From an uncultured Acidobacteriota bacterium (lineage in GTDB: Bacteria > Acidobacteriota > Thermoanaerobaculia > UBA5066 > Gp7-AA6): a DNA stretch of 64,000 bases. The stretch is from NCBI GenBank assembly GCA_963710945.1, contig CAVQCH010000007.1:97183-161182 (forward strand). The letters run 5' to 3'. Below the pieces are notes generated by a model. It was not told the origin of the DNA, made no database searches, and worked only from the letters and a program-made list of their open reading frames with translations. Positions 1-64,000 of this stretch are shown piece after piece (positions within the stretch are counted from its first letter, which is position 1; every line of letters begins with the position of its first letter). Made by a program: the position numbers and the translations under genes.

Positions 1-264
1 GGCGCCATCGTGATCGGCGAACACACCGCGGACGGCGGCGCCGGTTGGCGCCTGGGGGATTACCCGACCACGTTCCCGAACTCGGCACTCGAGCTGCACA
101 TGCCCGACGCGGTCGCGTACCGCCGCGACGGCTCGAGCTACAGGAACGGAATCGAGCCGGACATCGTCACGGGATGGGGCCCGCATGAGAGCGCCTCGGA
201 AAAAGCGAAAGAGTTCGTCGAAGCACTGAAGCAGGCCCTGGAGCGGGGGGGAGCGAGTCGCTGA
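1..264 (+). CDS. 3' end of a gene cut by the window edge; peptidase-like C-terminal fragment (S41/tail-specific-protease-like, tentative)
   Basis: Frame 1 is open from base 1 to TGA 262-264 (track ORF 10..264). The ending ...GIEPDIVTGWGP... is reminiscent of S41 peptidase C-termini. No catalytic motif lies inside the window. Confidence 0.3.
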   Translation, partial: GAIVIGEHTADGGAGWRLGDYPTTFPNSALELHMPDAVAYRRDGSSYRNGIEPDIVTGWGPHESASEKAKEFVEALKQALERGGASR

Positions 265-358
265 CCCGCAACGAGTACTCTACGCACATGCACCACCAGG
301 GTTTCGTCTCTCAGATCTCTACGTTCCTCGCCGAGCCCGTGATGGACGTTGAGCAGCC

Positions 359-856
359 ATGATCGCGGCCCGCGCCCGTGCGTTGCTAGATCGCTGGGAA
401 CGGCTCTGGGAAGTGCCGGGGCTGGCACGCTCCATCGATGTTGTTCCGAATCCGTTGCTACGGTCGACCTTGGGCAGATGCTTACCTTCTAGGCGACGTA
501 TCGAACTTCATCCCAGCGTCCTGAAGTCGCGGGGCCCGGCATTAGCTCAGATCCTCTGCCACGAGGCAGCCCATTTCGTCCTTCATGAGGCGATGGGTAG
601 AAAGGTGCGCCCACATGGTCAAGAATGGGCCAGACTTGTGCGAGCCGCTGGGTTCGAACCGACCACTAAATTGCGCAGCTGCATACTGAAGCCGAACCGA
701 CCGAAGCGAGCTGGACGCTATCGGTACGAGCACCGCTGCCTGATCTGTCACGCAGCCCGCTATGCCAATCGGCCGATTCGGAATTGGCGGTGCGCGAGTT
801 GTATGACTGCCGGGCTCTCGGGTGCAATGCGGATCTTGAAGAGCTCAGAAGCGTGA
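359..856 (+). CDS. SprT-like zinc metalloprotease (SprT/Wss1/Spartan-type), 165 aa
   Basis: Track ORF 359..856. HExxH motif (C-HEAAH-FVLHE, nt ~559-573), then PHGQEW, then a C-terminal four-Cys ribbon (CLICH ... CASC). This order and size fit bacterial SprT. Stop TGA 854-856 overlaps GTG 853 of the next gene. Confidence 0.7.
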   Translation: MIAARARALLDRWERLWEVPGLARSIDVVPNPLLRSTLGRCLPSRRRIELHPSVLKSRGPALAQILCHEAAHFVLHEAMGRKVRPHGQEWARLVRAAGFEPTTKLRSCILKPNRPKRAGRYRYEHRCLICHAARYANRPIRNWRCASCMTAGLSGAMRILKSSEA

Positions 857-3800
857 GCGCCGCGGGGCCCTGCCCTTTCTGCCAGATCGGGCCTGATCGG
901 ATCTTCCACACGGGCAGGCTCGCACTCGGGATTTGGGATGGTTTTCCTGTTGCTCCGGGCCACGCTCTGCTGGTGCCTAGGCGTCATGTGATGGGCTGGG
1001 CTGACGCAACGTCCCAGGAGCGCCTTGAGTTAACCGAAGCGATCTCGATTGCGTTCGACGCAATCAGACAGCGTTTCCCGGCCGACGGATTCAATGTCGG
1101 TATCAACCTGGGCGAGGCTGCTGGTCAGTCTGTTTCACACCTGCACGTTCATGTCATTCCACGCAGAGTGGGTGATCACTCAAACCCGAGAGGTGGCGTC
1201 CGCCACGTAATCCCGGCAAAGGGCGACTACTCGACTCCGGCCGAAGCTCCAAAGCGAGCAGACGAAGTTCGTTACCTTGTGCCGGGCGAAGGCGACCCGC
1301 TCTTACCCCATCTAGTTCACGAACTCGGAAAGGCAACGGCCGTGGACATTGCTGTCGCCTTCGTTCTAGAAAACGGCATCGCCCGCCTCGAAGAGCACTT
1401 TCGTGACGTCCTCAACCGAGGCGGGAGGATTCGCTTCCTGACCGGCAACTATCTCGACGTGACTGAGCCTCGCGCGTTGAGGAGGCTTCTCGACTTGGAA
1501 GGGAACATCGACCGAAGAATCTTCGAAACCAAGTCGCCAGAGCCGAAGTACGCCGATCGACCGTTCAAGACCTCCTTTCACCCAAAGGCTTACGTGACAA
1601 GAACAGACGGGGATGGCGTCGCCTTCATCGGTAGCTCGAACCTAAGCCAGAGCGCGCTGGTCAATGGGATCGAATGGAACTACCGCGTCGTGTCCTCCCG
1701 CGATGCGGCGGGTTTCCGCGACGTGCTCGATGGGTTCGAACGGCTATTCGTCCATCCAGCGACTCGCCCACTTACGGATGATTGGATCGACGTCTATGAA
1801 CGCGAGCGGAAGACCCCCCAGCCTGTAGCCGCTGATGCAATCGAAATCGAGACTCCTCCACCCCCTCCCGAGCCTCACGAGATCCAGCAAGAAGCCCTGA
1901 GGGCGCTTCAAGAGACGCGGGAGGCGGGGAATACGGCGGGCCTTGTGGTCCTCGCCACCGGTCTGGGAAAGACCTGGCTTTCCGCCTTCGATAGCTCGGA
2001 GTACCGCCGTGTTCTATTCGTCGCACATCGGGAGGAGATTCTCGGCCAAGCAAGAAAGACGTTTCGGAGCATCCGCCCGACAGCACGTTTGGGCTCCTTC
2101 TCCGGGGAAGAGAAGGACCTCGAGGCCGATGTCCTATTCGCTTCCATCCAGACGCTCGGGAAGCAGCGTCATCTCGACAGCTTCGCGCCGGATTCGTTCG
2201 ACTACGTGGTCGTAGACGAGTTCCATCACGCTGCAGCGTCAACCTATCGGCGCCTGATCGATTACTTCTGCCCAAACTTTCTGCTGGGCCTAACCGCTAC
2301 ACCAGAGCGCACTGACGGAGGCGATCTTCTTGGGTTGTGCCAGGAGAACATGGTGTATCGATGCGACCTCGCCGAGGCGATCACGCGCGGTCACCTATCG
2401 CCGTTCCACTACTTTGGAGTCCCGGACGAGGTTGACTACCGAAATATCCCGTGGCGTAGCTCTCGGTTCGATGAAGAAGCGCTCACGGAAGCCGTGGCGA
2501 CGCAGACTCGTGCTAAGAATGCCCTCGACCAGTACCGCCAGCGGGGTGGCACGAGAACCCTCGGGTTCTGTGTGTCGCAGCGTCACGCCGATTTCATGGC
2601 CGATTTCTTTCTCAAGGAAGGAATTCGTGCTGTTGCCGTCCACGCGGGCAGCACAAGCGCACCTCGAGCCGACTCACTGGAAAGACTCGAGGCCGGAACG
2701 CTGGACGTGGTGTTCGCAGTGGACATGTTCAACGAGGGCGTAGATCTTCCTGACCTCGATACGGTGATGATGCTTCGCCCTACGGAGTCTCGGATCCTTT
2801 GGATTCAGCAACTGGGAAGGGGGCTTCGAAAGGCGGAAGGGAAGTCGCACCTCACTGTCATCGATTACATCGGCAACCACAGAACCTTCCTTCTCAAACC
2901 GCAAACGCTCTTCCAGCTGCCGAGCGGCGATTCGGCGATTCGAGACGCTCTAGACCGGCTTCAAGCAGGGACCATTGAGCTGCCGCCGGGTTGTGAGGTC
3001 ACCTACGATCTAAAGGCGATTGAAGTCCTCAGAGCACTCCTTCGGATCCCCAAGGCTGAGCTAGACGCGCTCCGCCGCTTCTATGAGGACTTCCGCGAAT
3101 TGCATGGCGTTCGGCCTACAGCCACCGAAGCGTTTCACGAGGGCTACAACCCGCGCTCGGCGAGAAAGAGCCACGGATCTTGGCTCAGGTTCGTCGAAGC
3201 CATGGGGGACATGACAGACACGCAACGAACGGCTATAGGCGAAGCTGGAGCTTTCTTAGATTCCCTCGAAACGACCGAAATGACAAAGAGTTTCAAGATA
3301 TTGGTGCTCCTGGCAATGCTGAACGGCGACCATTTTCCCGGCGAAATTTCAGTCTCGGAATTGACGAAAGGCGTTCGAACCCTGGCTGTCAGGACGGAGA
3401 CGCTTCGGGGTGAATTCGGTGAGTCCCTCGAGAATGACGCCATGCTTGCAGACTTGCTGGAGAGGAACCCAATTAACGCCTGGGTGGGAGGAAAAGGGAC
3501 CAGCGGTGTCCCCTATTTCGAGTACCGCGAGGGCATCTTCCGGACCACTGTGACTGCTTCCGGAAGATCAAGGTCGGCACTGCAAGAGCTGACCCGTGAG
3601 GTCGCCGACTGGCGACTTGTAGAGTACCTCGACCGCGCACGAACGCCCGCTCCAGGCGACACTCGCTTTGAGTGTGCTGTGAGCCACGCGAACGGTCGAC
3701 CACTCGTCTTTCTACCGAATCGGGCAGACGTACCGGGAATCCCTGAGGGGTGGGTTGATGTAACCGTGGATGGGGACCTCTATCAAGCCAATTTCGTCAA

Positions 3801-4428
3801 GGTGGCTGTAAACATTCTGAGACGGACCGGTTCGGAGCAAAACGAACTCGGCTCGGTCCTCCGCGGGTGGTTTGGCCCTGACGCCGGATTACCGGGAACG
3901 AGTCATCGTGTTGCCTTCGAAAAGGGCAACAAGGGCTTAAGACTGATCCCCCTGGGCCGCCGAGAAGGAGTGCTTCAGCTCTGGAGGAGCTATTCGAGGG
4001 AGGAAATCCCAAAGCTCTTTGGCCTCGACTACTCGCCCTTTCTTTGGCAGCAGGGATTTATTCCTCAGGGCAAGCACATGTTTCTACTCGTAACCCTGGA
4101 CAAGGGTAGTCATGCGGAGCAGTTTCAGTACAAGGACCGCTTCCTGAGCGCCGACCGCTTCCAGTGGCAGAGCCAGAATCGCACGGCTCAAGAGAGCAAG
4201 CATGGGCGGCAGATCCGAGATCATCAAGCACTTGGAATTGCATCCCACCTTTTCGTGCGAGCTCGAAGCAAAAGCCCTCAGGGCACGGCCAGCCCATTCG
4301 TCTATTGCGGAGACGTCAAGTTCGTACGTTGGGAGGGGAATAAGCCGATAACTGTCGAATGGCGGCTGCCTGAGTCGGTTCCGGAAAGGTGGCAGGCGGC
4401 GTTTATCGTCCCAGAGACAAATGGATAG
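853..4428 (+). CDS. HIT - PLD(HKD) nuclease - SF2 helicase - unassigned region - DUF3427 fusion protein; SauUSI-like Type IV (modification-dependent) restriction core with an extra N-terminal HIT domain
   Basis: One uninterrupted ORF (track 784..4428). I prefer GTG 853, which gives a GTGA stop/start overlap with the SprT-like gene; ATG 784 is the alternative. Motifs read directly: HIT CPFCQI ... SHLHVHVIPRR (~1138-1164); a single HKD, FHPKAYV...GSSNLS (~1576-1650); helicase motif I LATGLGKTW (~1954-1980), II VVVDEFHH (~2209-2232), III LGLTATPER, VI QQLGRGLRK (~2806-2832). The C-terminal block ...HLFVRARS...FVYCGDVKFV... (~3970-4425) fits my recollection of DUF3427. Confidence 0.8.
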   Translation: MSAAGPCPFCQIGPDRIFHTGRLALGIWDGFPVAPGHALLVPRRHVMGWADATSQERLELTEAISIAFDAIRQRFPADGFNVGINLGEAAGQSVSHLHVHVIPRRVGDHSNPRGGVRHVIPAKGDYSTPAEAPKRADEVRYLVPGEGDPLLPHLVHELGKATAVDIAVAFVLENGIARLEEHFRDVLNRGGRIRFLTGNYLDVTEPRALRRLLDLEGNIDRRIFETKSPEPKYADRPFKTSFHPKAYVTRTDGDGVAFIGSSNLSQSALVNGIEWNYRVVSSRDAAGFRDVLDGFERLFVHPATRPLTDDWIDVYERERKTPQPVAADAIEIETPPPPPEPHEIQQEALRALQETREAGNTAGLVVLATGLGKTWLSAFDSSEYRRVLFVAHREEILGQARKTFRSIRPTARLGSFSGEEKDLEADVLFASIQTLGKQRHLDSFAPDSFDYVVVDEFHHAAASTYRRLIDYFCPNFLLGLTATPERTDGGDLLGLCQENMVYRCDLAEAITRGHLSPFHYFGVPDEVDYRNIPWRSSRFDEEALTEAVATQTRAKNALDQYRQRGGTRTLGFCVSQRHADFMADFFLKEGIRAVAVHAGSTSAPRADSLERLEAGTLDVVFAVDMFNEGVDLPDLDTVMMLRPTESRILWIQQLGRGLRKAEGKSHLTVIDYIGNHRTFLLKPQTLFQLPSGDSAIRDALDRLQAGTIELPPGCEVTYDLKAIEVLRALLRIPKAELDALRRFYEDFRELHGVRPTATEAFHEGYNPRSARKSHGSWLRFVEAMGDMTDTQRTAIGEAGAFLDSLETTEMTKSFKILVLLAMLNGDHFPGEISVSELTKGVRTLAVRTETLRGEFGESLENDAMLADLLERNPINAWVGGKGTSGVPYFEYREGIFRTTVTASGRSRSALQELTREVADWRLVEYLDRARTPAPGDTRFECAVSHANGRPLVFLPNRADVPGIPEGWVDVTVDGDLYQANFVKVAVNILRRTGSEQNELGSVLRGWFGPDAGLPGTSHRVAFEKGNKGLRLIPLGRREGVLQLWRSYSREEIPKLFGLDYSPFLWQQGFIPQGKHMFLLVTLDKGSHAEQFQYKDRFLSADRFQWQSQNRTAQESKHGRQIRDHQALGIASHLFVRARSKSPQGTASPFVYCGDVKFVRWEGNKPITVEWRLPESVPERWQAAFIVPETNG

Positions 4429-4670
4429 GAGCGTTGCGCGCGTTGTGGGGCAGTCTTGATTCGCCGGTTCGAGTCCCTGAACATTCTTGAGAGCCCTCCC
4501 CGCCGGGCTAAGTAGACGGCGAGATCTTGTACGCCTCTCTAGAGCTCCATCCGGCACCCTGGCGGACGCCTCGCGCCGGGGCTTGAGGCTGGGGAAATAT
4601 TCTTCCGTCTTGCCCTTGCTACGCGATAATCGATCAGATTAGATCGCAACCGAACTGAGAGGTCCCTAGC

Positions 4671-5282
4671 ATGAGAAGCCCCGTAACCCTGGGCGTCCTC
4701 CTCTGCGCCATCTCACTTCCCGGTTGTACGAGGTCTGATCCTCAACCAGCCGCCGGGGCTCCGACGCCTGAGCCCAAGACCCTCTACGTCGTCGTCACCG
4801 CGACACGGGCGCCTCGTGAAGCCGAGCCGACTTGGACTCCTGATCCCGAGCTAATGCTCATAACGCCGACAGCCAATCCAACGGCGCCACCGCCCACGCC
4901 GCGACCGACAGTAGATATTTCCTCGATTCCAAGCCTCGAGCGCCCGATGGGGCCGCCCGCCGATGCCAGGTCGCGCAGTGATCAGCTTGCCGGATGCATG
5001 AACTATTCGGCCGAGCCAAACCCCGGCGGTCAGTGGATCCGAATCAAGGTTACAGGCCGGAATTCTTGCGGCCAGCCAGTGACCGCTGACGAGTCATGGT
5101 TCGAAATTGCGGCAATGGACTTGAACGGCGCGCAAGTTGGGCACGAAGTCGGACGGTTCCAGAACGTAATCCCGCCGCAGGGCCAAGCTGAGACGTACAT
5201 AGCTGTCGATTGCCCGAAGGCGCCATGCCGCTACAGTGCTGCTGCATGGTGGGCCGCGGGTGGCGGACGGCGACCGCAATAG
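4671..5282 (+). CDS. hypothetical lipoprotein with Pro/Thr-rich linker
   Basis: Track ORF. N-terminal signal with lipobox (LLCAISLPG-C), then a Pro/Thr/Ala-rich linker and a Cys-containing C-terminal domain. No domain recognised. Confidence 0.5.
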   Translation: MRSPVTLGVLLCAISLPGCTRSDPQPAAGAPTPEPKTLYVVVTATRAPREAEPTWTPDPELMLITPTANPTAPPPTPRPTVDISSIPSLERPMGPPADARSRSDQLAGCMNYSAEPNPGGQWIRIKVTGRNSCGQPVTADESWFEIAAMDLNGAQVGHEVGRFQNVIPPQGQAETYIAVDCPKAPCRYSAAAWWAAGGGRRPQ

Positions 5283-5471
5283 CTCTCCACCCTAATTCCT
5301 CCCCGCCCTAGAGGGCACGGCGGAAGCGGGCGCGGAGGCGGCCCGGTAGGCTTCCGCGAAGGCCTTGGTCAGTCCTAATTTCCTGACTTCAAAGCCGCAC
5401 GCGGCTTCGTCGCGCTCCCGCCCGCCCTCCCGTACAATGCCGCCCGCCTCCTACCGAAAGGACCGCACCCG

Positions 5472-8400
5472 ATGAAGAACCGTCTCGCCGCCGCCCTGGC
5501 TCTGCTCTTCGCGCTGCCGCTCTCCGGCCCAGCAGCCGCCGAAGCCTCCGATCGACAAGCCGCCGCTGGCGCCGCCGACGGAGGATGCGTCGAAGGAGAA
5601 GGAGAAAGAGAAGCCGAAGTGGGACGTGGCGAACCCGCCGTATCCCTACGACAACACCGTCTCGCTCGACCTGACGTCCGGCACGTGGATGTCGCTCGAC
5701 GTGTCGCCGGACGGGAAGGAGATCGTCTTCGACCTTCTCGGCGACATCTACACGATCCCGTTCGGGGGCGGCGAGGCGAGGGCGCTGACGTCCGGTATCC
5801 CGTGGGACATGCAGCCGCGCTATTCGCCGGACGGCAAGTGGATCGCGTTCACGTCCGACCGCTCGGGCGGCGACAACATCTGGATCATGGACCGCGACGG
5901 GAAGAACCCGCAGCAGGTGACGAAGGAGAGCTTCCGCCTGCCGAACAGCCCGGCCTGGGCGCCCGACTCGCAGTTCATCGCGGCGCGCAAGCACTACACC
6001 GGCACGCGCTCGCTCGGCGCGGGCGAGATCTGGCTCTATCACCGCACGGGCGGCGAGGGCCTGCAGATGACCAAGCGCGCGACCGAGCAGAAGGACGACG
6101 GCGAGCCCGCGTTCTCGCCCGACGGCCGCTACCTCTACTGGTCCGCCGACACGACGCCCGGAAAGATCTGGGAGTACAACAAGGATCCGAACGGCCAGAT
6201 CTACGTCATCAAGCGTCTCGACCGCGACACGGGAAAGATCGTCAACTACGTCACCGGTCCGGGGGGATCGATCCGGCCGACGCCTTCGCCGGACGGGAAG
6301 TCGCTCGCGTTCGTGCGGCGGGTTCGGTACAAGTCCGTGCTGTTCGTGAAGGACCTCGAGTCGGGCGTCGAGCGGGCGGTGTACGACGGGCTCGAGCGGG
6401 ACATGCAGGAGACGTGGGCGATCCAGGGGGTCTATCCCGGGATGGCGTGGACGCCGGATTCGAAGTCGGTGGTGTTCTGGTCGGGAGGGTTTCTCCAGCG
6501 CGCCGACCTCTCGGGGAACCAGGTTTACAAGATTCCGTTTCACGTGAAGGACACGCGGAAGACGGCGTCGGCGGTGCGGTTTGCGGTGGATGTGTTGACG
6601 GGCGTCATGGCGGCGTCGGCTTCGCCGTACATCAGTGGGGCCGGAGGGAGCGCCCCTCACCCCGACCCTCTCCCGCGGGGAGAGGGGGGGCTAAGGGTTC
6701 GTCCGGTAAGAATTCCTCTCCACCCAGCGGGGGGAAGGGCAGGGTGAGGGGGGGACTCCGCCGGGCCGGTCTTCCCGGTACGGATGCTGCGGTGGGTCTC
6801 CGTCTCGCCCGACGGCAAGCGCGTCGCCTACTCGGCGCTCGGGTACATCTACGTCCGCGACCTCCCGAACGGCACGCCGAAGCGCCTGACGAAGCAGACG
6901 GCCGACTACGAGTACTTCCCGTCCTGGTCGCGCGACTCTAAGTCGCTCGTCTACGCGACCTGGAACGACGAGACCCTGGGAACGATCCGAGTTGCCACGG
7001 TCGCGACCGGTGCTTCGAAGACGATCACCGACAAGCCCGGCCACTACTACGAGCCCGTCTTCTCGCCCGACGGTGCGCGGATCGTCTACCGCAAGTCCGA
7101 CGGCGGCTATCTCGTCTCGACGGCCTGGTCCGCCGATCCCGGCCTCTACCAGGTGCCATCGTCCGGCGGCAAGTCCACCCTCATCACCGAGGACGGCTCC
7201 CTGCCGCGCTTCGGCAAGGCGAGCGACCGCGTCTTCTTCGTCAAGACCGACGGCGGCGAGGACCAGATCGCGCCGGCCAAGCGCATCCTCGCCTCGATCA
7301 AGCTCGACGGTTCCGAGCCGCACGAGTACTACATCTCGGATCTCGCGACGGAGTTCGCGATCTCGCCCGACGGCAAGTGGCTCGGCTTCCGCGAGGGCTT
7401 CAACGCCTACGTCACGCCCTTCGTCGAGACCGGGCGACGCGTCGAGATCGGTCCGAAGAGCAAGGCCGTTCCGCTGACGCGCGTGTCGAAGGAGGCGGGC
7501 GAGAACCTTCACTTCTCGGGCGATTCGACGCGCCTCTACTGGTCCTATGGTCCCGAGCTCTACCAGCGGGACTTGAAAGAAGCCTTCGCGTTTCTCCCCG
7601 GCGCGCCGGAGAAGCTGCCCGAGCCGGCGGGGGAGGGCATGAACATCTCCTTCGTCGAGCCCGTGGACATGCCGCCGAGCACGAGCACGGTCGCGTTCAC
7701 GGGCGGCCGCGCCGTGACGATGAACGGGGACGAGGTCATCGAGGACAGCGTCGTGCTCGTCGAGGGCAACCGCATCAAGGCCGTCGGCAGGAGAGGAGAG
7801 GTCTCGATCCCCGCCGGCGCGAAGACCTTCGACGTCACCGGCAAGACCGTCCTTCCCGGCTTCGTCGACGCTCACTACCACGGCTCCTTCGCCGCCGACG
7901 GCGTCCTGCCGCAGCAGAACTGGCACAGCGACGCATCGCTCGCTTTTGGCGTCACCACGGTCCACGATCCGTCGAACGACACGGGCGAGGTGTTCACGGC
8001 CGCCGAGCAGGCGCGCGCCGGCCTCCTCCGCGCACCGCGCATCTTCTCGACCGGCACGATCCTCTACGGCGCCGCCGGCGATTTCAAAGCCGAGATCGAT
8101 TCGATCGACGACGCGCGCGCGCACCTGCACCGCATGAAGGCCGCCGGCGCGATCTCGGTCAAGAGCTACCAGCAGCCGCGCCGCGAGCAGCGCCAGCAGA
8201 TCCTCGCCGCCGCCCGCGAGACCGGGATCATGGTCGTCCCCGAAGGCGGATCGCTCTTCGAGATGAACATGAACATGGTCGTGGACGGGCACACCACGAT
8301 CGAGCACACGATCCCCGTTGCCAACATCTACCAGGACGTCGAGGCGATCTGGCCTCCGGGGAAGGTCGGCTACACGCCGACGCTTCTCGTCGGCTACGGC

Positions 8401-8913
8401 GGCATGTTCGGCGAGGTGTACTGGTATGCGAAGACGAACGTCTGGGAGAACCCGCGTCTCTCGAAGTTCGTCCCGCCCTTCGTCCTCGACCCGCGCTCGC
8501 GCCGCCGCACGATGGCGCCCGACGACGAGTGGAACCACGTCAACCTCGGGAAGATCGCCGCGAAGCTCGACAAGGACCACGTCCTCGTCAACACCGGCGC
8601 CCACGGCCAGCGCGAGGGACTCGGGCTCCACTGGGAGATCTGGATGCTCGCCCAGGGAGGCTTCACGCCGCTCGAGGCCCTGCGCTGCGCGACGCTGAAC
8701 GGCGCGAAGAGCCTCGGCATGGACAAGGACATCGGGTCGCTCCAGGCCGGCAAGCTTGCCGACATCGTCGTCATCGACGGCAACCCTCTCCAGGACATTC
8801 GCCAGTCCGAGAAGGTCGCCTGGACCATGGTCAACGGGAGGCTCTACGATGCCGCGACGTTGAACGAAACGGGGGCGAGGGAGAAGAAGCGCGCGAAGTA
8901 CTGGTGGGAGTAA
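5472..8913 (+). pseudogene. periplasmic TolB-like beta-propeller + amidohydrolase fusion, disrupted by one frameshift and an in-frame repeat insertion carrying a stop
   Basis: Signal peptide MKNRLAAALALLFALPLSGPAAA starts at ATG 5472 in frame 3. The propeller (SPDGK repeats, track ORF 5626..6747) is in frame 1, which is open only from 5476 and has no start codon before GTG 5626. Frame 1 hits TGA 6745-6747 inside a repeat element and resumes in the same frame (track ORF 6784..8913; C-terminal amidohydrolase with ...GFVDAHYHG...). Confidence 0.65.
6640..6770. mobile_element. MITE-like inverted-repeat element (family B) inserted inside the amidohydrolase coding region
   Basis: Arm cccctcaccccgaccctctcccgcggggagaggg (6653-6690), a ~24-nt spacer, then the inverted arm cctctccacccagcggggggaagggcagggtgaggggggg (to ~6752). 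The same motif occurs at 57981-58020, 58353-58394 and 62990-63063. It interrupts ...AVRFAVDV / VRMLRWVSVSPDGK.... Confidence 0.55.
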
Positions 8914-8944
8914 AAGGGAACGTCAGCGAGATAGAGGAGGACCG

Positions 8945-9151
8945 ATGTCCGGAACCTACAAGAAGATCGAGATCATCGGAACGTCCGCAGTGAGCATCGC
9001 CGAAGCGATCAAGGCCGCCGTGAAGGAGGCCGGCAAGACCGTCCGCCACATGAACTGGTTCGAAGTCGTCGAGACGCGCGGGAAGATCACCGACGGCAAT
9101 GTCGCGGAGTTCCAGGTAACCATTCGTATCGGATTCAAGCTCGAGAGCTGA
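8945..9151 (+). CDS. dodecin family flavin-binding protein
   Basis: 68 aa; pattern YKKIEIIGTS...SIAEAIKAAVKEAGKTVRHMNWFEVVETRG...FQVTIRIGFKLE is typical of dodecins. GGAGG lies 6 nt upstream of the ATG. Confidence 0.75.
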   Translation: MSGTYKKIEIIGTSAVSIAEAIKAAVKEAGKTVRHMNWFEVVETRGKITDGNVAEFQVTIRIGFKLES

Positions 9152-9155
9152 GCGC

Positions 9156-11021
9156 CTACTTCGGTTTCTTCTTCTTCGCCTTCTTGGCCTTGGCGCGCTG
9201 AGCCTCGTCGGCGAAGGGATCCGGGTCCGCGGCCGCCTTCTTGCTCCAGGGCATCGCCGCGGCGGCGGCGGTCGCCCCCGCCGTCGGAAAGAACATCAGC
9301 CTGCGGTTGTTCTTGTAGGTCCCGGGCTTGAAGTTGGGCGCGATCCAGTCGCCCGAGGGATCGAGCTCGAGCGGGTTCTTCTTGTCGCCCTTGCTCGCGA
9401 ACTTGTTCAGGACGTCGCGGGTGTAGAAGTGCCGGAAGATCCGGTCGAACTCCGTCAGGTAGATGTCGGCAACCCGTTTGTCGCCCCGGATGAGCAGCAT
9501 GTTTTCGTCGTTGCTCACGAGCGAGTTCGTGGAGAAGTTGGCCGACCCGGAGCAGACGAGCGGATCGTCCGTGAGCGGGTCGATCAGGAGTACCTTGGCG
9601 TGCATGAAGAAGACGTGGCCCTTGTTCGTGGCGCGGGCCAGTTCTTCGGCGAGAAACCACTTGTCGAGGTTGGACTTCGGGATCGGCGCGACCTTGGCCC
9701 CTCCGGGCCCGCTCTTGTACTTGATCATGCTCTTGCCGAGAATCGCGCCGTTCGAGAACACGAGGCGCCCCTTGTTCTGGAACTCCGCGTCTTTGACTTC
9801 CTTCGTCGGGATGTCCTCCAGGATGACCACGCGCACGGAATCGAGCGTCTTTCCGAGCGCCTTGAGCAGTGTCGGCGCCACATTGAAGGGGATCGTCATC
9901 GCGGCCATGAACGCCGTGTCGTCGATTCGCTGGCCGTACCAGTCGAGCATGTTGTCGGCGATTCGCGGCGAGTAGAACTCGACGATCGACGACTTCGCGA
10001 TCGCGTTGGGCGGGTTGGGCGTGAGCGCGACCGCGTTCGTGACCGCCTTCGAGTGCACCGGGTCGAGGCTCAGCTCCTTCCAGTAGTCGAGGTACTTCTT
10101 CGCGACTCCGTCGTCGGTGACGAGATGCCCCACGTTGGTCTGCCCGAAGAGGCCCGTGTCGGTGAAGTTGGTCGAGCCGGTCCAGACGGCCTTCGCCTTC
10201 CCGCCGACGAGCTTGACGATGAACTTGTTGTGCGGGATCGGCGTGCGCGTCCGCTGGAAGAGGATCTGTTTGCCCCCGTGGGTCTTGGTGAGACCGGCCT
10301 TGCCGATGGCCTTCAGGTTCGCGTCGTTCGGCTTCTTGGTGAAGTGGTAGACGATCTGGACGTCGACGCCGCGGTCGAGCGCGCGCTTCAGCGCGTCGAG
10401 GACGGGCCCATACGTGAACTCGTACGCGCAGACACGAAGCCCCTGGCCGCTCTTCGCTCCGTTGATGTAGTCCATCAGGGCCTCTTCGAGGCCGCGGGAG
10501 AGGTACCGGAGCTCGGCGTCGACGACCTTGCCCTCGGCGTCGACCTGGTTGACGGCCGCCGCGACGACCTTCTTGTTCTTGAAGTCCCGGGCGAGCTCCT
10601 GGCTTGCGATCGCGCCGCGGTTGAACCAGATGCCGTGCCCTCCCTCGTTTTCCTTGTGCGTCTTGATCGTGAACTGCACCGAGTGCTTTTCGTTCAGCGA
10701 GCCGACGGTCCCGTAGAGGGCCATGACCGTGATGGCGTACTCAGTGTCCGGGTCGGCGGAATAGTCGGACCAGAGGAAGCTCTGGAGCGGGTGGACGCGT
10801 GTGGAGTACTTGGCGCCTTTCACGGGATGGGGGACGAGGCTCGGGAAGTACTTGATGCCGGTCAGGAACTCCGGCGCGGCGCCCCCGACGACGCCGCGCT
10901 TGATCGCGAAGCCGTGGAGGCCGTTGAGCTCGGCCGGGTCGAGATCGAACGCCATCAACACGACGCGCGTTCCCGAGATGGCCTTGACGCTGAGGGGCCC
11001 CTGGGTCCTCGTCACCCGCAT
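9156..11021 (-). CDS. phospholipase D superfamily protein with two HKD motifs, N-terminal beta-sandwich-like region and Lys-rich C-terminal tail
   Basis: 621-aa ORF. HKD 1: PHNKFIV...WTGSTNFT. HKD 2: MHAKVLLID...CSGSANFS. C-terminus ...QRAKAKKAKKKKPK. GGGAGG lies 8 nt upstream of ATG 11021. Composition is visibly less GC-rich than the neighbours. Confidence 0.75.
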   Translation of the reverse strand: MRVTRTQGPLSVKAISGTRVVLMAFDLDPAELNGLHGFAIKRGVVGGAAPEFLTGIKYFPSLVPHPVKGAKYSTRVHPLQSFLWSDYSADPDTEYAITVMALYGTVGSLNEKHSVQFTIKTHKENEGGHGIWFNRGAIASQELARDFKNKKVVAAAVNQVDAEGKVVDAELRYLSRGLEEALMDYINGAKSGQGLRVCAYEFTYGPVLDALKRALDRGVDVQIVYHFTKKPNDANLKAIGKAGLTKTHGGKQILFQRTRTPIPHNKFIVKLVGGKAKAVWTGSTNFTDTGLFGQTNVGHLVTDDGVAKKYLDYWKELSLDPVHSKAVTNAVALTPNPPNAIAKSSIVEFYSPRIADNMLDWYGQRIDDTAFMAAMTIPFNVAPTLLKALGKTLDSVRVVILEDIPTKEVKDAEFQNKGRLVFSNGAILGKSMIKYKSGPGGAKVAPIPKSNLDKWFLAEELARATNKGHVFFMHAKVLLIDPLTDDPLVCSGSANFSTNSLVSNDENMLLIRGDKRVADIYLTEFDRIFRHFYTRDVLNKFASKGDKKNPLELDPSGDWIAPNFKPGTYKNNRRLMFFPTAGATAAAAAMPWSKKAAADPDPFADEAQRAKAKKAKKKKPK

Positions 11022-11193
11022 GATTCACCTCCCAGTCGGTAGGCGACTGCCGCGGCGGCGGGTTGGTCGGAGCCGCGGCGCTGCCGCCCCGTCCCTGGGC
11101 GAAGTCTCTCACCGCCGGGAGCCTTGGGACATGAAGAGGAGGAAAAATCGGCGGGGCTGTCGCTCTGACGCCCACGGCAGCGTCCTACCGCTT

Positions 11194-11266
11194 GTCATCC
11201 CGAGGAGCGGAGCGACGAGGGGCGCGGCTTATCAAGCACGGGATCCCTTGCTGCGCTCGGAGTGGA
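11194..11266. repeat. family A palindromic intergenic repeat (GTCATCCCGAGGAGCG.AGCGACGAGGG ... GGGATCCCT.GCTGCGCTCGG)
   Basis: Two inverted arms around a ~20-nt spacer. Same unit as at 16343, 18424, 22271, 25550, 32177 and 37443. Confidence 0.7.
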
Positions 11267-11475
11267 GCCCCCGAATGAGTCCGACCTGCGTCGGCTGCCA
11301 GCGGGCTGGCCTCTTAAGTCGGTCACGTGACCTCCATCGAAAATCAGACCACCAGACGCGTCCGGGCTCGCGAAGCAACCGGGCCGACGCGGTGTTTGAA
11401 ATTGATCCAATCGAATCTGGGCAATGGGAGCAAGCGCGACGGAGACTCGCAGGAAAGGAGCTAAGAGTAAGAGAG

Positions 11476-11874
11476 ATGAAGAGTCTTCGCCTTTCAGTAG
11501 TGGCTTGCGTGCTGTTGGTTGGATGCATCACGAGTACAGCTCCAAATTGGCCGCTGTGCACCACTTGCAATCTGGGCACTGTTGCCGCGCGGAGAGCTGG
11601 CAAGGTTTTAATCACGGAGGACAGAGCGTCGGTGTCGGGCTGCAGGCTCATGGGGAGGGTGGGTGGTTACGCAGATCTGGACAAGAAGAACCGAGCTTAT
11701 GCGCTGGCAGTAAAGGAGCACGCCTACGACCAGGGCACGGAGCCTGTGATTCGAGTTCTGTTTGTCCACGACGGAGAGGACGAGGCGTACGCTTGCCCCT
11801 CCACAACGTCTGCGTACGGGAAAGGCGACGGATTCGCCGCGACAACGACCGTGAGCCAGATTCCAGTGCACTGA
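11476..11874 (+). CDS. hypothetical Cys-rich lipoprotein
   Basis: ATG 11476 lies inside track ORF 10801..11874 and is preceded by GGAG. MKSLRLSVVACVLLVG-C lipobox. 132 aa, no recognised domain, lower GC than the flanks. Confidence 0.45.
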   Translation: MKSLRLSVVACVLLVGCITSTAPNWPLCTTCNLGTVAARRAGKVLITEDRASVSGCRLMGRVGGYADLDKKNRAYALAVKEHAYDQGTEPVIRVLFVHDGEDEAYACPSTTSAYGKGDGFAATTTVSQIPVH

Positions 11875-11946
11875 TCTGCCTCCGCTGCGGCTCTGGGCAG
11901 GTGTGTGGTAAAGGAACCGACTGATGAGGGGCCGGCATCAGTCAGA

Positions 11947-13635
11947 ATGGGCCCCATGCCGACCACGCCGCCGTCCCCGCCGCCCGCTTTCGCCTCGCTC
12001 TCGCTGGACCCGCGCCTGCTCGCCGCCCTGACGACCCTCGGATACGAGGAGCCGACGCCCATCCAACAGCAATCGATCCCGCCGCTCCTCGAGGGCCGCG
12101 ACGTGCTCGCCCAGGCGGCGACGGGGACGGGGAAGACGGCTGCGTTTGCGCTGCCGATCCTTCATGCCATCGCCGCGGAGGCTAAGAAGGGCGCGGAGCC
12201 GGTCGCGCTGATCCTCGTTCCGACGCGCGAGCTCGCGATGCAGCTGGCGGAGGCGGTGCATCGGTACGGGAAGACGATCGGGGTTCGGGTGCTGCCGGTG
12301 TACGGGGGCGCTTCGATGGACTCGCAGCTGCGGGCGTTGAAGCGCGGGGTGGACGTCGTCGTCGCGACGCCGGGGCGGGCGCTCGACCATGTGAACCGCA
12401 AGACGCTGAAGCTCGAGGCGCTGCGTACGCTGGTGCTCGACGAAGCGGACGAGATGCTGGACATGGGGTTCGCGGAGGATCTCGAGGCGATCCTGGCGGC
12501 GACGCCGAAGGAGCGGCAGACGGCTCTCTTCTCGGCGACGCTGCCGCCGCGGATCGTGACGATCGCGGCGAAGCACCTTCGGAATCCGGTGCGCATCGCG
12601 ATCGCGCGGGAGACGACGGCGGCGGGGAAGATGCCGAAGGTGCGGCAGACGGCCTATGTCGTGGCGCGCGGGCACAAGCGCGCGGCTCTGGGGCGGGTGC
12701 TGGACCTGGAGTCGCCGACGGCGGCGCTGGTGTTCTGCCGGACGCGGCTCGAGGTGGACGATCTGACGGATAGCCTGAAGGGGCGGGGGCTGCGCGTCGA
12801 GGCGCTCCACGGCGGGATCTCACAGGCGGAGCGGGATCGCGTGATGAAGAAACTGCGCGCGGGAACGCTCGAGCTCGTGGTCGCGACGGACGTGGCGGCG
12901 CGGGGACTCGACATCGGGCACCTGTCGCACGTCGTCAACTACGACGTACCGTCGTCGCCGGACGTCTACGTCCACCGGATCGGCCGCACGGGGCGGGCGG
13001 GGCGGGAAGGCGTCGCGATCACGCTGGCCGAGCCGCGCGAGCACTGGCAGCTGAAGAACATCGAGCGCGCGACGAAGCAGAAGATCGAGGTCGGGAGCGT
13101 TCCGACGGTGGCGGACCTGCGGGCGAAGCGGCTGGAACTGACGCGCGCGTCGCTGCGGGAGTCGCTGCTCGCGGGTGGGCTCGATGCCTATCGCGTGGTC
13201 GTGGAGTCGCTGGCGGAGGAGTTCGATCCGCTGGATGTGGCCGCGGCGGCGGTGAAGATGGCGGACCCGTCGGCGGATGGATCGGGGTCGGAGGGGGAGG
13301 AGCACGAGATACCGGCGGTTGCGTTGCCGCCAGGTCCGCGCGGCGGCGGGAAGGGCGGGAAGGAGCGCGGGCCGAAGGGGCGGTCGCGGGACGGGAGCCT
13401 GGCGAGCATCTTCATCGCTTCGGGGCGGGCGGATGGGTTGAAGCCGGGGGATCTCGTGGGGGCGATCGTCAAGGTGGCGAAGGTCCATCCGCGCGAGGTC
13501 GGGGGGATTCAGATTGCGGAGAGGTTCTCGCTCGTCGAGGTGCCGGAGGCGATCGCGGAGGACGTGATCGCGGCGCTGCGGGAGTCAGGGGTGAGGCGGA
13601 AGAAGGTGACGGTCAGGAGGGATAAGGAGAGGTAG
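11947..13635 (+). CDS. deaD: DEAD-box ATP-dependent RNA helicase with DbpA-type C-terminal RNA-binding domain
   Basis: Motifs AQAATGTGKTAAF, PTRELA, VLDEADEML, SAT and HRIGRTGRAG, plus the C-terminal GDLVGAI...FSLVEV block. ATG 11947 is preferred over GTG 11905 of the track ORF. Confidence 0.85.
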   Translation: MGPMPTTPPSPPPAFASLSLDPRLLAALTTLGYEEPTPIQQQSIPPLLEGRDVLAQAATGTGKTAAFALPILHAIAAEAKKGAEPVALILVPTRELAMQLAEAVHRYGKTIGVRVLPVYGGASMDSQLRALKRGVDVVVATPGRALDHVNRKTLKLEALRTLVLDEADEMLDMGFAEDLEAILAATPKERQTALFSATLPPRIVTIAAKHLRNPVRIAIARETTAAGKMPKVRQTAYVVARGHKRAALGRVLDLESPTAALVFCRTRLEVDDLTDSLKGRGLRVEALHGGISQAERDRVMKKLRAGTLELVVATDVAARGLDIGHLSHVVNYDVPSSPDVYVHRIGRTGRAGREGVAITLAEPREHWQLKNIERATKQKIEVGSVPTVADLRAKRLELTRASLRESLLAGGLDAYRVVVESLAEEFDPLDVAAAAVKMADPSADGSGSEGEEHEIPAVALPPGPRGGGKGGKERGPKGRSRDGSLASIFIASGRADGLKPGDLVGAIVKVAKVHPREVGGIQIAERFSLVEVPEAIAEDVIAALRESGVRRKKVTVRRDKER

Positions 13636-13650
13636 GGGGGGCGCCATCTG

Positions 13651-13700
13651 AGCGCGGCTGGTCGATTACGGGATCCCTCGCTGCGCTCGGGATGACAGGC
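13651..13700. repeat. family A repeat, single arm
   Basis: ...cgggatccctcgctgcgctcgggatgacagg, immediately after the deaD stop. Confidence 0.6.
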
Positions 13701-13726
13701 GGAAGGCGCTCGGGCCGTCTAAGTCC

Positions 13727-16284
13727 TCACCGCAGTCCCTCCGCGACGTAGAGGTCGCCCACCTGGTGGCTGTAGCCGAAGACGATCGTCTTGCCGTCCG
13801 CGGAGATCGAGGCGCCGCCGAGGCGGCTGATGCCGGTGGGATCGGCCGGGAGGAACTCCTTCCAGAGCTCGCGCTGGCCGCTCGCCAGGTCGACGCGGAA
13901 GATCCGCGCGGGAAGAACTCGCTGGCTGCTGACGAAGATGGAGCGGTCGTCGGCGGTCCATCCCATCGCCCTCTCGCCCGCCTCGATGCCGCGAACCGGG
14001 GCCGAGGGGCCGCCGCCGAGGGGAGCCACGGCCAATCCCTGTCCCTCCGTTCGGGTCACGAGCGATTTGCCGTCCGGCGAGAGGAGTTCGCCGACCACTC
14101 CCTCGGGGGAGACCGGACGCGCGGGGCCTCCCTCGAGGTCCTGAACGAAGACGCGCGGGAGCTTTCCGGGTTCACGGGCGTTGTACGCGATGGACTTCCC
14201 GTCGGGGAGAAACGCCGCGAAGCTGATTTCGCGGTTGATCGGGTCCTTCGGAAAAGTCTTCGGCTGCCCGGCCCCGGTCGGCAGGAGCACCAGGGTCGTC
14301 GGCGACGTCCGGATCTGGACGGCCAGAACCCATTTCCCGTCGGGAGAGATGGCGAGTCCCGCACCCTCTCCGAGCCGCACCGCCGCCGATCCGTCGAGCT
14401 TGCCCAGGTAGACGGAGTAGCCCGGCCCGCCAGCCTCTCCCTGCTCGGTGAAGAAAATGGACTTCGCGTCTGCGGAGAGGCGCGGCCCCCACGACCACTC
14501 GAACCCCGAGAGGTCCCGCTCCTTCGCTTCTCCGGGAGAGACACCGTAGAAGCCGAGCCGCACGTTCATTTCGGCCAGAAGGGCACGTCCGTCGCGCGAG
14601 ACGTCCTGGAGCGTGAGCGCTCCGGGAGTCGAAAGCACGGACCGTTCGCGTCCGGCCGGCGTCACGGCATGGAGACCGCGGGCAGCGCCGGCGCGGCCGG
14701 CCGTAAACCAGATCTCCTTCCCGGAGGGCGACCAGGCGAGTCCCTGCGCGCTCTCCCAGTCCCGCGAGAGGGTCGTCTTCTTTCCCGCGAGGTCCACGAT
14801 CGCGACCGAGCCGCGGTCGTCGCCGAAAAGCGCGTGGTCGAGAAATGCGACGGCGTCTCCCTTCGGAGAGACGCGCGGGTAGCTGATCCAACCGGCCGTT
14901 TCGTAGAGAACCTTCCCGACGGGAAACTCCAGGCGGTACCGCCCCTGCGGGGCGTGCACGACGGCCAGGCTCGCGCCGTCGGGCGACCAGTCGGCCCAGC
15001 CGACGTCCTCGAGCAGTTCCCGTGACGCGGTGCCGGAGAGCGGCGCCTGGGCGAGATTGCCGGTGATCGCGTACCCGCCCAGGTATTTGAGCGGCTCGAG
15101 CACGAGCATCTCTCCCGAGCGGGAGATCCCCATCACCCATTTGTCGGGACGACTCACGGCAGCGACTCGGGACTTTCGAGATCGCGTGGTGTAGAGCTGT
15201 GGCGTCTGGCGCCGTCCCACGATCCGGAGTAGGTGACCGTGCTCCCGTCGTGCGCGAAGGTCGGCGCCGGATCGGCCCGCGGCGGAAGGTGAGCCGGCGA
15301 GGTCGGCTCCGATAGGGGCCGCGGTCTCCAGATCAGCCGGCCGACGAGCAGCGCGGTCGCAGGCCGGCGCGGATCGACGCCCGACGAGGCGGCGGGGACG
15401 GTCCTCGACGTCGGACCTTGACGGCTCGAGCCGGGGCGTCGAAAGGCCGGACAGCGCCTCGAGCGAACGCCACGTCGCGCGCGGTCTGGAAGCGCTGCCG
15501 GGTTCTTCTCGAGGCAGTGGCGGACGATGCGGTCGAGTGACGGCGGAGATGTTCGCTGCGCCGCGAGCTCCGGCGGGTCGTCCTTGAGGATCGCCGTCAT
15601 CGTCTCGGCGGCCGTGTCGCGCTGGAACGCGCGAGGCCCGCTGAGCATCTCGTAGAGCACGGCGCCGAACGCGAAGAGGTTCGGTGCGCGCGTCGCCGAC
15701 TTGTCCGCGGACCTGCTCCGGCGCCATGTACCCGACCGTGCCCATGACGGTGCCGGGATCGGTGCGCGGCGATCGCCGTCGGCAGGTCGCGGCCGACCGC
15801 GCTCGCCGGCGTGCGTCTGGCGAGACCAAAGTCGAGGATCTTCACCTGGCCATCGTCGAGCATGAAGATGTTCTCGGGCTTCAGGTCGCGATGGACCAGG
15901 CCCTTCTCGTGTGCGGCCGCCAGTCCGCGCGCGATCTGGACGGCGAATTCGATCGTCTTGCGCACCGGCACGGCGCCCTGCGTCAGCGCCGTCGCGCAGC
16001 GTCTCCCCGTCGAGCAGCTCCTGGACGACGTACGGGCTGGCCGTCGTGCGCCCCGTGTCGAAATGTGACGATGTTGGGGGTGAGGGCAGGCCACGGCCTT
16101 GGCTTCGCGCTCGAACCGGGCGCGCCGATCGACGTCATCGGAAAACGCGGCCGGGAGGACCTTGACGGCCACCTCGCGGTCGAGCCGCGTGTCGTTCGCG
16201 CGATAGACCTCGCCCATGCCGCCAACGCCGAGCAGGCGCGACGATCTCGTAGGGGCCGAGGCGGGAACCGGACGGGAGTGACAT
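13727..16284 (-). pseudogene. Ser/Thr protein kinase fused to TolB-like beta-propeller, multiply frameshifted
   Basis: Kinase motifs are spread over at least four minus-strand frames. MSLPSGSRLGPYEIVA starts at ATG 16284. GMGEVYRA...HRDLKPENIFMLDDGQVKILDFGLAR is in ORF 15597..16217. [10 protein letters not shown] is in ORF 13727..15829. MLYEMLSG...RHCLEKNPA is in ORF 15154..15660. The C-terminal propeller (SPDG repeats) is intact in ORF 13727..15829. Confidence 0.6.
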
Positions 16285-16342
16285 GAGGTCGGAGGATTCT
16301 ATCGGTAACGGGCGGGGACGTGAGGCGAAGGGCGCTCAACGG

Positions 16343-16437
16343 CTGTCATCCCGAGCAGCGCAGCGACGAGGGATCCCGGGCTTGATCGCCACCGCCGCGT
16401 ATTGAGTGTGGGATCCCTCGCTGCGCTATGACGGGCT
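16343..16437. repeat. family A palindromic repeat
   Basis: ctgtcatcccgagcagcgcagcgacgagggatcc ... gggatccctcgctgcgctatgacgg. Confidence 0.7.
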
Positions 16438-16444
16438 AGAGGCG

Positions 16445-16870
16445 CTACTCCTTCTTGTTCGTCCAGCTCTGCCTGCCGACCTTCCACTGGCCGTTCTCTT
16501 CCTGGACGTCGATGGACCCGTACATGACTTCCTGGTCCTGTTTGCCCGTGGCGCTCAAGACGGCCTTTTTACCGTCGACCTTGAGATTGGTGAACTTGAC
16601 GTCGGTCGCAGCCATCACCTTCAGGAGCTCCATGCCGTCCTTCGGGGTCTTGCCCAGCTCCTTGGTCTGCTTCTCGATCTCCTGAACGGCTTCGCTGGTC
16701 ATGCACTTGATGTAGGCCGCGTAGTCGCCATCTTCGATCGCTTTGAGCGAGGCGCGGTAGACCTTGGCCTGGGGCGTCGACTCGAGGTCCCTGGCGCCGG
16801 CCGCGACGACCACGGAAGAGACCGCGAGGAGCAGGGCCGGAACGAGCGTCGAGCGGGTCATCATCTTCAC
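16445..16870 (-). CDS. secreted hypothetical protein
   Basis: Track ORF. Signal peptide MKMMTRSTLVPALLLAVSSVVVAAGA. 141 aa, Lys/Glu-rich. No domain assigned. Confidence 0.5.
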   Translation of the reverse strand: MKMMTRSTLVPALLLAVSSVVVAAGARDLESTPQAKVYRASLKAIEDGDYAAYIKCMTSEAVQEIEKQTKELGKTPKDGMELLKVMAATDVKFTNLKVDGKKAVLSATGKQDQEVMYGSIDVQEENGQWKVGRQSWTNKKE

Positions 16871-16978
16871 GCGAAATCTCCTTTCAAATCGAGAGAGTCG
16901 CCAGAGAGTACCTCAGGGATAATCGGCCCGTGAATCCCGGTCGGGCCGAGCGGTTGGATTGCGGCGCTGCCCGCGATT

Positions 16979-18397
16979 GTGCTGACGGCGCTCGCGGCCG
17001 GCTGCTCGAGCGCGCCATCCAAACCAGCGGCATCCGCGCCGGCCGTCCAGTGCCGCGGCACGCTCGGCCTCGAGGTCGGGCCGCTCTCCCAGGCGGTCCG
17101 CAAGAAGCTCGGCCTCTCGACCGATGCGAAGGGCGCCGTCGTGATCTCGGTGTATCCGGGCGGGCCGGCGGCGAACGCCGGGATCCGTGCAGACGACGTC
17201 CTCGAGCGGATCGGCGGCGCCACGATCGCGTTCGACTGTGACGCCGACAGGGCGGTGTTCAATCGCGCCTGCGACCCGGTGACTGGTATGGTTCGCCGCG
17301 GCGGCGAGCAGATGGATGTCACCCTGGTGCCGGTCGATCAGATGCCGTTTCTCGAGAAGGCCTGCGAGGGCGGGAACCTCGACGCCTGCTTCCGCAAGGC
17401 ATGGCTCCCGTGGGACCGCAAGCACGAAAACGCCGGGACACTTGCGCTCTTCGAGTCCGCCTGCAAGGCGGGGTCCGGCGAGGCCTGCGCGTACGAGGGC
17501 CTGCAGCTGAGCGAGAACCCGGAGCGGGTTGGCGACTCGGTTCCCCTTCTTCAGCGGGCATGCGAGCTTCGGAGCGCAGGCGGCTGCGCGACGCTGGGCT
17601 TTCTGTACGCGACCGGAAAGGCCGTCGCCAGGGACGACAAGCGGGCGGCCGCTCTCTACCGGAAGAGCTGCGAGCTCGGCGACGCACAGGGCTGCTACAA
17701 CGCGGGGGTGATGTCGGACGACGGCCGGGGCGTAAAGGAGGATGCGGCGCGCGCGGCCGCGGACTATGACGAGGCCTGCGAGCTCGGCAGCTCGACCGGG
17801 TGCACGAACCTGGGGTTCCTGTACGAAAAAGGGCGCGGCGTCCGCCAGGATCGCGCGCGGGCGTTTGCCCTCTACGAGCGCGGCTGCGCGGGAACGAGCT
17901 GTCTGGCGTCGAACCTCGGTGGCTGCGTCAACGTCGGCCGCGCCTACCGCGACGGGATCGGAGTCGCCGTCAACGAGGAGAAGGCCGCACAGATCTTCCG
18001 CGAAGCCTGCGATCGCAAGGAGAACCAGGACGACATCCACGCCGCGGAGAACGGCGCCCGCGCCTGCTCGCTCCTCGGCGGCCTCTACATTGCCGGCGAC
18101 GGCATCCCGAAGGACCTCGAAAAGGGTAAGGAGCTCTCGGTGCTCGGCTGCGAGCGGGGCGATTCCTTCGGCTGTTTCAACGCGGCCGTCTGTTTCAGCT
18201 CCGGCGCGGACGCGGACCCCGCGCAGGCCGCCGCATACTTCGACCGCGCCTGCAAGCTCGGCGATGGCGAGAGCTGCCACGCGCTCGCCGCGGCGTACCG
18301 GAAGGGCAATGGCGTCCCGCGCGACGCGGCGCGAGCCAAGGCGCTCGAGAAGCAGGCCTGCGATCTCGGCTTCAAGCAGTCGTGCGGCAAGAAGTGA
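16979..18397 (+). CDS. PDZ domain + Sel1-like repeat (SLR) lipoprotein; N-terminal signal split across two frames
   Basis: PDZ block (GLEVGPLS...AVVISVYPGGPAANAGIRADDVL), then repeated C..G...C..LG.LY..G.GV..D units typical of Sel1 repeats. The lipobox LTALAAG-C lies 8 aa after GTG 16979. The charged N-terminus MNPGRAER is in frame 1 from GTG 16930, which suggests an indel near 16950. Confidence 0.75.
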   Translation: MLTALAAGCSSAPSKPAASAPAVQCRGTLGLEVGPLSQAVRKKLGLSTDAKGAVVISVYPGGPAANAGIRADDVLERIGGATIAFDCDADRAVFNRACDPVTGMVRRGGEQMDVTLVPVDQMPFLEKACEGGNLDACFRKAWLPWDRKHENAGTLALFESACKAGSGEACAYEGLQLSENPERVGDSVPLLQRACELRSAGGCATLGFLYATGKAVARDDKRAAALYRKSCELGDAQGCYNAGVMSDDGRGVKEDAARAAADYDEACELGSSTGCTNLGFLYEKGRGVRQDRARAFALYERGCAGTSCLASNLGGCVNVGRAYRDGIGVAVNEEKAAQIFREACDRKENQDDIHAAENGARACSLLGGLYIAGDGIPKDLEKGKELSVLGCERGDSFGCFNAAVCFSSGADADPAQAAAYFDRACKLGDGESCHALAAAYRKGNGVPRDAARAKALEKQACDLGFKQSCGKK

Positions 18398-18423
18398 CGG
18401 GCGAAGCGCGAAGCGCCATCGCC

Positions 18424-18546
18424 CGTCATCCCGAGGCGCGCAGCGCCGAGGGATCCCGAACTTGATTGCCACCCCCGCGTGTCGAGTACGGGATCCCTCG
18501 CTGCGCTCGGGATGACAGGCTAAAGAGCTCGGGGTGACAGGCTAAA
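18424..18546. repeat. family A palindromic repeat plus an extra half arm
   Basis: cgtcatcccgaggcgcgcagcgccgagggatcccgaacttgattgccac...gggatccctcgctgcgctcgggatgacaggctaaa, then ggtgacaggctaaa. Confidence 0.7.
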
Positions 18547-18562
18547 TCCGTTGAAAGGATCC

Positions 18563-18589
18563 AAAAAAAGAGGCCCCGATCGGGGCCTC
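18563..18589 (-). terminator. rho-independent terminator of the ABM-like gene
   Basis: Minus strand reads GAGGCCCCGATCGGGGCCTC followed by TTTTTTT. Confidence 0.7.
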
Positions 18590-18624
18590 AGTCGAACGAG
18601 CGATCCTGCCCGTTCCGTTAATCG

Positions 18625-18921
18625 TTAGGCGCGCGCGTACGAGGCAACGTTCTCGTAGGTCTCGATCGTCGGGGTTCCCTGGATGACGTTCGTGAGCTTG
18701 GCGAGAATCTGCGGATAGGTCGACGTCTGATACGCGTCGGCGCTCTTGCGATCATCCCAGAGGCTGATGGCCTGGGCACCCTTCGGGTTGACCAGCGTCA
18801 TCTCTTCGACAAAGCCGTTCTGCTTCCGAAGCATCGGAAGGACTTCTTTCTCGAACAGGCCGGTGAACTCCTGCTCTTTACCGCTCTTGATCTGGAAGTG
18901 GACGTTGCGTGCGAATCTCAT
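18625..18921 (-). CDS. small ABM/Dabb-type (antibiotic-biosynthesis-monooxygenase-like) protein, paralog 1
   Basis: 98 aa. Pattern ...GKEQEF...LPMLRKQNGF...ISLWDDRKSADAY... fits the ferredoxin-like ABM fold. About 78 of 98 residues are identical by eye to the 28562..28858 product. Confidence 0.6.
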   Translation of the reverse strand: MRFARNVHFQIKSGKEQEFTGLFEKEVLPMLRKQNGFVEEMTLVNPKGAQAISLWDDRKSADAYQTSTYPQILAKLTNVIQGTPTIETYENVASYARA

Positions 18922-19045
18922 GACGGAATCTCCTGAGTCCTTGAGGGGGTTGGCCTTCGTCGGGAGTCCCCCGACCTCGAAGGAAGGTCGGCGACGACAA
19001 GGTTCCGAGGCCGACTGGTTCTTTGAAGGATCTCGACCGTATCAC
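18922..19045 (-). promoter_or_regulatory. conserved 5' leader/promoter region shared with the paralog at 28859-28982
   Basis: About 125 nt upstream of the ATG are near-identical between the two copies. They include the hairpin CCTTCGAGGTCGGG-loop-CCCGACGAAGG, whose stems are conserved while the loop differs (GGACT vs ATGTT). Confidence 0.35.
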
Positions 19046-19120
19046 CAACGAGGGGCAGCGTAGGCTGATCAGATCGCATCATTTCGACAAGCGCTTCGTA
19101 TTCGCTCCGTGCAGAGTCCA

Positions 19121-19198
19121 CGACGAGGGATCCGGAGCTTGACTGCTATCTCCGCGTGTCGAGTGCGGGATCCCTCGCTGCGCTCGGGATGACAGGCT
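19121..19198. repeat. family A repeat (left arm truncated)
   Basis: cgacgagggatccggagcttgactgc...cgggatccctcgctgcgctcgggatgacaggctgg. Confidence 0.65.
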
Positions 19199-19207
19199 GG
19201 AGCCGCC

Positions 19208-19438
19208 TTACTTGCCGCTCGTTGCGAGAACGATCTCGAGGCCCCTTTCGATCAGCCTGGCACGACTCACGCCGAGAGAGCGGGCGAGCTTGTCCGAACG
19301 CTGAAGCAGGTTCTGCTCCACGCTGACGGAGATAACTTTGACGCCCTCACCCCGACGGGGGCGGCCCGCCTTGCGTCGTGCCCGCTCCCAGCGGCTTCGG
19401 GCCGTCGGGGTCAATGGCTTGAAGCCGTCGATGACCAT
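19208..19438 (-). CDS. ribbon-helix-helix (CopG/antitoxin-like) protein; probable N-terminal extension in another frame
   Basis: The C-terminal VKVISVSVEQNLLQRSDKLARSLGVSRARLIERGLEIVL looks like an RHH fold. Upstream on the same strand, ATG ~19543 opens MKKTRKPARKPSRAE in another frame. That frame would join ...RSRLAEATAQYGKEMVIDG if a 1-2 nt indel near 19495 were corrected. Confidence 0.5.
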   Translation of the reverse strand: MVIDGFKPLTPTARSRWERARRKAGRPRRGEGVKVISVSVEQNLLQRSDKLARSLGVSRARLIERGLEIVLATSGK

Positions 19439-19637
19439 CTCCTTCCCGTATTGAGCCGTCGCCTCGGCCAGCCGGCTGCGCTCTCGGCGCGGGACGGTTT
19501 TCGGGCGGGTTTTCGGGTCTTCTTCATCGCATCCTCCGTCGGAATCGCGGATTCGGACTCACGGGCTGCGAATCAGTTTCCAAAAGTCCTTTGGGCGAGC
19601 TTCTTCTTGGTTCGCGCCGGGAGAGTTCGACGCTTCG

Positions 19638-20084
19638 TCATCGTCCCCTTCTTGGCGAAGCGGTACGAGTCGACGTCTTCCGGGTGGCTGTCTTGCGGCC
19701 GTAGCCTCCGGCCGATTCGTGCACGAGCGCGGGAGCAACGGCGCCGGTGGCGTAAGGTCGGGCAGCGCGACCGCTCGGTCGGCCTGGGCGCGCGATCAGG
19801 CGGATCTCCAGGTGAGCTTCGAGCACTTCGGCTGCGCGAACCAGGGTCCGAATCTCGAGATTACCTCCCTGCGCTTCCATCCTGGCGACCGCAGGCTGAC
19901 TGACACCGAGCAGTCCGGCAAGCTGGGACTGCGTGAGCCCGCGTCGCTCACGAAGGGCAATGAGGTCCTGCTCGATGCGCATTTCGGCGAGCCGCTTCTC
20001 GACGCGCGCGGCCAGGTCGGGGTCCCGCGCGAGGGAATGGGCGAGCCACTCGTCGAACGATTTCGAGACTACTTTTCGTTTCAT
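19638..20084 (-). CDS. XRE-family helix-turn-helix protein (antitoxin/regulator-like)
   Basis: HTH_3-type block LRERRGLTQSQLAGLLGVSQPAVARMEAQGGNLEIRTLVRAAEVL. ATG 20084 is preferred over TTG 20093. The low-complexity basic tail makes the true stop uncertain. Confidence 0.65.
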   Translation of the reverse strand: MKRKVVSKSFDEWLAHSLARDPDLAARVEKRLAEMRIEQDLIALRERRGLTQSQLAGLLGVSQPAVARMEAQGGNLEIRTLVRAAEVLEAHLEIRLIARPGRPSGRAARPYATGAVAPALVHESAGGYGRKTATRKTSTRTASPRRGR

Positions 20085-20163
20085 CGTGCCCAATCGTGGA
20101 TATAACTTATAAGTTATCTCGCCAGGACGTCAAGTGTCCGACTGGCAAGCCGATGATGCGGCC

Positions 20164-20433
20164 GTGCCTGAGATCAGTCGATTCTTCGGGATCGTCGTCC
20201 GGATGTTTGTCGAGTCGGGCAGCCCTCACCACAGGCCGCACTTCCATGCCTACTACCAGGGTCGGGTGGCCATCTTCGCTGCCGATTCAGTCGCAAGGAT
20301 CGGCGGAAGTCTGCCGCTCCGACAAGAGCGCCTGGTGATGGCCTGGGCCGAGATCCACCGAGCGGAGCTTCTCGATGATTGGGCGGCTTTGCAGGCGGGA
20401 GGCGTGCCCGCTAAGATTGAACCCCTGAGGTAA
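20164..20433 (+). CDS. DUF4160 domain protein
   Basis: From GTG 20164 it reads VPEISRFFGIVVRMFVESGSPHHRPHFHAYY, the characteristic DUF4160 N-terminus. The track ORF starts at 20134. Confidence 0.7.
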   Translation: MPEISRFFGIVVRMFVESGSPHHRPHFHAYYQGRVAIFAADSVARIGGSLPLRQERLVMAWAEIHRAELLDDWAALQAGGVPAKIEPLR

Positions 20434-20437
20434 TGGC

Positions 20438-20731
20438 TTGACTCACGCGGTTCACGCGGTCATGGGGTTCGAGAAGGTCGCTCCTTTCACGCTGCGCGTG
20501 CGTTTCGAGGATGGGACGACGCAGGTCGTGGACTTTCGACCGGTGCTCGCTGGCGAGATTTTCGGTCCTCTCGCCGACGCCCGGGTCTTCGACCAGGTCA
20601 AGCTCGACGAGGAAAGCCGGACGCTCGTTTGGCCCAATGGAGCGGACTTCGATCCCGCCACTCTTCACGACTGGCCAGAAGAAGGGCCGCGGATAGCCGC
20701 GCTTGCCAGGAGTTGGGTAGGCGCGAGGTGA
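20438..20731 (+). CDS. DUF2442 domain protein
   Basis: 97 aa. ...LRVRFEDGTTQVVDFRPVL...WPNGADFDPATLH fits DUF2442. It starts 5 nt after the DUF4160 stop, the usual paired arrangement. Confidence 0.65.
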   Translation: MTHAVHAVMGFEKVAPFTLRVRFEDGTTQVVDFRPVLAGEIFGPLADARVFDQVKLDEESRTLVWPNGADFDPATLHDWPEEGPRIAALARSWVGAR

Positions 20732-20825
20732 TAGGGCGGGTTCCCGGCTCGCTCACTAAGGCGCTCGGACGACGGAGAGGAACCTTGGGTCGGGCTCGAG
20801 CGTAGAGTCACTGGCAGGAGGTTCC

Positions 20826-22172
20826 ATGCCGTTGAGATTGCTGGCTTCCACGGTCCTGGTCTGTCTGTTCGCGGCGGGGGCCGCGTTGGGGGCGGCGGTG
20901 CCGGTGGCGGCGCCGGTCGACGTCTCGGGGGAGTGGGAGTTGGCGACGATGGTCTTCGGCCAGCCGCTCGCCGAACGGCTCACCCTCAAGGTCGAGAACG
21001 GAAAGATCACGGGAACGAACTCGGGCAGGGACGTGACGGGTTCGGTCCAGGGGGACGTGGTCCGGTTCGAGTACAAGGACCGCGACGGGACGCTCAACGC
21101 TTACGAGGGGCGCCTGCGGGACGGGAAGCTGTCCGGCACGCTGAAGGTGACGAGCGAGCCGTGGGGCGAGTCGCCTGCCATGGAGTGGAGCGCGAGGCGA
21201 CCGGCGACGGGCAAGCCCGCGGCGCCGCGCACGCTCGATTTCGAGCCGAAGGAGTTCCAGCGGGCGTTCTCGAGCACCGTCCCGCCGGTGTTGCACATCT
21301 GGCCCGGCGACACGGTGCGGACGAAGACTGTGGATGCCGGCGGCGTCGACGATAAGGGAAAGACGCGCAGCCTCGGCGGCAATCCGCAGACGGGGCCGTT
21401 CTACGTCGAAGGGGCGATGCCGGGGGACATGCTCGTGGTCCACGTGAAGAAGCTGCGGCTCAATCGGCCGTCTGCGATCAGCGACGACGGGTTCGTGGAC
21501 CGGGCGCTCACGACGGGCTACGCCTCGGAGCACAAGGACAACAACTTCAACGACGTGGTGTGGACGCTCGACATCGAGAAGGGGACGGCGCGGCCGGAGA
21601 AGGCGACGGATCGCCTGAAGGACCTGTCCGTGCCGGTGCGGCCGATGCTCGGATGCGTGGGCGTCGCGCCGGGATTCGGGTCGCCGGGGATCCGCACGGG
21701 CGACTCGGGGCGCTTCGGCGGCAACATGGACTTCAACGAGATCCGCGAGGGCGCGACGGTGTACCTCCCGGTGTCGCAGCCGGGAGCGCTGCTCTACGTC
21801 GGCGACGGACACGCGGTCCAGGGAGACGGGGAGCTGAACGGCAATGCGCTCGAGACGTCGCTCGACGTGGAGCTCTCGGTGGACCTCGTGCGGGACAAGA
21901 GCATTTCGGCGCCGCGCGTCGAGAACGACGATTACCTGATGGCGATGGGGCTCGCCGGCTCGCTCGACGGCGCGTTCCGCGAGGCGACGTCGGCGCTGGC
22001 ATCGTGGCTCGAGGGCGAGTACGGGCTGACGGGGCCGGAGGCGGCGATGCTGCTCGGGCCGACGGTGGAGTACAAGATTTCGGAAGTGGCCGATCGCAAT
22101 GCCGGTGTGGTGGCGATGGTGAAGAAGAAGTTCTTGCCGGCGAAGGTGGCCGCGACGCCGGCGGCGAAGTAG
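20826..22172 (+). CDS. acetamidase/formamidase family protein with signal peptide
   Basis: 448 aa. N-terminal signal, then GGNPQTGPFYVEGAMPGDMLVVH...GNMDFNEIREGATVYLPV...LYVGDGHAVQGDGE, typical of the FmdA/AmdA family. Confidence 0.8.
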   Translation: MPLRLLASTVLVCLFAAGAALGAAVPVAAPVDVSGEWELATMVFGQPLAERLTLKVENGKITGTNSGRDVTGSVQGDVVRFEYKDRDGTLNAYEGRLRDGKLSGTLKVTSEPWGESPAMEWSARRPATGKPAAPRTLDFEPKEFQRAFSSTVPPVLHIWPGDTVRTKTVDAGGVDDKGKTRSLGGNPQTGPFYVEGAMPGDMLVVHVKKLRLNRPSAISDDGFVDRALTTGYASEHKDNNFNDVVWTLDIEKGTARPEKATDRLKDLSVPVRPMLGCVGVAPGFGSPGIRTGDSGRFGGNMDFNEIREGATVYLPVSQPGALLYVGDGHAVQGDGELNGNALETSLDVELSVDLVRDKSISAPRVENDDYLMAMGLAGSLDGAFREATSALASWLEGEYGLTGPEAAMLLGPTVEYKISEVADRNAGVVAMVKKKFLPAKVAATPAAK

Positions 22173-22191
22173 AGGACGGCATCGGTCGCGC

Positions 22192-22234
22192 GTCGAGCTC
22201 GGGATCCCTCGCTGCGCTCGGGATGACAGGCTAG
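22192..22234. repeat. family A repeat, single arm
   Basis: gagctcgggatccctcgctgcgctcgggatgacaggctag. Confidence 0.65.
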
Positions 22235-22270
22235 AGGACGACGACAACGGGCATGGAGGCGAGCCTTATG

Positions 22271-22368
22271 CCTGTCATTCCGAGGAGCGAAGCGACGAGG
22301 AATCCCGAACTTGATTGCCACTGCCGCGTATCGCGTCCGGTATCCCTCGCTGCACTCGGGATGACAGC
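22271..22368. repeat. family A palindromic repeat
   Basis: cctgtcattccgaggagcgaagcgacgaggaatcccgaacttgattgccactgccgcg...ggtatccctcgctgcactcgggatgacagc. Confidence 0.7.
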
Positions 22369-22469
22369 TGAAGGTGCTCGGGATTCACGGCACTGACGTT
22401 TTTTGCTAGGCCTGTCGGTCGGGCGCTCCGTAAACGCCTCGTAAACTGGGACTTACACCCCCACCCGAC

Positions 22470-25208
22470 ATGGCTCCTCCTTTGCGTCTATCTGTATGCA
22501 TGAGTCCCTTGCGCCAGGATTCCCCCGGCGGCGGGGTCTCGACCGCTTCGCCGGCGCTCGGCTTGAAGCCCGTGGAGACCGCCGAAACGGCCGCCTCGCT
22601 GCAGCCCGGCGCGGTGCTCGGGCCGTTCCAGATCATCGACCGGCTCGGCGCCGGCGGGATGGGCGAGGTCTACCGCGCGCTCGACACGCGCCTCGGCCGC
22701 AAGGTCGCGCTGAAGGTCCTGCCGACGGAGCTTCTCTCGAACCAGGAAGGGCTCGCGCGGTTCGCGCTCGAGGCGCGGTCCGCGTCGGCGCTCAATCATC
22801 CGAACATCGTCACGATCTTCGAGGTCGGCCGCGCGGAGTCGTCGCCGTACCTCGCGATGGAGCTCGTCGAAGGCTGGACGCTCCGTCACCTGATGGACGC
22901 GGGACCGCTTCCCGTCAAGAAGACGCTCGACATCGCGGCGCAGATCGCGAGCGGGCTCGCGAAGGCGCACCAGGCCGGCATCGTGCACCGGGATCTGAAG
23001 CCCGAGAACATCATGGTCTCGCAGGACGGCTTCGTGAAGATCCTCGACTTCGGCCTGGCCAAGCTCCAGGGGCCGCTCCACGGCGCCGGAGCCGAGGCGA
23101 ATGCGTCGCTGACGCAGGTCGGCCTCATCATCGGAACGCCCGACTACATGTCGCCCGAGCAGGCCGCCGACAAGCCGCTCGATTTCCGCTCCGACCAGTT
23201 CTCCGCCGGGCTCGTCATCTACGAGATGCTGACGAGGCGCCGCCTCTTCCACCGCGCGACGCCCGTCCAGACGCTCTCGGCGATCATCCAGGAAGAGCCC
23301 CTCCCTCTCGAAGGCCTGGATTCGCGCGTGCCGCCGCCGCTTCGCTGGGCGATCGAGCGCTGCCTCGCGAAGGATCCCGCCGACCGCTACGCCTCGACGA
23401 TCGAGCTCGCGCGGGAGCTGAAGCAGATCCGGGACAAGCTCTCCGACTTCGTGCCCTCCGGCGATCGCGCGTCGCGCCGCGTCGACGTGGAGCCGCCCGG
23501 CCCGGGCTCGGTCGCAACTCCGCTGCACCACACGCGCTCGCCGATGGCGTCCATGCAGCAGGAGGCGTCGTCGGCGCCGACGGTGATGACGCCGTCTCCG
23601 ACCCCGGCGCCCGGGAAGGCGCGCCGCGTCCGCGAGTTCGCTCTCGTTCTCCTGCTGGGCTTCGCGCTCTTCCTCGGCGGCGCGGCCGCGGGAAACTGGT
23701 TCCGCGGCAAGCAGGTCGATGCGCCGCCTCCGATCTGGAAGGGGAATCTGCTCGTCGGGCCGATGACGCGCGTGATGGCTCCGCGCAGCTCGCCCGACGG
23801 ACAGACGCTCGCGTTCCTGACGCTCGTCGCGGGCCGCTCCCAGGTCGCGGTGATGAAGCCGTCCTCGGGCGACTGGACCGTCCTGACGCAGCGCGGCGAC
23901 TCGGGCTCCGTCTCCAAGGTCTGCTGGTCGCGCGACGGCGACAAGCTCTACTTCGACCGCGTCAGCGACGTGCCTCGCGGCATCTTCAGCGTTCCGCCTC
24001 TCGGCGGCGAGGAGCGGCCGGTGCTCGAGGATGCGCAGGGCCCCGAGGCGCTGCCGGACGGGAGCCTGCTCGTCGTCAAGCGCGACGCGGCGCGCAATTT
24101 CCAGATCCATCGCTTCCGTCCCGACACGGGAGCTCTCACGCCGGTCGGGCCCGCCGTGTCGGCGGAGGGCGGAACCTGGAGCCTGCGCGCGTTCCCGGAC
24201 GGCAAGGCGGCGATCTTCTGGGGGCGGCTCGCCGGATCGACGGATCCGGCGCGTCGCGTGTACCTCCTCGACCTCGCGACCGGCAAGGCGACGCCGTTCG
24301 CGCCGCAGCTTCCGCTCGCCCCGCCGCTCGCGATCGGGGCCGACGGCAAGTCGGTCCTCGCCTTCGTCACCTTCGGCGATCTCCAGCAGGCGATCTCGGT
24401 GTCGCACGACGGCGAGCAGGGAAGGATCCTCTTTCCCGTGACCGGAAAGCCGTGGGGCATGGACTCGGGCGCCGACGGCAGCCTCTTCGTCAGCACGATG
24501 GACAATCCCGCCGAGCTGCTGCGCCTGTCGGCCGCGGGTGGCGGCGTTCCCGACCAGGTCGTCCGGATGGCGGGCAATCTCGTGACGAGCCCCGTGCAGC
24601 TTCCCGACGGCGGCATGCTGATTCCGAACCAGGTGCTCGGGCGCCGGCGCCTCCTGATCGCCGCGCCCGACGGGCAGCTCAAGCCGTTCCTCGATCCCGC
24701 CGAGCAGGCGACGCCGCCGGCGACGCTCGTGGGCGAGAACCTCGTCGCGTTCCTGTCCGGCAGCGTCGGCCAGCCCTCGATGATCACGGTCGCGACGATG
24801 CCGGAGGGCCGGATCGTCCGCCGCCTCGAGGAGACGAAGGGGATCGCGCCGCAGGGACTCGTCGCGTCGCCGGACGGCAAGACGCTCTACTACGTCAACG
24901 CGGGATCGTTCTTCTCGGTCGACGTCGAGGGAGGCAAGCCGCGCAACCTGCGCCCGGCCAACGGCGTCGCGGTCGATCCGCGCGGTCCGAATCCGTCGCT
25001 CGTCGTCCAGGTCAACGGGCTCGACGGGGTGAAGCTCTTCCACGTGCCGCTCGACGGGAGCTCGGAGATCTCGATTCTCTTCTCGAGCGACTGCGCCTGG
25101 CGCCCATCCCGATCTCCGGCTCGGCGGTCGGTCCCGACGGAAGGATCGCCGTCACCGTCACGTCGCCCGACTCGATGTTCCGCGGCGTCGCGCTGCTCGA
25201 CCCGGTGA
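22470..25208 (+). CDS. Ser/Thr protein kinase with transmembrane segment and TolB-like beta-propeller; 3' end frame-disrupted
   Basis: GAGGMGEVYRA, VALKVL, HRDLKPENIMV, DFGLAKL and GTPDYMSPEQ are all in one frame. There is a TM helix near FALVLLLGFALFLGGAAAG and then SPDG repeats. After ~25088 the sensible reading (...LRLAPIPISGSAVGPDGRIAVTV...) moves to frame 2. After ~25288 it moves to a third frame (ALAVGVSIRSSLWRFQAQ...) ending at TAG 25366-25368. Confidence 0.75.
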   Translation: MAPPLRLSVCMSPLRQDSPGGGVSTASPALGLKPVETAETAASLQPGAVLGPFQIIDRLGAGGMGEVYRALDTRLGRKVALKVLPTELLSNQEGLARFALEARSASALNHPNIVTIFEVGRAESSPYLAMELVEGWTLRHLMDAGPLPVKKTLDIAAQIASGLAKAHQAGIVHRDLKPENIMVSQDGFVKILDFGLAKLQGPLHGAGAEANASLTQVGLIIGTPDYMSPEQAADKPLDFRSDQFSAGLVIYEMLTRRRLFHRATPVQTLSAIIQEEPLPLEGLDSRVPPPLRWAIERCLAKDPADRYASTIELARELKQIRDKLSDFVPSGDRASRRVDVEPPGPGSVATPLHHTRSPMASMQQEASSAPTVMTPSPTPAPGKARRVREFALVLLLGFALFLGGAAAGNWFRGKQVDAPPPIWKGNLLVGPMTRVMAPRSSPDGQTLAFLTLVAGRSQVAVMKPSSGDWTVLTQRGDSGSVSKVCWSRDGDKLYFDRVSDVPRGIFSVPPLGGEERPVLEDAQGPEALPDGSLLVVKRDAARNFQIHRFRPDTGALTPVGPAVSAEGGTWSLRAFPDGKAAIFWGRLAGSTDPARRVYLLDLATGKATPFAPQLPLAPPLAIGADGKSVLAFVTFGDLQQAISVSHDGEQGRILFPVTGKPWGMDSGADGSLFVSTMDNPAELLRLSAAGGGVPDQVVRMAGNLVTSPVQLPDGGMLIPNQVLGRRRLLIAAPDGQLKPFLDPAEQATPPATLVGENLVAFLSGSVGQPSMITVATMPEGRIVRRLEETKGIAPQGLVASPDGKTLYYVNAGSFFSVDVEGGKPRNLRPANGVAVDPRGPNPSLVVQVNGLDGVKLFHVPLDGSSEISILFSSDCAWRPSRSPARRSVPTEGSPSPSRRPTRCSAASRCSTR

Positions 25209-25384
25209 CCGCGGTGCTCGAGCGTCTCCCGGTCGTGTTCGACGGCGACCTGCAGTACCCGGCGTGGGGCCGCGACGGCGCGCTCTTGCCGTCGGCGTCT
25301 CGATCCGCAGCAGCCTCTGGCGCTTCCAGGCGCAGGCGACGCAGGAGAAGGCGGAAGCCGGGCGGTAGCGAACGCGGGACTCGA

Positions 25385-25495
25385 GCGCGGCTCGTCGAGT
25401 ACGGGATAAACGCCGCGCTTCGCGCGACGTTGCCTACTGCCGGGGGTTTGCCGTTGGTGGGCGGCTCCTCGCTGCGCTCGGAATGACAGGCTAAA
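25385..25495. repeat. composite repeat: hairpin unit (aacgccgcgcttcgcgcgacgtt ... ctactgccgggggtttgccgttggtgg) plus a family A arm
   Basis: The reverse complement of the same composite occurs at 37470-37545. A shorter variant occurs at 63085-63125. Confidence 0.6.
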
Positions 25496-25549
25496 GGTTC
25501 GGACCCGACAAGGTTCCTCCCCGCAGTCACGTCGCGCGGAGCCTTAACA

Positions 25550-25615
25550 TGTCATCCCGAGGAGCGAAGCGACGAGGGATCCCGGACTCGATCGCCACCG
25601 TCCCGTGTCCCGTGC
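25550..25615. repeat. family A repeat (left arm and spacer)
   Basis: gtcatcccgaggagcgaagcgacgagggatcccggactcgatcgccaccgtcccgtg. Confidence 0.65.
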
Positions 25616-25690
25616 AAATCGAACGGGCCCTCCCCCCTGAACGAGAGGAGAGGGCCCGGAGTGTGCGGTTGGAGAGTGATTCCGTTCGGC

Positions 25691-26773
25691 TCAGTGATCT
25701 TTGCCGACGGCTTCGATCTTGCCGTAGTAGCCGTTCGTCTCTCCGTCGGGTCCCGCGGCGAAGTACAGGACGTTGGGCGGTCCTGACGCTCCGTTGTTGC
25801 CGAAGCCGATGCCCCAGAGGCCGTCGACCGTGAGCGCGTGGGGGCCCTGCTTCAGGCGTCCGGCGAAGTGCCACTGGCCCCCGTGGTTCTGGCAGAAAGC
25901 GTTGATCCTGCCGTCGCCGAAGTTACCGACCATGAGGCAGCCGCCGAACTTGCCGAAGTCCTCGGGCGCCATGGCCATTCCCCACGGCGAGTTCAGTAGA
26001 CCGTGCGTGCCGACGCGCGCCATCAGGTTGCCGTCGTCGTCGAACTGGCGCACCATGCCGTGGCCGATGCCCGGCACGTCGTCTTTGCCGTCCTTCTTGG
26101 CGTAGGTCACGAAGATCGAGTCGCCGACCGCCTGGATACCGAAGGGACAGTAGCCCTGCGGGATGCTCCGATCCGCGAACCCGCCGGCGGTGTCGAACTC
26201 CGCGAACGAGCCGTCGAAGAAGTTGCCCTGGAAGGCTTCGACTTTGCACTCGCCGAAGTCGGTCGAGTAGAGCGCGTCGCCATGGATGGCGAGGCCCTTG
26301 TAGTTGGAGCCCTCGTCGGTGAAGACGACCTGGGCGTTCGCGTCGATCGTCGAGTTCCACGCGGAGAACGTGCCGTCCTCGCTCGCGAAGATGAAGGTCG
26401 CGGGCACGCCGTCGGCCATCTGGAACGAGCTGCTGTCGTTGTGAATGACGCCGGTGGGATCGCCGGGGACCTCGGGCTCGAGGCCGAGCTTCACGCCGTC
26501 GCCGGTGTAGACCGTGGAGTGGCCGCTGCCGTTGTCGGAGACCCACCACGGGCCGGTGCTGCTCGCGGCGATGCCCCATGCGTTCACGAGAAGCGGGTCC
26601 TGGAGGGGGGCCTCGTCGGCCTCGTTCGAAACGAGAATCGTGACCTGGTAATTGTTGTCCTTGTCGTGGCCTGCCAGCACGAGCTGCTTTCGGTCCGCGC
26701 CGATCGCGAGCGTCGCGAATCCGATGGCACACAACCCCACGAGCGTGCCACTCCGCACCCGATGCCTGTTCAT
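25691..26773 (-). CDS. TIGR03118-like secreted beta-propeller protein
   Basis: ATG 26773 is preceded by AAAGGAGG (the track ORF extends to 26842). Signal peptide, then NAWGIA...WWVSDNGSGHSTVYTGDG...PTGVIHN...FIFASEDGTFSAWN...YKGLAI...LYSTDF, as I remember for the TIGR03118 family. Confidence 0.6.
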   Translation of the reverse strand: MNRHRVRSGTLVGLCAIGFATLAIGADRKQLVLAGHDKDNNYQVTILVSNEADEAPLQDPLLVNAWGIAASSTGPWWVSDNGSGHSTVYTGDGVKLGLEPEVPGDPTGVIHNDSSSFQMADGVPATFIFASEDGTFSAWNSTIDANAQVVFTDEGSNYKGLAIHGDALYSTDFGECKVEAFQGNFFDGSFAEFDTAGGFADRSIPQGYCPFGIQAVGDSIFVTYAKKDGKDDVPGIGHGMVRQFDDDGNLMARVGTHGLLNSPWGMAMAPEDFGKFGGCLMVGNFGDGRINAFCQNHGGQWHFAGRLKQGPHALTVDGLWGIGFGNNGASGPPNVLYFAAGPDGETNGYYGKIEAVGKDH

Positions 26774-26877
26774 CTCGACCTCCTTTTGTTGGTTGGCTGG
26801 ATCGCCATTTCCGAGAAACACTCCGTCTCGGTGGCGATGCAAGCGGCACGCCCCGCGCCAGTTTCTTTAGAGAGCCC

Positions 26878-28450
26878 TTAGGTTCGAGGCTTGCGGGTGG
26901 CGCTCATGGCGCCGCACGCGGCGGCGGCGAGGGCGAGCCCGGCGCAGGCGAAACCCGTGACGTGAAAGGACCTGTCGAGAGAGGTGCGCACGGCCGCCGC
27001 GATGGCACCGGCCTCTGAAGGGGACGCTCCGGCGGGCGGCTTCATCGCGCCGAGTCGGCCGCGGTCGGGCTCGAGCAGCCGGCGGGTGGCGGGCGAGACG
27101 CCGGCGGCCGAGAGGCGGCGGTCGAGCTCGCGGTTGAAGGTCCCGGCGGCGATGATGCCGAAGACGGCGACCGCGAGAAGGGCGGCCACGCGCGCGACGG
27201 CGTTGTTGATCCCGGAAGCCGCGCCCTGGTCTTCCCGGTCGACGGCATTGAGAACGGTCGCGGTCAGCGGGGCGACGGTGATGGCCATGCCGAGCCCGAG
27301 GGCGACGAGAGCCGGAAGCACGGTCGCCGCGTACGCGCCGCCGGCGGGCAGGATCGCGAAGAGCAGAAAGCCCGTGGCGGCGACGAAGGGCCCGACGGTC
27401 AGCGGCAGGCGGGCGCCGAAGCGGTCGGCGATCATACCGGCCGAGCGCGAGAGGGCGGACACGAGGACGACGAGAGGCAGGATCGCCGCGCCGGCCTGCG
27501 CCGGCGTGTATCCGCGCGCCTGGATCAGCACGAAGGGCAGGAAGAAGAAGAGCGCCGCGAGGGCCGCGTAGAGAAAGAGCGTCAGGAAGTTCGCGGCCGT
27601 GAAGGCCCGGCTCCGGAAGAGGGCGAGCGGCACCATCGGTTCGCGGACGTTGAGCTCGACGGCGACGAACGCGGCGAGCAGCGCGACTCCGGCGGCCACC
27701 GCGCCCCACGCGCGCGGGTCGCTCCAGCCGACCGCGGGCGCCTCGATGAGCCCATAGACGAAGGCGCCGAGGCCGAGGGTCGCCAGAACGCGCTCCGCTG
27801 ACGTCGAGTCGCCCGGCCGAAGGGTTGCGCGTCTCGGGGACCTTTCGCCGCGCGATCGCGATGACGGCGCCGGCGATCGGAAGATTGATGAGAAAGACCG
27901 CGCGCCACGAGATCGCCTGGACGAGCCAGCCGCCGAGAGCGGGGCCGACGGCGCTCGCGACGGACGTCAGCGCGGACCAGGCTCCGACGGCGCGGCCGCG
28001 CTCCGACGCCGGAAACGCCGCGCCGAGCATCGCGAGGCTCGAGGGCACGAGAAGCGCCGCGCCGATTCCCTGCAGGGCCCGCGCGGCGATGATCGCGCGG
28101 GCGTCGGGAGCGAGGCCGCAGCCGAGCGAGGCCAGGGCGAAGACGATGGCGCCGAGGGAGAAGATCCGGCGGCGGCCGAACCTGTCGGCCAGCGAGCCGC
28201 CCACGAGAACGAGAGAGGAGAGAAAGAGAGCGTACGCCTCGACGATCCACTGCGCGCTCGAGACGGCGACGCCGAGATCCTGCTGGAGAACCGGCAGCGC
28301 GACGCTGACGACGGTGCCGTCGATGAACGCCATGCTGGATCCGAGGACGGACGCGGCGAGCACCCATCTACCCGTCGCGGGAGAGCAGGGCTGCGCGCCC
28401 GTCGCGAGCGCCGCGCCCTCCGCGCAGGGGCCCGACGAGAGGGAGGACAT
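26878..28450 (-). pseudogene. MFS transporter (DHA2/EmrB-like, 14-TMS class) with one frameshift
   Basis: The N-terminal half (...AFIDGTVVSVALP...LADRFGRRR...ALQGIGAALLVPSS...) is in the frame of ORF 26867..28534. After ...AGRLDVSGA (near 27790) the sensible reading VLATLGLGAFVYGLIEAPAVGWSDPRAWGAVAAGV... continues in the frame of ORF 26878..27699. Confidence 0.7.
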
Positions 28451-28487
28451 CAAAAGGGATGTTGAACGCAATCGGCGTGCCCGGACA

Positions 28488-28516
28488 CAAAAAAAAGAGG
28501 CCCCGATCGAGGCCTC
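28488..28516 (-). terminator. rho-independent terminator of ABM-like paralog 2
   Basis: Minus strand reads AGAGGCCTCGATCGGGGCCTC followed by TTTTTTTT. Homologous to 18563-18589. Confidence 0.65.
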
Positions 28517-28561
28517 TGCAGAACGAGGCGTCAAGCCCGCTCTATGACTCGAAATCCTTCT

Positions 28562-28858
28562 TTAGGCGCGCGGGTAGGAGACGGCGTTGTCGTAGGTCTC
28601 CACGATCGGAGTTCCCTCGATGACCGTCGTGAGCTTGGCGAGAACCTGCGGGTACGTGCCGGTCTGCCAGGCGTCGGCGCTCTGACGATTGTCCCAGAGG
28701 CTGATGGCGTGAACGCCCTTGGGGTTGACCAGGGTCACTTCCTCCTGGAAGCCGTTCTGCTTCCGGAGCATCGGGAGGACTTCCTTCTCGAACAGGCCGG
28801 TGAACTCCTGCTCTTTCCCGGTCTTGATCTTGAACTGGACGTTGCGTGCGAATCGCAT
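28562..28858 (-). CDS. small ABM/Dabb-type protein, paralog 2
   Basis: ATG 28858 (MRFARNVQFKIK...) gives the same 98-aa length as the 18625..18921 product. The track ORF starts 5 codons earlier. Confidence 0.6.
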   Translation of the reverse strand: MRFARNVQFKIKTGKEQEFTGLFEKEVLPMLRKQNGFQEEVTLVNPKGVHAISLWDNRQSADAWQTGTYPQVLAKLTTVIEGTPIVETYDNAVSYPRA

Positions 28859-28982
28859 GGCGGTACTCCTCAATCCTTGAGTGGGTGGCCTTCGTCGGGA
28901 ACATCCCGACTTCGAAGGAAGGAGACGGCGACGACAAGGTTCCGAGGCCGGCTGGTTCTCTGAAGGACCTCGACCGTATCAC
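28859..28982 (-). promoter_or_regulatory. conserved 5' leader, copy 2
   Basis: Aligns by eye with 18922-19045 up to ...cgaccgtatcac. Confidence 0.35.
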
Positions 28983-29097
28983 ACGCTCGCGGCGCGTGCG
29001 GGCGATTCGCCGTTCTCGACGAGATAAGGGGTGTATGGTGGAAGTCCGTCCCAACGGTGGTACAGGTCCGTCCCACTCGCAAGGTCAGGAGGAATCC

Positions 29098-29589
29098 ATG
29101 AATCGCACTCGACTCATCGTCGGCATCGCCCTGGGTCTCGTCATCAGTGTCGGCGCGCAGGCTGCCGAGAAGAAGATCAAGCAGTCGGATCTGCCAGCGG
29201 CTGTACAGAAGTCGGCCGAGCTGCAGAGCGCCGGCGCGACGGTCACCGGCTACACCAGCGACAAGGTGGATGGCGCGATGGTCTACGAGATGAACCTCGT
29301 GACCGACGGGCTCACCCGCAGCGTCTCGATGGACCAGGACGGCGCCGTCGTCTCGGTCGAACAGGAGATCACCTGGGCGCAGGTTCCCGCGGACGTCAAG
29401 ACCGACTTCACGAACGTGACCGGCAAGGGCAAGCTCGGCGCCGTCAGCTCGATCACGAAGCAGGGCAAGATCGTCTCGTACGAGGCGGTGATCGTGAATC
29501 CGAAGGGAGAAAAGTCCCGCGTGCAGGTCAAGCCGAATCCGACCACCGCGGCGCTGGCTCCGATCCCGGTCGCCGACGTCAAGCAGTAG
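29098..29589 (+). CDS. secreted PepSY-like (two-repeat) protein
   Basis: ATG 29098 is preceded by AGGAGG. Signal peptide MNRTRLIVGIALGLVISVGAQA. Two LP..V...-type repeats (DLPAAVQKS...VYEMNL; VPADVKTDF...VSYEAVI). Confidence 0.5.
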   Translation: MNRTRLIVGIALGLVISVGAQAAEKKIKQSDLPAAVQKSAELQSAGATVTGYTSDKVDGAMVYEMNLVTDGLTRSVSMDQDGAVVSVEQEITWAQVPADVKTDFTNVTGKGKLGAVSSITKQGKIVSYEAVIVNPKGEKSRVQVKPNPTTAALAPIPVADVKQ

Positions 29590-29610
29590 TCCTCACCAGG
29601 CAGGCACGCA

Positions 29611-29641
29611 GGGCGGTCCGCAAGGGCCGCCCTTTTTCTTT
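29611..29641 (+). terminator. rho-independent terminator
   Basis: GGGCGG-tccgcaaggg-CCGCCC followed by TTTTTCTTT. Confidence 0.55.
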
Positions 29642-29731
29642 GGCTTTGATTGCGGAAACGGCTCGTCCGCCGCGTTGCCCGATTAATTGAGCCCGGCTGC
29701 CGGGGGAGGACTCAAAACCTGGGGGTTCGGC

Positions 29732-30115
29732 CTATTTCTTCTTCCGGGCGGGGCGTTCTGCCGTGCCCGGCCGGGAGCGGCGCGTCGGCGCCAGGCCGAG
29801 GCGAACGAGTCTTTGAGCCAGGGCATATATGTCGTCGCGCGCGCCTTCGCGGCGCAGGCCTGCGGCGACGACGTGGACCGTGCCGGCATCGGGGTCGATC
29901 GAATAGATGAGGCGATACCGCTGGCCCACCGAGCGCAGGCTCCGGAATCCCAGAAGCTCGGCGCGCAGGGGTTTACCTTGCTTTTCGGGATCGAGCTCGA
30001 GTCGCTTGGAGGTATCGAAGAGTTGCTGCTGGAGTCGCCGGTCGGAAACGGCCTCGAGCATCTGCAGCGCCGCGGCCGTCCAGAGGACCTCGTGGCGCCG
30101 TCGCGCCACGCTCAA
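29732..30115 (-). CDS. RelE/ParE-family type II toxin with a basic C-terminal extension
   Basis: 127 aa. ...KPLRAELLGFRSLRSVGQRYRLIYSIDPDAGTVHVVAAGLRREG... is the RelE/ParE core. 4-nt overlap with the upstream antitoxin gene. Confidence 0.65.
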   Translation of the reverse strand: MSVARRRHEVLWTAAALQMLEAVSDRRLQQQLFDTSKRLELDPEKQGKPLRAELLGFRSLRSVGQRYRLIYSIDPDAGTVHVVAAGLRREGARDDIYALAQRLVRLGLAPTRRSRPGTAERPARKKK

Positions 30116-30387
30116 CGGTTCAGGCCGAGGCGACTGGCGACATCATCGAGAGTGTGGACTCGGCCCGACTCGATGTCCTGCAGACTCATTCGCAGAGCTT
30201 CGACGGACTCCGGGTCCGACAGCAAGTCCAGGGTCTCGGTGATCGCGTCGTAAAGCTCCGCGGACATCAGCGTCATCGCGGGCTTTCCGCGGTGGGTGAT
30301 TCGGACCACCTCTTCCGGGTTCTTCTGAAGCTCTCGACTCAGGCCGGTCAGCGTCTCGCGGGCCTTCATCAGGGCGATCTCTGTCAT
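30112..30387 (-). CDS. Phd/YefM-family antitoxin
   Basis: 91 aa. ...VRITHRGKPAMTLMSAELYDAITETLDLLSDPE... is typical of Phd/YefM. Confidence 0.75.
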   Translation of the reverse strand: MTEIALMKARETLTGLSRELQKNPEEVVRITHRGKPAMTLMSAELYDAITETLDLLSDPESVEALRMSLQDIESGRVHTLDDVASRLGLNR

Positions 30388-30504
30388 GGCGGTTACTCCG
30401 TACTGTTAACCGTACGGATAGTAGTACCATCACGCGCAATCGTCAAGCGGCGGCCTCGGTCCCCTCGCAACATCGCCATGCTCCGATCGTAAGCACAACA
30501 GGGG

Positions 30505-31464
30505 ATGGTCAGGATGCGACAAGACAAGCTGAGCCGCCGCGCTTTCCTGGCCTCGATCGGCGCGGCGGGCGCCGCGTCGGCCCTTCGTCCCTTGAACGCC
30601 GCGGTTCCTCCCGAGACGCCGCCGGCTCGTCCCGGGCCGATCCTGACGCGCGCCATCCCGTCGAGCGGGGAAAAGCTGCCGCTCGTCGGGCTCGGGAGCT
30701 GGATCACGTTCAACGTCGGCGACGACGTCGCGGCGCGCAACTCCTGCGCGGACGTCATGGGCGCCTTCTTCGAGGGAGGCGGGCGCCTCATCGACTCGTC
30801 GCCGATGTACGGGTCGTCGCAGGAGGTCATCGGGTACGGCCTGGGGAGGCTCGGCCACCCGCCGCAGCTCTTCGCGGCCGACAAGGTCTGGATCTCGTCG
30901 GGCGCCAAAGGTCCCGAGCAGATCGCCGAATCCCTGAAGCGCTGGGGGATCCCGCGCTTCGATCTGCTCGAGGTCCACAACCTCATGTCGTGGGAGGAGC
31001 ACCTCCCGACGCTCTTCGCGATGAAGAAGGCCGGCAAGCTCCGCTACGTCGGCGTCACGACCTCGGAGGGACGGCGCCACGACGAGATGGAAAAGGTGAT
31101 GCGCAGCCAGCCGATCGACTTCGTGCAGGTCACGTACAACGTGCTCGACCGCGAGGTCGAGGAGCGCATCCTGCCGCTTGCCATCGAGCGCAAGATCGGC
31201 GTGATCTGCAACCGACCGCTCCGCCGCGGCGAGCTCATCCGCCGGGTCGAGAAGGCGCCGCTGCCGCCGTGGGCGGCCGAGATCGACTGCGCAAACTGGG
31301 CGCAGGTGCTCCTGAAGTTCATCGTCTCGCATCCGGCCGTCAACTCGGCGATTCCCGCGACGTCTCGCGTGGACCACGTCCGGCAGAACGTCGGCGCGTC
31401 GTACGGGCGCCTTCCGGACGAGGCCATGCGCCGCCGCATCGTCGCCCACGTCGAGAAGCTCTGA
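30505..31464 (+). CDS. aldo/keto reductase with twin-arginine signal
   Basis: SRRAFLASIGAAGAASA Tat-type signal, then the AKR fold (...IDSSPMYGSSQEVIG...LEVHNL...YVGVTT...). Confidence 0.8.
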   Translation: MVRMRQDKLSRRAFLASIGAAGAASALRPLNAAVPPETPPARPGPILTRAIPSSGEKLPLVGLGSWITFNVGDDVAARNSCADVMGAFFEGGGRLIDSSPMYGSSQEVIGYGLGRLGHPPQLFAADKVWISSGAKGPEQIAESLKRWGIPRFDLLEVHNLMSWEEHLPTLFAMKKAGKLRYVGVTTSEGRRHDEMEKVMRSQPIDFVQVTYNVLDREVEERILPLAIERKIGVICNRPLRRGELIRRVEKAPLPPWAAEIDCANWAQVLLKFIVSHPAVNSAIPATSRVDHVRQNVGASYGRLPDEAMRRRIVAHVEKL

Positions 31465-32144
31465 TGTCGGAGTGGTGGACCTACAGGATCTCGAGCTTTC
31501 TCCTCTTCTCGCCCCGCACGTACCACCGGCTCTTCGAGCTCTACAACCGCGCGATCTGGCCGGCACAGGTCGTCGCGGCCGTGCTCGGGCTCGTGATCCT
31601 GGCGCGCGCCTGGCGGGGGGCGGGAGAGCGGGAGCGGGCGATCCCGGCGATTCTCGCGGCGTGCTGGCTCTGGATTGCCGTCGCGTTTCTCGCGCTGCGT
31701 TACGCCACGATCAACTTCGCCGCGATCCACTTCGCGTGGGGGTTTGGGATCGAGGCGGCGCTGCTCGTGTGGATGGGCGTGGTGCGGCGCGGGCTCGCGT
31801 TCGAGCGGCCGGCCGGGCTGGCGGGATGGGTCGGCGTCGCCATGTTCGTCGTCGGCCTCGCGATCGTGCCGCTGATCGGGCCCATTCTGGGGAGGAGCTG
31901 GTCGGAGACCGAGACCTTCGGCGTCGCGCCGGATCCGACGGTCGTCGCGACGCTCGGCGTGCTCCTGCTCGCCAGGGGCCGAGGACGGTGGCTGTTGATG
32001 GTCGTGCCGGTTGTCTGGTGCGCGATCACCGGCGCGTTCCTCTCGGCGATGGAAGCGCCGGAGGCCTGGGCTTCTCCCGCCACGGCGGTACTGGCTGTCG
32101 GGGCGGCGGCGTGGCAGGGGCGCAGGGGGCGTCGGATGGCGTAA
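31464..32144 (+). CDS. integral membrane protein (DUF6064-like, tentative)
   Basis: ATG 31464 overlaps the AKR stop (TGATG). MSEWWTYRISSFLLFSPRTYHRLFELYN..., followed by about 6 hydrophobic segments. Confidence 0.5.
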   Translation: MSEWWTYRISSFLLFSPRTYHRLFELYNRAIWPAQVVAAVLGLVILARAWRGAGERERAIPAILAACWLWIAVAFLALRYATINFAAIHFAWGFGIEAALLVWMGVVRRGLAFERPAGLAGWVGVAMFVVGLAIVPLIGPILGRSWSETETFGVAPDPTVVATLGVLLLARGRGRWLLMVVPVVWCAITGAFLSAMEAPEAWASPATAVLAVGAAAWQGRRGRRMA

Positions 32145-32176
32145 CTCCCACCGACACCCGTCGCAGAACCCATCCG

Positions 32177-32322
32177 CCTGTCATCCCGAGGAGCGAAGCG
32201 ACGAGGGATCCCGGACTCGATTGCCACCATCCCATGTCGAGTTCGGGATCCCTCGCTGCGCTCGGGATGACAGCCTTTACCGGGTCGGGATCCTGGACTC
32301 GATGCCACCGTCGCAAGTCGAG
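32177..32322. repeat. family A palindromic repeat plus a partial second copy
   Basis: cctgtcatcccgaggagcgaagcgacgagggatcccggactcgattgccacc...cgggatccctcgctgcgctcgggatgacag, then gggatcctggactcgatgccaccg.... Confidence 0.7.
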
Positions 32323-32398
32323 GCGGTGATAGCCTTCGCCCGTCGTTTCCTTTTGATGAACAGGAGGGAGTCCATGAAGTTCAAACACGTTCTGGCGT

Positions 32399-32854
32399 TT
32401 GCCGTGTCGTTGGTTCTGGCGACGGTTGCTCTGGCTCAGGCGCCGGGAGGCGAAGGCGAAGAGCGCTCCGAAGGCGGGGAATGCCGCGGTCTTCATGCCG
32501 GCCGCCGACATGAAGTGGGCCGCGCTCGACCCCAACGCCCCGGGAGTGATGATTGCGGACCTGTGGGGCAATCACACGAAGGGCGCTTTCGGCGCGCTGA
32601 ACAAGTTTCCCGCCGGGTGGAGCGCTCCGATGCACACCCACACCCACGACATGAAGCTCGTGGTCGTCTCGGGCACCTGGATTCACACGCCGGAGGGAAA
32701 GCCCGAGGTCCGGCTCGGACCGGGCTCCTACATGATGCAGCCGGGCGGGAACTACCGCCACTCGTCGGCCTGCGACAAGGCCTCCGAGTGCGTGTGTTAC
32801 ATCCAGAGCAACGGACCGTTCGACATCAAGCCGGTCGAGGCCGCCAAGAAGTAG
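32399..32854 (+). CDS. cupin-fold protein (DUF4437-like); signal peptide lies in a different frame
   Basis: Mature part ...MKWAALDPNAPGVMIADLWGNHTKGAFGALNKFPAGWSAPMHTHTHD...SGTWIH.... A good start (ATG 32374, AGGAGGGAG upstream) encodes the signal peptide MKFKHVLAFAVSLVLATVALAQAP in frame 1. The reading must shift to frame 2 near 32440-32446. Confidence 0.55.
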   Translation: MPCRWFWRRLLWLRRREAKAKSAPKAGNAAVFMPAADMKWAALDPNAPGVMIADLWGNHTKGAFGALNKFPAGWSAPMHTHTHDMKLVVVSGTWIHTPEGKPEVRLGPGSYMMQPGGNYRHSSACDKASECVCYIQSNGPFDIKPVEAAKK

Positions 32855-32877
32855 CCTCTCCTTCTCGAAGCAAGCAC

Positions 32878-32909
32878 GGGCCCGGAGCGATCCGGGCCCG
32901 TTTCATTTT
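32878..32909 (+). terminator. hairpin plus U-tract between convergent genes
   Basis: GGGCCCGGA-gcga-TCCGGGCCC followed by GTTTCATTTT. Confidence 0.5.
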
Positions 32910-33325
32910 CGGTACGGAGCATACGGAGCGTACGGGGCCACGACCGGCGGCGCGTCGTAGACGCGGCGGTACGCCCAGTGCGGGAACGGGAAATAGACGA
33001 ACACGGGGACCAGACGATAAGCGGGCGCATAGACGCCCGCGTATGGGTACGGACCGTAGGCACTGTAGCCGTATCCGCCGTAGCCATAGCGGTAGCCGCG
33101 GGCGTGCCCGTACCCGCCATGACCGTAGTAGCCGCCACCGTGCCCGTGACCGCCGTGGCCGTAGCCGTGACCGCCGCCGTTGCCGTGGCCATGCTGGCCG
33201 CCCTGCGATCCGTGACCGTAGTCATGACCCTGCTGCGCCTCCATGTTCGAAGTCGCGGGGCCCAGGAACAGGACCGCCGACGCCAGCGCGACGGCCGTCG
33301 CGAGAGACTTGATTCGTTTTCCCAT
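32903..33325 (-). CDS. secreted Gly/His/Tyr-rich low-complexity protein
   Basis: ATG 33325 is preceded by GGGAGG. Signal peptide MGKRIKSLATAVALASAVLFLGPA. Then GHDYGHGSQGGQHGHGNGGGHGYGHGGHGHGGGYYGHGGYGH... and a Tyr/Pro/Ala-rich tail. Confidence 0.5.
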   Translation of the reverse strand: MGKRIKSLATAVALASAVLFLGPATSNMEAQQGHDYGHGSQGGQHGHGNGGGHGYGHGGHGHGGGYYGHGGYGHARGYRYGYGGYGYSAYGPYPYAGVYAPAYRLVPVFVYFPFPHWAYRRVYDAPPVVAPYAPYAPYRK

Positions 33326-33551
33326 GGTTGCCTCCCGCCATCCGTGATCGCAACGCGCGTGCCGCGCTCCCGCCGAGCAACCTGCCGGCTTCAAGGCGCT
33401 GGAATTCAGACGTTTAGACCTCCGAGCCCAGCCGGCGAGCCGGGCGCCGGAGTGTCGCCGCGCCGCGACAAGTGACCCCGTGGGATGCACCCCGCCGCCA
33501 GTTCTAAAATCGTACTGGCGGGTGGGACGCCACCTGCGAGAGATTGTTGCC

Positions 33552-34268
33552 ATGAAGGCGTACGGCCAGTACTGCCCGGTGGCTCGGGCGCTCGAGGTCG
33601 TCGGGGATCGCTGGTCGCTCCTGATCGTCCGGGACCTGCTCCTCGGCAGCCGCGGCTTCAACGAGCTCGAGCGGCACCTGCCGGGAATTTCGCGGTCTAT
33701 CCTGGCGCAGCGGCTGCGTCTGCTCGAGCGCGGCGGCGTCATCGCGCGCGAGCTCGGCGCCGACGGCCGCGCGCGCGCCTACGGCCTGACCGAGTCGGGG
33801 CGCGAGCTCAAGCCCGTCGTCGCTTCGTTCCGGGAGTGGGGCGGGCGCTGGGCGACCGAGGACCCGCGTCCGGCCGAGCTCGACCCGGCCTGGCTGCTGA
33901 CTTCGATGGTTCAGCGTCGCCGTCCGGCGGAGCTGCCGCCGCGGCGCGTCGTGGTGGAGTGCCGCTTCCGCGGCGGCCGCCGGTCGCTCGTCTGGCTCGT
34001 CCTCGACTCCCGCGGGGGGAGCGAGGTCTGCCTGAAGGATCCGGGCTTTCCCGTGGATCTCGTGATTGCGGCCGAGGTGCGGGCCTTCTTCCGGCTCTTC
34101 ATCGGCCGGCTGTCTCGCGCCGAGGCGGACCGGCGCGGTCTCGTGAGGATGGACGGGCCGCGCGAGCTCGTCCGGAGATTCCCGTCCTGGTTCGACTGGC
34201 CGTCGGTGCCGCCGCCGGCCGCCGATTCGAAACACGGCGACGCCCGCGTCGCCAGGAGGTCGTCATGA
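33552..34268 (+). CDS. HxlR-family transcriptional regulator with C-terminal extension
   Basis: YCPVARALEVVGDRWSLLIVRDLL...FNELER..PGISRSILAQRLRLLE is the HxlR winged helix. ATG 33552 lies inside the track ORF. Confidence 0.8.
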   Translation: MKAYGQYCPVARALEVVGDRWSLLIVRDLLLGSRGFNELERHLPGISRSILAQRLRLLERGGVIARELGADGRARAYGLTESGRELKPVVASFREWGGRWATEDPRPAELDPAWLLTSMVQRRRPAELPPRRVVVECRFRGGRRSLVWLVLDSRGGSEVCLKDPGFPVDLVIAAEVRAFFRLFIGRLSRAEADRRGLVRMDGPRELVRRFPSWFDWPSVPPPAADSKHGDARVARRSS

Positions 34269-35923
34269 AGAGAACGCTCGCCGTCCTGTTCGCATCCGCC
34301 CTGCTCGCCGCCGCGCCTTCGCGCACGATGGCCCAGGAGCAACACCAGCACTCGCACGGCGACTCGGAGCAGTACGGCACCGTGAACTTCCCGGCGTCGT
34401 GCAGCGCCGACGTCCTGCCGCTCTTCACCCGCGGCGTCGCGCAGCTCCACTCGTTCGGATACGAGGAGGCGCGGCGGACCTTCGAGGACGTCGTCAAGAA
34501 GGACCCGCGCTGCGCGATCGCCTACTGGGGAATCGCGATGACGTACTGGCACCCGCTCTGGGCTCCGCCGGGAAAGGAGGAGCTCGCCGCCGGGCGCGCC
34601 GCGGCCGCGAAGGCGGCGGAGATCGGGGCGAAGACCGACCGCGAAAACGCCTACATCGGCGCGATCGTCGTCTTCTACCGCGACTCCGACTCGGTCGGCC
34701 ACGGACAGCGCGCGAAGGCCTACAGCGACGCGATGGCGTCCGTCTCGCAGAAGTTCCCGGACGACCACGAGGCCGCCATCTTCTACGCCTTGTCGCTGCT
34801 GGGAACGGCGCCTCCGGGCGATCTGACGTACGCGAATCAGAAGAAGGCGGCCGCGATCCTGAACGCGCTGCTGCCGCTCGAGCCGCAGCACCCGGGGATC
34901 TCGCACTACATGATCCATTCTTTCGACTATCCGTCCCTCGCCCTGGATGCGCTGCCGGCGGCGCGCGCGTACGCGAAGATCGCGCCGTCCTCGCCGCACG
35001 CGCTCCACATGCCGTCGCACATCTTCACGCGCCTCGGCTACTGGCAGGAATCGATCGCGTCGAACCTCGCCTCGGCCGAAGCGGGCCGGCAGCTCGTCGC
35101 GAAGCGGCATCCGGGCGCGGCCTCGTTCGACACGCTGCACGCCCTGGACTACCTCGAGTACGCCTACCTGCAGATCGGCGACGAGGCGAACGCCCGCGGC
35201 GTGGTCGAGGAGGCCGCGGCGGCGAAAACGTTCGACGAGGGCACGTTCGCGGCAGGGTTCTCGCTCGTCGCGATTCCCGCGCGCTGGACGCTCGAGCGCA
35301 GGGACTGGAAGGGAGCGGCGGCGCTCACGTCTTCGAACGCCGGGCTGCCGTGGGACCGCTTCGCCTACGCTCCGGCGGTCACCGAGTTTGCGAAGGCGCT
35401 CGGCGGGGCGCGGTCGGGCGACCTCGCCGCGGCGCGAGCGGCCCTCGCGAAGCTCTCGGAGATTCAGGCGTACCTCGTCAAGACGCCGGTGCCGGGTCCC
35501 TACGACTGGGCGATGCAGGTCGAGTCCATGCGCCTGGCGGCGCAGGCGTGGCTGCTGTACGCCGAGGGAAAGAAGGACGAAGCCGTCGCGATGGCGCGCA
35601 CGGCGGCCGACCTCGAGGAGAAGGCGGGCAAGCATCCGGTGACGCCGGGGGCGGTCCTGCCGGCGCGCGAGCTCGCGGGCGACATGCTGCTCGAGATGGG
35701 GCGGCCGAAGGAAGCGCTGGTGGAATACGAAGCGTCGCTCGTGCAGGCGCCCAAGCGCTTCAACAGCCTCTACGGCGCCGCGCGCGCCGCCGCGGACGCC
35801 GGTCAGGCCGCGAAGGCGCGCGGGTTCTACGAGGTCTTGATCGCACAGTGCGTCCCGGGATCGCCGCGCCCGGAGCTCGCCCTGGCGAAGGTGGCGGTGG
35901 GGGAGAAGACGGCGGCGCGGTGA
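34265..35923 (+). CDS. secreted helical-repeat (TPR-like) protein, function unknown
   Basis: ATG 34265 overlaps the HxlR stop (ATGA). Signal peptide MKRTLAVLFASALLAAAPSRTMAQ. About 550 aa, alpha-helical, Ala-rich. HALHMPSHIF motif. Confidence 0.55.
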   Translation: MKRTLAVLFASALLAAAPSRTMAQEQHQHSHGDSEQYGTVNFPASCSADVLPLFTRGVAQLHSFGYEEARRTFEDVVKKDPRCAIAYWGIAMTYWHPLWAPPGKEELAAGRAAAAKAAEIGAKTDRENAYIGAIVVFYRDSDSVGHGQRAKAYSDAMASVSQKFPDDHEAAIFYALSLLGTAPPGDLTYANQKKAAAILNALLPLEPQHPGISHYMIHSFDYPSLALDALPAARAYAKIAPSSPHALHMPSHIFTRLGYWQESIASNLASAEAGRQLVAKRHPGAASFDTLHALDYLEYAYLQIGDEANARGVVEEAAAAKTFDEGTFAAGFSLVAIPARWTLERRDWKGAAALTSSNAGLPWDRFAYAPAVTEFAKALGGARSGDLAAARAALAKLSEIQAYLVKTPVPGPYDWAMQVESMRLAAQAWLLYAEGKKDEAVAMARTAADLEEKAGKHPVTPGAVLPARELAGDMLLEMGRPKEALVEYEASLVQAPKRFNSLYGAARAAADAGQAAKARGFYEVLIAQCVPGSPRPELALAKVAVGEKTAAR

Positions 35924-35930
35924 CCGTTCC

Positions 35931-36008
35931 GTAGGGGCGGGGCTTGCCCCCGCCCGCCCGAGCCGCAGTGTGACGATCGCGGGCGGCCGCAAGGGCCGCC
36001 CCTACGAC
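35931..36008. repeat. family C hairpin repeat (GTAGGGGCGGGGC...GGCGGCCGCAAGGGCCGCCCCTAC)
   Basis: The termini gtaggggcgg / ccgcccctac are inverted. A second copy lies at 61193-61248. Confidence 0.6.
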
Positions 36009-36040
36009 GCGGGGCGATGTCGCGATGCGACCTGGATGCC

Positions 36041-36436
36041 CTACGGCTCCTCTTCCTCTTTCCTCCTGACCCGCTCTCCGGGCTGGAAGCCGCCGTCGTT
36101 GGGCTCGATGTCCGCGCCCGTGCGCCAGCCGAAGCGCTTGCCCTCGAGGTCGAAGCGCTCGGAAGTGCGGTCGGCATCGTGGAAGGGCTCCCATCCGATG
36201 CGCGAGGAGTCGCCCTCCTCGACGTCGTCGCGGTCCTCGTCGTCCGCGAGGCCTCCGGTGCCGACGGCCTCTCCGCGGTCGATGCCGAGGCCCGTCGCGG
36301 TTCCCGACGCGATCTGCTGAAACGCCCCCTCCTCGTCCCCGGTCGACGCCATCGTCTCCGCGTCGTCCACGCCGGACGCCTCGCTCGACATGCCCTGGCG
36401 CTCGGTCCGCTCGGGGTCGTGGTCGGTTCGTTTCAT
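36041..36436 (-). CDS. acidic hypothetical protein
   Basis: ATG 36436 is preceded by AAGGAG. Asp/Glu/Gly-rich, 131 aa, no domain recognised. Coding status rests on the SD sequence and non-shadow composition only. Confidence 0.4.
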   Translation of the reverse strand: MKRTDHDPERTERQGMSSEASGVDDAETMASTGDEEGAFQQIASGTATGLGIDRGEAVGTGGLADDEDRDDVEEGDSSRIGWEPFHDADRTSERFDLEGKRFGWRTGADIEPNDGGFQPGERVRRKEEEEP

Positions 36437-36528
36437 GGGAGCTCCTTGTGTCATCCGGAGCCTAGCGCGGCGGCGGACGCCTGTCGAGATGCACGCGTCC
36501 GGCGCGGAGATAGAGTCTGCTTTCCGGA

Positions 36529-37335
36529 ATGCCCGAGGGAAACACGATCCATCGCCTCGCGCGGATTCACACGCGCGACTTCGCCGGCCGCCGCGTCGCG
36601 GTGAGCTCGCCGCAGGGCCGCTTCGCGAAAGAGGCCAAACGTCTGGACGGACGGCGGTTCGTGCGCGCGGACGCCTACGGCAAGCACCTCTTCCACCACT
36701 GGAGCGGCGGCCTCGTCGTGCACGTGCACCTCGGTATGGCGGGCTGGTTCTACCGGTACCCGAAGGCCGTGCCGGATCCGCGGCCGACGGTGCGGATGCG
36801 CCTCTCGGCGCGGGGCGTGGCGTCGGACCTGATCGGACCGCCGACCTGCGAGCTGATACCGGAGTTCGCGCGCCGGGCGCTTCTCGAGCGGCTCGGACCC
36901 GACCCGCTGCGCGAGGACTTCGACCCGGACCGGGCGCTCGCGGCGCTGCAGAAGCGGCCCCGGCGGACGATCGGCGACGCGCTGCTCGATCAGCGCGTTC
37001 TCGCCGGCGTCGGGAACATCTATCGAAACGAGGCGCTCTTCCTGACGGGCATCCATCCGCTCCGGCGTTCCGCGAGCGTGGCGGGCGAGGAATGGGACCG
37101 ACTCTGGCGGACGGTCCGCAGGCTCATGCGCCGCGGCGTCGGCCAGGCGCGGGTCCGCACGGTGGAGCCGGGCGAGCCGCCGCCGCATCCGCTGTCCGGG
37201 CGAGGAGCGGACGACTCGTTCTACGTCTACCAGCAGGGCGGCTGCCGGCGGTGCGGCGCGGCGGTCAGCGAGTTCCCGCTGTCCGGAAGGCGCATGTTCG
37301 CGTGCCCGCGGTGCCAGCCGCGGGGCCGGCGGTAG
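36529..37335 (+). CDS. Fpg/Nei-family DNA glycosylase/AP lyase (Nei-like)
   Basis: N-terminal MPEGNT (catalytic Pro2/Glu3), H2TH block LDQRVLAGVGNIYRNEALF, C-terminal zinc finger CRRCGAAV...FACPRC. Confidence 0.85.
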   Translation: MPEGNTIHRLARIHTRDFAGRRVAVSSPQGRFAKEAKRLDGRRFVRADAYGKHLFHHWSGGLVVHVHLGMAGWFYRYPKAVPDPRPTVRMRLSARGVASDLIGPPTCELIPEFARRALLERLGPDPLREDFDPDRALAALQKRPRRTIGDALLDQRVLAGVGNIYRNEALFLTGIHPLRRSASVAGEEWDRLWRTVRRLMRRGVGQARVRTVEPGEPPPHPLSGRGADDSFYVYQQGGCRRCGAAVSEFPLSGRRMFACPRCQPRGRR

Positions 37336-37340
37336 GTCAC

Positions 37341-37600
37341 TCGACGCGGGACCGGCTCGTTCAGTACGGGATCCCTCGCTACGCTCGGGATGACAGGCGT
37401 TAGGCGCAGGGGCTGGTGAGCTGCCTGGGCCGGCTCCCTTTAGCCTGTCATTCCGAGGAGCGTAGCGACGAGGAGCCGCCCACCAACGGCAAACCCCCGG
37501 CAGTAGGCAACGTCGCGCGAAGCGCGGCGTTTATCCCGGACTCGACACGGGACGCGGCTTATCCAGTACGGGATCCCTCGCTACGCTCGGGATGACAGGC
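37341..37600. repeat. cluster of family A arms plus the hairpin unit seen at 25385-25495
   Basis: Three A arms (37366-37399, 37443-37475, 37567-37600) and ...ccaccaacggcaaacccccggcagtaggcaacgtcgcgcgaagcgcggcgtt.... Confidence 0.7.
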
Positions 37601-37666
37601 TAAATGCCCGCGGGACGAGAGGCGCAGTTCGCGCGGGGCGACGGCCGTCGGGGGTTAGGGACGCCG

Positions 37667-38380
37667 CTAGGTCTGCCCGTACACCGGCACGGCCGCCCCG
37701 TGGATCAACTTCGACTCGTCGCTGCAGAGATAGAGGACGACGCGCGCGATCTCCTCGGGCTTCGGCCACTTCGAGAAGTCCGCCTTCGGCATCGCCTTCC
37801 GGTTGGCCTCGGTGTCGATGATGCTCGGGAGGATGGAGTTGGCGCGCACGCCGGTGCCCTTCAGGTCCGCCGCCAGCGAGTCGATCATCGCTACCGCGCC
37901 CGCTTTCGACGCGGCGTAGGCGCTCTCGCCCGGCCCGTGAACGAGCGCCGAGCGCGAGGCGACGTTGACGATCGCGCCGCGGCCCTGCTTGAGCATCGCG
38001 GGCACGGCCGCGCGCGCGAGGGCGTAGCCCGAGCGCAGGTTCAGGAGCAGCATCTGGTCGAACGCCTTCGTGTCCATCTCCCAGAGCTTCGCGCCGCCCG
38101 CGTAGCCGCCGACGGCATTGACCAGCGCGTCGAGGCGCCCGTGCCGCGCGACGAGCTCGTCCACGAGGGCGCGCGTGGCGGCTTCGTCCGTGACGTCCAC
38201 GCGATGGCCGGTCAGCCGCGACGCGCCGACGAGTGCGGCCGACTCGAGAGCCGCGAGCTCGGCCGGATTGCGAAACGTGACGGCGACCGTCGCCCTCTCG
38301 GCGAGAAACGCGAGGGAGACGGCGCGGCCGAGGCCGCCCGTTCCGCCTGCTACGAGAACGATCTTGTCCTTGAAGGGCAT
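37667..38380 (-). CDS. SDR-family oxidoreductase
   Basis: ATG 38380 (MPFKDKIVLVAGGTGGLGRAV...), catalytic YAASKAG. This is the C-terminal part of track ORF 37667..39754, whose upstream part is a shadow frame of the next gene. Confidence 0.8.
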   Translation of the reverse strand: MPFKDKIVLVAGGTGGLGRAVSLAFLAERATVAVTFRNPAELAALESAALVGASRLTGHRVDVTDEAATRALVDELVARHGRLDALVNAVGGYAGGAKLWEMDTKAFDQMLLLNLRSGYALARAAVPAMLKQGRGAIVNVASRSALVHGPGESAYAASKAGAVAMIDSLAADLKGTGVRANSILPSIIDTEANRKAMPKADFSKWPKPEEIARVVLYLCSDESKLIHGAAVPVYGQT

Positions 38381-38394
38381 GACAGCTCCGAACC

Positions 38395-39909
38395 TCAGCC
38401 TTCCATCTGCTTCTCGGCCTTCAGCGAGGCGAGATCCCGCGAGATCGTCGCGACGGCAAGCGTACGCCCGGCGCGCCTGTAGGTCACGGCGCAGTCCCGC
38501 CCTTCGAGCGAGCCCTCGATCTCGATTGCGTCCCACTTCTCGGCGTGCCCGACGTAGTTGATCGCCATGTCGTAGTGCTGGCTCCAGAAGAACGGGACGC
38601 CGTCGTATCGCTCGCGGCGCCCGAGGATGTTGCGCGCGGCGGTCTGTCCCTGGCTCTCGGCCACGACCCAGTGCTCGACGCGGATCCGTTCCCCGCTGTG
38701 CGGGTCCGGCCACCGCGCGATGTCGCCCGCGGCCCAGACGCCTTCGGCGCTCGTGCGGAGATGCTCGTCCACGACGACGCCGCGGTCGATCGCGAGGCCG
38801 GCCTTCTCGGCCAGTGTCACGTCCGGGCGCACGCCGATGCCGGCGACCACCAGGTCGGCGTCGATGCGGCTGCCGTCCTTGAGCTCCACCGAGCCGGCCT
38901 GGATCTTCGCGAGGGTCTGGCCGAGGTGGAACCGGACGCCGTGCTGCTCGTGCACGGCGCGGACGAGGGCACCGAGCTCGGGGCCGAGGACGCGCAGCAT
39001 GGGCACCGGGTCCGGAGCCACGACGTGGACCTCGAGCTTGCGCGCGACGAGCGAGGCCGCCGCTTCGAGGCCGATGAAGCTCGCGCCGACGACGACCGCT
39101 TTCCGGGCGGCGCCCGCGGACGCGATGATCGCGTCGGCATCCCGCATGGTCCGCACCGTGTGGACGTGGGGCAGGTCGGCGCCGGGGATGTCGAGCTTGA
39201 CCGCGTTCGCGCCGGTCGCGAGCAGGAGCGCTCCGTAGTCGAGAGACCGGCCGTCGTCGAGCGCGACCCGGCGATTGGCGGGCGCGAGCGCGGTGGCGCG
39301 CCGCCCGAGCAGCGGCACGATGCGATTGCTCTCGTACCAATCCGCGGGGCGCAGCGGCATCCACTCGGCCGGCGCGTTGCCGGCAAGGTAGTCCTTCGAG
39401 ACGTTCGGGCGGTCGTACGGCGCGGCGGCGTCGGCGCAGAGAAGGGTGACGGGGCCGTCGTACCCTTCTCGGCGGAGCATTTCCGCGGCGGCGAATCCCG
39501 CCGCCCCGCCGCCGATGATCAGGACGGAAGCGGGCGGAGAGTCGATCTTCGCGGGCGGCGTCGCCTTGCGGCGCGATCCCGTCAGGAAGACGCGGTCGCC
39601 GCGATGCTCGACGACCCAGGAGGCGACGGGGTCTATCGCCGGCGGCCGCGAGGCCTCCCCGGTCTCCGCGTCGAACGCGGCATGGTGCCAGGGACAGCGC
39701 ACGCACCGGCCGTCGAAGAGCCCGTCGCCGAGAGGGCCCCCGTAGTGCGTGCACTTTCCGCCGAGGGCGAGCACTTTGCCGTCCTTTCGCACCAGGACGA
39801 CGGGCTCGTTCTCGAAGTGCCCGACCAGCATCCCGCCGTCGGGAACGTCGGCGATGGGCGCCCCTGCTTTGCCGAGGTCCGGGCCGGGGAGGGGTTCAGC
39901 GTCGGCCAT
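38395..39909 (-). CDS. Rieske [2Fe-2S] domain fused to FAD/NAD(P)-dependent pyridine-nucleotide-disulfide oxidoreductase
   Basis: CTHYGGPL...CPWHHAAF Rieske motif, then VLIIGGGAAGFAAA and VVVGASFIGLEAA dinucleotide folds. Start is ATG 39909 or ATG 39930. Confidence 0.8.
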   Translation of the reverse strand: MADAEPLPGPDLGKAGAPIADVPDGGMLVGHFENEPVVLVRKDGKVLALGGKCTHYGGPLGDGLFDGRCVRCPWHHAAFDAETGEASRPPAIDPVASWVVEHRGDRVFLTGSRRKATPPAKIDSPPASVLIIGGGAAGFAAAEMLRREGYDGPVTLLCADAAAPYDRPNVSKDYLAGNAPAEWMPLRPADWYESNRIVPLLGRRATALAPANRRVALDDGRSLDYGALLLATGANAVKLDIPGADLPHVHTVRTMRDADAIIASAGAARKAVVVGASFIGLEAAASLVARKLEVHVVAPDPVPMLRVLGPELGALVRAVHEQHGVRFHLGQTLAKIQAGSVELKDGSRIDADLVVAGIGVRPDVTLAEKAGLAIDRGVVVDEHLRTSAEGVWAAGDIARWPDPHSGERIRVEHWVVAESQGQTAARNILGRRERYDGVPFFWSQHYDMAINYVGHAEKWDAIEIEGSLEGRDCAVTYRRAGRTLAVATISRDLASLKAEKQMEG

Positions 39910-40070
39910 GGGGAGTGAGTTTCGTACCATGCGAGCCGTCGGCTGTCCAGGCGGCGTGTCCTCCGGAGGGTCCGGAGCCCGGTGATGGGTGTTGAAATGG
40001 CTGGGGCGGCGGAGTTGAATTCGGGGGACGCTACGAGTTGCAGGGTTCGACCGAATCGAAGAGGGCAACC

Positions 40071-40679
40071 ATGAAACAAATTCGAATCTTCTCGCCGCTG
40101 GCGGCGCTCGTTCCCGGCATCTTGGCCCTGGCGTTGGTCACCGGGACCGCCTCAGCCGCGGGCGCGCCCGAGACACCCGCGGCGCCGCCTCCGCCGACCG
40201 TCGCTTCCACCGTGGACGGCCAGATCAGCGCGATCGAGAAGCTGGTCGTGGAGGCCGCGCAAGCCATGCCGGAGGACAAGTTCAACTTCTCTCCCGAGGG
40301 CTTGAACATTCCCGGCAGCGACTACAAGGGCGTGCGCACGTTCGCCCTGCAGGTCAGGCACGTCGCCGCCTCCAACTATGCGCTGTGGGCGCCTCTCACC
40401 GGCGACGAGTTCCCGGCGGACTGGAAAGGCGGGAACGGGCCCGAGACGCTGAAGACCAGGGCCCAGATCATCCAGTTCCTCAGGGATTCGTTCGCCCTCG
40501 GGCACAAGGCGGCGGCGACGCTGACGGTTCAGAACATGTTGGAGGCGGCGGTGCCCAGCAAGACGTCCCGCCTGTACCGCGCGACGTTTGCCGTAGCGCA
40601 CGCCTACGATCATTACGGACAGATGGTGGAATACCTGCGCATGAACGGAATCGTGCCGCCGGCGAGCCAGGGAAAGTAG
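40071..40679 (+). CDS. DinB-family (DinB_2) protein with signal peptide
   Basis: ATG 40071. Signal MKQIRIFSPLAALVPGILALALVTGTASA. ...FALQVRHVAASNY...AHAYDHYGQMVEYLRMNG is a typical DinB-fold His triad region. Confidence 0.65.
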   Translation: MKQIRIFSPLAALVPGILALALVTGTASAAGAPETPAAPPPPTVASTVDGQISAIEKLVVEAAQAMPEDKFNFSPEGLNIPGSDYKGVRTFALQVRHVAASNYALWAPLTGDEFPADWKGGNGPETLKTRAQIIQFLRDSFALGHKAAATLTVQNMLEAAVPSKTSRLYRATFAVAHAYDHYGQMVEYLRMNGIVPPASQGK

Positions 40680-40686
40680 CAGCGTC

Positions 40687-41679
40687 ATGAGCCGCCGCAC
40701 CGCCGTTCTTGCCGTCCTTCTTCTTGCGCCGATCGCGCTGGCCGCCGAGCCTTCGGCCCCGCCCCCGCTCCGCCCGGTCCACACCTACTCGATCGTCGCC
40801 CGCGACCCGGCGACGGGCGAGATGGGTGTCGCCGTCCAGTCGCATGCCTTCTCGGTCGGCTCGGGCGTCACCTGGGCCGAGGCGGGTGTGGGAGCCGTCG
40901 CGACCCAGTCGTTCATCGACCCGAGCTACGGTCCCCTCGGCCTCGCGATGATGCGCGCCGGGCGCAGCGCCCCGGATGCCCTCAAGGGGCTTCTTGCGGC
41001 CGACGACGGGCGCGACGTGCGGCAGGTGGCGATGATCGACGCCTCCGGCCGCGTCGCGGCCCACACCGGCGCGAAGTGCATCCCGGCGGCGGGCGACCAC
41101 GTCGGGGAGAGCTATTCCGTTCAGGCCAACCTGATGGAGAAGGCCACCGTGTGGCCCGCCATGGCAAAGGCGTTCGAAACGGCGCGCGGCGACCTCGCCG
41201 ATCGCATGCTCGCCGCGCTCGACGCCGCCCAGGGGGAGGGGGGCGACATCCGCGGCATGCAGTCAGCCGCGATCCTCGTCGTCAAGGGCGTCTCGAGCGG
41301 GCGGCCGTGGCAGGACCGGATCTTCGACCTCCGCGTCGAAGACAATCCGTCGCCGGTCGCGGAGCTGCGCCGCCTCGTCCGGCTCCAGCGCGCCAACAAC
41401 CTCGCGAGCGAGGGCGACCGGGCGTTGGAGAAGAAGGACGACGCCAGGGCGCTCGAGGCCTATGGCGCGGCCGAGGCCCTCGTCCCCGACGACGCCGAGA
41501 TGGCCTACTGGCACGCCGTCGCTCTCGTGGGCGCGGGGAAGGTGGACGAATCGCTGCCCGTCTTTGCGAAGGCCTACCGCCTCAACCCCAAGTGGCGCGA
41601 GATGGCGCCGCGCCTCGCGAAGGTGGGACTGCTCCCGGACGACCCGAAGGTCGTTGCCCGCATCGTCGCCGTGAAGTAG
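40687..41679 (+). CDS. DUF1028 (Ntn-hydrolase-like) protein with helical C-terminal extension
   Basis: Signal peptide, then HTYSIVARDPATGEMGVAVQSH, the DUF1028 hallmark. Confidence 0.7.
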   Translation: MSRRTAVLAVLLLAPIALAAEPSAPPPLRPVHTYSIVARDPATGEMGVAVQSHAFSVGSGVTWAEAGVGAVATQSFIDPSYGPLGLAMMRAGRSAPDALKGLLAADDGRDVRQVAMIDASGRVAAHTGAKCIPAAGDHVGESYSVQANLMEKATVWPAMAKAFETARGDLADRMLAALDAAQGEGGDIRGMQSAAILVVKGVSSGRPWQDRIFDLRVEDNPSPVAELRRLVRLQRANNLASEGDRALEKKDDARALEAYGAAEALVPDDAEMAYWHAVALVGAGKVDESLPVFAKAYRLNPKWREMAPRLAKVGLLPDDPKVVARIVAVK

Positions 41680-42084
41680 GTACGGTCGTGCGGTGAAACC
41701 GTAACCCCTGCACTCAAACGGCGGCCTGTCTCAACCTTGTCTTAAGGTCTGCCGCCAACCGTCTGGCCGGCGCTCCCGAAAGCTGCAGAAACCCGGCAGA
41801 AGCGCTGCGACTTCCCGCGTGCCGCCGCCGGATCCTCCTCATCTCGAAAGGAGGTCTCCCATGCATTCGCGTTCCGGCAGTTTCGCGGTTCGGTCCCGGC
41901 GTCGCCGAGCGTCGTTGCCATCTCTATCAACGGGATGGGTCGCTTCTCGCCAGGGTCATGACGAGATTGCTCAGAGAGCGATAGCTGGCTCGTTCGCCGG
42001 AGCCCGCTGGGACGTTTTTGATTCACGTGCATCATGGCGCCCGCCCTCTCTTTCCATATCGTGAGACCGAAGGCGAGGGGTGCG

Positions 42085-43233
42085 ATGAGCTCGACTCGTT
42101 TGCGCGTCGGCGGAAGAGTTCTGGCCTGGATCGTCGCGCTCGGCGCCGTTAGTCTCGGATATGCACGGGGTGGGGAGCCTGCGCCCACGCTGCCAGTGGG
42201 CCTGCCGACGGACCTGTGGCTGATCCTGATCCCGCCCGACAATCCCGTGACACCCGAGAAAGTGGCGCTCGGCCGCAGGCTCTACTACGACAAGCGCCTG
42301 TCGCGGGACGGGACGCAGTCCTGCGCCAGCTGTCACGATCCGGAAAAGGGGTTCTCCGACGGGAAGAAGATCGCCGAGGGAATCGGCGGCAAGAAGGGCG
42401 CCCGAAACAGCCCCACGGTTCTGAACGCGGTCTTCAACGAGTTTCAGTTCTGGGACGGCCGGGCCGCGACCCTCGAGGAGCAGGCCAAGGGGCCGATGAT
42501 CAATCCCGTCGAGATGGGAATGGAGAGTCACGACGTCGTCGTGGCCGCCGTGCGCGGAGTCCCGGAGTACGAGCAGGCCTTCAGGAAGACTTTCGGCCGG
42601 GAGCCCACCATCGACGACATCGCCGCCGCCATCGCCACCTTCGAGCGCACGGCGGTCAGCGGCGACTCGGCCTTCGACCGCTTCCAGGCGGGAGACAAGA
42701 GCGCCCTCTCCGAGTCGGCGCAGCGCGGCTGGGCACTCTGGAACGGCAAGGCCCGGTGCAACACCTGTCACCCGTTCGGCAACGCCACGCCGAACTTCTC
42801 CGACAACAAGTTCCACAACATCGGGGTCGCGGCGAAGAACCGCGACTTCGCCGGGCTCGCCCGCAAGGCCGCGACCGTGTCGAATCCGAACGAGCTCGCC
42901 TTCAGCCCCGATTTCACGGAGCTCGGCCGCTTCGTCGTCACGAAGCAGCCCAAGGACATCGGCGCCTTCAAGACGCCCGGTCTCCGCGACGTCGCGCTGA
43001 CCGCTCCCTATCTGCACGACGGCAGCGAAGCCACCCTGCTCGACGTCGTCATTTTTTACGACAAGGGCGGCGAGCCGAACCCGTATCTCGACGGAGGCAT
43101 CGTTCCTCTGAAGCTGACCGACCAGGAGAAAAGGGACCTGGTGGCGTTCATGGAGTCATTGACCGGACAGGGCGCGGGCGCGTCCACGCGCGCCGAGCTC
43201 CAGGACCCTGTGAAGAAGGAGGGATCGCGATGA
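42085..43233 (+). CDS. di-heme cytochrome c peroxidase (CCP/MauG family)
   Basis: Two CxxCH sites (CASCHD, CNTCHP), plus ...FNEFQFWDGRA... and ...KTPGLRDVALTAPYLHDGS.... ATG 42085 with a signal-like N-terminus. Confidence 0.85.
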   Translation: MSSTRLRVGGRVLAWIVALGAVSLGYARGGEPAPTLPVGLPTDLWLILIPPDNPVTPEKVALGRRLYYDKRLSRDGTQSCASCHDPEKGFSDGKKIAEGIGGKKGARNSPTVLNAVFNEFQFWDGRAATLEEQAKGPMINPVEMGMESHDVVVAAVRGVPEYEQAFRKTFGREPTIDDIAAAIATFERTAVSGDSAFDRFQAGDKSALSESAQRGWALWNGKARCNTCHPFGNATPNFSDNKFHNIGVAAKNRDFAGLARKAATVSNPNELAFSPDFTELGRFVVTKQPKDIGAFKTPGLRDVALTAPYLHDGSEATLLDVVIFYDKGGEPNPYLDGGIVPLKLTDQEKRDLVAFMESLTGQGAGASTRAELQDPVKKEGSR

Positions 43234-44333
43234 AGGACCGATTCGAAAAATATCTGGAGAGGCGCAAGGCCTACTTCGACCGGATTCTCGGCCTGAACCG
43301 CCGCGACTTCCTGAAGGCCTCGAGCATGGCCGCCGTGACGGCGTACGCCGGCGGGAAGTTCGTGCCCCATTCGTTCCAGCCGGTCGAGGTGAAGGCCGGC
43401 GCGCACGGGGAGAGCTTCACGTTCGCCTACATCTCCGACAGCCACCTCTACCAGAAGTCGCTGAACGAGCGCTTCATGCGCTCGATCCTCAAGGCCGTGG
43501 ACGACGTCAACGCCTTGAACCCGCAGCCCGACTTCATCCTCTACGGCGGCGACCTCGCTCAGCTCGGCCAGCCCAACGAGATTGCAGAGGGGGCCCAGGT
43601 TCTGAAAGCCCTCAAGGCCCCGGTGAGGATGATGGTCGGAGAGCACGACTGGTACTTCGACATGGGCGACGAGTGGCGCAAGCGCTTCGGCAAGGACACC
43701 TACTCCTTCAACCACAAGGGCGTGCACTTTGTCGTTCTCAACTCGGTGATCGTCGAGGACTACTGGACCGGGCCGAAGCTCAGTCCCATGGAGCGCATGC
43801 TGGCCATGGCCCAGCTCGACAACCCCAAGGGCCGGCCCTTCACGGTGGGCGAGGCGCAGCGCGACTGGCTCAAGAAGGACCTGGCAAAGGTCAAGCCCGA
43901 GACGCCGGTCATCGTGTTCTCGCATTCCCCGCTCTACAAGATCTACAAGCCCTGGAACTTCTGGACGGACGACGCCGAGCAGGTCCAGCAGATCCTGTCT
44001 CCCTTCCAAACCGTCACCGTCATTCACGGCCACACCCACCAGGTGCTGACGAACCGGCTCGGCAACATCCAGTTCCACGGCATGCTCTCGACCGCGTGGC
44101 CCTGGCCGTACGCGCCGGAGGGCCTTCCCAAGCTGACCGTGCGGATGAACCGTTCCGACCCGTTCGATGAGCTCGACGGCTGCGGCCGGGGCTCGATCGA
44201 CGTGCTCGGAAGCGGACGCGTCAACGCGGTCTACAACCTCTGGAGCCGCAACCCCATCACGGTCACGGCCGAATACCTCGATTCGAACGGGGCGGCCAGC
44301 GCGCCTCCGCGCGAGACCGACGTCAACTATTAG
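43230..44333 (+). CDS. Tat-exported calcineurin-like metallophosphoesterase
   Basis: ATG 43230 overlaps the CCP stop (ATGA). NRRDFLKASSMAAVTAYAG Tat signal. ISDSHL, GGDLAQ, GEHDW and HGHTH metallophosphoesterase motifs. Confidence 0.75.
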   Translation: MKDRFEKYLERRKAYFDRILGLNRRDFLKASSMAAVTAYAGGKFVPHSFQPVEVKAGAHGESFTFAYISDSHLYQKSLNERFMRSILKAVDDVNALNPQPDFILYGGDLAQLGQPNEIAEGAQVLKALKAPVRMMVGEHDWYFDMGDEWRKRFGKDTYSFNHKGVHFVVLNSVIVEDYWTGPKLSPMERMLAMAQLDNPKGRPFTVGEAQRDWLKKDLAKVKPETPVIVFSHSPLYKIYKPWNFWTDDAEQVQQILSPFQTVTVIHGHTHQVLTNRLGNIQFHGMLSTAWPWPYAPEGLPKLTVRMNRSDPFDELDGCGRGSIDVLGSGRVNAVYNLWSRNPITVTAEYLDSNGAASAPPRETDVNY

Positions 44334-44344
44334 GGAGGAAGAAG

Positions 44345-44923
44345 ATGGCAACGAGCGCTCGAGGAATCTGGCTCCTGGCGGTGGTACCCATGGCCGCTCT
44401 GGCACTGGCCGGCGCCGGTCAGGAACTGCCTCCGGCAGACGCCCAGAAGACGGCCGCGGAGATCATGCACAACTGGCGCAAGAGCGCGGGCGAGCTCCGC
44501 TGGTCCGCCTGGATCGAGGAGGAACAGCAGGCCACCGGCGGGTCCCAGGCCGCGCCCACTCCTTCGGGGCCGGGCCAGTCCACCAAGTTCACGGCCCGCG
44601 ACGCGATGCTCTGGCAGCGAGAAGAGAAGAGCCTGATCGAGGAGGGCTACAAGAACTTCCACAACGCGAAGGCCCTGGGCGGCACCATCGGGATCTCCTG
44701 CGACATGTGCCATCCCAACGCCTCGAACACGCACCCCGAGACGTACCCCAAGTACCAGACGCAATCGAAGAAGGTGGCTCTCCTGCGGGACATGATCAAC
44801 TGGTGCATCGAGAACCCGCTCAAGGGAAAGCCTTTGCCCGACGACGACCCGCGCCTGAAATCCGTCGAGGCGTATATCCTCTCCGCGCGCCAGGGAGTTC
44901 CACTGTCCCCGGGCAAGCACTGA
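44345..44923 (+). CDS. mono-heme c-type cytochrome, secreted
   Basis: Signal peptide, a single CDMCH site, GGGAGG upstream of the ATG. Confidence 0.65.
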   Translation: MATSARGIWLLAVVPMAALALAGAGQELPPADAQKTAAEIMHNWRKSAGELRWSAWIEEEQQATGGSQAAPTPSGPGQSTKFTARDAMLWQREEKSLIEEGYKNFHNAKALGGTIGISCDMCHPNASNTHPETYPKYQTQSKKVALLRDMINWCIENPLKGKPLPDDDPRLKSVEAYILSARQGVPLSPGKH

Positions 44924-45027
44924 TCCGGCGCAGCCGGACCGATCCGGCCTCGCATGACGCCTGACCTGATGCAAGCGGATCATGCCTGGCGCTGCCGGTG
45001 GCGGGAGGATCGCGACTGGGAAGGTAC

Positions 45028-45150
45028 ATGGGCGCGACCCGGCGGGAGTTCATCAAGATCGGCGGCGTCGGGCTCGGAGCGACCACCTTCGGCTCGAGCC
45101 TCTGGGGACGCGGCGGCCCCTTCCCTTCGCGGCAATCATCCCCGTCCTGA
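45028..45150 (+). pseudogene. orphan twin-arginine signal peptide (gene remnant)
   Basis: ATG 45028 encodes MGATRREFIKIGGVGLGATTFGSSLWG..., then stops at 45148-45150 after 40 codons. No mature domain follows in any frame. Confidence 0.35.
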
Positions 45151-45271
45151 TCCTCTTCGGTGGTCTCGCGCTGCGCGGGATCCTGCTTGCCGCGGGGCAG
45201 GCGACCGGCTTCCGCTCCCTTCCATGGGCGGGTTGATCGAAGTAACATCGAGGCTCGACCTTCATCGCCTG

Positions 45272-45838
45272 ATGTCCCTCGTCGCCGTCCTCTGTGCCTC
45301 CGCGCTTGCGCTTGCCGGCGCGGCGCCCGCGTCGTCCGAGCAGGTGGCCGGCGTGCCGAACTTCGCGGTCGTGTCGCCGGTCCTTTCGCGCGGTGGGCAG
45401 CCGACGCGCGAGGGTTTTCGGGCCCTGCGCGAACGCGGTATCCGGACGATCGTCGCGCTGCGCTGGGGGCACGACGACCACGCGGCGCTCGCGGGGCTCG
45501 GCCTGAACTCCTACCGGCTCCGGGCCAAGCAGTGGCACCCGGAGACGGAAGACGTCGTGCGGGCGATGAAGGTGATCCTCACCCCGGAGTACCAGCCCGT
45601 CTTCGTCCACTGCCAGGCCGGGAAGGACCGCACGGGCCTCGTCGTCGCCGTCTACCGGATCCTCGTGGACGGGTGGAGTGTGGAGGAGGCGATCGCCGAG
45701 CGGAAGGGCTTCGGCGCCGCGGACATGTGGGAAGAGAACGTGACGTATCTCCTGCGCCTCCGGAAGGCGGAAGCGAGACGGGATCTCATGGCAGCCATCG
45801 AGGCCGCTCCTGTGCCACCCGTCGTCCCGGTCCCGTAG
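45272..45838 (+). CDS. secreted protein tyrosine/dual-specificity phosphatase
   Basis: Signal MSLVAVLCASALALAGAA. CX5R active site VHCQAGKDRTG. Confidence 0.75.
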   Translation: MSLVAVLCASALALAGAAPASSEQVAGVPNFAVVSPVLSRGGQPTREGFRALRERGIRTIVALRWGHDDHAALAGLGLNSYRLRAKQWHPETEDVVRAMKVILTPEYQPVFVHCQAGKDRTGLVVAVYRILVDGWSVEEAIAERKGFGAADMWEENVTYLLRLRKAEARRDLMAAIEAAPVPPVVPVP

Positions 45839-45885
45839 GTTCCCTCGTCGACACCGCAACCATTCCTCCCCGGGATGGGTTATCA

Positions 45886-46107
45886 ATGGCGACGATGATG
45901 AAAACCTTCTTTTCGTTTTTCGATACGGCGATCGGCGCGTGCGGCATCGCCTGGGACGAGCGCGGAGTCATCGGGACGTGGTTGCCGGAGTCGGATGCCG
46001 CCGCCCTGCGGCGCCGTGTTGTCAGTCGCCTCGACGCCTCGCTCTGTCTGCCCAGAATTAATGAAACGAGCTACTCGCCCGGCTCGGCCGCCTTCTTGTC
46101 CGCCTGA
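45886..46107 (+). pseudogene. N-terminal fragment of an MGMT-family (methylated-DNA-protein-cysteine methyltransferase-like) gene
   Basis: MATMMKTFFSFFDTAIGACGIAWDERGVIGTWLPESDAAALRRR resembles the N-termini of short MGMT-family proteins. After ~46035 the sequence turns AT-richer and unrelated (LCLPRINETSY). No PCHR active-site region follows. Confidence 0.45.
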
Positions 46108-46174
46108 CCGATACGACCTTGAGATGGAAGCTCACGTTCGGAGTCGTCGATCACCCTGACTCGCCGTACGACGA

Positions 46175-48664
46175 TCACTCGGAGCGCAACGCCTGCACGA
46201 CGTCGACGCGTGCCGCGCGTGCCGCGGGCAGAACCGACGCGATCACCGCGACCGCCATCAGCACGAATGCAGAGGCAAGCACCGGCAATGCGCCCGGCAT
46301 CTTGACGTCCGGAAAATACCTGCCCGCCAAACGCGCCAGCACGAACCCGAATGCCGCGCCCGCGACGAGGCCCGCCGCCGCCATCAGCGCACCCTCCTCG
46401 ATCACACCTCTGAGAAGTCGCTGCGGCTCCGATCCCAGGGCCAGCCGGATACCGAATTCCCGCGTCCGCGCGCTCACCGAAAACGCCAGCACGCCTGCCA
46501 CGCCCACCACGGCGATCGCCAACGCGACCGCCGCGAAGACGCCAAACACCAGCGAGTTCAGTCGGTCCGGCGTGAGCACGTCTGCCCGAATGTCTTCGAG
46601 AGTGGCGGCATGCTCGACGGGCTGATCGGCGGACATGTCGCGAAGGATGCGCGTGACCGATGGGACCAGGGCATAGGGATCCGAGCCCGTGTGAATGAAG
46701 AGGCGCCCGCCGAACATCAAGCCTTCTTCAAAAGGGGTGTAGATCGTGACCGTGGGTTCCGGAACGACGTGTCCGTCGTCGATGTCGGCCGTGACACCGA
46801 CGATGCGGCGCGGCGCGAGAAAACGCGCCTTTTCGAGAGCGGTCCCGTCGAAGAATTCCAACACGGGATCGGTCCAATAGACGTGCCGATTGACCGCATC
46901 CTGATTGGGGAACATGCGCCGTGCAAGGCTCTGGCTGACGATCACGACCGGCTCCGAATCGTTCCGGTTGTCCAGTGCGTTGAAATCGCGGCCGGCAATG
47001 ACGGGAACGCCGAGCGCCGCAAAAAAGCCGGGAGAGATGACACGCCACTTCGCCCGCGGATCCTCGACACCGGCGGCATGGACGTGTCCGTCGGCGGAGA
47101 ATTGCAGACCATAGGAACCGAAGAGGGCATCGCGCCACGGAACGACGTTTCCGAACGCGGTTCGACTCACGCCCGGTAAGGCATCGACGCGGCGGATCGC
47201 TTCCTCGTAGAACTCGACCACCTGCCGGGGAGTCTTCCCGTAGGAGATGGCTGGAACATCGATCGCGAGGACGTGCTGCGTGTCCAGTCCCGTCTGGGCC
47301 TTTTGCAGTGCGATCAGCGTCGTGATCAACGCGCTGGCGCCGGCCAGCAGCACGAACGACGCGGCGATCTGGATCACGGCGAAGATCCGCTGGCGGCGGT
47401 TCGTGCTGCCGGTGATCCGCGCACTTCCGCTGGCGAGGCCCAGTCCACCCGGCGTGCCGGAAGAGGGCAGGCGAGGGACGAACGCGAGAATCACCGCGGC
47501 GACGATAGCCAGCGACGCGCCGACCCAGAGCAGGCTCGAATCGACTCGGAAATCGAGAGCCCGGACGGAGAAGCGCGCGGCGTAGCGGGCCAGGATGGCG
47601 ACCAGCGGCTGCGCGCTCACGACGCCGAGTGCGGCGCCCGCGCCGCAGAGCAGAAGGCTTTCGGCCAGCAGCATGCGGCGCAACGCGCCTTGACTCGCAC
47701 CCAGCGCCACGCGGACCGCCAGCTCGCCTTCCCGGCGAACCGTCCGCGCCAGGATCAGGTTGGCGACGTTGGAACACGCGATGATGAAGACGAGCCCTGC
47801 CGCTGCGAGCAGCACCAGCAACACGGTCCGGGCGCCCGAAGTGATTTCGTCACGGAGCAGCCTGGCCCCGATCTGGAAGTCCGCTTCCCGCGCATAGGCT
47901 TCGGGGTGGCCCTTCTGCATCGCGGAGTAGGCGCTGCCCAGCTCGGCGCGGGCCTGATCGAGGGTGACTCCGGGAGCCAGGCGCCCGAAAAGCTCCGTCA
48001 TGCGATGGATGCGGCCCGTGACCATGGTTGCGGAAAGATGATGCGGGCTGGTGACGACGTTGGCGATGATCTCGGTGTCCTGGGGGTAGGGGACGCAAGG
48101 CTCGAGGACGCCGATGACCGTGGCATCGCGATCACCGGTGCTCCCGAGGCGAACGGACTTGCCGATGACCGAAGGATCCTTGTGGAAAGCGGTCGCCCAG
48201 AAGCGGTAGGTGAGAACGACGACGCCGGCCGCCTTGGCACCGTCGTCTTGGGGTCCGATGAGGCGACCGAGCACGGGATGAAGGCCCATCACGTCGAAAA
48301 ACGTTCCGCCGACGACGCCGCCCCGAATGGAACGAGGCTCACCGAGGCCGACCATGGTGAAGTCCATGGTCGAGAAGTCGCCAAATGCGCTCAAAGTCTT
48401 CACGCTCTCGCGCAGGTCCTGTAACTCGGGTACGGAAAACGTCGCGTTGTCGTTGCCGATGCCGCGGGCGCTTTGTCGGATGTAGATCAGCCGGCCCTCG
48501 TCGCGGTTGACGAGAGGCTTGAGCAGCACTCCGCGCACCAGCGTGAAAATGGCCGCATTCGCGCCGATGCCGAGAGCCAGTGTGAGAACCACGGCGATCG
48601 CCAGCCCTGGAGTCCGAACCAACGACTGGGCCGCAACGCGCAGATCGCGAACGAAGGAGCTCAT
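46175..48664 (-). CDS. duplicated-FtsX ABC transporter permease (ADOP / MacB-like)
   Basis: ATG 48664 overlaps the upstream YciI stop (ATGA). About 830 aa with two FtsX-type 4-TM modules separated by large periplasmic domains. N-terminal ...LRVAAQSLVRTPGLAIAVVLTLALGIGANAAIF... is typical of the ADOP family. Confidence 0.8.
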   Translation of the reverse strand: MSSFVRDLRVAAQSLVRTPGLAIAVVLTLALGIGANAAIFTLVRGVLLKPLVNRDEGRLIYIRQSARGIGNDNATFSVPELQDLRESVKTLSAFGDFSTMDFTMVGLGEPRSIRGGVVGGTFFDVMGLHPVLGRLIGPQDDGAKAAGVVVLTYRFWATAFHKDPSVIGKSVRLGSTGDRDATVIGVLEPCVPYPQDTEIIANVVTSPHHLSATMVTGRIHRMTELFGRLAPGVTLDQARAELGSAYSAMQKGHPEAYAREADFQIGARLLRDEITSGARTVLLVLLAAAGLVFIIACSNVANLILARTVRREGELAVRVALGASQGALRRMLLAESLLLCGAGAALGVVSAQPLVAILARYAARFSVRALDFRVDSSLLWVGASLAIVAAVILAFVPRLPSSGTPGGLGLASGSARITGSTNRRQRIFAVIQIAASFVLLAGASALITTLIALQKAQTGLDTQHVLAIDVPAISYGKTPRQVVEFYEEAIRRVDALPGVSRTAFGNVVPWRDALFGSYGLQFSADGHVHAAGVEDPRAKWRVISPGFFAALGVPVIAGRDFNALDNRNDSEPVVIVSQSLARRMFPNQDAVNRHVYWTDPVLEFFDGTALEKARFLAPRRIVGVTADIDDGHVVPEPTVTIYTPFEEGLMFGGRLFIHTGSDPYALVPSVTRILRDMSADQPVEHAATLEDIRADVLTPDRLNSLVFGVFAAVALAIAVVGVAGVLAFSVSARTREFGIRLALGSEPQRLLRGVIEEGALMAAAGLVAGAAFGFVLARLAGRYFPDVKMPGALPVLASAFVLMAVAVIASVLPAARAARVDVVQALRSE

Positions 48665-49065
48665 CGCGAGGCGTCCTTTCGCCGTCGCCGCTCGCTCTCC
48701 GTCATCATTGCGTTCAAATCCGCCGCCGGACGTATCTCGACGGTTCCGCACTTCCACTTCACTCCCGGATGTTGCGAAATGAGCTGAATTGCGTGATTCA
48801 GATCTCGCGCTTCGAGCACCTGAATTCCAGCCAGGTGTTCCTTCGTTTCCGCGTACGGACCGTCTGTCACTGCAACCTTTCCGTTCGTCCAGGACACGGT
48901 CACCGCCGTGTCGGCTGGCTGGAGAGGTTCCTCAGCGACCAAATGTCCGTTCCTCCGCAGTTCGTCGTTGTAGTCAAAACACTCGGCCAGCATGGTGTTG
49001 CGCTCACTGTCAGACATGTTTTCGAACTTGCCGGGCTCGAGATAGCCCAAACAGATGTACTTCAT
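48661..49065 (-). CDS. YciI-like (DGPF) protein
   Basis: MKYICLGY...VTDGPYAETKEH. GGAGG upstream of ATG 49065. Confidence 0.75.
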   Translation of the reverse strand: MKYICLGYLEPGKFENMSDSERNTMLAECFDYNDELRRNGHLVAEEPLQPADTAVTVSWTNGKVAVTDGPYAETKEHLAGIQVLEARDLNHAIQLISQHPGVKWKCGTVEIRPAADLNAMMTESERRRRKDASR

Positions 49066-49128
49066 CCGTTCCTCCACGACGCGCCAGCGAGATCAGGAAC
49101 CCGGGTCGCCGAGCCTTGCGCCGGGTCC

Positions 49129-49515
49129 TCAGTCCTGACCGATTCCGGGGATGTGCTGGTTGTCTTCCTCGGTTCGCTCGAGGAACGGGCGGATCTCGAC
49201 CGGCGCCCGACAGGCGGCGGCACCCTTGCGCCCCCACTCCAGCGCCTCCTCCAGGTTCGCGCATTTCAGAATGATGAAGCCGCCGACGTGCTCCTTGGTC
49301 TCCAGGTACGGCCCGTCGGTGACGACCACCTTGCCGTCGGGCTGCGTCCGCAGGCACTTCGTGCTGCTGGCCGGGTAGAGGCCGGCACCGAAAATCCTGG
49401 CACCGGCAGCGACCAACTCGTCGTTCATCACGTCGATATCGCGGATCATCGCTTCGGTCACGGTGGATGGGTCGAAATTGTCGGGTAAGAAACTCGACCA
49501 CAGATATAGCGGCAT
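49129..49515 (-). CDS. YciI-like (DGPF) protein
   Basis: ...VVVTDGPYLETKEHVGGFIIL.... AAGGAG upstream of ATG 49515. Confidence 0.75.
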   Translation of the reverse strand: MPLYLWSSFLPDNFDPSTVTEAMIRDIDVMNDELVAAGARIFGAGLYPASSTKCLRTQPDGKVVVTDGPYLETKEHVGGFIILKCANLEEALEWGRKGAAACRAPVEIRPFLERTEEDNQHIPGIGQD

Positions 49516-49621
49516 GATTTCTCCTTTTGGTGTAACGGTCTTCGGCCGGTTGCCCTGCCCTCACGAGATAGTCGAACGGCCGAGCCGGAATTCGACAACT
49601 CGCACGAGAAATTCTTCGGTT

Positions 49622-50872
49622 TTATTTCAACTGCCGGATTCGCTCTTGCAGGAATTGACGCTCCGGTTCCTGTTGGGTCAGAGCCAGCGCTTTCTCATAC
49701 GAGAAGCGAGCCTCCGCCGTCCTGCCGAGCCTGCGGTACATATCCGCACGCGCCGAATGCGCCAGATAATAGTCTCCCAACTCGCCGTGTTCCAACACCG
49801 CGTCGATCTGCGTCAGACCGGCCTCCGGACCATCGCGCATCGCAATTGCCACGGCACGATTGAGCTGTACGACCGGCGAAGGCTGAATTCGTAACAATTG
49901 GTCGTACAGCGCCACAATCCGTCCCCAGTCGGTCGCCGCGACGGATTCCGCCTCCGCATGAACGGCCGCAATCGCGGCCTGGAGTGTGTAAGAGCCGAAG
50001 CGGCGGGATTTCAGGGCCTTTTCCAGCAATGCCACTCCCTCCGCAATCTGCTCCCGGTTCCAGAGCGAGCGATCCTGGTTCTCCAGCAAAATCAGCTCTC
50101 CGGCCGGAGAGGTTCTCGCGGCGTGACGGGATTCCTGCAGCAACATCAGGGACAGCAGCCCGATGACTTCCGGCTCTGGCCGGAGTTCGGTCAGCAACCG
50201 GCCCAGTCGAATCGCTTCGCCGGTGAGCTCGGCCCGCGTGACCTCCGCTCCCGCCGCGGCAGAGTAGCCCTCATTGAAGACCAGATAGATGACCTGAAGC
50301 ACCGCGCCTAGTCGCTCCGGCAATTCCTGCGGCGTCGGCACCTCGTACGGAATCGGTGTCTCTCGAATCTTTGCCTTTGCGCGCACGATGCGCTGCGCCA
50401 GCGTGCTCGGAGTGGTGAGGAAGGCCTTTGCGATCTCCTCGGTTGTCAGCCCGCATACCTCCCGCAAGGTGAGCGCAACGCGCGCTTCCGGCGCGAGAGA
50501 GGGATGGCAGCACGTGAAGATCAGGCGCAGCCGATCATCCTCGAGGCCGTCGTCTTCATGGGGGCTTTCCGTCGAACTCCGCGCTTCGAGATGTCGCACG
50601 AGCTCGTCTTGAGACGCATCGAATCTTGCCCGTCGACGCAGAGTATCCAGAGCTTTGAATCGGGCCGTCGAAATCAACCATGGTCGCGGGTTGCCGGGTA
50701 CTCCACTGCCCGGCCACAGGCTCAGCGCGGCCGCAAAGGCTTCGTGCATCGCCTCCTCGGCAAGATCGAAATCACGAAGCAAGCGGATCAGAGTTGCGAG
50801 GATTCGTCCCGAATCCACGCGATAAAGGGAGTCGAGCAATTCGCGTATCTGCTCGGTGGAGCGCTCGGGCAT
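49622..50872 (-). CDS. ECF sigma factor with C-terminal TPR-like extension (ECF42-type)
   Basis: 416 aa. Sigma-2 region (...DFDLAEEAMHEAFAAALSLWP...PGNPRPWLISTARFKALDTLRR), sigma-4 region (LTLREVCGLTTEEIAKAF) and a long helical C-terminus. YciI-type genes lie immediately downstream. Confidence 0.8.
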   Translation of the reverse strand: MPERSTEQIRELLDSLYRVDSGRILATLIRLLRDFDLAEEAMHEAFAAALSLWPGSGVPGNPRPWLISTARFKALDTLRRRARFDASQDELVRHLEARSSTESPHEDDGLEDDRLRLIFTCCHPSLAPEARVALTLREVCGLTTEEIAKAFLTTPSTLAQRIVRAKAKIRETPIPYEVPTPQELPERLGAVLQVIYLVFNEGYSAAAGAEVTRAELTGEAIRLGRLLTELRPEPEVIGLLSLMLLQESRHAARTSPAGELILLENQDRSLWNREQIAEGVALLEKALKSRRFGSYTLQAAIAAVHAEAESVAATDWGRIVALYDQLLRIQPSPVVQLNRAVAIAMRDGPEAGLTQIDAVLEHGELGDYYLAHSARADMYRRLGRTAEARFSYEKALALTQQEPERQFLQERIRQLK

Positions 50873-51103
50873 GACGACGACCTTAGCAAACCCGGGCCGA
50901 GAACCCCCGCAACCGGAAAATCAAGGGGTCGGCTAACCTCAAGCAGAAAGAAAGCGACAAGACGCGACTCAATCAGGCGTTCGAGTCGTCAGCGTTCGCG
51001 TCCTGTAGCCGCCAGATCGCCCCACTTTCGCTCCACCGCGGCCCGACCGTGGCGACCGAATTGAGAGGCCGACCATCCGGCCGAGCCGCGTCGATTCATC
51101 TCA

Positions 51104-52546
51104 TCAGACATTCGACAGCTGAGCGCGGTCGGCGATGCCGCGCAGCATGCCCGCGAAGACGAAACGGTGAAGCGGGTAGAGCGCATACCAGTACGCGAGG
51201 CCGAAGAGCCCTGACGCGTCGAAGATGGCGGTCTGCCGAATCTCGGTGCCGCCCGGGGCCGGTGTGGTTTCAAACTGCAGCCACGCGCGGCCCGGAACCT
51301 TCATCTCGGCGCGCAGGCGTAACAGGCGATCGGGCTCGAAGCGTTCGACGCGCCAGAAATCCAAGGCGTCCCCCGGGTCCAGTTCGTCGGCGCGGCGGCG
51401 CGCGCGGCGCAGACCGACGCCTCCGAGGAGCAGGTCCAGGAACCCGCGCAGGCGCCAGAGGAGGTTGCCGTAATACCAGCCGGCTTTGCCACCGATGCGC
51501 CGGATCGGCGCGAAGGCCACGGCCGGCGGTACCCGAACGAACATCTTGCGGCTGTCGATCAAACGGGTCCCGACGAGGTTCCCTCCGTAGCGCTCGCTCA
51601 GACCCGAGGAGGACTCAGCGTCGGACCAGAGCGTCCTTGCGAAGGCCTCGTCCTCGTTGACGAGGGCCCGGGCGATCGCCTCGCGTACTCCTCGCGCCTT
51701 CACCGGGAAGGCCGTGAGCGCGGCCGGATCCCGGATGACCGTGGGATTGCGGAGGCTGTCCACGAGCTTCCGGCCGACGCGCGCGTAGAGCGGCGTCACC
51801 AGCCCAAGCCAGAGGCTCGAGAGCCGGGGCGTCAGCAGCGGGACCGGAATCAACAGCCGCTTCAGGCCGCGCTGGCGTGCATACTCGCGCATCAGGTCGC
51901 CGTAGGTCACCCGATCCGGGCCGCCGATCTCATAGATCCGCTCGGCGCCAGCCGGCAGGTCGAGCGCCGCCGCCAGGTACGCAATCAAGTCCTCGACAGC
52001 GATGGGCTGGGCTTCGACAGCGACCCAGCGAGGGCAGATCATGACGGGGAGCCGCTCCACCAGCGCTCGGATCATCTCGAAGGAGAGGCTGCCAGAGCCG
52101 AGTACGATCGAGGCACGCAGCTCCAGAACGGGTACGCCCGACTTCCGCAGAATTTCGCCCGTTTCCTGGCGGCTGCGCAGGTGTTCCGAGAGGCCGCCTC
52201 CGCCCTCTCCGAGGCCGCCGAGGTAGATGATCCGACGAACACCCGCCTCGCGAGCGGCCTGGCCGAGGATCCCGGCGGCCTCCCGGTCGCGCGCAGCGAA
52301 GTCCTCGCCGCCCATCGAGTGGATCAGATAGTAGACGACCGTGACGCCATCGAGGGCCCGCCGTACCGCCGGGGCGTCGAGAGCGTCGCCGGCGGCGATT
52401 TCGGTCGAGGACGCGGCGCGGCTGCGCAGCGCCTCCGGGCGGCGCGCCAGGCAACGCACCGATACACCGCGTCGCTCGAGCTCGGCGAGCAGCCTGCCGC
52501 CAACATAACCCGTGGCGCCGGTCAGCAGGACGCGCGGAGCGGTCAC
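51104..52546 (-). CDS. NAD(P)-binding NmrA/SDR-like domain fused to a DUF2867-like domain
   Basis: VLLTGATGYVGGRL Rossmann start. 480 aa. GTG 52546 overlaps the upstream regulator stop (GTGA). Confidence 0.7.
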   Translation of the reverse strand: MTAPRVLLTGATGYVGGRLLAELERRGVSVRCLARRPEALRSRAASSTEIAAGDALDAPAVRRALDGVTVVYYLIHSMGGEDFAARDREAAGILGQAAREAGVRRIIYLGGLGEGGGGLSEHLRSRQETGEILRKSGVPVLELRASIVLGSGSLSFEMIRALVERLPVMICPRWVAVEAQPIAVEDLIAYLAAALDLPAGAERIYEIGGPDRVTYGDLMREYARQRGLKRLLIPVPLLTPRLSSLWLGLVTPLYARVGRKLVDSLRNPTVIRDPAALTAFPVKARGVREAIARALVNEDEAFARTLWSDAESSSGLSERYGGNLVGTRLIDSRKMFVRVPPAVAFAPIRRIGGKAGWYYGNLLWRLRGFLDLLLGGVGLRRARRRADELDPGDALDFWRVERFEPDRLLRLRAEMKVPGRAWLQFETTPAPGGTEIRQTAIFDASGLFGLAYWYALYPLHRFVFAGMLRGIADRAQLSNV

Positions 52547-53130
52547 GGAACGGACACGACGAGGGCCGAGCAGGTCTTGCTGCCGATCCTCCGGTAACTG
52601 TGAGGTCGCGTCGAGTTGAAGTAGACGGAATCTCCCGCGTCGAGAAATTGATCCTCGCCCGCCACGCGCAGTGCCAGCTGCCCCTTGAGAACGTACAGGA
52701 ACTCCACGCCTGCATGCTGATGGGGGCGCGCTTTTTCGGGGGGCAGGGGCTCGAACTCCGCATAGTACGCGTTGAGCCGGCGCTCGACCGCGGTGAAATC
52801 GAGCGACTCGAAGAAGAACGAGACGTCCTTCGCCCCCGGCCTCTCGGGCAGGCGCTGTCGCTCCCGGCGCCGCACGACGGCGACCGCGTTGCGCGCGCTC
52901 TCATCGGAGACGAAGAACTCGAGGCCGACTCCGAAGACGAGAGCGATCCGCAGGAGCGTCGGGAGAGTGGGAAAAAGCCGGTCCCGCTCGATCTTCGACA
53001 GGAGAGCGGCGGAGAGGCCGGTGTGACGGCCGAGTTCGACCAGCCCCATCTTCTTCGACAGCCGGAGGCGGCGCAGCTTGCTGCCGATGGCGTAGGAGCG
53101 AAGACCCTTTTCGAGTGTCGGGGAAAGCAC
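52543..53130 (-). CDS. XRE-family HTH regulator with C-terminal cupin domain
   Basis: GSKLRRLRLSKKMGLVELGRHTGLSAALLSKIERD HTH, then a cupin region (HQHAGVEFLYVLKG...). GGAGGAG upstream of GTG 53130. Confidence 0.8.
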   Translation of the reverse strand: MLSPTLEKGLRSYAIGSKLRRLRLSKKMGLVELGRHTGLSAALLSKIERDRLFPTLPTLLRIALVFGVGLEFFVSDESARNAVAVVRRRERQRLPERPGAKDVSFFFESLDFTAVERRLNAYYAEFEPLPPEKARPHQHAGVEFLYVLKGQLALRVAGEDQFLDAGDSVYFNSTRPHSYRRIGSKTCSALVVSVP

Positions 53131-53266
53131 CTTCTCCTCCTGTTTGAGCTCCAGTCAAAAGACGGACTGTTTCTTGACTGTCGCGCACACGAGATTTGAG
53201 TATGGACGGATTTGTCGTCAGAGTCAAAGTGATTTGATCTATGTTCAACGCCGGAGGTAGGGAAAC

Positions 53267-53509
53267 ATGAAGAGACTCGATGTCCTGGCAGCGGTCCTGG
53301 TGGTGGTCGGCGCCCTCAACTGGGGGCTCGTCGCCGTCGCGCGGTTCGACCTGGTGGCGGCGCTCTTTGGTTTGCGGTTCGGCGAAGTCTCGGCGCCGAG
53401 CACCGTGGTCTACGCGCTGGTCGGCCTGGCGGGCGCCTACCAGGCGATTCTCTGGAAGGGAATTCAGCGCCGCTGGAACGGCTCGCCGATCCTGACGGGC
53501 GCCCGGTAG
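53267..53509 (+). CDS. DUF378 small membrane protein
   Basis: 80 aa, two TM segments, ...[11 protein letters not shown]... signature. Confidence 0.7.
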
Positions 53510-53555
53510 ACGGCCCATTCACATACGACACGTGAACCGAAAGGAAGAGAGACAA

Positions 53556-54068
53556 ATGAAAACCAGGGTTCCAAGCACGAAGCATTCGATGCTGGCCATC
53601 ACGCTATCGGCTCTCGTCGCGGCGTGGGGTCCCGCCGCCGCAGCCCAACAAGCGTCGCAGAAAGACATCGTCGACACGGCGGTCGCCGCGGGCTCATTCA
53701 AGACACTGGCGGCCGCCCTTCAGGCGGCGGGATTGGTGGATACGCTGAAAGGCAATGGCCCTTTCACGGTCTTCGCCCCGACCGACGCGGCCTTCGCGAA
53801 GCTGCCCGCGGGCACGGTCGAGAGCCTCTTGAAGCCGGAGAACAAGGCCAAGCTCACCGCAATCCTGACCTACCACGTCGTGCCGGGCCGGATCCTGGCG
53901 CCGGAGCTGAGCGAGATGAGCTCGGCCCCCACGGTCAATGGACAGCCGCTCACCATCCAGTCCGCGCACGGAATGGTGACGGTCGGCGGAGCTCATCTTG
54001 CCAAGGCAGACATTGCCTGCAGCAACGGGGTGATCTACGTGATCGACTCCGTGCTGCTCCCGAACTGA
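53556..54068 (+). CDS. fasciclin (FAS1) domain protein, secreted
   Basis: Signal peptide, then [48 protein letters not shown]...YHVV. Confidence 0.8.
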
Positions 54069-54132
54069 CTCGACGCTTCATCCAGGAGGCGCAGATTCCC
54101 GGGAGCAACGGCGTCAGCCAGGGTGGTTGGCA

Positions 54133-54170
54133 GGGCCCCGCTACCGAAGGGCGGCGGGGCCCCTTTTTTT
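54133..54170 (+). terminator. rho-independent terminator
   Basis: GGGGCCCCG...CGGGGCCCC followed by TTTTTTT. Confidence 0.65.
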
Positions 54171-54212
54171 CAAGCCGGCACTTTCCCGGAATCCGAAGGA
54201 GGCACTCGACTC

Positions 54213-55049
54213 ATGATGCGAAGACGGTTGTCCGAGAAGTATGGGCCCTGGGCGCTCGTGACCGGAGCGTCCGATGGAATCGGGCACGCGTTCGCCGCGA
54301 GCCTGGCCGAGGCGGGCCTCAACGTGGTCCTGGTTGCGCGGCGCGCCGAGGTTCTCGAGCGCTTCGCCGACGAGTTGCACTCGGTCTTTCCCATCGAGGT
54401 GGTGGTTCTTCCCGTCGACCTCTCCAGACCCGACGCGGTCGACTCGGTCGTCGCGCGCACGGCCCATCTCGACGTCGGACTGCTGGTGGCGGCGGCAGGA
54501 TTCGGCACGTCGGGTCAATTCGTCGACTCCGAGCTCGAGAACGAGCTCGACATGATCGACGTGAACTGCCGCGCGGTCGCCGCGCTCACGCATCACTTCG
54601 GCGTAAGGTTCCGCCATCGGGGCGGAGGCGGGATCGTCCTCATGAGCTCCGTGGTCGCCTTCCAGGGCGTGCCGCGGTCGGCGAACTACGCGGCGACGAA
54701 AGCCTACGTGCAGTCCCTGGCGGAGGGGTTGCGCGCCGAGCTTGAGCCTTCCGGCGTCGACGTCGTCGCCTCGGCGCCCGGCCCGGTGCACAGCGGCTTC
54801 GCCGAACGAGCGGGGATGACGATGGGCATGGCGCAGCTTCCGAAAGCCGTCGCCGAAGGCACCCTCGGCGCCCTCGGCCGGAGCGGCACGACGAGGCCGG
54901 GGTGGCTGGCGAAGGTGCTGGGGTGGTCGCTGGCTCTCCTGCCACGGTGGGCGCGCGTCCGGGTGATGACCGTCATCATGCGCGGGATGAGCCGGGACAA
55001 ACATCCCAAGGCCGAGCGTGAGGGTCGAGCCGCGCAAGCGGGAGTTTGA
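54213..55049 (+). CDS. SDR-family oxidoreductase
   Basis: ATG 54213 is preceded by GAAGGAGG. ALVTGASDGIG and YAATKAY motifs. Confidence 0.8.
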   Translation: MMRRRLSEKYGPWALVTGASDGIGHAFAASLAEAGLNVVLVARRAEVLERFADELHSVFPIEVVVLPVDLSRPDAVDSVVARTAHLDVGLLVAAAGFGTSGQFVDSELENELDMIDVNCRAVAALTHHFGVRFRHRGGGGIVLMSSVVAFQGVPRSANYAATKAYVQSLAEGLRAELEPSGVDVVASAPGPVHSGFAERAGMTMGMAQLPKAVAEGTLGALGRSGTTRPGWLAKVLGWSLALLPRWARVRVMTVIMRGMSRDKHPKAEREGRAAQAGV

Positions 55050-55299
55050 GTCGAGTCACCGGCCCGAGCCCTGCCGGGCGCCCTCTTCTTGCCCGTGTTG
55101 GCGCACCTCGTTCCGGAGATGATCATCTCCTACGCCGACGCCGCCGCTCTGATGCTGGCAAATTTGACCAGGGGAGGCGAAATGTCCCACCACAGGGTTG
55201 GCCTCGCGCTGCCGTTGGGCATGCGAGGCAAAAAGGACCAATGGGCAGCCCGGCCAAAGAATGCGGCCTAACCTTCCCCTAACCTGGGGAGACATGAAA

Positions 55300-55660
55300 T
55301 GGTGGAGGCGGCGGGAGTTGAACCCGCGTCCGGAAGCGCTACGGGAGAGGCCACTCCATGCTCAGCCTCTTCTTGGTTCTCGCCCCGCCGCCTCGAGAAG
55401 AGGCAAAACGGCGGAAGGGCAACCCCGAATTTGTTTCGCCGCTCCGTCCGGGGGACCGGAGCGGCTACACCCGCATTTCGCGACGTCGGCCGAGGCGCGG
55501 CGGGTGCGCTACACGGCAAACGAGGCTACTTAATTAAGCAGCCAGAGCGAAGTTGCTGTTGTTCGCAGCTACTGTTTTTCACCCTGCTTTTACGAGGAGG
55601 GGTGAGACCTCGGCATGCAACCTCTCGCGCAATCGTCCCCGTCGAAGCCGTTTCGCCCCC
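55300..55660 (-). ncRNA. ssrA: tmRNA (SsrA)
   Basis: Minus strand starts GGGGGCGAAACGGCTTCGACGGGG and ends ...GGGTTCAACTCCCGCCGCCTCCACCA. The internal tag frame GCT GCG AAC AAC AGC AAC TTC GCT CTG GCT GCT TAA gives (A)ANNSNFALAA. About 361 nt. Confidence 0.9.
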
Positions 55661-55758
55661 ACGGTGATCACACGAGACTCAAAGAACGGACGGGGATTTT
55701 AGCACGCGCCTCCCGAACGCTTGACTTGGCGGCCCGGACGGCATGGAATGCCCTCGCC

Positions 55759-56166
55759 GTGGCCAAAAAGAAGGATGACCTGATCGTCGTCGTGACCTCC
55801 GTCGGCACGGAGGAGCAGGCGCTGGACGTGGCGCACGCCATCGTGCGCAGCCGGCGCGCCGCGTGCGTGAACATCATCCCGAACGTCCACTCGGTTTACC
55901 GCTGGAAGGGGCGCGTCTGCGACGACGGGGAGATGCTCCTCGTGATCAAGACGCGGGCCTCGCAGTTCGAGGCGGTTCGCGACACGATCCAGCGCGTCAA
56001 TACCTACGAGCTTCCCGAGGTCCTCGGGTACCGGGTCGACATGGCGTCGCCCGGGTTCTCCTCCTGGATCGAGAAGATGACGGTTTCCCCGAAGCGCAAG
56101 AAGCCCGCGGGCGGCGCCCGGAAGAAGGCCGCCGCCAGGAAGCCCGCCCGGCGGCGAAAGGGCTGA
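55759..56166 (+). CDS. cutA: CutA1 divalent-cation-tolerance protein with Lys/Arg-rich C-terminal tail
   Basis: LIVVVTSVGTEEQALDVAHAIVRSRRAACVNIIPNVHSVYRWKG...ELPEV. GTG 55759 was chosen because the longer track ORF (55615) would overlap ssrA. Tail ...KRKKPAGGARKKAAARKPARRRKG. Confidence 0.7.
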   Translation: MAKKKDDLIVVVTSVGTEEQALDVAHAIVRSRRAACVNIIPNVHSVYRWKGRVCDDGEMLLVIKTRASQFEAVRDTIQRVNTYELPEVLGYRVDMASPGFSSWIEKMTVSPKRKKPAGGARKKAAARKPARRRKG

Positions 56167-56233
56167 CCCGGGGGCGCCTACGGGCTCGGCCTCTCTCACC
56201 TTCGCCAGCTACTTTCTCGGTCTCGTTCTCGGT

Positions 56234-57553
56234 GTGCGCCCGGTCCGCGTGATCACGACGGGACCCGTCGCCGCGGTGGCTTTCGAGCTCGACGGAAGAG
56301 AAGAGGCCCGCCTCGCGAAGAGCCCGTGGAACGCCGATGTGGACTTCGGCCCCGAGTTTTCGCCGCACCGGCTGGTGGCGCGCGCTTTCGATGCGGCAGG
56401 CGGGGAGATCGCGCGGGCGCACCAGTGGATCAACCTGCCGCGCCCGCCGGCCGAGGTCGACATCCTGCTCGAGAGAAACGTGGCGGGACAGGTGGTCGCG
56501 GCGAGGCTGACCTGGGCGAGCCGCCTCGGGCCGCGGCCCGACCGCGTGTCGCTGACGTTCGACGGGCGGGCCCTGGCGGTCGACGTGCTCCACCGTGCCA
56601 CGCTGCCGGCTTACGACGAGCGATTGGCCCACGTGCTGACCGCCCAGGTGGACTTCCCGAACGACGTTCGCGGCCGGGCGGATCGCGTCATCGGAGGCGG
56701 CTCGTCGGGCGAGGCGTCGAGCGAGCTGACGGCGGTGCCGGTGCGCTGCTCGAAAAAGCCCCCGCCCATGGAAACGCTCCAGGGTCGTTTTCGCGAGGAC
56801 GGTGTCGCTCGACGAGTAGTCGGCGTCGAGCATGGGCCGGCGGAGGTCCTGGTCGTGCGCGAGCTAGAGCTGGGCGAGACGACGGCCTGGTTTTCAGGAG
56901 CCTCCCGGTTTCGCCGCCTGTCGCCGGTGCTCGGCATGGCGGGAGGCTTCCTCTACGCCCCGGCCTCGATCAGCAGTGCTCAAGGGTTTCCCGGCGACCC
57001 GACCCACCTGGGGGACGACGACCGGCTCCGCGTTCAGTGGCCGATCGCGACGGAGTCACCCGACATCGACGCCGTCAACGTCCTGTTCGAGAAATCCCAG
57101 GTGTATCGAGGGCGGGATGCCACGCTGGGGTTTCTGCTGCAGCGGGTCGGCTATCCGAAGGCGAGCGACGCTCCCCGGCGCTTCGCCGATGCCGTTGCGG
57201 TGGCCGGCGTGGAGGCTGCGGCGAGCTGCTCGCGGCGCGCGGTCATTCTCGTGCTCGGGGCGGCCGATCGCGACGACAGCATCCGGGACCCGGCGGCGAT
57301 CCGGCGATACCTCGAACGGCTCCACGTACCGCTCTACGTGTGGTCCCTCGCCGAGGAAATTCCGCCCGCGGTCGTCCCGGCGGCCGCCTGGGGCCGGTTC
57401 GACGACGTGTCCTCGATTGCCCGGTTCGCGCGGGCGGTGGCGCGGTTGCGCGGAGATCTCGAGAGCCAGTCGGTGGTCTGGTTGGAGGGGGGATACCTGC
57501 CGCAATCCATCGAGTTCGTCGAGAACGGGGACGGGGTGTCGCTGGCCCGTTGA
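56234..57553 (+). CDS. hypothetical protein (C-terminal part vWA-like, tentative); N-terminus uncertain
   Basis: 439-aa ORF with non-shadow composition. The same frame is open upstream through a hydrophobic stretch (ASLTFASYFLGLVLG) with no start codon, so the true start may be lost or shifted. Confidence 0.45.
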   Translation: MRPVRVITTGPVAAVAFELDGREEARLAKSPWNADVDFGPEFSPHRLVARAFDAAGGEIARAHQWINLPRPPAEVDILLERNVAGQVVAARLTWASRLGPRPDRVSLTFDGRALAVDVLHRATLPAYDERLAHVLTAQVDFPNDVRGRADRVIGGGSSGEASSELTAVPVRCSKKPPPMETLQGRFREDGVARRVVGVEHGPAEVLVVRELELGETTAWFSGASRFRRLSPVLGMAGGFLYAPASISSAQGFPGDPTHLGDDDRLRVQWPIATESPDIDAVNVLFEKSQVYRGRDATLGFLLQRVGYPKASDAPRRFADAVAVAGVEAAASCSRRAVILVLGAADRDDSIRDPAAIRRYLERLHVPLYVWSLAEEIPPAVVPAAAWGRFDDVSSIARFARAVARLRGDLESQSVVWLEGGYLPQSIEFVENGDGVSLAR

Positions 57554-57574
57554 CGCCCGATCGTCCGAGTACCC

Positions 57575-57856
57575 TCACACGCCCGCGGCCAGGTCCTCCC
57601 AGCCCGGGTTGTGCATCGTGATGAGCTGGATCTTCCTCGCGCGGCTCCAGCTCTTGAGCTGCCTCTCCCGCGTCAACGCCACGACGAGGTCGTTCATCCG
57701 CTCGCAATAGAGAAGCCGGTGGACGCCGGCCCGAACGGTGAACCCGTCCTGGATGCCGGTCTGATGCTCCGCCAGCCGTTGCTCGAGGTTTCCCGTCACG
57801 CCGACGTAGAGCATGCCGGTGTGGCTTCCCAGGATGTAGACCCAGAACGTGCGCAT
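57575..57856 (-). CDS. GIY-YIG nuclease family protein (UPF0213-like)
   Basis: 93 aa. WVYILGSHTGMLYVGVTGNLEQRLAEH...RERQLKSWSR. Confidence 0.8.
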   Translation of the reverse strand: MRTFWVYILGSHTGMLYVGVTGNLEQRLAEHQTGIQDGFTVRAGVHRLLYCERMNDLVVALTRERQLKSWSRARKIQLITMHNPGWEDLAAGV

Positions 57857-57872
57857 GGGTGTCTATAGATAG

Positions 57873-57936
57873 ATTGTCGCGAGGAGGCCCTTTTTTCCGG
57901 GTTCCGAGACGACCTTTTTTCGCAGGTCGCGACAAT
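57873..57936. repeat. 10-bp perfect inverted repeat (ATTGTCGCGA / TCGCGACAAT) in the divergent GIY-YIG / DUF559 intergenic region
   Basis: Arms at 57873-57882 and 57927-57936, enclosing two T-runs. Confidence 0.4.
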
Positions 57937-57947
57937 TTGATTGCTGA

Positions 57948-58367
57948 GTGACTCGGAAAGGCCGGAAAGGCGCCATCGGTCTCCCTCTCCCGGCGGGAGA
58001 GGGGCGGGGTGAGGGGCGCCCCATCGGAATCTCCCACGCGCGAGAACTTCGCCGCCGCCAAACCGATGCCGAATCGCTCCTCTGGCGCCGCCTGCGCCGA
58101 CGAGGGCTCGGGGGCCTCAAGTTCCGCCGCCAGCACCTGGTCGGCGGCTTCATCGTGGACTTTTTCTGCGACCAGGCGAGGGTTGCGGTGGAGCTCGACG
58201 GAGGGGGCCACGCGGAGCCGGGTCAGTTGAATTACGATCGTTTGCGGACCAGGCGGCTAGAGCAGCTCGGGCTCAAGGTTCTGCGATTCTGGAACACAGA
58301 CGTGCTCCAGAATCTCGACGGGGTCGTTGTCAGAATCCTGGAAGCGGTGATGCCCCCCTCACCCTGA
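57948..58367 (+). CDS. DUF559 (Vsr-like) endonuclease-domain protein
   Basis: ARELRRRQTDAESLLWRRLR...FRRQHLVGGFIVDFFC...VAVELDGGGH...RLEQLGLKVLRFWNTDV. Start GTG 57948 is uncertain. Both ends of the ORF, including stop TGA 58365-58367, lie inside family B repeat arms. Confidence 0.75.
   Translation: MTRKGRKGAIGLPLPAGEGRGEGRPIGISHARELRRRQTDAESLLWRRLRRRGLGGLKFRRQHLVGGFIVDFFCDQARVAVELDGGGHAEPGQLNYDRLRTRRLEQLGLKVLRFWNTDVLQNLDGVVVRILEAVMPPSP
57981..58020. repeat. family B repeat arm (reverse orientation), forms the 5' end of the DUF559 ORF
   Basis: ctccctctcccggcgggagaggggcggggtgaggggcgcc. Confidence 0.65.
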
Positions 58368-58394
58368 CCCTCTCCCCCGCGGGGGGAGAGGGGA
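58353..58394. repeat. family B repeat arm (forward orientation)
   Basis: cccccctcaccctgaccctctcccccgcggggggagaggg. Confidence 0.65.
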
Positions 58395-58403
58395 TGGAGC
58401 CCC

Positions 58404-59546
58404 CTACTTGACCGCCGTCAGGGCCTGGTCGAGGTCGGCGAGGATGTCCTCGATGTCTTCGATGCCGACGGAGATCCGCACGAGACCGGCGGTGACGCCG
58501 AGGCGGTTGCGTTCCTCCTCCGGGATCGAGGCGTGCGTCATCGTGGCGGGGTGCGAGATCAGCGTCTCGACGCCGCCGAGGCTCTCGCCGAGCGAGCAGA
58601 GGCGCACCTTCGCGAGAAACGCTCCGGCGTTCTCGAAGGAGCCGAGCTCGAACGAGATCATCGCGCCGAACCCGGACATCTGCTTCTTCGCGAGCGCGTG
58701 CTGGGGGTGGGAGGCGAGGCCGGGATAGTTGACCTTCTTCACCTTCGGATGCTTCGCCAGGTGCGCGGCGACCGCGCGGCCGTTGGCCTCGTGGCGCTCC
58801 ATGCGCACCGACAGGGTCTTGATGCCGCGCAGGACGAGCCACGAATCCATCGGCGACAGGATGGCGCCCGAGCTGTTCTGGACGAACGACAGCCACTCGA
58901 CGTGCTCCTTCGACTTCGCGATGGCGGCGCCGCCGACCGTGTCGGAGTGGCCGCCCAGGAACTTCGTCGTCGAGTGCATGACGATGTCGGCGCCGAGGGC
59001 GAGCGGCTTCTGGAGGTACGGCGACGCGAACGTGTTGTCGACGACGACGACGGCGCCGTTGCGGTGCGCCAGGTCCGAGAGGGCCGCGATGTCGCAGAGC
59101 TGCATCGTCGGATTCGTCGGCGACTCGAGGTGGAGCATCTTCGTCTCGGGCCGGATCGCGCGCTCGACGTCGCTCGCGTCGGCGGTGTCCACGAAAGAGA
59201 AGGTCACGCCGTAGCGCGCCAGGATCTTCGTGTAGTAGCGGTAGGTGCCGCCGTAGGTCATGTTCGAGCAGACGACGTGATCGCCCTGCTTGACGAGCGT
59301 CGAGATGGCCGTGATCGCCGCCATCCCGGAGGCGAAGGCGCGGGCGCCGGCGCCGCCCTCGAGCACCGCGAGGTTCTCCTCGAGCGCCGAGCGGGTCGGG
59401 TTCTGCGTGCGCCCGTACTCGTAGCCCTTGTGCTTGCCGAGCCCCTCCTGGACGTACGTCGAGGTCTGGTAGATCGGCACCGTCACGGAACCGGTCGAGG
59501 GATCGGGCTCGTTGCCCGCGTGGATGCAGTCGGTCGAAAAGCCCAT
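58404..59546 (-). CDS. Cys/Met-metabolism PLP enzyme (cystathionine gamma-lyase/synthase family)
   Basis: ATG 59546 (MGFSTDCIHAG...). ...YGRTQNPT...HSTTKFLGGHSD.... About 380 aa. Confidence 0.85.
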   Translation of the reverse strand: MGFSTDCIHAGNEPDPSTGSVTVPIYQTSTYVQEGLGKHKGYEYGRTQNPTRSALEENLAVLEGGAGARAFASGMAAITAISTLVKQGDHVVCSNMTYGGTYRYYTKILARYGVTFSFVDTADASDVERAIRPETKMLHLESPTNPTMQLCDIAALSDLAHRNGAVVVVDNTFASPYLQKPLALGADIVMHSTTKFLGGHSDTVGGAAIAKSKEHVEWLSFVQNSSGAILSPMDSWLVLRGIKTLSVRMERHEANGRAVAAHLAKHPKVKKVNYPGLASHPQHALAKKQMSGFGAMISFELGSFENAGAFLAKVRLCSLGESLGGVETLISHPATMTHASIPEEERNRLGVTAGLVRISVGIEDIEDILADLDQALTAVK

Positions 59547-59550
59547 GGCT

Positions 59551-60510
59551 TTATCCTTTCGGCCGCGAGGCGGCGAAGATGCCCTGGTCGGGATAGCGCT
59601 CGGCGCCATCCGGGAAGAGCGTGACGACCGTCTTGCCGGGTCCCAGGCGCTCGGCGATGCGCAGCGCCGCGGCGGCGGCCGCGCCGGCCGAGCCGCCGGC
59701 GCAGAGGCCCTCCTCGCGGGCGAGCGCGCGGCAGGTGTCGAAGGCTTCCTTGTCGCGGATCTCGATCGTTTCGTCCATCAGCGTGCGGTCGAAGATCGGC
59801 CAGATCTTCGACAGGCCGATGCCCTCGACCTCGTGCGGCCCGGGCGCGCCGCCGCCGAGGATCGAGCCCTGCGGCTCGACCGCGACGCGCAGGAGGCCGG
59901 GATGGCGCTCGGAGAGATACCGCGCGACGCCCGTGAACGTGCCGGTCGTTCCCACGCCCGCGACCCAGGCGTCGATCCGGCCGCCGATCTGCTCGGCGAT
60001 CTCGGGGCCGGTGCTTTCGTAGTGGGTGAGGGGATTGACGGGGTTGTAGAACTGGTTGGGGAGGTAGGCGCCGGGAGTTTCGCGCACGATCTGGTTCGCG
60101 CGCTCGATCGCGCCGACCATCATCGCGTCCGCCGGCGTGCGGACGACCTCGGCGCCGAGGCCGCGCATCAGCCGCGCCTTCGTTTCGCCGTAGCCCTCGG
60201 GCATGACGATCACGCAGCGGTAACGGCGCGCCGCGGCGACCATTGCCAGCGCCACGCCGGTGTTGCCCGAGGTCGCCTCGACGATCGTGCCGCCCGCCGC
60301 GAGCAGCCCCCGCGCCTCCGCGTCCTCGATCATCGCCTTCGCGATGCGGTCCTTGACGCTGCCGCCGGGATTGAACCACTCGAGCTTGGCGAAGATCCGC
60401 GCCGCGCCGCGCGAGAAGTGGGCCAGCTCCACGAGCGGAGTGCGTCCGATCGCGCCGAGGGCGTTGCCGGCGGCCGGAGAATTCCCGGCGGGGGAGAGAT
60501 TTGTCGACAA
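59551..60510 (-). CDS. cysteine synthase / cystathionine beta-synthase-family PLP enzyme
   Basis: ...NPGGSVKDRIA...TSGNTG...GVGTTGT.... Apparent TTG start at 60510. Ends 4 nt before the next gene. Confidence 0.8.
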   Translation of the reverse strand: MSTNLSPAGNSPAAGNALGAIGRTPLVELAHFSRGAARIFAKLEWFNPGGSVKDRIAKAMIEDAEARGLLAAGGTIVEATSGNTGVALAMVAAARRYRCVIVMPEGYGETKARLMRGLGAEVVRTPADAMMVGAIERANQIVRETPGAYLPNQFYNPVNPLTHYESTGPEIAEQIGGRIDAWVAGVGTTGTFTGVARYLSERHPGLLRVAVEPQGSILGGGAPGPHEVEGIGLSKIWPIFDRTLMDETIEIRDKEAFDTCRALAREEGLCAGGSAGAAAAAALRIAERLGPGKTVVTLFPDGAERYPDQGIFAASRPKG

Positions 60511-60527
60511 GGGGCTGTGACGATAAC

Positions 60528-60556
60528 AAAAAAAGCCCCGGCTTGACGCCGGGGCT
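60528..60556 (-). terminator. rho-independent terminator of the zinc-ribbon gene
   Basis: Minus strand reads GCCCCGGCGTCAAGCCGGGGC followed by TTTTTTT. Confidence 0.7.
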
Positions 60557-60576
60557 TCGAAATCGAGAGAGAGGGC

Positions 60577-60876
60577 TTAGTAGGACTGCTGCGCGCGGCG
60601 GGCCGAGTAGCACTCGCGGCAGTAGACCGGCTTGCCGTTGGTGGGGTTGAACGGAACCTGTGTCTGCTTTCCGCAGCCGTCGCAAGTCACGTCGTAGAAG
60701 GTGCGCTCGCGACCCTCTCCCGACGAGGTCTTGCGCTTGTCGCGGCAGGGCTTGCAGCGCTTGGGCTCGTTGGTGAAGCCCTTGCGCGCGTAGAACTCCT
60801 GGTCGTCCGCCGAAAAGAGGAACGTGCCGCCGCAGTCGACGCAATTCAGGTTCTTGTCCGTGTATTGCTGCATCAT
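60577..60876 (-). CDS. small zinc-ribbon protein (two CxxC...CxxC modules)
   Basis: 99 aa. CVDCGGTFLFSADDQEFYARKGF..PKRCKPC and CDGCGKQTQVPF...PVYCRECY. Confidence 0.65.
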   Translation of the reverse strand: MMQQYTDKNLNCVDCGGTFLFSADDQEFYARKGFTNEPKRCKPCRDKRKTSSGEGRERTFYDVTCDGCGKQTQVPFNPTNGKPVYCRECYSARRAQQSY

Positions 60877-61192
60877 GGAATTATTCAGATCTCCTGGGTT
60901 TCATCCCTGGGCCGGAGCGGGCTCCTTCGCCGTTGCCCCGGCAAAAAAAATGGTGAATCGGTTACACAACTCTCGAGGAACCCCGGCGCCCGTGCGCCGG
61001 GAAAAAGTATCTCTAGGACCGACCCCCTTTCGAATGCACGCACGTCTGCCCGCAAAGACGCACGGAAGAGGGATGGAAAAGCATAAAGGTGGCGATTGGG
61101 ATGTGCGGGGTCTTCGTAAAAGCTGGCGAAAAGTAGCACGGGGATTGTAAGGGTTGCAAGTAGCGGGTGGGTCAGCCGCTCTGGCAAGGGGC

Positions 61193-61248
61193 CGTAGGGG
61201 CGGGGCTCGTCCCCGCCCGCGGGCGGCCGCAAGGGCCGCCCCTACGAC
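61193..61248. repeat. family C hairpin repeat, copy 2
   Basis: gtaggggcggggctcgtccccgcccgcgggcggccgcaagggccgcccctac. Confidence 0.6.
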
Positions 61249-61281
61249 ACGAGGCTGATAAGTACTATCTCTGGCAGGTAG

Positions 61282-62100
61282 TTACGACCCGATCACGCCC
61301 TGGACGGGAGAGGAGGCGGTGGCGTAGCGCTTTCTCGGGATTCTGCCGGCCAGAAATGCGTCCCGGCCCGCCCGCACGGCGTCGCGCATGGCGCGCGCCA
61401 TCCGGACGGGATTCTTCGCCCCGGCGATCCCCGTGTTCATGAGGACGCCGGCCGCGCCGAGCTCCATCGCCACGCAGGCGTCCGAGGCCGTGCCGACGCC
61501 CGCGTCCACGATGACGGGGACCTGCGCCCGTTCCAGGATGATCGCGATGTTGTTGGGGTTCTGTATGCCGAGCCCCGATCCGATCGGGGCGCCGAGGGGC
61601 ATGACGGCGGCGGCGCCGGCGTCCTCGAGCTTGCGGCAGACGATCGGATCGTCGGAGGTGTACGGGAAGACGACGAAGCCTTCCTTGACGAGCGTCTTCG
61701 TCGCCTCGAGCAGGGCCTCGTTCTCCGGCCACAGCGTCTGCTCGTCGCCGAGGACCTCGAGCTTCACCCAGTTGGAGAGACCCACCTCGCGCCCGAGGCG
61801 TGCGGCGCGCACGGCGTCCTCCGCGTTGTAGCAGCCGGCCGTGTTGGGCAGGAGCGTCATTCCCCGCGGAACGTAGTCGAGCAGCGACTCTTTCGAGCGG
61901 TCGGTCAGGTTCACGCGGCGCACGGCGACCGTGACGATCTCGGCCTGGGATTCCTCGAGGGCCGCCTTCATGAGCGGGAAGGTCGCGTACTTGCCCGTGC
62001 CCACGATGAGGCGCGAGCGAAACGTCTTTCCGCCGAAGACGAAGGGATCCGGCGCCGCCGCGGCGGCGGCCGGCGGCTCGAGGGTCGAGGGCTCGGTCAC
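61282..62100 (-). CDS. thiG: thiazole synthase
   Basis: ...[12 protein letters not shown]...IVTVAVRR...LLPNTAGC...[11 protein letters not shown]...VIVDAG.G.... Confidence 0.85.
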
Positions 62101-62110
62101 GAGAAAGATC

Positions 62111-62965
62111 CTATTCCTTCTTGGGATTGAGGAGGTACACGTTGTCGATCAGCCGGGTCTTGCCGAGGCGCACGGCCGCCGCGAGGGCCACGCCCGGGGC
62201 GATGCGCTCGACCCGGCGCATGGTCTCGGCGTCCACGGCCTCGACGTAGTCCACCCGGAAGCCGGCCGCCTCGAGCTGCTCGGCGGTCTCCATCTCGAGC
62301 CGGCGCGCGTCGATTTCGCCGTACAGCGAACGGCCCCGGGCGGCCGCGAGGGTGCGCGAGAGGTCGGCGGCGCGCCGCCGGTCGTCGAGCGAGAGGTAGG
62401 CGTTGCGCGAGGACATCGCGAGGCCGTCCTGTTCGCGCACGATGTCGCCGACGACGAGGCGGATGGGCAGGTCGAGGTCGCGGACCATGCGGCGCACGAC
62501 GGCGACCTGCTGCAGGTCCTTGCGGCCGAAGATGGCGACGTCGGGCAGCACGCGGAGGAAGAGCTTCATCACGACCGTGGCGACGCCGCGGAAGTGTCCC
62601 GGGCGGACGGCGCCCTCGCCGCCCTCGGTCACGCCGGCAACCTCGACCGCGGTCGCGAAGTCCGGCGGATAGAGGGTCTTCGCGTCCGGCAGGTAGAGGA
62701 CGTCGACGCCCTCGCGCTCGAGCAGGCGCGCGTCCTCGGCCTCACGCCGGGGGTACTTGCCGAAGTCCTCGCCCGGGCCGAACTGCAGGGGGTTGACGAA
62801 GATCGAGACGACGAGGAGACCGCCCTCGCGTCTGGCGAGGCGCACGAGAGAGAGATGCCCCTCGTGCAGGGCCCCCATGGTCGGAACGAACGCGACCGGA
62901 CGCGCCGCCATGCGCGCCTGCGCGACCTGCTCGCGCAGCGGAGCGAGCTCTCGGACGGTAATCAT
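62111..62965 (-). CDS. panC: pantoate--beta-alanine ligase
   Basis: ...[18 protein letters not shown]...[13 protein letters not shown]...YPR.... Confidence 0.85.
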
Positions 62966-62989
62966 GGCGGGGATTCTCGCATGTGGGGG

Positions 62990-63140
62990 CCACCCCCCCT
63001 CACCCTGACCCTCTCCCCCCTTCGGGGGAGAGGGGACTTGAGGGCTCCCTCTCCCGCCGGGAGCCGTCCACCAGAGGCAGACCCGCGGCAGTAGGCAACA
63101 CCGGCCGAAGGCCGGTGTTATCGGGACGGGGTGAGGGCGC
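62990..63140. repeat. composite repeat between panB and panC: family B arms interrupted by a hairpin unit
   Basis: cccccctcaccctgaccctctccccccttcgggggagagggg ... ctccctctcccgccgggag ... gcagtaggcaacaccggccgaaggccggtgtt ... ggggtgaggg. Confidence 0.6.
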
Positions 63141-63145
63141 GCTCC

Positions 63146-63991
63146 TCAGTGCACGCGCCGCAGCGTCGGCCGGGTCCCGGTGAAGGACTCCTCCTTCGAC
63201 GGGAACGCACCGCTCTTGACGTCGGCCGTGAAGGCGCGCGCGGCGCCCTCGATGACCGACGAGAGATCGGCGTAACGCCGCACGAACTTCGGGCGCAGGT
63301 CGGGCGTGAGGCCGACGACGTCGTGGTAGACGAGGACCTGGCCGTCGCACGACGCGCCGGCGCCGATGCCGAGCGTCGGCACCGCGATCTCCTTCGTGAT
63401 CTCGGCGGCCAGGGAATCCGGCACGCACTCGAGCACGATCGCGAAGCAGCCGGCCTCCGCCAGCGCCCGCGCGTCCTCGCGGATCTGGCGAGCCGTGTCG
63501 GCCTCGCGCCCCTGCACCTTGAAGCCGCCAAACTTGCGGTACGACTGCGGCGTCAGTCCGACGTGTCCCATGACCGGGATGTCCGCGGCGAGGATCGCCT
63601 CGAGGGCAGGAAGGATCCGGCGGCCGCCCTCGAGCTTGACGGCGGCGGCGCCGCCCTCGGCGAGAAAGCGCCCGGCGTTCTCGACGGCGCGCGCGGGCTC
63701 GGCCTGGTACGACAGGAACGGCATGTCGCCGACCACGACGGCGCGCTTCGTCGCGCGGGCGACGGCGCGCGTGTGGCGGATCATCGTGTCCATCGTGGCG
63801 GTCAGCGTGTTCGGCTCGCCGTAGACGGTCATCTCGACCGAGTCGCCGACGAGGAGGATGTCGAGGCCGGCCTGGTCGAGCAGCGCCGCCGTCGGGGCGT
63901 CGTACGCGGTCATCATCGCGATGCGCTCGCGCCCCTTGGCCGCGACGATCTGCGGGATGGAAAGAGGGTCCTGCTCCGGAAGGATGTTCAC
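63146..63991 (-). CDS. panB: 3-methyl-2-oxobutanoate hydroxymethyltransferase
   Basis: ...IAMMTAYDAPTA...ILLVGDS...VVGDMPF.SY...AVKLEGG...GHVGLTPQ.... GTG start at 63991. Confidence 0.85.
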   Translation of the reverse strand: MNILPEQDPLSIPQIVAAKGRERIAMMTAYDAPTAALLDQAGLDILLVGDSVEMTVYGEPNTLTATMDTMIRHTRAVARATKRAVVVGDMPFLSYQAEPARAVENAGRFLAEGGAAAVKLEGGRRILPALEAILAADIPVMGHVGLTPQSYRKFGGFKVQGREADTARQIREDARALAEAGCFAIVLECVPDSLAAEITKEIAVPTLGIGAGASCDGQVLVYHDVVGLTPDLRPKFVRRYADLSSVIEGAARAFTADVKSGAFPSKEESFTGTRPTLRRVH

Positions 63992-64000
63992 AGCCTCGCT

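What the first reader, a model, noticed from the sequence alone, without database searches (positions are those of the whole stretch)
359..4428. SprT-like protease coupled to a HIT-PLD-helicase-DUF3427 giant: a SauUSI-like restriction core with two unfamiliar additions
Seen directly: a 165-aa HExxH + zinc-ribbon (SprT-type) gene ends in TGA 854-856. This overlaps GTG 853 of a ~1190-aa ORF. Reading N to C, that ORF carries a histidine-triad motif (HLHVHVIPRR), one HKD nuclease motif, SF2 helicase motifs I, II (DEFH), III and VI, an unassigned ~360-aa stretch, and a DUF3427-like end.

Established: PLD nuclease + SF2 ATPase + DUF3427 is the architecture of the S. aureus Type IV enzyme SauUSI, which cuts 5mC/5hmC DNA, with DUF3427 assigned as the modified-base recognition domain.

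Inference: this is a modification-dependent defence nuclease extended by a nucleotide-acting HIT domain and paired with a metalloprotease. I do not know this combination from any named defence system. The GTGA overlap argues for co-translation and stoichiometric function. The protease could act as a regulator, an activator, or a second effector.
Basis: partly seen in the sequence, partly recalled or inferred. Interest (0 to 1): 0.85.

Follow-up and report, generated by a model that had tools for sequence, protein, structure and literature searches.

The report
Restriction enzyme with protease partner
A mobile two-gene cassette encodes a relative of the SauUSI enzyme, which cuts methylated foreign DNA, but this version carries an extra nucleotide-hydrolase (HIT) domain and is nearly always paired with a small Spartan-like protease, a conserved combination that appears undescribed.

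Summary
ORF 359-856 is a SprT-like zinc protease. Its TGA overlaps GTG 853 of a 1191-aa protein with HIT, PLD nuclease and SF2 ATPase domains, a helical coupler, a 100-aa B3-like beta domain and an SRA-like DUF3427 end.

The core is a clear SauUSI homologue (PDB 7clg, E 4e-99; PADLOC mREase_IV, E 6e-118). All catalytic motifs are conserved across 120 homologues.

Neither addition is an assembly artefact:
- All of the 120 best-scoring homologue clusters and 80 species-level loci from many phyla carry the HIT fusion.
- The SprT gene lies directly upstream in 41 of 67 evaluable loci, usually with the same NTGA overlap.
- Of 65 loci found through SprT alone, 47 have the HIT enzyme immediately downstream.
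- Six HIT-less sister-clade contexts have no SprT.
- The two genes move as one cassette.

PADLOC has no model for the protease, and no searchable paper links SprT or HIT to SauUSI.

Best reading: a Type IV restriction enzyme whose DNA-dependent protease partner controls or clears it on DNA. That mechanism, and the role of HIT, are inferred.

Verdict: a new variant of a known kind, of moderate to high interest.

The parts
324..4386 (+). Extent of the shared two-gene cassette: DNA-level homology to a second contig whose flanks are unrelated
   Evidence: blastn of the window against L171 aligns 324-4386 to 1299-5366 at 84% identity and nothing else aligns. The L171 flanks carry toxin-antitoxin genes.
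359..856 (+). SprT-like (Spartan-type) zinc metalloprotease gene, 165 aa
   Evidence: Pfam SprT-like E 1.6e-14. AF2 model pLDDT 89. The top Foldseek hits are the human SPRTN SprT domain, 6mdx and 6mdw, at probability 1.0 over 171-176 columns.
560..616 (+). Protease active site: H68-E69-x-x-H72 and the third zinc ligand H86
   Evidence: Invariant in 20 homologues. The codons were read.
737..802 (+). Four-cysteine zinc ribbon (C127, C130, C145, C148), the counterpart of the SPRTN zinc-binding sub-domain
   Evidence: Invariant cysteines. The alignment to SPRTN covers both sub-domains.
853..856 (+). GTGA stop/start overlap between the two genes
   Evidence: Read. An NTGA overlap occurs in 31 of the 41 listed pairs.
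853..4428 (+). Gene for the HIT-PLD-SF2 ATPase-coupler-beta domain-SRA protein, 1191 aa from GTG 853
901..1167 (+). HIT domain (aa 17-105) with the triad H96, H98, H100; resembles the Fhit / Ap4A-phosphorylase branch
   Evidence: Pfam HIT E 1.6e-19. The closest PDB HIT domains are 6af2, 3wo5 and 3ano (Ap4A phosphorylase). The triad is conserved in at least 98% of homologues.
1270..1842 (+). PLD-family nuclease domain (aa about 140-330) with a single H243-x-K245 ... G-S-S-N263 motif
   Evidence: Aligned to the SauUSI nuclease domain. The motif is conserved. PLDc_2 is sub-threshold in Pfam.
1858..2922 (+). SF2 helicase-like ATPase (aa 336-690): Walker A GLGKT, DEFH, TATP, QxxGRGxR
   Evidence: ResIII and Helicase_C, SauUSI alignment, conservation.
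2923..3642 (+). Alpha-helical coupler (aa about 691-930)
   Evidence: The AF2 model of aa 686-1191 has pLDDT 90 and is helical through model residues 8-244. It corresponds to the SauUSI coupler, residues 618-805 (PMC7913695).
3664..3957 (+). Beta domain of about 100 aa (aa about 938-1035), possibly a B3-like DNA-binding pseudobarrel; SauUSI-like relatives lack this insert
   Evidence: Strands at model residues 253-349. Foldseek hit to the VRN1 B3 domain 4i1k, probability 0.93, TM(target) 0.43. No Pfam match. The domain is absent from about 7 of 80 relatives and is the last domain in about 10 of 80.
3967..4425 (+). SRA-like target-recognition domain (DUF3427 C-terminal half, aa 1039-1191)
   Evidence: Pfam DUF3427 E 5e-23. 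Aligned to the SauUSI TRD at 803-914. Foldseek hits to SUVH6 SRA, TagI, MspJI, ScoMcrA and AbaSI.

Best explanation
The two genes form a self-contained, horizontally mobile cassette for a Type IV, modification-dependent, ATP-driven restriction enzyme of the SauUSI kind.

Inferred from the SauUSI homology and the conserved motifs:
- The large protein dimerises through its single-HKD PLD nuclease domain.
- It recognises a modified base, most likely a modified cytosine, through its SRA-like C-terminal domain, possibly helped by the extra B3-like beta domain.
- It hydrolyses ATP to translocate along the DNA, and then cuts.

The two additions are accessory hydrolases, and their roles are inferred:
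- The small Spartan-type protein is a DNA-dependent protease made by coupled translation with the enzyme. It acts on protein sitting on DNA, most plausibly the restriction enzyme itself. It would remove stalled or covalently trapped (phosphohistidine-linked) nuclease molecules, or limit self-damage, as in restriction alleviation.
- The N-terminal HIT domain is a catalytically intact nucleotide or phosphoramidate hydrolase. It may play the part that a linked NUDIX gene plays for SauUSI, or it may clean nucleotide- or peptide-linked DNA ends.
For: Shown here:
- SauUSI homology over nuclease, ATPase and TRD (E 3.9e-99). PADLOC mREase_IV E 6e-118. SRA-type fold matches.
- All active-site motifs are conserved in 120 homologues.
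- No methyltransferase lies next to the pair in the window or among the 25 commonest families (the only ones listed) in 150 neighbouring ORFs.
- The SprT model matches SPRTN's protease plus zinc-binding sub-domains, with invariant HExxH, H and 4 Cys.

Linkage:
- SprT is adjacent in 41 of 67 evaluable loci, forming one large clade with about 6 losses.
- An NTGA overlap occurs in 31 of 41 pairs.
- 47 of 65 SprT-anchored metagenome loci have the HIT enzyme directly downstream.
- Pairwise identities co-vary: r 0.56, with 0 of 999 permutations reaching it.
- Six HIT-less sister contexts have no SprT.

Mobility and context:
- 84% nucleotide identity is confined to 324-4386 against a contig with unrelated flanks.
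- GC is 58-61% against about 62-72% in the rest of the window (mostly 64-72%).
- Neighbours are heterogeneous and include Fic/SoFic, WYL, PIN, HNH, HerA, TniQ and SIR2.

Precedents:
- A NUDIX gene is linked to SauUSI and to at least 60 homologues (PMC3141236). A NudG/MutT-like NUDIX flanks this clade in 12-15 loci.
- The Spartan-like protease domain of ArdC acts in a restriction conflict (PMC7213743).
Against: - No experiment has been done, so modification dependence, protease substrate and HIT substrate are all inferred.
- 26 of 67 HIT-bearing relatives lack SprT, so the enzyme works without it.
- About 10 of 80 relatives lack the SRA domain altogether. Modified-base reading is therefore not universal in the clade.
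- Per-domain co-variation did not single out any domain as the protease's partner.
- The neighbourhood evidence for a defence role is suggestive only, because no background rate was computed.
- A covalent PLD-DNA intermediate is established for BfiI-type PLD nucleases (from my own knowledge) but not for SauUSI.
Confidence: 0.5

Rival explanations
1. Genome-maintenance reading. The cassette would be a repair system for DNA-protein crosslinks or blocked DNA ends, not a restriction system. It would be a bacterial analogue of the eukaryotic SPRTN (SprT), TDP1 (PLD family) and aprataxin (HIT) set. The protease trims the crosslinked protein, the PLD and HIT domains remove the residual peptide or nucleotide adduct, and the helicase gives access.
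For: - All three enzyme classes are present with intact active sites.
- The SprT model matches the SPRTN DPC-repair protease.
- In a few SprT-anchored loci without the giant, SprT sits directly before SbcD/SbcC-like genes (L094, L144). SbcCD processes protein-blocked ends (own knowledge).
Against: - The PLD domain aligns with the SauUSI/Nuc-type nuclease, not with Tdp1.
- The C-terminal reader is of the SRA type shared with modification-dependent restriction enzymes.
- The distribution is patchy and the cassette is mobile, with variable neighbours and low GC.
- C-terminal reader modules are swapped between relatives, which is typical of conflict systems.
- SbcCD adjacency is rare, at 2-3 of 80 loci.
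Confidence: 0.13
2. Protease as switch or counter-counter-defence. Either SprT activates the enzyme by cutting off an autoinhibitory HIT domain at the poorly conserved HIT-PLD linker, or it destroys phage or plasmid anti-restriction proteins and proteins covalently attached to incoming DNA (relaxases, terminal proteins). In either case it would not act to clear the enzyme.
For: - In the samples examined, SprT is found only with HIT-bearing enzymes: 47 of 47 giants downstream of SprT carry HIT, and 0 of 6 HIT-less contexts have SprT.
- The linker at aa about 125-140 is the least conserved N-terminal stretch.
- SprT-fold proteases are common in phages, and ArdC uses one against restriction, so such proteases do act in this conflict.
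Against: - HIT-bearing enzymes without SprT are common, so HIT cannot be an obligate inhibitor that needs SprT.
- The HIT catalytic triad is conserved, which argues for an enzymatic role rather than a merely steric one.
- No co-variation signal is specific to HIT.
Confidence: 0.2
3. Nucleotide-pool reading of the HIT domain. Together with the NudG-like NUDIX found in related loci, HIT would hydrolyse modified or signalling nucleotides, for example 5-methyl/5-hydroxymethyl-dCTP-derived species or Ap4A. This would either starve phages that build modified DNA or keep modified bases out of host DNA, so that the host is not attacked by its own enzyme.
For: - The HIT domain is closest to Ap4A phosphorylase and Fhit-type enzymes.
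- NUDIX neighbours score best against the NudG model, 'pyrimidine (deoxy)nucleoside triphosphate diphosphatase'.
- NUDIX linkage is known for SauUSI.
- E. coli NudG prefers 5-methyl-dCTP (own knowledge).
Against: - HIT enzymes cleave NMP-X bonds and are not known as dNTP sanitisers.
- NUDIX and HIT co-occur rather than replace each other.
- This reading says nothing about SprT.
- The window itself has no NUDIX gene.
Confidence: 0.12
4. The adjacency is incidental, or the fusion is an assembly or gene-calling artefact.
For: Stored gene calls for the same sequence miss the SprT ORF and truncate the HIT domain. The locus therefore looks different in automatic annotation.
Against: The same fusion and the same overlap recur in dozens of independently assembled genomes and metagenomes from many phyla, including cultured Zeimonas arvi (SprT plus fusion) and cultured Rhizobium, Ensifer and Microvirga (fusion without SprT).
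Confidence: 0.02

Closest known systems
SauUSI (S. aureus Type IV restriction enzyme; PDB 7clg) and ScoA3I
   Same: PLD nuclease with one HxK motif, SF2 DExH ATPase, helical coupler and C-terminal SRA-like DUF3427 TRD. Sequence alignment E 3.9e-99. No adjacent methyltransferase. NUDIX genes are linked in relatives.
   Different: It has an N-terminal HIT domain of about 125 aa and an extra beta domain of about 100 aa between coupler and TRD. A translationally coupled SprT-like protease gene lies upstream. Identity is only about 30-35% across the core. Specificity is unknown.
SPRTN/Spartan and Wss1 (eukaryotic DNA-dependent DPC proteases; SprT-like family PF10263)
   Same: HExxH plus a third His, metalloprotease sub-domain plus zinc-binding sub-domain. 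Top Foldseek hits are 6mdx and 6mdw. Pfam score is above the gathering cutoff.
   Different: It is a 165-aa stand-alone bacterial protein with none of the eukaryotic regulatory motifs. It is encoded with a restriction-type nuclease. DNA dependence and substrate are untested.
ArdC of plasmid R388 (antirestriction; ssDNA-binding plus Spartan-like metalloprotease)
   Same: A Spartan/IrrE-like zinc protease operating in a restriction conflict (PMC7213743). There is a weak fold match to 6sna (rank 31).
   Different: ArdC is carried by the invader and defeats Type I restriction. Here the protease is encoded by the restriction cassette itself. ArdC uses Glu as its third ligand and has a different DNA-binding domain.
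BfiI, NgoAVII and CglI (PLD nuclease with B3-like DNA-binding domain)
   Same: A single-HKD PLD nuclease combined with a B3-like pseudobarrel. NgoAVII and CglI also use an SF2 ATPase (PMC7913695).
   Different: These enzymes recognise unmodified sequence and have no SRA or HIT domain. The B3 assignment here rests on one Foldseek hit (4i1k, probability 0.93).
Type I R-M operons with an embedded YgjP/DUF45 (COG1451) metallopeptidase
   Same: A zinc metallopeptidase gene recurrently linked to a translocating helicase-nuclease restriction enzyme (recalled from the literature on defence islands, not tested here). Two SprT homologues also hit PF01863.
   Different: The peptidase family differs, as does the restriction type. 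That link is also functionally unexplained.
Eukaryotic SPRTN, TDP1 and aprataxin repair set
   Same: The same three enzyme superfamilies (SprT, PLD, HIT) act on protein- or nucleotide-linked DNA.
   Different: Here the PLD domain is a Nuc/SauUSI-type nuclease, not Tdp1. The HIT domain is Fhit-like and lacks the aprataxin zinc finger. The context is a mobile restriction cassette.

Membership tests
SauUSI-type Type IV restriction enzymes | N-terminal PLD-family nuclease domain with H-x-K ... G-S-x-N | tested here: met
   H243-P-K245 and G260-S-S-N263 are conserved in at least 98% of 120 homologues and aligned to the SauUSI nuclease. Pfam PLDc_2 alone is sub-threshold.
SauUSI-type Type IV restriction enzymes | SF2 DExH helicase-like ATPase | tested here: met
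   ResIII E 1.6e-37 and Helicase_C E 7e-14. GLGKT, DEFH, TATP and QxxGRGxR are conserved.
SauUSI-type Type IV restriction enzymes | Helical coupler followed by an SRA-fold TRD (DUF3427) | tested here: met
   DUF3427 E 5e-23. SauUSI TRD aligned. AF2 plus Foldseek match 7clg, SUVH6 SRA, TagI and MspJI. An extra beta domain is inserted.
SauUSI-type Type IV restriction enzymes | No cognate methyltransferase gene | tested here: met
   The neighbours in the window and its upstream extension are an S41 peptidase fragment, a lipoprotein and PD40/amidohydrolase. No methylase is among the top 25 families in 150 neighbour ORFs. Only the immediate neighbourhood was examined.
SauUSI-type Type IV restriction enzymes | ATP-dependent cleavage of 5mC/5hmC DNA only | not testable with these tools
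   This needs biochemistry or in vivo restriction assays.
SprT-like / Spartan metalloproteases (PF10263) | HExxH plus a downstream His zinc site, with Pfam score above the gathering cutoff | tested here: met
   54.1 bits against 25.6. H68, E69, H72 and H86 are invariant.
SprT-like / Spartan metalloproteases (PF10263) | Protease sub-domain plus zinc-binding sub-domain architecture | tested here: met
   Four invariant Cys. Foldseek aligns 171-176 columns to 6mdx and 6mdw at probability 1.0. TM is only about 0.45-0.48 because the orientation of the sub-domains differs.
SprT-like / Spartan metalloproteases (PF10263) | DNA-activated proteolysis of DNA-bound proteins | not testable with these tools
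   Inferred from family membership only.
HIT superfamily | H-phi-H-phi-H-phi-phi motif, with Pfam score above the cutoff | tested here: met
   70.8 bits against 21.5. H96, H98 and H100 are conserved.
HIT superfamily, Fhit / Ap4A-phosphorylase branch | Closest to Fhit-branch enzymes rather than to Hint, aprataxin or GalT | tested here: inconclusive
   The best PDB and NCBIfam hits are Ap4A phosphorylase / ATP adenylyltransferase and Fhit, but all lie far below the equivalog cutoffs. DcpS_C (the aprataxin-containing family) also passes its cutoff weakly.
Named multi-gene defence systems in PADLOC-DB v2 | Both genes match models of one system | tested here: not met
   The large protein matches mREase_IV. 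The SprT protein matches nothing at E <= 0.01.

The most novel reading that the evidence does not exclude
The three hydrolases would form a self-resolving covalent nuclease.
- The PLD domain cuts through a phosphohistidine-DNA intermediate that sometimes traps the enzyme on DNA.
- The co-translated Spartan-like protease digests the trapped enzyme.
- The HIT domain, acting as a phosphoramidase, hydrolyses the remaining His-phosphoryl-DNA (P-N) link.

This would be a bacterial, defence-embedded counterpart of the SPRTN/TDP1/aprataxin logic, and the first assigned function for a bacterial SprT protease.
Probability: 0.12. Interest if true: 0.85.

Novelty: new variant of a known kind. Interest (0 to 1): 0.62.

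Why it matters
- SauUSI-type enzymes are major barriers to gene transfer. A widespread clade found in many soil and water phyla carries two extra hydrolases, which shows that the known single-protein picture is incomplete.
- Bacterial SprT-family proteases have no established function. A conserved, translationally coupled pairing with one defined DNA enzyme gives a concrete, testable substrate hypothesis.
- The link between proteases and translocating restriction enzymes is long noted and unexplained (ClpXP restriction alleviation, YgjP in Type I operons, ArdC). This cassette offers a compact two-gene model for studying it.
- Practical point: stored gene calls miss the SprT ORF and truncate the HIT domain. 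Annotation-based surveys will therefore under-count this pairing.

Tried and rejected
- tRNA or attachment site as island border. A T-arm-like GGTTCGAGTCC lies 40 nt after the stop, but ARAGORN and Rfam call nothing and it has no repeat partner in the window.
- Promoter and terminator scan of 1-5000: nothing above the shuffled expectation.
- Viral contigs: no relative of the large protein. Plasmids: no SprT relative; only HIT-less or SprT-less versions of the enzyme.
- A third conserved gene. Clustering the flanks of 80 loci gave only SprT (34 loci by blastp clustering, 44 by HMM) and a NUDIX gene (about 15 loci). Everything else occurs in 6 loci or fewer.
- Pfam on the 686-1038 stretch, even at E <= 10, gave nothing useful. 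The structure prediction was needed.
- Per-domain co-variation of SprT with HIT, PLD, helicase, coupler and C-terminus. The helicase correlates best (r 0.33), which probably reflects phylogenetic signal only. There is no evidence for a specific contact partner.
- Sequence search of SprT against the PDB found nothing but zinc-ribbon noise. The fold search was needed.
- SbcCD adjacency of SprT was pursued as support for a repair role. It holds in only 2-3 loci.

Full report
**1. Observation**

- The window holds a 165-aa ORF at 359-856 and, in another frame, a long ORF ending at 4428.
- The sequence around 850 reads GAA GCG TGA with GTG at 853. The stop of the first gene therefore overlaps a start of the second by four bases.
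- Pfam calls the small protein SprT-like (E 1.6e-14).
- Pfam calls the large one HIT (aa 17-105), ResIII and Helicase_C (340-659), and DUF3427 (1039-1178, second half of the profile only). There is also a sub-threshold PLDc_2 match at 163-287.
- In an alignment of 120 homologues, the following are conserved in at least 98% of sequences: the HIT triad H96/H98/H100, the PLD H243-x-K245 and GSSN, Walker A GLGKT, DEFH, and motif VI.
- In the protease, HExxH, a third His and four Cys are invariant.

**2. The core enzyme**

- phmmer against PDB sequences gives SauUSI (7clg) at E 3.9e-99. It aligns residues 140-686 to SauUSI 30-571 and residues 1041-1155 to the SauUSI target-recognition domain.
- PADLOC's best model is the Type IV enzyme mREase_IV (E 6e-118).
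- SauUSI is an ATP-dependent, 5mC/5hmC-dependent endonuclease. It is a dimer held by its PLD domains and has a helical coupler and an SRA-fold TRD (PMC7913695; PMC3141236).
- An AlphaFold model of residues 686-1191 has pLDDT 90. It shows three parts: a helical region to about residue 930, a beta domain of about 100 residues (about 938-1035), and a C-terminal alpha/beta domain.
- Foldseek matches SauUSI, the SUVH6 SRA domain, TagI, MspJI, ScoMcrA and AbaSI. For the inserted beta domain it matches the plant B3 domain of VRN1 (probability 0.93).
- The 'unassigned 360 aa' is therefore the coupler plus an extra, possibly B3-like, DNA-binding module that SauUSI lacks.
- The C-terminal modules vary among relatives. 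About 10 of 80 end right after the beta domain and have no SRA domain. About 7 of 80 go from coupler to DUF3427 without the beta domain.

**3. Is the HIT fusion real and common?**

- Yes. All 120 best clusters from the 5.8-billion-protein search carry PF01230 together with the helicase and DUF3427 domains.
- A scan of one genome per species returned 333 relatives. The 80 best are all HIT-bearing wherever the N-terminus lies on the contig.
- These come from Acidobacteriota, Myxococcota, Planctomycetota, Gemmatimonadota, Methylomirabilota, Chloroflexota, Verrucomicrobiota and Proteobacteria. They include cultured Rhizobium, Ensifer, Microvirga and Zeimonas.
- A HIT-less sister clade of 910-1050 aa, mostly Rhodobacterales, is about 50% identical.

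**4. Is the SprT gene linked?**

- I built an HMM from the window protein and its 19 database homologues, and searched six-frame ORFs of the loci.
- It finds a SprT ORF in 44 of the 80 genome loci. In 43 of these it lies directly upstream on the same strand.
- Restricted to loci with enough upstream sequence and a near-full enzyme, 41 of 67 have it.
- On a neighbour-joining tree of the enzyme, the SprT-positive loci form one large clade with about six losses. An alphaproteobacterial clade lacks it (8 parsimony changes).
- The stop/start overlap is NTGA in 31 of the 41 listed pairs (these include the window and two contigs carrying one identical SprT protein), and 8-11 nt in six more.
- The reverse test used 80 metagenome loci found only through SprT peptide patterns. 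Of the 65 with at least 400 nt downstream, 47 have the HIT domain of the enzyme immediately downstream. Every enzyme found there carries HIT.
- Pairwise identities of the two proteins co-vary: Pearson r is 0.56, or 0.33 without near-duplicates, and 0 of 999 permutations reach it.
- Six HIT-less contexts (two plasmids, four chromosomal or metagenomic) have no SprT.
- No plasmid record in PLSDB encodes this SprT at all.
- The SprT subfamily has 406 representatives at E <= 1e-30 in the 50%-identity library. The 150 best-scoring ones listed are all small stand-alone proteins.

**5. What kind of protease is it?**

- Sequence search against the PDB finds nothing.
- The AlphaFold model (pLDDT 89) matches best the SprT domain of human SPRTN (6mdx and 6mdw, probability 1.0). 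The match spans both the metalloprotease and the zinc-binding sub-domains.
- Next come minigluzincins and IrrE/PprI, with a weak hit to the antirestriction protein ArdC.
- SPRTN is a DNA-activated protease for DNA-protein crosslinks.
- ArdC's Spartan-like protease domain is part of a protein needed in the recipient cell to overcome Type I restriction (PMC7213743).
- SprT-fold proteins are also frequent in phages.

**6. Context**

- The pair lies in a stretch of 58-61% GC. The rest of the window is about 62-72%, mostly 64-72%.
- The stored contig of the same sequence shows an S41 peptidase fragment and an HSP70 fragment upstream.
- A contig with an enzyme 89% identical in protein sequence shares 84% nucleotide identity with the window over 324-4386 only. 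Its flanks are toxin-antitoxin genes. The two genes therefore travel as one cassette.
- Across 80 loci, no other neighbour is conserved except a NudG/MutT-like NUDIX gene in about 12-15 loci.
- Such a NUDIX link was already reported for SauUSI and at least 60 homologues. The window itself has no NUDIX gene.
- The other neighbours are heterogeneous. They include Fic/SoFic, WYL, PIN, HNH, ParB-N, HerA, NERD-UvrD, TniQ, SIR2 and a DUF4011 helicase.
- This fits variable, defence-rich regions, but I computed no background rate.

**7. Mechanism**

Well supported:
- This is a SauUSI-type, ATP-driven, modification-dependent nuclease that needs dimerisation to form its PLD active site.

Inferred:
- The protease is DNA-dependent and acts on DNA-bound protein, most economically the enzyme it is co-translated with.
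- PLD nucleases such as BfiI cut through a covalent phosphohistidine intermediate (own knowledge). A trapped or stalled translocating nuclease is the kind of lesion that Spartan-type proteases remove.
- ClpXP degradation of HsdR in restriction alleviation is a precedent for proteolytic control of a restriction motor (own knowledge).
- The HIT domain keeps its catalytic triad. It is closest to Fhit and Ap4A-phosphorylase enzymes.
- HIT could act on nucleotides, as the NUDIX partner of SauUSI presumably does. It could also hydrolyse a phosphoramidate remnant.

Rival readings kept open:
- a repair system;
- a protease that serves as an activator or as a weapon against anti-restriction proteins;
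- a nucleotide-pool role for HIT.

Because 26 of 67 HIT-bearing enzymes lack SprT, the protease is an accessory rather than an essential subunit.

**8. Novelty**

- The large gene alone would be filed by PADLOC as an ordinary Type IV enzyme. NCBI names it 'DUF3427 domain-containing protein', and JGI lists its three COG-type functions.
- The SprT protein matches no PADLOC model.
- Full-text searches found no paper that mentions SprT with SauUSI (0 hits). SprT with DUF3427 gave one incidental co-mention in a His-Me finger nuclease survey that I did not read. HIT as a domain with DUF3427 or SauUSI gave nothing: one of the two hits was only the program CD-HIT, and the other was not read.
- I therefore rate it a new variant of a known kind. 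The conserved cassette is SauUSI core plus cis HIT plus trans Spartan-like protease, with an extra B3-like module.
- The literature library does not cover subscription journals, so an existing description cannot be excluded.

Noticed in passing
window 4466-4483: GGTTCGAGTCCCTGAACA, a tRNA T-arm-like fragment, lies 40 nt after the stop of the large gene. ARAGORN and Rfam call no tRNA, and it has no second copy in the window. It may be a remnant of an integration site.
   Followed up: partly
window 5626-8913 (element at 6653-6751): A PD40 beta-propeller plus amidohydrolase reading frame is interrupted, in the same frame, exactly where a 22-nt inverted repeat with a 55-nt spacer sits. It looks like a small MITE/REP-like insertion.
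   Followed up: partly
L170 (same sequence as the window) and L171: Stored gene calls omit the SprT ORF in both contigs. The database protein P0001 starts at M47, inside the HIT domain. Surveys based on gene calls would miss this pairing.
   Followed up: yes
L007, L014, L016, L017, L023, L026, L034, L035, L039, L051, L056 and others: A NudG/MutT-like NUDIX gene flanks the SprT-enzyme pair, usually just upstream of SprT. This extends the NUDIX-SauUSI linkage noted in 2011. It is absent from the window.
   Followed up: partly
L094 1086-4816; L144 675-4720; L021 12450-14599: Where this SprT subfamily occurs without the enzyme, it sometimes sits directly before SbcD/SbcC-like genes. In L021 it sits before a NUDIX fusion protein.
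   Followed up: partly
L039, L050, L052, L061, L063, L064, L077, L080 versus L060, L070, L073, L075, L076, L078, L079: These are natural architectural variants. One set ends after the beta (B3-like) domain and has no SRA domain. The other set has the SRA domain but no beta domain. The C-terminal readers are therefore modular.
   Followed up: partly
L165-L167 (HIT-less relatives): The HIT-less sister enzymes sit next to a helicase of about 1970 aa with DUF4011, AAA_11/12, MTES_1575 and DUF3320 domains. In one case the two genes overlap by 4 nt. This may be a different partnership.
   Followed up: no
window 55300-55660 (-): tmRNA gene with tag peptide ANNSNFALAA.
   Followed up: no
BFVD matches to the SprT model: SprT-fold proteins are widespread in phages, including T4-like Aeromonas and Vibrio phages, jumbo phages and actinophages. 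Their role is unknown.
   Followed up: no

Follow-up and report, generated by a model that had tools for sequence, protein, structure and literature searches.

The window, a 64,000-nucleotide stretch of a contig from an uncultured Acidobacteriota bacterium, carries near its 5' end a gene for an SprT-like zinc metalloprotease, followed by a single gene in which a HIT domain precedes a PLD-family nuclease, an SF2 ATPase, a helical coupler, and a DUF3427/SRA-like reader (Table 1). The stop codon of the SprT-like gene and the start of the large gene overlap (GTGA), and the N termini of 91 of 120 homologues align to the GTG at position 853, which is therefore the likely start. The depositor's gene call begins at M47 and truncates the HIT domain. 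This domain ends at about residue 127 (position 1233), exactly where stand-alone members of the same clade terminate, so the extent of 853 to 1250 given in an earlier note made from the DNA alone was accurate. The surroundings of the two genes yielded neither a sigma-70-like promoter nor a convincing terminator, and the stretch is absent from public sequencing runs.

Table 1. Features of the SprT and HIT-nuclease locus, in window coordinates
Feature	Position	Strand	Evidence
SprT-like zinc metalloprotease gene, 165 aa	359..856	+	PF10263, E 1.6e-14
Single gene for HIT, PLD nuclease, SF2 ATPase, coupler, and DUF3427/SRA-like reader; GTG start, 1191 aa	853..4428	+	Pfam, PADLOC, PDB, Foldseek
HIT domain, residues 1-127	853..1233	+	Pfam, alignments, model
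Codons of the histidine triad, H96-L-H98-V-H100	1138..1152	+	Read from the sequence
HIT-PLD linker, residues ~128-140, low confidence	1234..1272	+	pLDDT <50 in both models
PLD-family nuclease domain, residues ~141-320	1273..1812	+	Aligned to the SauUSI nuclease domain
SF2 helicase-like ATPase, residues ~340-686	1870..2910	+	ResIII, E 1.6e-37; Helicase_C, E 7e-14
Helical coupler region, residues ~690-1038	2920..3966	+	Model predominantly helical; located where SauUSI has its coupler
DUF3427/SRA-like target-recognition domain, residues 1039-1178	3967..4386	+	PF11907, E 5e-23

The product of the large gene is very probably a SauUSI-type defence enzyme, that is, an ATP-driven, modification-dependent type IV restriction enzyme. 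PADLOC assigned the protein to mREase_IV (E value, 6.4e-118), and SauUSI (PDB 7CLG) was matched by sequence (E value, 3.9e-99) and by fold (Foldseek E value, 8e-46), with residues 140 to 686 and 1041 to 1155 aligning to it. The order of nuclease, ATPase, helical coupler, and reader is that of SauUSI and ScoA3I, with which the protein also shares HxK, GSxN, the motifs of the helicase, and the Asp and Trp of the base pocket; in SauUSI, the coupler domain likewise lies between ATPase and reader (PMC7913695). In the nuclease domain, for which the Pfam PLDc_2 match is weak (E value, 7e-5), the single HxK (H243 and K245) and G260-S-S-N263 do not vary among 31 homologues. The acidic position of H-x-K-x4-E is not conserved and is occupied by R250 in the window protein, a difference from SauUSI. 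The ATPase motifs GLGKT (residues 370 to 374), DEFHH (455 to 459), TATPER (481 to 486), and QQxGRGLR (652 to 659) are invariant or nearly so. The fusion of a HIT domain to a nuclease-helicase, proposed in the earlier note, is thus real, and its core is more exactly a SauUSI-family type IV endonuclease with an SRA-like reader; the comparison of the PLD domain with Tdp1 has to be given up, since the domain belongs with the restriction nucleases of the Nuc/BfiI/SauUSI type.

The DUF3427/SRA-like domain aligns to residues 803 to 914 of 7CLG. D1095 and W1105 are the counterparts of SauUSI D858 and W868, which line the pocket of the flipped base (PMC7913695), and D1095 is invariant and W1105 nearly so, their conservation extending across classes. 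The methyl-contacting Y831 of SauUSI is replaced by F1069. From the two conserved pocket residues we infer that a modified cytosine-type base is the probable target. Two homologues (L008 and L014) have a Dcm-like methylase gene upstream, together with Vsr, which counts against this specificity; a scan of part of the open reading frames between 1 and 18.5 kb of the window revealed no DNA methyltransferase. SauUSI differs further in having neither a HIT domain nor an SprT partner, its accessory being a separate NUDIX gene (PMC3141236). We found no description of a HIT-SauUSI-type fusion in the literature on HIT with SauUSI, DUF3427, type IV restriction, or PLD-helicases.

The fold at the N terminus is a complete HIT domain, as the earlier note had claimed, with a PF01230 match (E value, 1.6e-19 over the full-length protein and 5.2e-21 over residues 1 to 146) and an intact HxHxH. 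The translation of 853..4428 (+) contains both strings quoted there, CPFCQI (C7 to C10) and GQSVSHLHVHVIPRR, the latter with H96, H98, and H100 within it. Its motifs comprise the CxxC (C7 and C10), H37, a nucleotide loop (G83 to N85 and G91-Q92), and the triad followed by P103-R104. A clade-specific tail continues with G107-D108 and P112-R-G-G-V-R-H-V-I-P121 to Y126 (consensus GDxxxPRGGVRxVIPxKxxY); its residues 112 to 127 are strongly conserved, yet neither model places them confidently. In the AlphaFold model of residues 1 to 140, pLDDT exceeds 90 across residues 11 to 110, and about 100 residues superpose on Fhit at 1.1 to 1.3 Å (Foldseek E value, 6e-10). H98 is the expected nucleophile, by its correspondence to Fhit H96. 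The triad is invariant in alignments of 31 and of 77 homologues, and it is kept, with the PR after it, in 120 of the 120 closest homologue clusters, where the domain is thus not freely lost. Across the HIT-type family, H37, N85, and Q92 show little or no variation. Judged by this conservation, the domain probably has catalytic activity and is needed for function.

The HIT domain belongs to the Fhit/Ap4A-phosphorylase branch (HxHxHxxPR..GD, without the GG of Hint). This placement comes from rankings in PDB, NCBIfam, and Foldseek, all concordant. In the PDB sequence ranking, the Ap4A phosphorylase/Fhit group scored E values of 1e-16 to 1e-11 against 1e-7 to 1e-4 for Hint, and in the fold ranking TM scores were 0.69 and 0.55, respectively. 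With NCBIfam ATP adenylyltransferase the domain scored 65 bits against a cut-off of 290, so that equivalence is not claimed. Hint was rejected on these three rankings, and the domain is not a generic Hint protein; the resemblance to the Hint branch that the earlier note saw in the CxFC start does not hold. The N-terminal CxxC is missing from some homologues predicted to be active and is not diagnostic. The top HIT matches are Fhit and the mycobacterial Ap4A phosphorylase (Rv2613c; 3ANO, 3WO5, and 6AF2), with 31 to 42% identity, rmsd of 1.1 to 2.3 Å, and the shared HxHxHxxPR..GD. Those are free-standing small-molecule enzymes, whereas the window HIT domain is fused to a nuclease and carries a distinct PRGGVRxVIPxKxxY tail. 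ThsC of type II Thoeris (PADLOC), likewise a HIT protein of a defence system, matches the domain with an E value of 6e-9 and has been proposed to handle a signalling nucleotide (PMC8565338). However, Thoeris is a signalling system with an NAD-derived signal, and no such signalling component is evident at the window locus.

Aprataxin shares with the domain the HIT fold in a DNA-transaction context and differs in the C2H2 zinc finger after its triad. No Cys/His zinc-finger pattern was found downstream of the triad in the window sequence, no aprataxin chain was matched at E<=0.01 in the PDB sequence search, and none was among the top 50 fold matches; the earlier view that the aprataxin analogy is weak was sound. 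Placement with aprataxin, GalT, or DcpS was rejected, there being no sequence or fold match except a weak Pfam DcpS_C overlap.

The product of the SprT-like gene appears to be an intact zinc protease that carries a zinc ribbon: in 13 orthologues, the HExxH (H68, E69, and H72), H86, and the C-terminal ribbon (H125, C127, C130, C145, and C148) are all invariant. Its score lies under the NCBIfam equivalog cut-offs. Among 82 sampled loci, SprT is found directly upstream of the HIT-type gene in 14 and beside none of the non-HIT genes, and it is absent from 23 of 37 HIT-type loci. Four genomic contexts, looked up after proteins had been searched with a profile, also bear out the linkage to HIT-type genes. 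No SprT-HIT fusion was detected among proteins extended N-terminally of the HIT domain. Long homologues are explained by start-site extensions or by a C-terminal LexA-like S24 protease domain.

The HIT domain is present in 37 of the 82 sampled loci of the family. The closest genome relatives, at 51 to 62% identity, are from Acidobacteriota, Myxococcota, Planctomycetota, and Proteobacteria. The HIT lineages are basal in a core tree; the domain is therefore seen as old and vertically kept. The fusion is likewise old, and it is widespread. HIT and a TehB-like SAM-methyltransferase are mutually exclusive in the sampled family, the latter occurring in 0 of 37 HIT loci. Of the loci without HIT, 31 are nondegenerate and intact on the 5' side; the methyltransferase occurs in 28 of these, a NUDIX gene in 2 (one of them fused to the methyltransferase), and neither in 1 (L078); methyltransferase-HIT and NUDIX-methyltransferase fusions were both found. 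NUDIX relatives occur at L003, L043, and L054. At L003, NUDIX and HIT are found together, so the two are not strict substitutes. The best match of the NUDIX accessory is NudG, whose preferred substrate is 5-methyl-dCTP. The linkage of NUDIX to SauUSI was recorded in 2011 (PMC3141236), and the SauUSI-linked protein of Staphylococcus aureus (SAUSA300_2432; NudG-like) resembles HIT in being a nucleotide pyrophosphohydrolase-type accessory of the same restriction family. It differs in fold, in being encoded by a separate gene, and in being dispensable, as restriction in S. aureus proceeds without it (PMC3312211). Unlike a hydrolase, a methyltransferase has no means of "removing" a nucleotide, which makes one common accessory role less certain.

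The same HIT clade also accompanies HNH nucleases, where it is a separate small protein and adjoins a ScoMcrA-type SBD-HNH gene, and in a phage it occurs as a stand-alone gene adjoining a dNMP kinase gene. One alphaproteobacterial clade has a catalytically dead HIT remnant without nucleotide loop or triad, and L005 has lost the nucleophile while keeping both the HIT domain and SprT. It can be argued from these two cases that part of the value of the domain is structural.

The G+C content of the two genes is 58.5%, compared with 67.6% in the rest of the window. Homologous loci have toxin-antitoxin, AbiE, transposase, and GmrSD-like genes as neighbours, decayed or pseudogenized copies are frequent, and the distribution of homologues is patchy across many phyla. 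The low G+C content and these neighbours favour defence over DNA-adduct repair and support the view that SprT and the HIT-nuclease form a small, horizontally acquired antiphage or antiplasmid island rather than a repair machine. A separate two-domain PLDc_2 gene at 9156-11021 (-) is treated as unrelated, as it lies 4.7 kb away, past housekeeping-type genes, and is not conserved beside homologues.

Taken as a whole, the locus is best explained, with moderate confidence, as a defence island in which a SauUSI-type enzyme works with a HIT accessory. By homology to SauUSI, the SRA-like C-terminal domain would flip a modified cytosine-type base out of the helix and thereby turn on the SF2 motor, after which a dimer of PLD nucleases would cut the foreign DNA. 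The N-terminal HIT domain would be competent for catalysis as a nucleotide hydrolase or transferase of the Fhit type, accessory to restriction and not to DNA repair. It appears to fill the slot held elsewhere in the family by the TehB-like methyltransferase or the NudG-like NUDIX protein, and this position points to a nucleotide-linked small compound as its substrate. Modified (d)NTPs, dinucleoside polyphosphates, and comparable NMP-X compounds are candidates. The domain could then clear away or withhold modified nucleotides, or it could inactivate a nucleotide by which restriction is disturbed. Its dimer might brace the PLD dimer as well. The SprT-like protease could degrade proteins met on the target DNA or regulate the restriction enzyme. 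The data themselves show which domains are present, that the catalytic residues are intact and conserved, which genes are linked, and that the accessories exclude one another; the HIT substrate, the direction of its effect, the bracing, and the part played by SprT are what we infer from them. A small nucleotide as HIT substrate, acted on most likely by hydrolysis for pool hygiene or denial, is suggested tentatively. To our knowledge, no HIT enzyme hydrolyzes plain dNTPs, which counts against a dNTP substrate.

The HIT domain might instead be mainly regulatory or structural, an obligate dimer that holds or gates the downstream PLD dimer and that may bind and slowly turn over an Ap4A or ATP signal, licensing cutting only under infection or stress. 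We regard this as doubtful. HIT family proteins are dimeric, which fits such a role. So do the retention of the degenerate remnant by a whole clade, the upkeep of HIT and SprT at L005, and the thought that the alternative methyltransferase-like domain could be a SAM-binding sensor too; SauUSI itself dimerizes through its PLD domains, which build one active site (PMC7913695). Against it, the (near) invariance of the triad, H37, N85, and Q92 is what catalysis predicts, and the separate HIT protein beside HNH nucleases cannot be a covalent dimerization tag. It is quite unlikely that HIT and SprT act on DNA ends or DNA-protein links, where HIT could block resealing of the cut foreign DNA by removing 5'-adenylates or hydrolyzing ligase-AMP, resolve a stalled phosphohistidine PLD-DNA link, or remove a nucleotide-peptide link after SprT has digested a protein attached to phage DNA. 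In favour of such a role, SprT/Spartan proteases of eukaryotes are DNA dependent, HIT, NUDIX, and methyltransferases are classic 5' end or cap processing families, and HIT chemistry breaks P-N bonds, as in Hint. Also in its favour are the strict linkage of SprT to HIT-type genes, the S24 domain of some homologues, and the covalent His-phosphate intermediate of PLD nucleases (PMC7913695). However, the HIT domain has no aprataxin-like zinc finger or DNA-binding element and no aprataxin match at the thresholds above, and most HIT-type loci (23 of 37) do without SprT. HNH nucleases, with which the clade also pairs, make no covalent intermediate.

The repair machine put forward in the earlier note, in which SprT, PLD, and HIT would correspond to Spartan, Tdp1, and aprataxin and would rid the host genome of adducts or DNA-protein crosslinks by a housekeeping helicase-driven process, is not supported, and we consider it highly improbable. 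The three families do co-occur, the helicase matches that come next in rank are RadD and XPB, and the S24 fusions hint at a link to RecA. However, the core matches a restriction enzyme from end to end, including the SRA-like modified-base reader; the RadD and XPB similarity is restricted to the generic SF2 core; HIT is Fhit-like and not aprataxin-like; and the patchy distribution, atypical G+C content, mobile and defence neighbours, and frequent pseudogenes do not fit housekeeping. The defence alternative in the same note, in contrast, is well supported by the SauUSI-family core with its modified-base reader. As an extension of the defence reading, HIT, the methyltransferase and NUDIX accessories, SprT, and S24 might together form a so far unrecognized second layer of type IV restriction, directed at chemistry beyond phosphodiester cleavage, that strips or digests proteins shielding or capping phage DNA and removes nucleotide-linked 5' groups against resealing, or destroys the modified nucleotide precursors required by the phage, the type of accessory being matched to the modification read; we think this unlikely.

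Type IV restriction enzymes are regarded as self-contained machines that read a modification and then cut. Nearly every sampled SauUSI relative carries one enzyme of small-molecule type, be it HIT, a TehB-like methyltransferase, or NUDIX, and this pattern argues that type IV systems of the SauUSI family need an extra, unexplained activity. Once worked out, the accessory role could reveal how self-restriction is avoided after modified DNA has been shredded, how phages are starved of modified nucleotides, or how the repair of cut DNA is blocked. A function would thereby be found as well for a bacterial SprT subfamily and for an uncharacterized but widespread group of Fhit-like HIT proteins in bacteria.

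The large gene is translationally coupled to an intact SprT protease gene, its GTG start overlapping the TGA of the upstream ORF (GTGA), and the N terminus at this start is also that of 91 of 120 homologues among the matches listed. The depositor's call for the large gene, on a contig identical to the window, starts at M47 and cuts the HIT domain, and the SprT ORF is absent from it; depositors' gene calls missed this ORF in four of the contigs compared (L081, L082, L093, and L094). As the earlier note had stated, CPFCQI and GQSVSHLHVHVIPRR lie within the first 127 residues of the translated protein, and the HIT domain was confirmed far beyond chance by translation, Pfam (E 1.6e-19 for the full protein and 5.2e-21 for residues 1 to 146), and an AlphaFold model of residues 1 to 140 that was built on 77 sequences and has a pLDDT of >90 over residues 11 to 110.

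Coordinates and diagnostic features of the SprT/HIT locus and of the loci (L) and HIT-clade homologue proteins (P) compared with it
Feature	Location	Details
SprT-like ORF	window 359-856 (+)	PF10263, E 1.6e-14
Large ORF, 1191 residues	window 853-4428 (+)	GTG 853 to stop at 4428
HIT part lost from depositor's gene call	window 853-990	start placed at M47
PLD-type nuclease domain	large protein, after HIT	H243-x-K245, G260-S-S-N263
SF2 ATPase	large protein	ResIII E 1.6e-37, Helicase_C E 7e-14; GLGKT, DEFHH, TATPER, QQxGRGLR
Helical region	large protein, between SF2 ATPase and DUF3427	
DUF3427	large protein, C-terminal part	Pfam E 5e-23
Separate 621-residue protein	window 9156-11021 (-)	two PLDc_2 matches
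tmRNA gene	window 55300-55660 (-)	Rfam 184 bits; tag peptide ANNSNFALAA
HIT-type homologues with Peptidase_S24	L093 2309-6616; L094 2313-6494	P0021; P0049
Dcm-like and Vsr-like genes	L008 2-1257; L014 4248-5971	directly upstream of HIT-type genes, same strand
NudG/MutT-like NUDIX	L054 5376-5978; L043 4973-5962; L003 5063-5464	directly upstream of SauUSI-like gene; fused to methyltransferase; upstream of SprT
Degenerate-HIT loci	N-termini of core gene	L022-L025, L037, L038, L040, L042, L045, L049
Fused methyltransferase loci	N-terminus	include L041, L047, L051, L052
Upstream methyltransferase-gene loci		include L022-L025, L046, L048
HIT-clade members (with PRGGVRxVIP tail) fused or adjacent to HNH endonucleases	P0131, P0157, L090 5992-7459, L088 4873-7085, L089 1518-3684 (beside a ScoMcrA-type SBD-HNH gene)	
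Streptomyces phage phiSASD1 gp4	L092 4037-4369	HIT clade
Stand-alone HIT-clade member	L091 5995-6357	phage-like plasmid region

Downstream of the HIT domain, the large protein is built like SauUSI, and its catalytic and reader residues are intact. The top PADLOC model was "type IV methyl-directed restriction enzyme" (E 6.4e-118), and the closest solved structure by sequence was that of SauUSI (7CLG; E 3.9e-99, residues 140 to 686 and 1041 to 1155), which also ranked first by fold in Foldseek with the full-length model (pLDDT, 77.9; E 8e-46 over ~1060 columns). Matches to RadD, XPB, and HsdR were restricted to the generic motor. SauUSI is an ATP-dependent, translocating enzyme whose SRA-like domain reads 5mC or 5hmC and whose PLD dimer shreds DNA (PMC7913695; PMC3141236). 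When its published pocket residues (PMC7913695) were transferred through sequence alignment to 7CLG, D858 and W868 corresponded to D1095 and W1105, both kept in almost all relatives, whereas the methyl-contacting Y831 corresponded to F1069, and M829, F841, and I842 corresponded to Q1067, L1079, and V1080. Judged by domain order, the PADLOC and 7CLG matches, and the mapped pocket residues, the core shows all the sequence-level hallmarks expected of a type IV restriction enzyme from the SauUSI family. We consider this assignment highly probable, and from it we infer the activity and exact target.

The HIT domain was ranked against the PDB by sequence, and the best matches were the mycobacterial Ap4A phosphorylases 6AF2, 3ANO, and 3WO5 (E 5e-16 to 4e-15); archaeal and mycobacterial HIT proteins and Fhit (~1e-11 to 1e-12) also ranked above the Hint proteins (1e-7 to 1e-4), and aprataxin, GalT, and DcpS were not among the matches at E<=0.01. 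Foldseek with the HIT-only model placed Fhit first (7P8P and 3FIT; rmsd, 1.1 to 1.3 Å; 31 to 32% identity) and Rv2613c-type phosphorylases second (37 to 42% identity), with Hint clearly weaker (TM, 0.55 versus 0.69), and PR..GD follows the triad in all 120 homologues among the matches listed. These rankings and the motif place the domain, as predicted from sequence and model, in the Fhit branch, and not in the Hint branch, which the earlier note had thought its CxFC start to resemble; an aprataxin placement was likewise rejected. Equivalence to the top NCBIfam model, "ATP adenylyltransferase," is not claimed, because the score of 65 bits is well under the cutoff of 290 bits. The Fhit-like active site is intact and conserved: in two homologue alignments, of 31 and 77 sequences, W28, D29, H37, H45, N85, G91, Q92, H96, H98, H100, P103, R104, D108, G114, G115, and Y126 are invariant or nearly so, and the conservation of the catalytic His triad (H96, H98, and H100), a point raised in the earlier note, thus holds. 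The domain's own tail (G-D-x3-P-R-G-G-V-R-x-V-I-P-x-K-x-x-Y) is conserved in the homologue alignments to the same degree as the active site and was predicted with low confidence in both the HIT-only and full-length models. Because stand-alone members of the clade terminate directly after this tail, the domain boundary can be set at about residue 127.

Homologues of the large protein were sought among 5.8 billion proteins, and at least 120 clusters had 56 to 100% identity. Among the matches listed, PF01230 and DUF3427 occur together in 120 of 120 clusters; several bear the JGI machine annotation "helicase / HKD nuclease / Ap4A HIT hydrolase," and one homologue is an nr entry from Myxococcaceae. 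A one-genome-per-species scan gave 80 loci with a SauUSI-like core, or 82 with the window's contig and its 89% orthologue, and 37 of these, from Acidobacteriota, Myxococcota, Planctomycetota, Verrucomicrobiota, Proteobacteria, and Actinomycetes, have a HIT N terminus. In a neighbor-joining tree of core residues 140 to 690, the lineages with HIT lie at the base and are paraphyletic; the domain is therefore old and inherited with the core and has not been freely gained or, as the earlier note had considered, freely lost. As exceptions, the nucleophile His is substituted in L005, the gene is broken in L063, and one alphaproteobacterial clade (10 loci) has only a remnant of 70 to 110 residues, in which the CxxC and first helix are kept and the nucleotide loop and triad are gone (homologous to the HIT profile with an hhalign probability of 96.7%; E 3e-10).

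A fused class I SAM-methyltransferase-like domain (Methyltransf_25/23, TehB-like) replaces HIT in 18 loci, and in ten others without a fused domain a TehB-like methyltransferase is encoded by a separate gene directly upstream; such a gene is also found in 4 of the 10 degenerate-HIT loci. TehB-like methyltransferases occur in none of the 37 HIT loci, and a methyltransferase or NUDIX is present in every non-HIT, nondegenerate locus with an intact 5' side, save L078. The HIT and methyltransferase accessories are mutually exclusive, and their distribution across the sampled SauUSI-like loci is nearly perfectly complementary. The NUDIX, which in the HIT-type locus L003 gives the order NUDIX, SprT, HIT-type gene, has "pyrimidine (d)NTP diphosphatase" as its top NCBIfam model (129 bits versus a cutoff of 156). 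At least 60 SauUSI-like genes have been linked to a MutT/NUDIX gene (Xu et al., PMC3141236), restriction in S. aureus was not relieved when the MutT/NUDIX gene was deleted (Monk et al., PMC3312211), and the preferred substrate of NudG is 5-methyl-dCTP according to a table cited in PMC5158307. Over L001 to L082, compared irrespective of kinship, the residue at the SauUSI Y831 position varies with the accessory (HIT-type loci have Phe, methyltransferase-type loci His, and degenerate-HIT loci Ile or Met), and the pocket Asp and Trp are retained in all accessory types.

Proteases are a second recurring theme that is specific to the HIT-type enzymes, as seen in the SprT linkage and in fusions to Peptidase_S24. 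SprT is directly upstream of the HIT-type gene in 14 of 37 HIT loci, where its stop codon usually overlaps the next start, and no non-HIT locus of the 82-locus sample has this arrangement; the loci with SprT are scattered across the main HIT clade of the core tree. HExxH, the third His, and the Cys/His zinc ribbon are invariant in 13 SprT orthologues. A profile search found 907 SprT relatives, and in the four examined for context, the next gene was an intact HIT-type gene, a truncated HIT-PLD gene, or a frameshifted copy (one each), the fourth being a solitary gene with a transposase, a PIN toxin module, and AbiE as neighbors. In two HIT-type homologues, P0021 and P0049, a LexA/UmuD-like Peptidase_S24 domain is present at the C terminus, and both loci retain the upstream SprT ORF, uncalled by the depositors.

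The SprT linkage and S24 fusions are the only points in favor of a housekeeping role in crosslink repair, which we regard as very improbable. The eukaryotic analogies on which the earlier note had based this idea fail at the family level, the PLD domain being of the restriction-nuclease type and the HIT domain unlike aprataxin. The genomic context also argues against repair: the SprT and HIT genes have 58.5 to 60% GC versus 67.6% in the rest of the window, where the minimum of other 3.5-kb stretches is 62.6%, and a GC3 of 0.63 to 0.65 versus 0.90 for the nearby deaD gene, which points to horizontal acquisition. The flanks are ordinary (a peptidase S41 fragment, a PD40-amidohydrolase, a two-domain PLDc_2 protein, and DeaD), the 89% orthologue has different inserted neighbors, including toxin-antitoxin pairs, and other loci adjoin AbiE, transposases, a GmrSD-like DUF262 gene, a second PLD-helicase paralogue, or Dcm-Vsr pairs. 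Broken copies are common. Low GC, such neighbors, and broken copies are typical of defense genes and unexpected for a housekeeping crosslink-repair machine. The PLDc_2 protein in the window is not conserved beside homologues of the HIT-type gene and is probably unrelated; the window also holds a tmRNA gene. In L008 and L014, the C5 DNA methyltransferase and its companion were recognized as Dcm-like and Vsr-like from motifs read by eye in ORF ends. A Dcm-like neighbor is odd for an expected cutter of 5mC-DNA and suggests a different sequence context or target.

Searching 1.84 billion representatives with the HIT domain alone gave 95 matches at E<=1e-30, many of which are fragments of the same HIT-SauUSI-type fusion. 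Other architectures comprise HIT followed by an unknown domain and HNH_4 (P0131 and P0157), a methyltransferase fused to HIT (P0208, directly 3' of an HNH_4 gene, in mobile-element surroundings), an uncharacterized N-terminal region of ~290 residues followed by HIT (P0250, whose neighbor combines DNA-SBD_ScoMcrA with HNH_2 and is a ScoMcrA-type reader-nuclease gene), and, in P0175, HIT with a helix-turn-helix region after it. A 133-residue HIT protein with the tail precedes an HNH endonuclease gene on Polaromonas plasmid pPNAP03, and Streptomyces phage phiSASD1 gp4, a stand-alone clade member, adjoins dNMP kinase and AANH-like genes. The HIT clade thus recurs alongside restriction-type nucleases whose catalytic folds differ and is also present in phage nucleotide-metabolism neighborhoods. 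In L091, a dCMP deaminase lies a few genes downstream of the stand-alone member.

Full-text searches found no paper linking HIT with SauUSI, DUF3427, type IV restriction, or PLD-helicases, and the only HIT protein we found described in a defense system was ThsC of type II Thoeris (PMC8565338). Because automatic annotations already show the fusion, the sequence family is not a new one; the recognition of the fusion as a conserved variant, the accessory-swap pattern, and the SprT partnership appear to be new.

For the HIT domain itself, catalytic relevance is likely, and a small nucleotide as substrate is a tentative proposal. A mainly regulatory or scaffold role, for which the dead remnant retained in one clade speaks, is rather unlikely, and action in DNA-end or DNA-protein-link chemistry is more doubtful still. 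HIT proteins are dimers, and a dimer also forms the PLD active site; for this reason, the two HIT domains probably stabilize or gate the nuclease as well, which would explain why one clade keeps a dead remnant. By homology, the large enzyme would read a modified cytosine-type base, translocate by ATP hydrolysis, and cut DNA with its PLD dimer. Comparative patterns suggest that HIT would be an enzymatic accessory acting on a nucleotide-linked small substrate, analogous to the NUDIX partner of SauUSI, and as such it might remove modified nucleotides or withhold them, or else break down a compound of the dinucleoside polyphosphate type.
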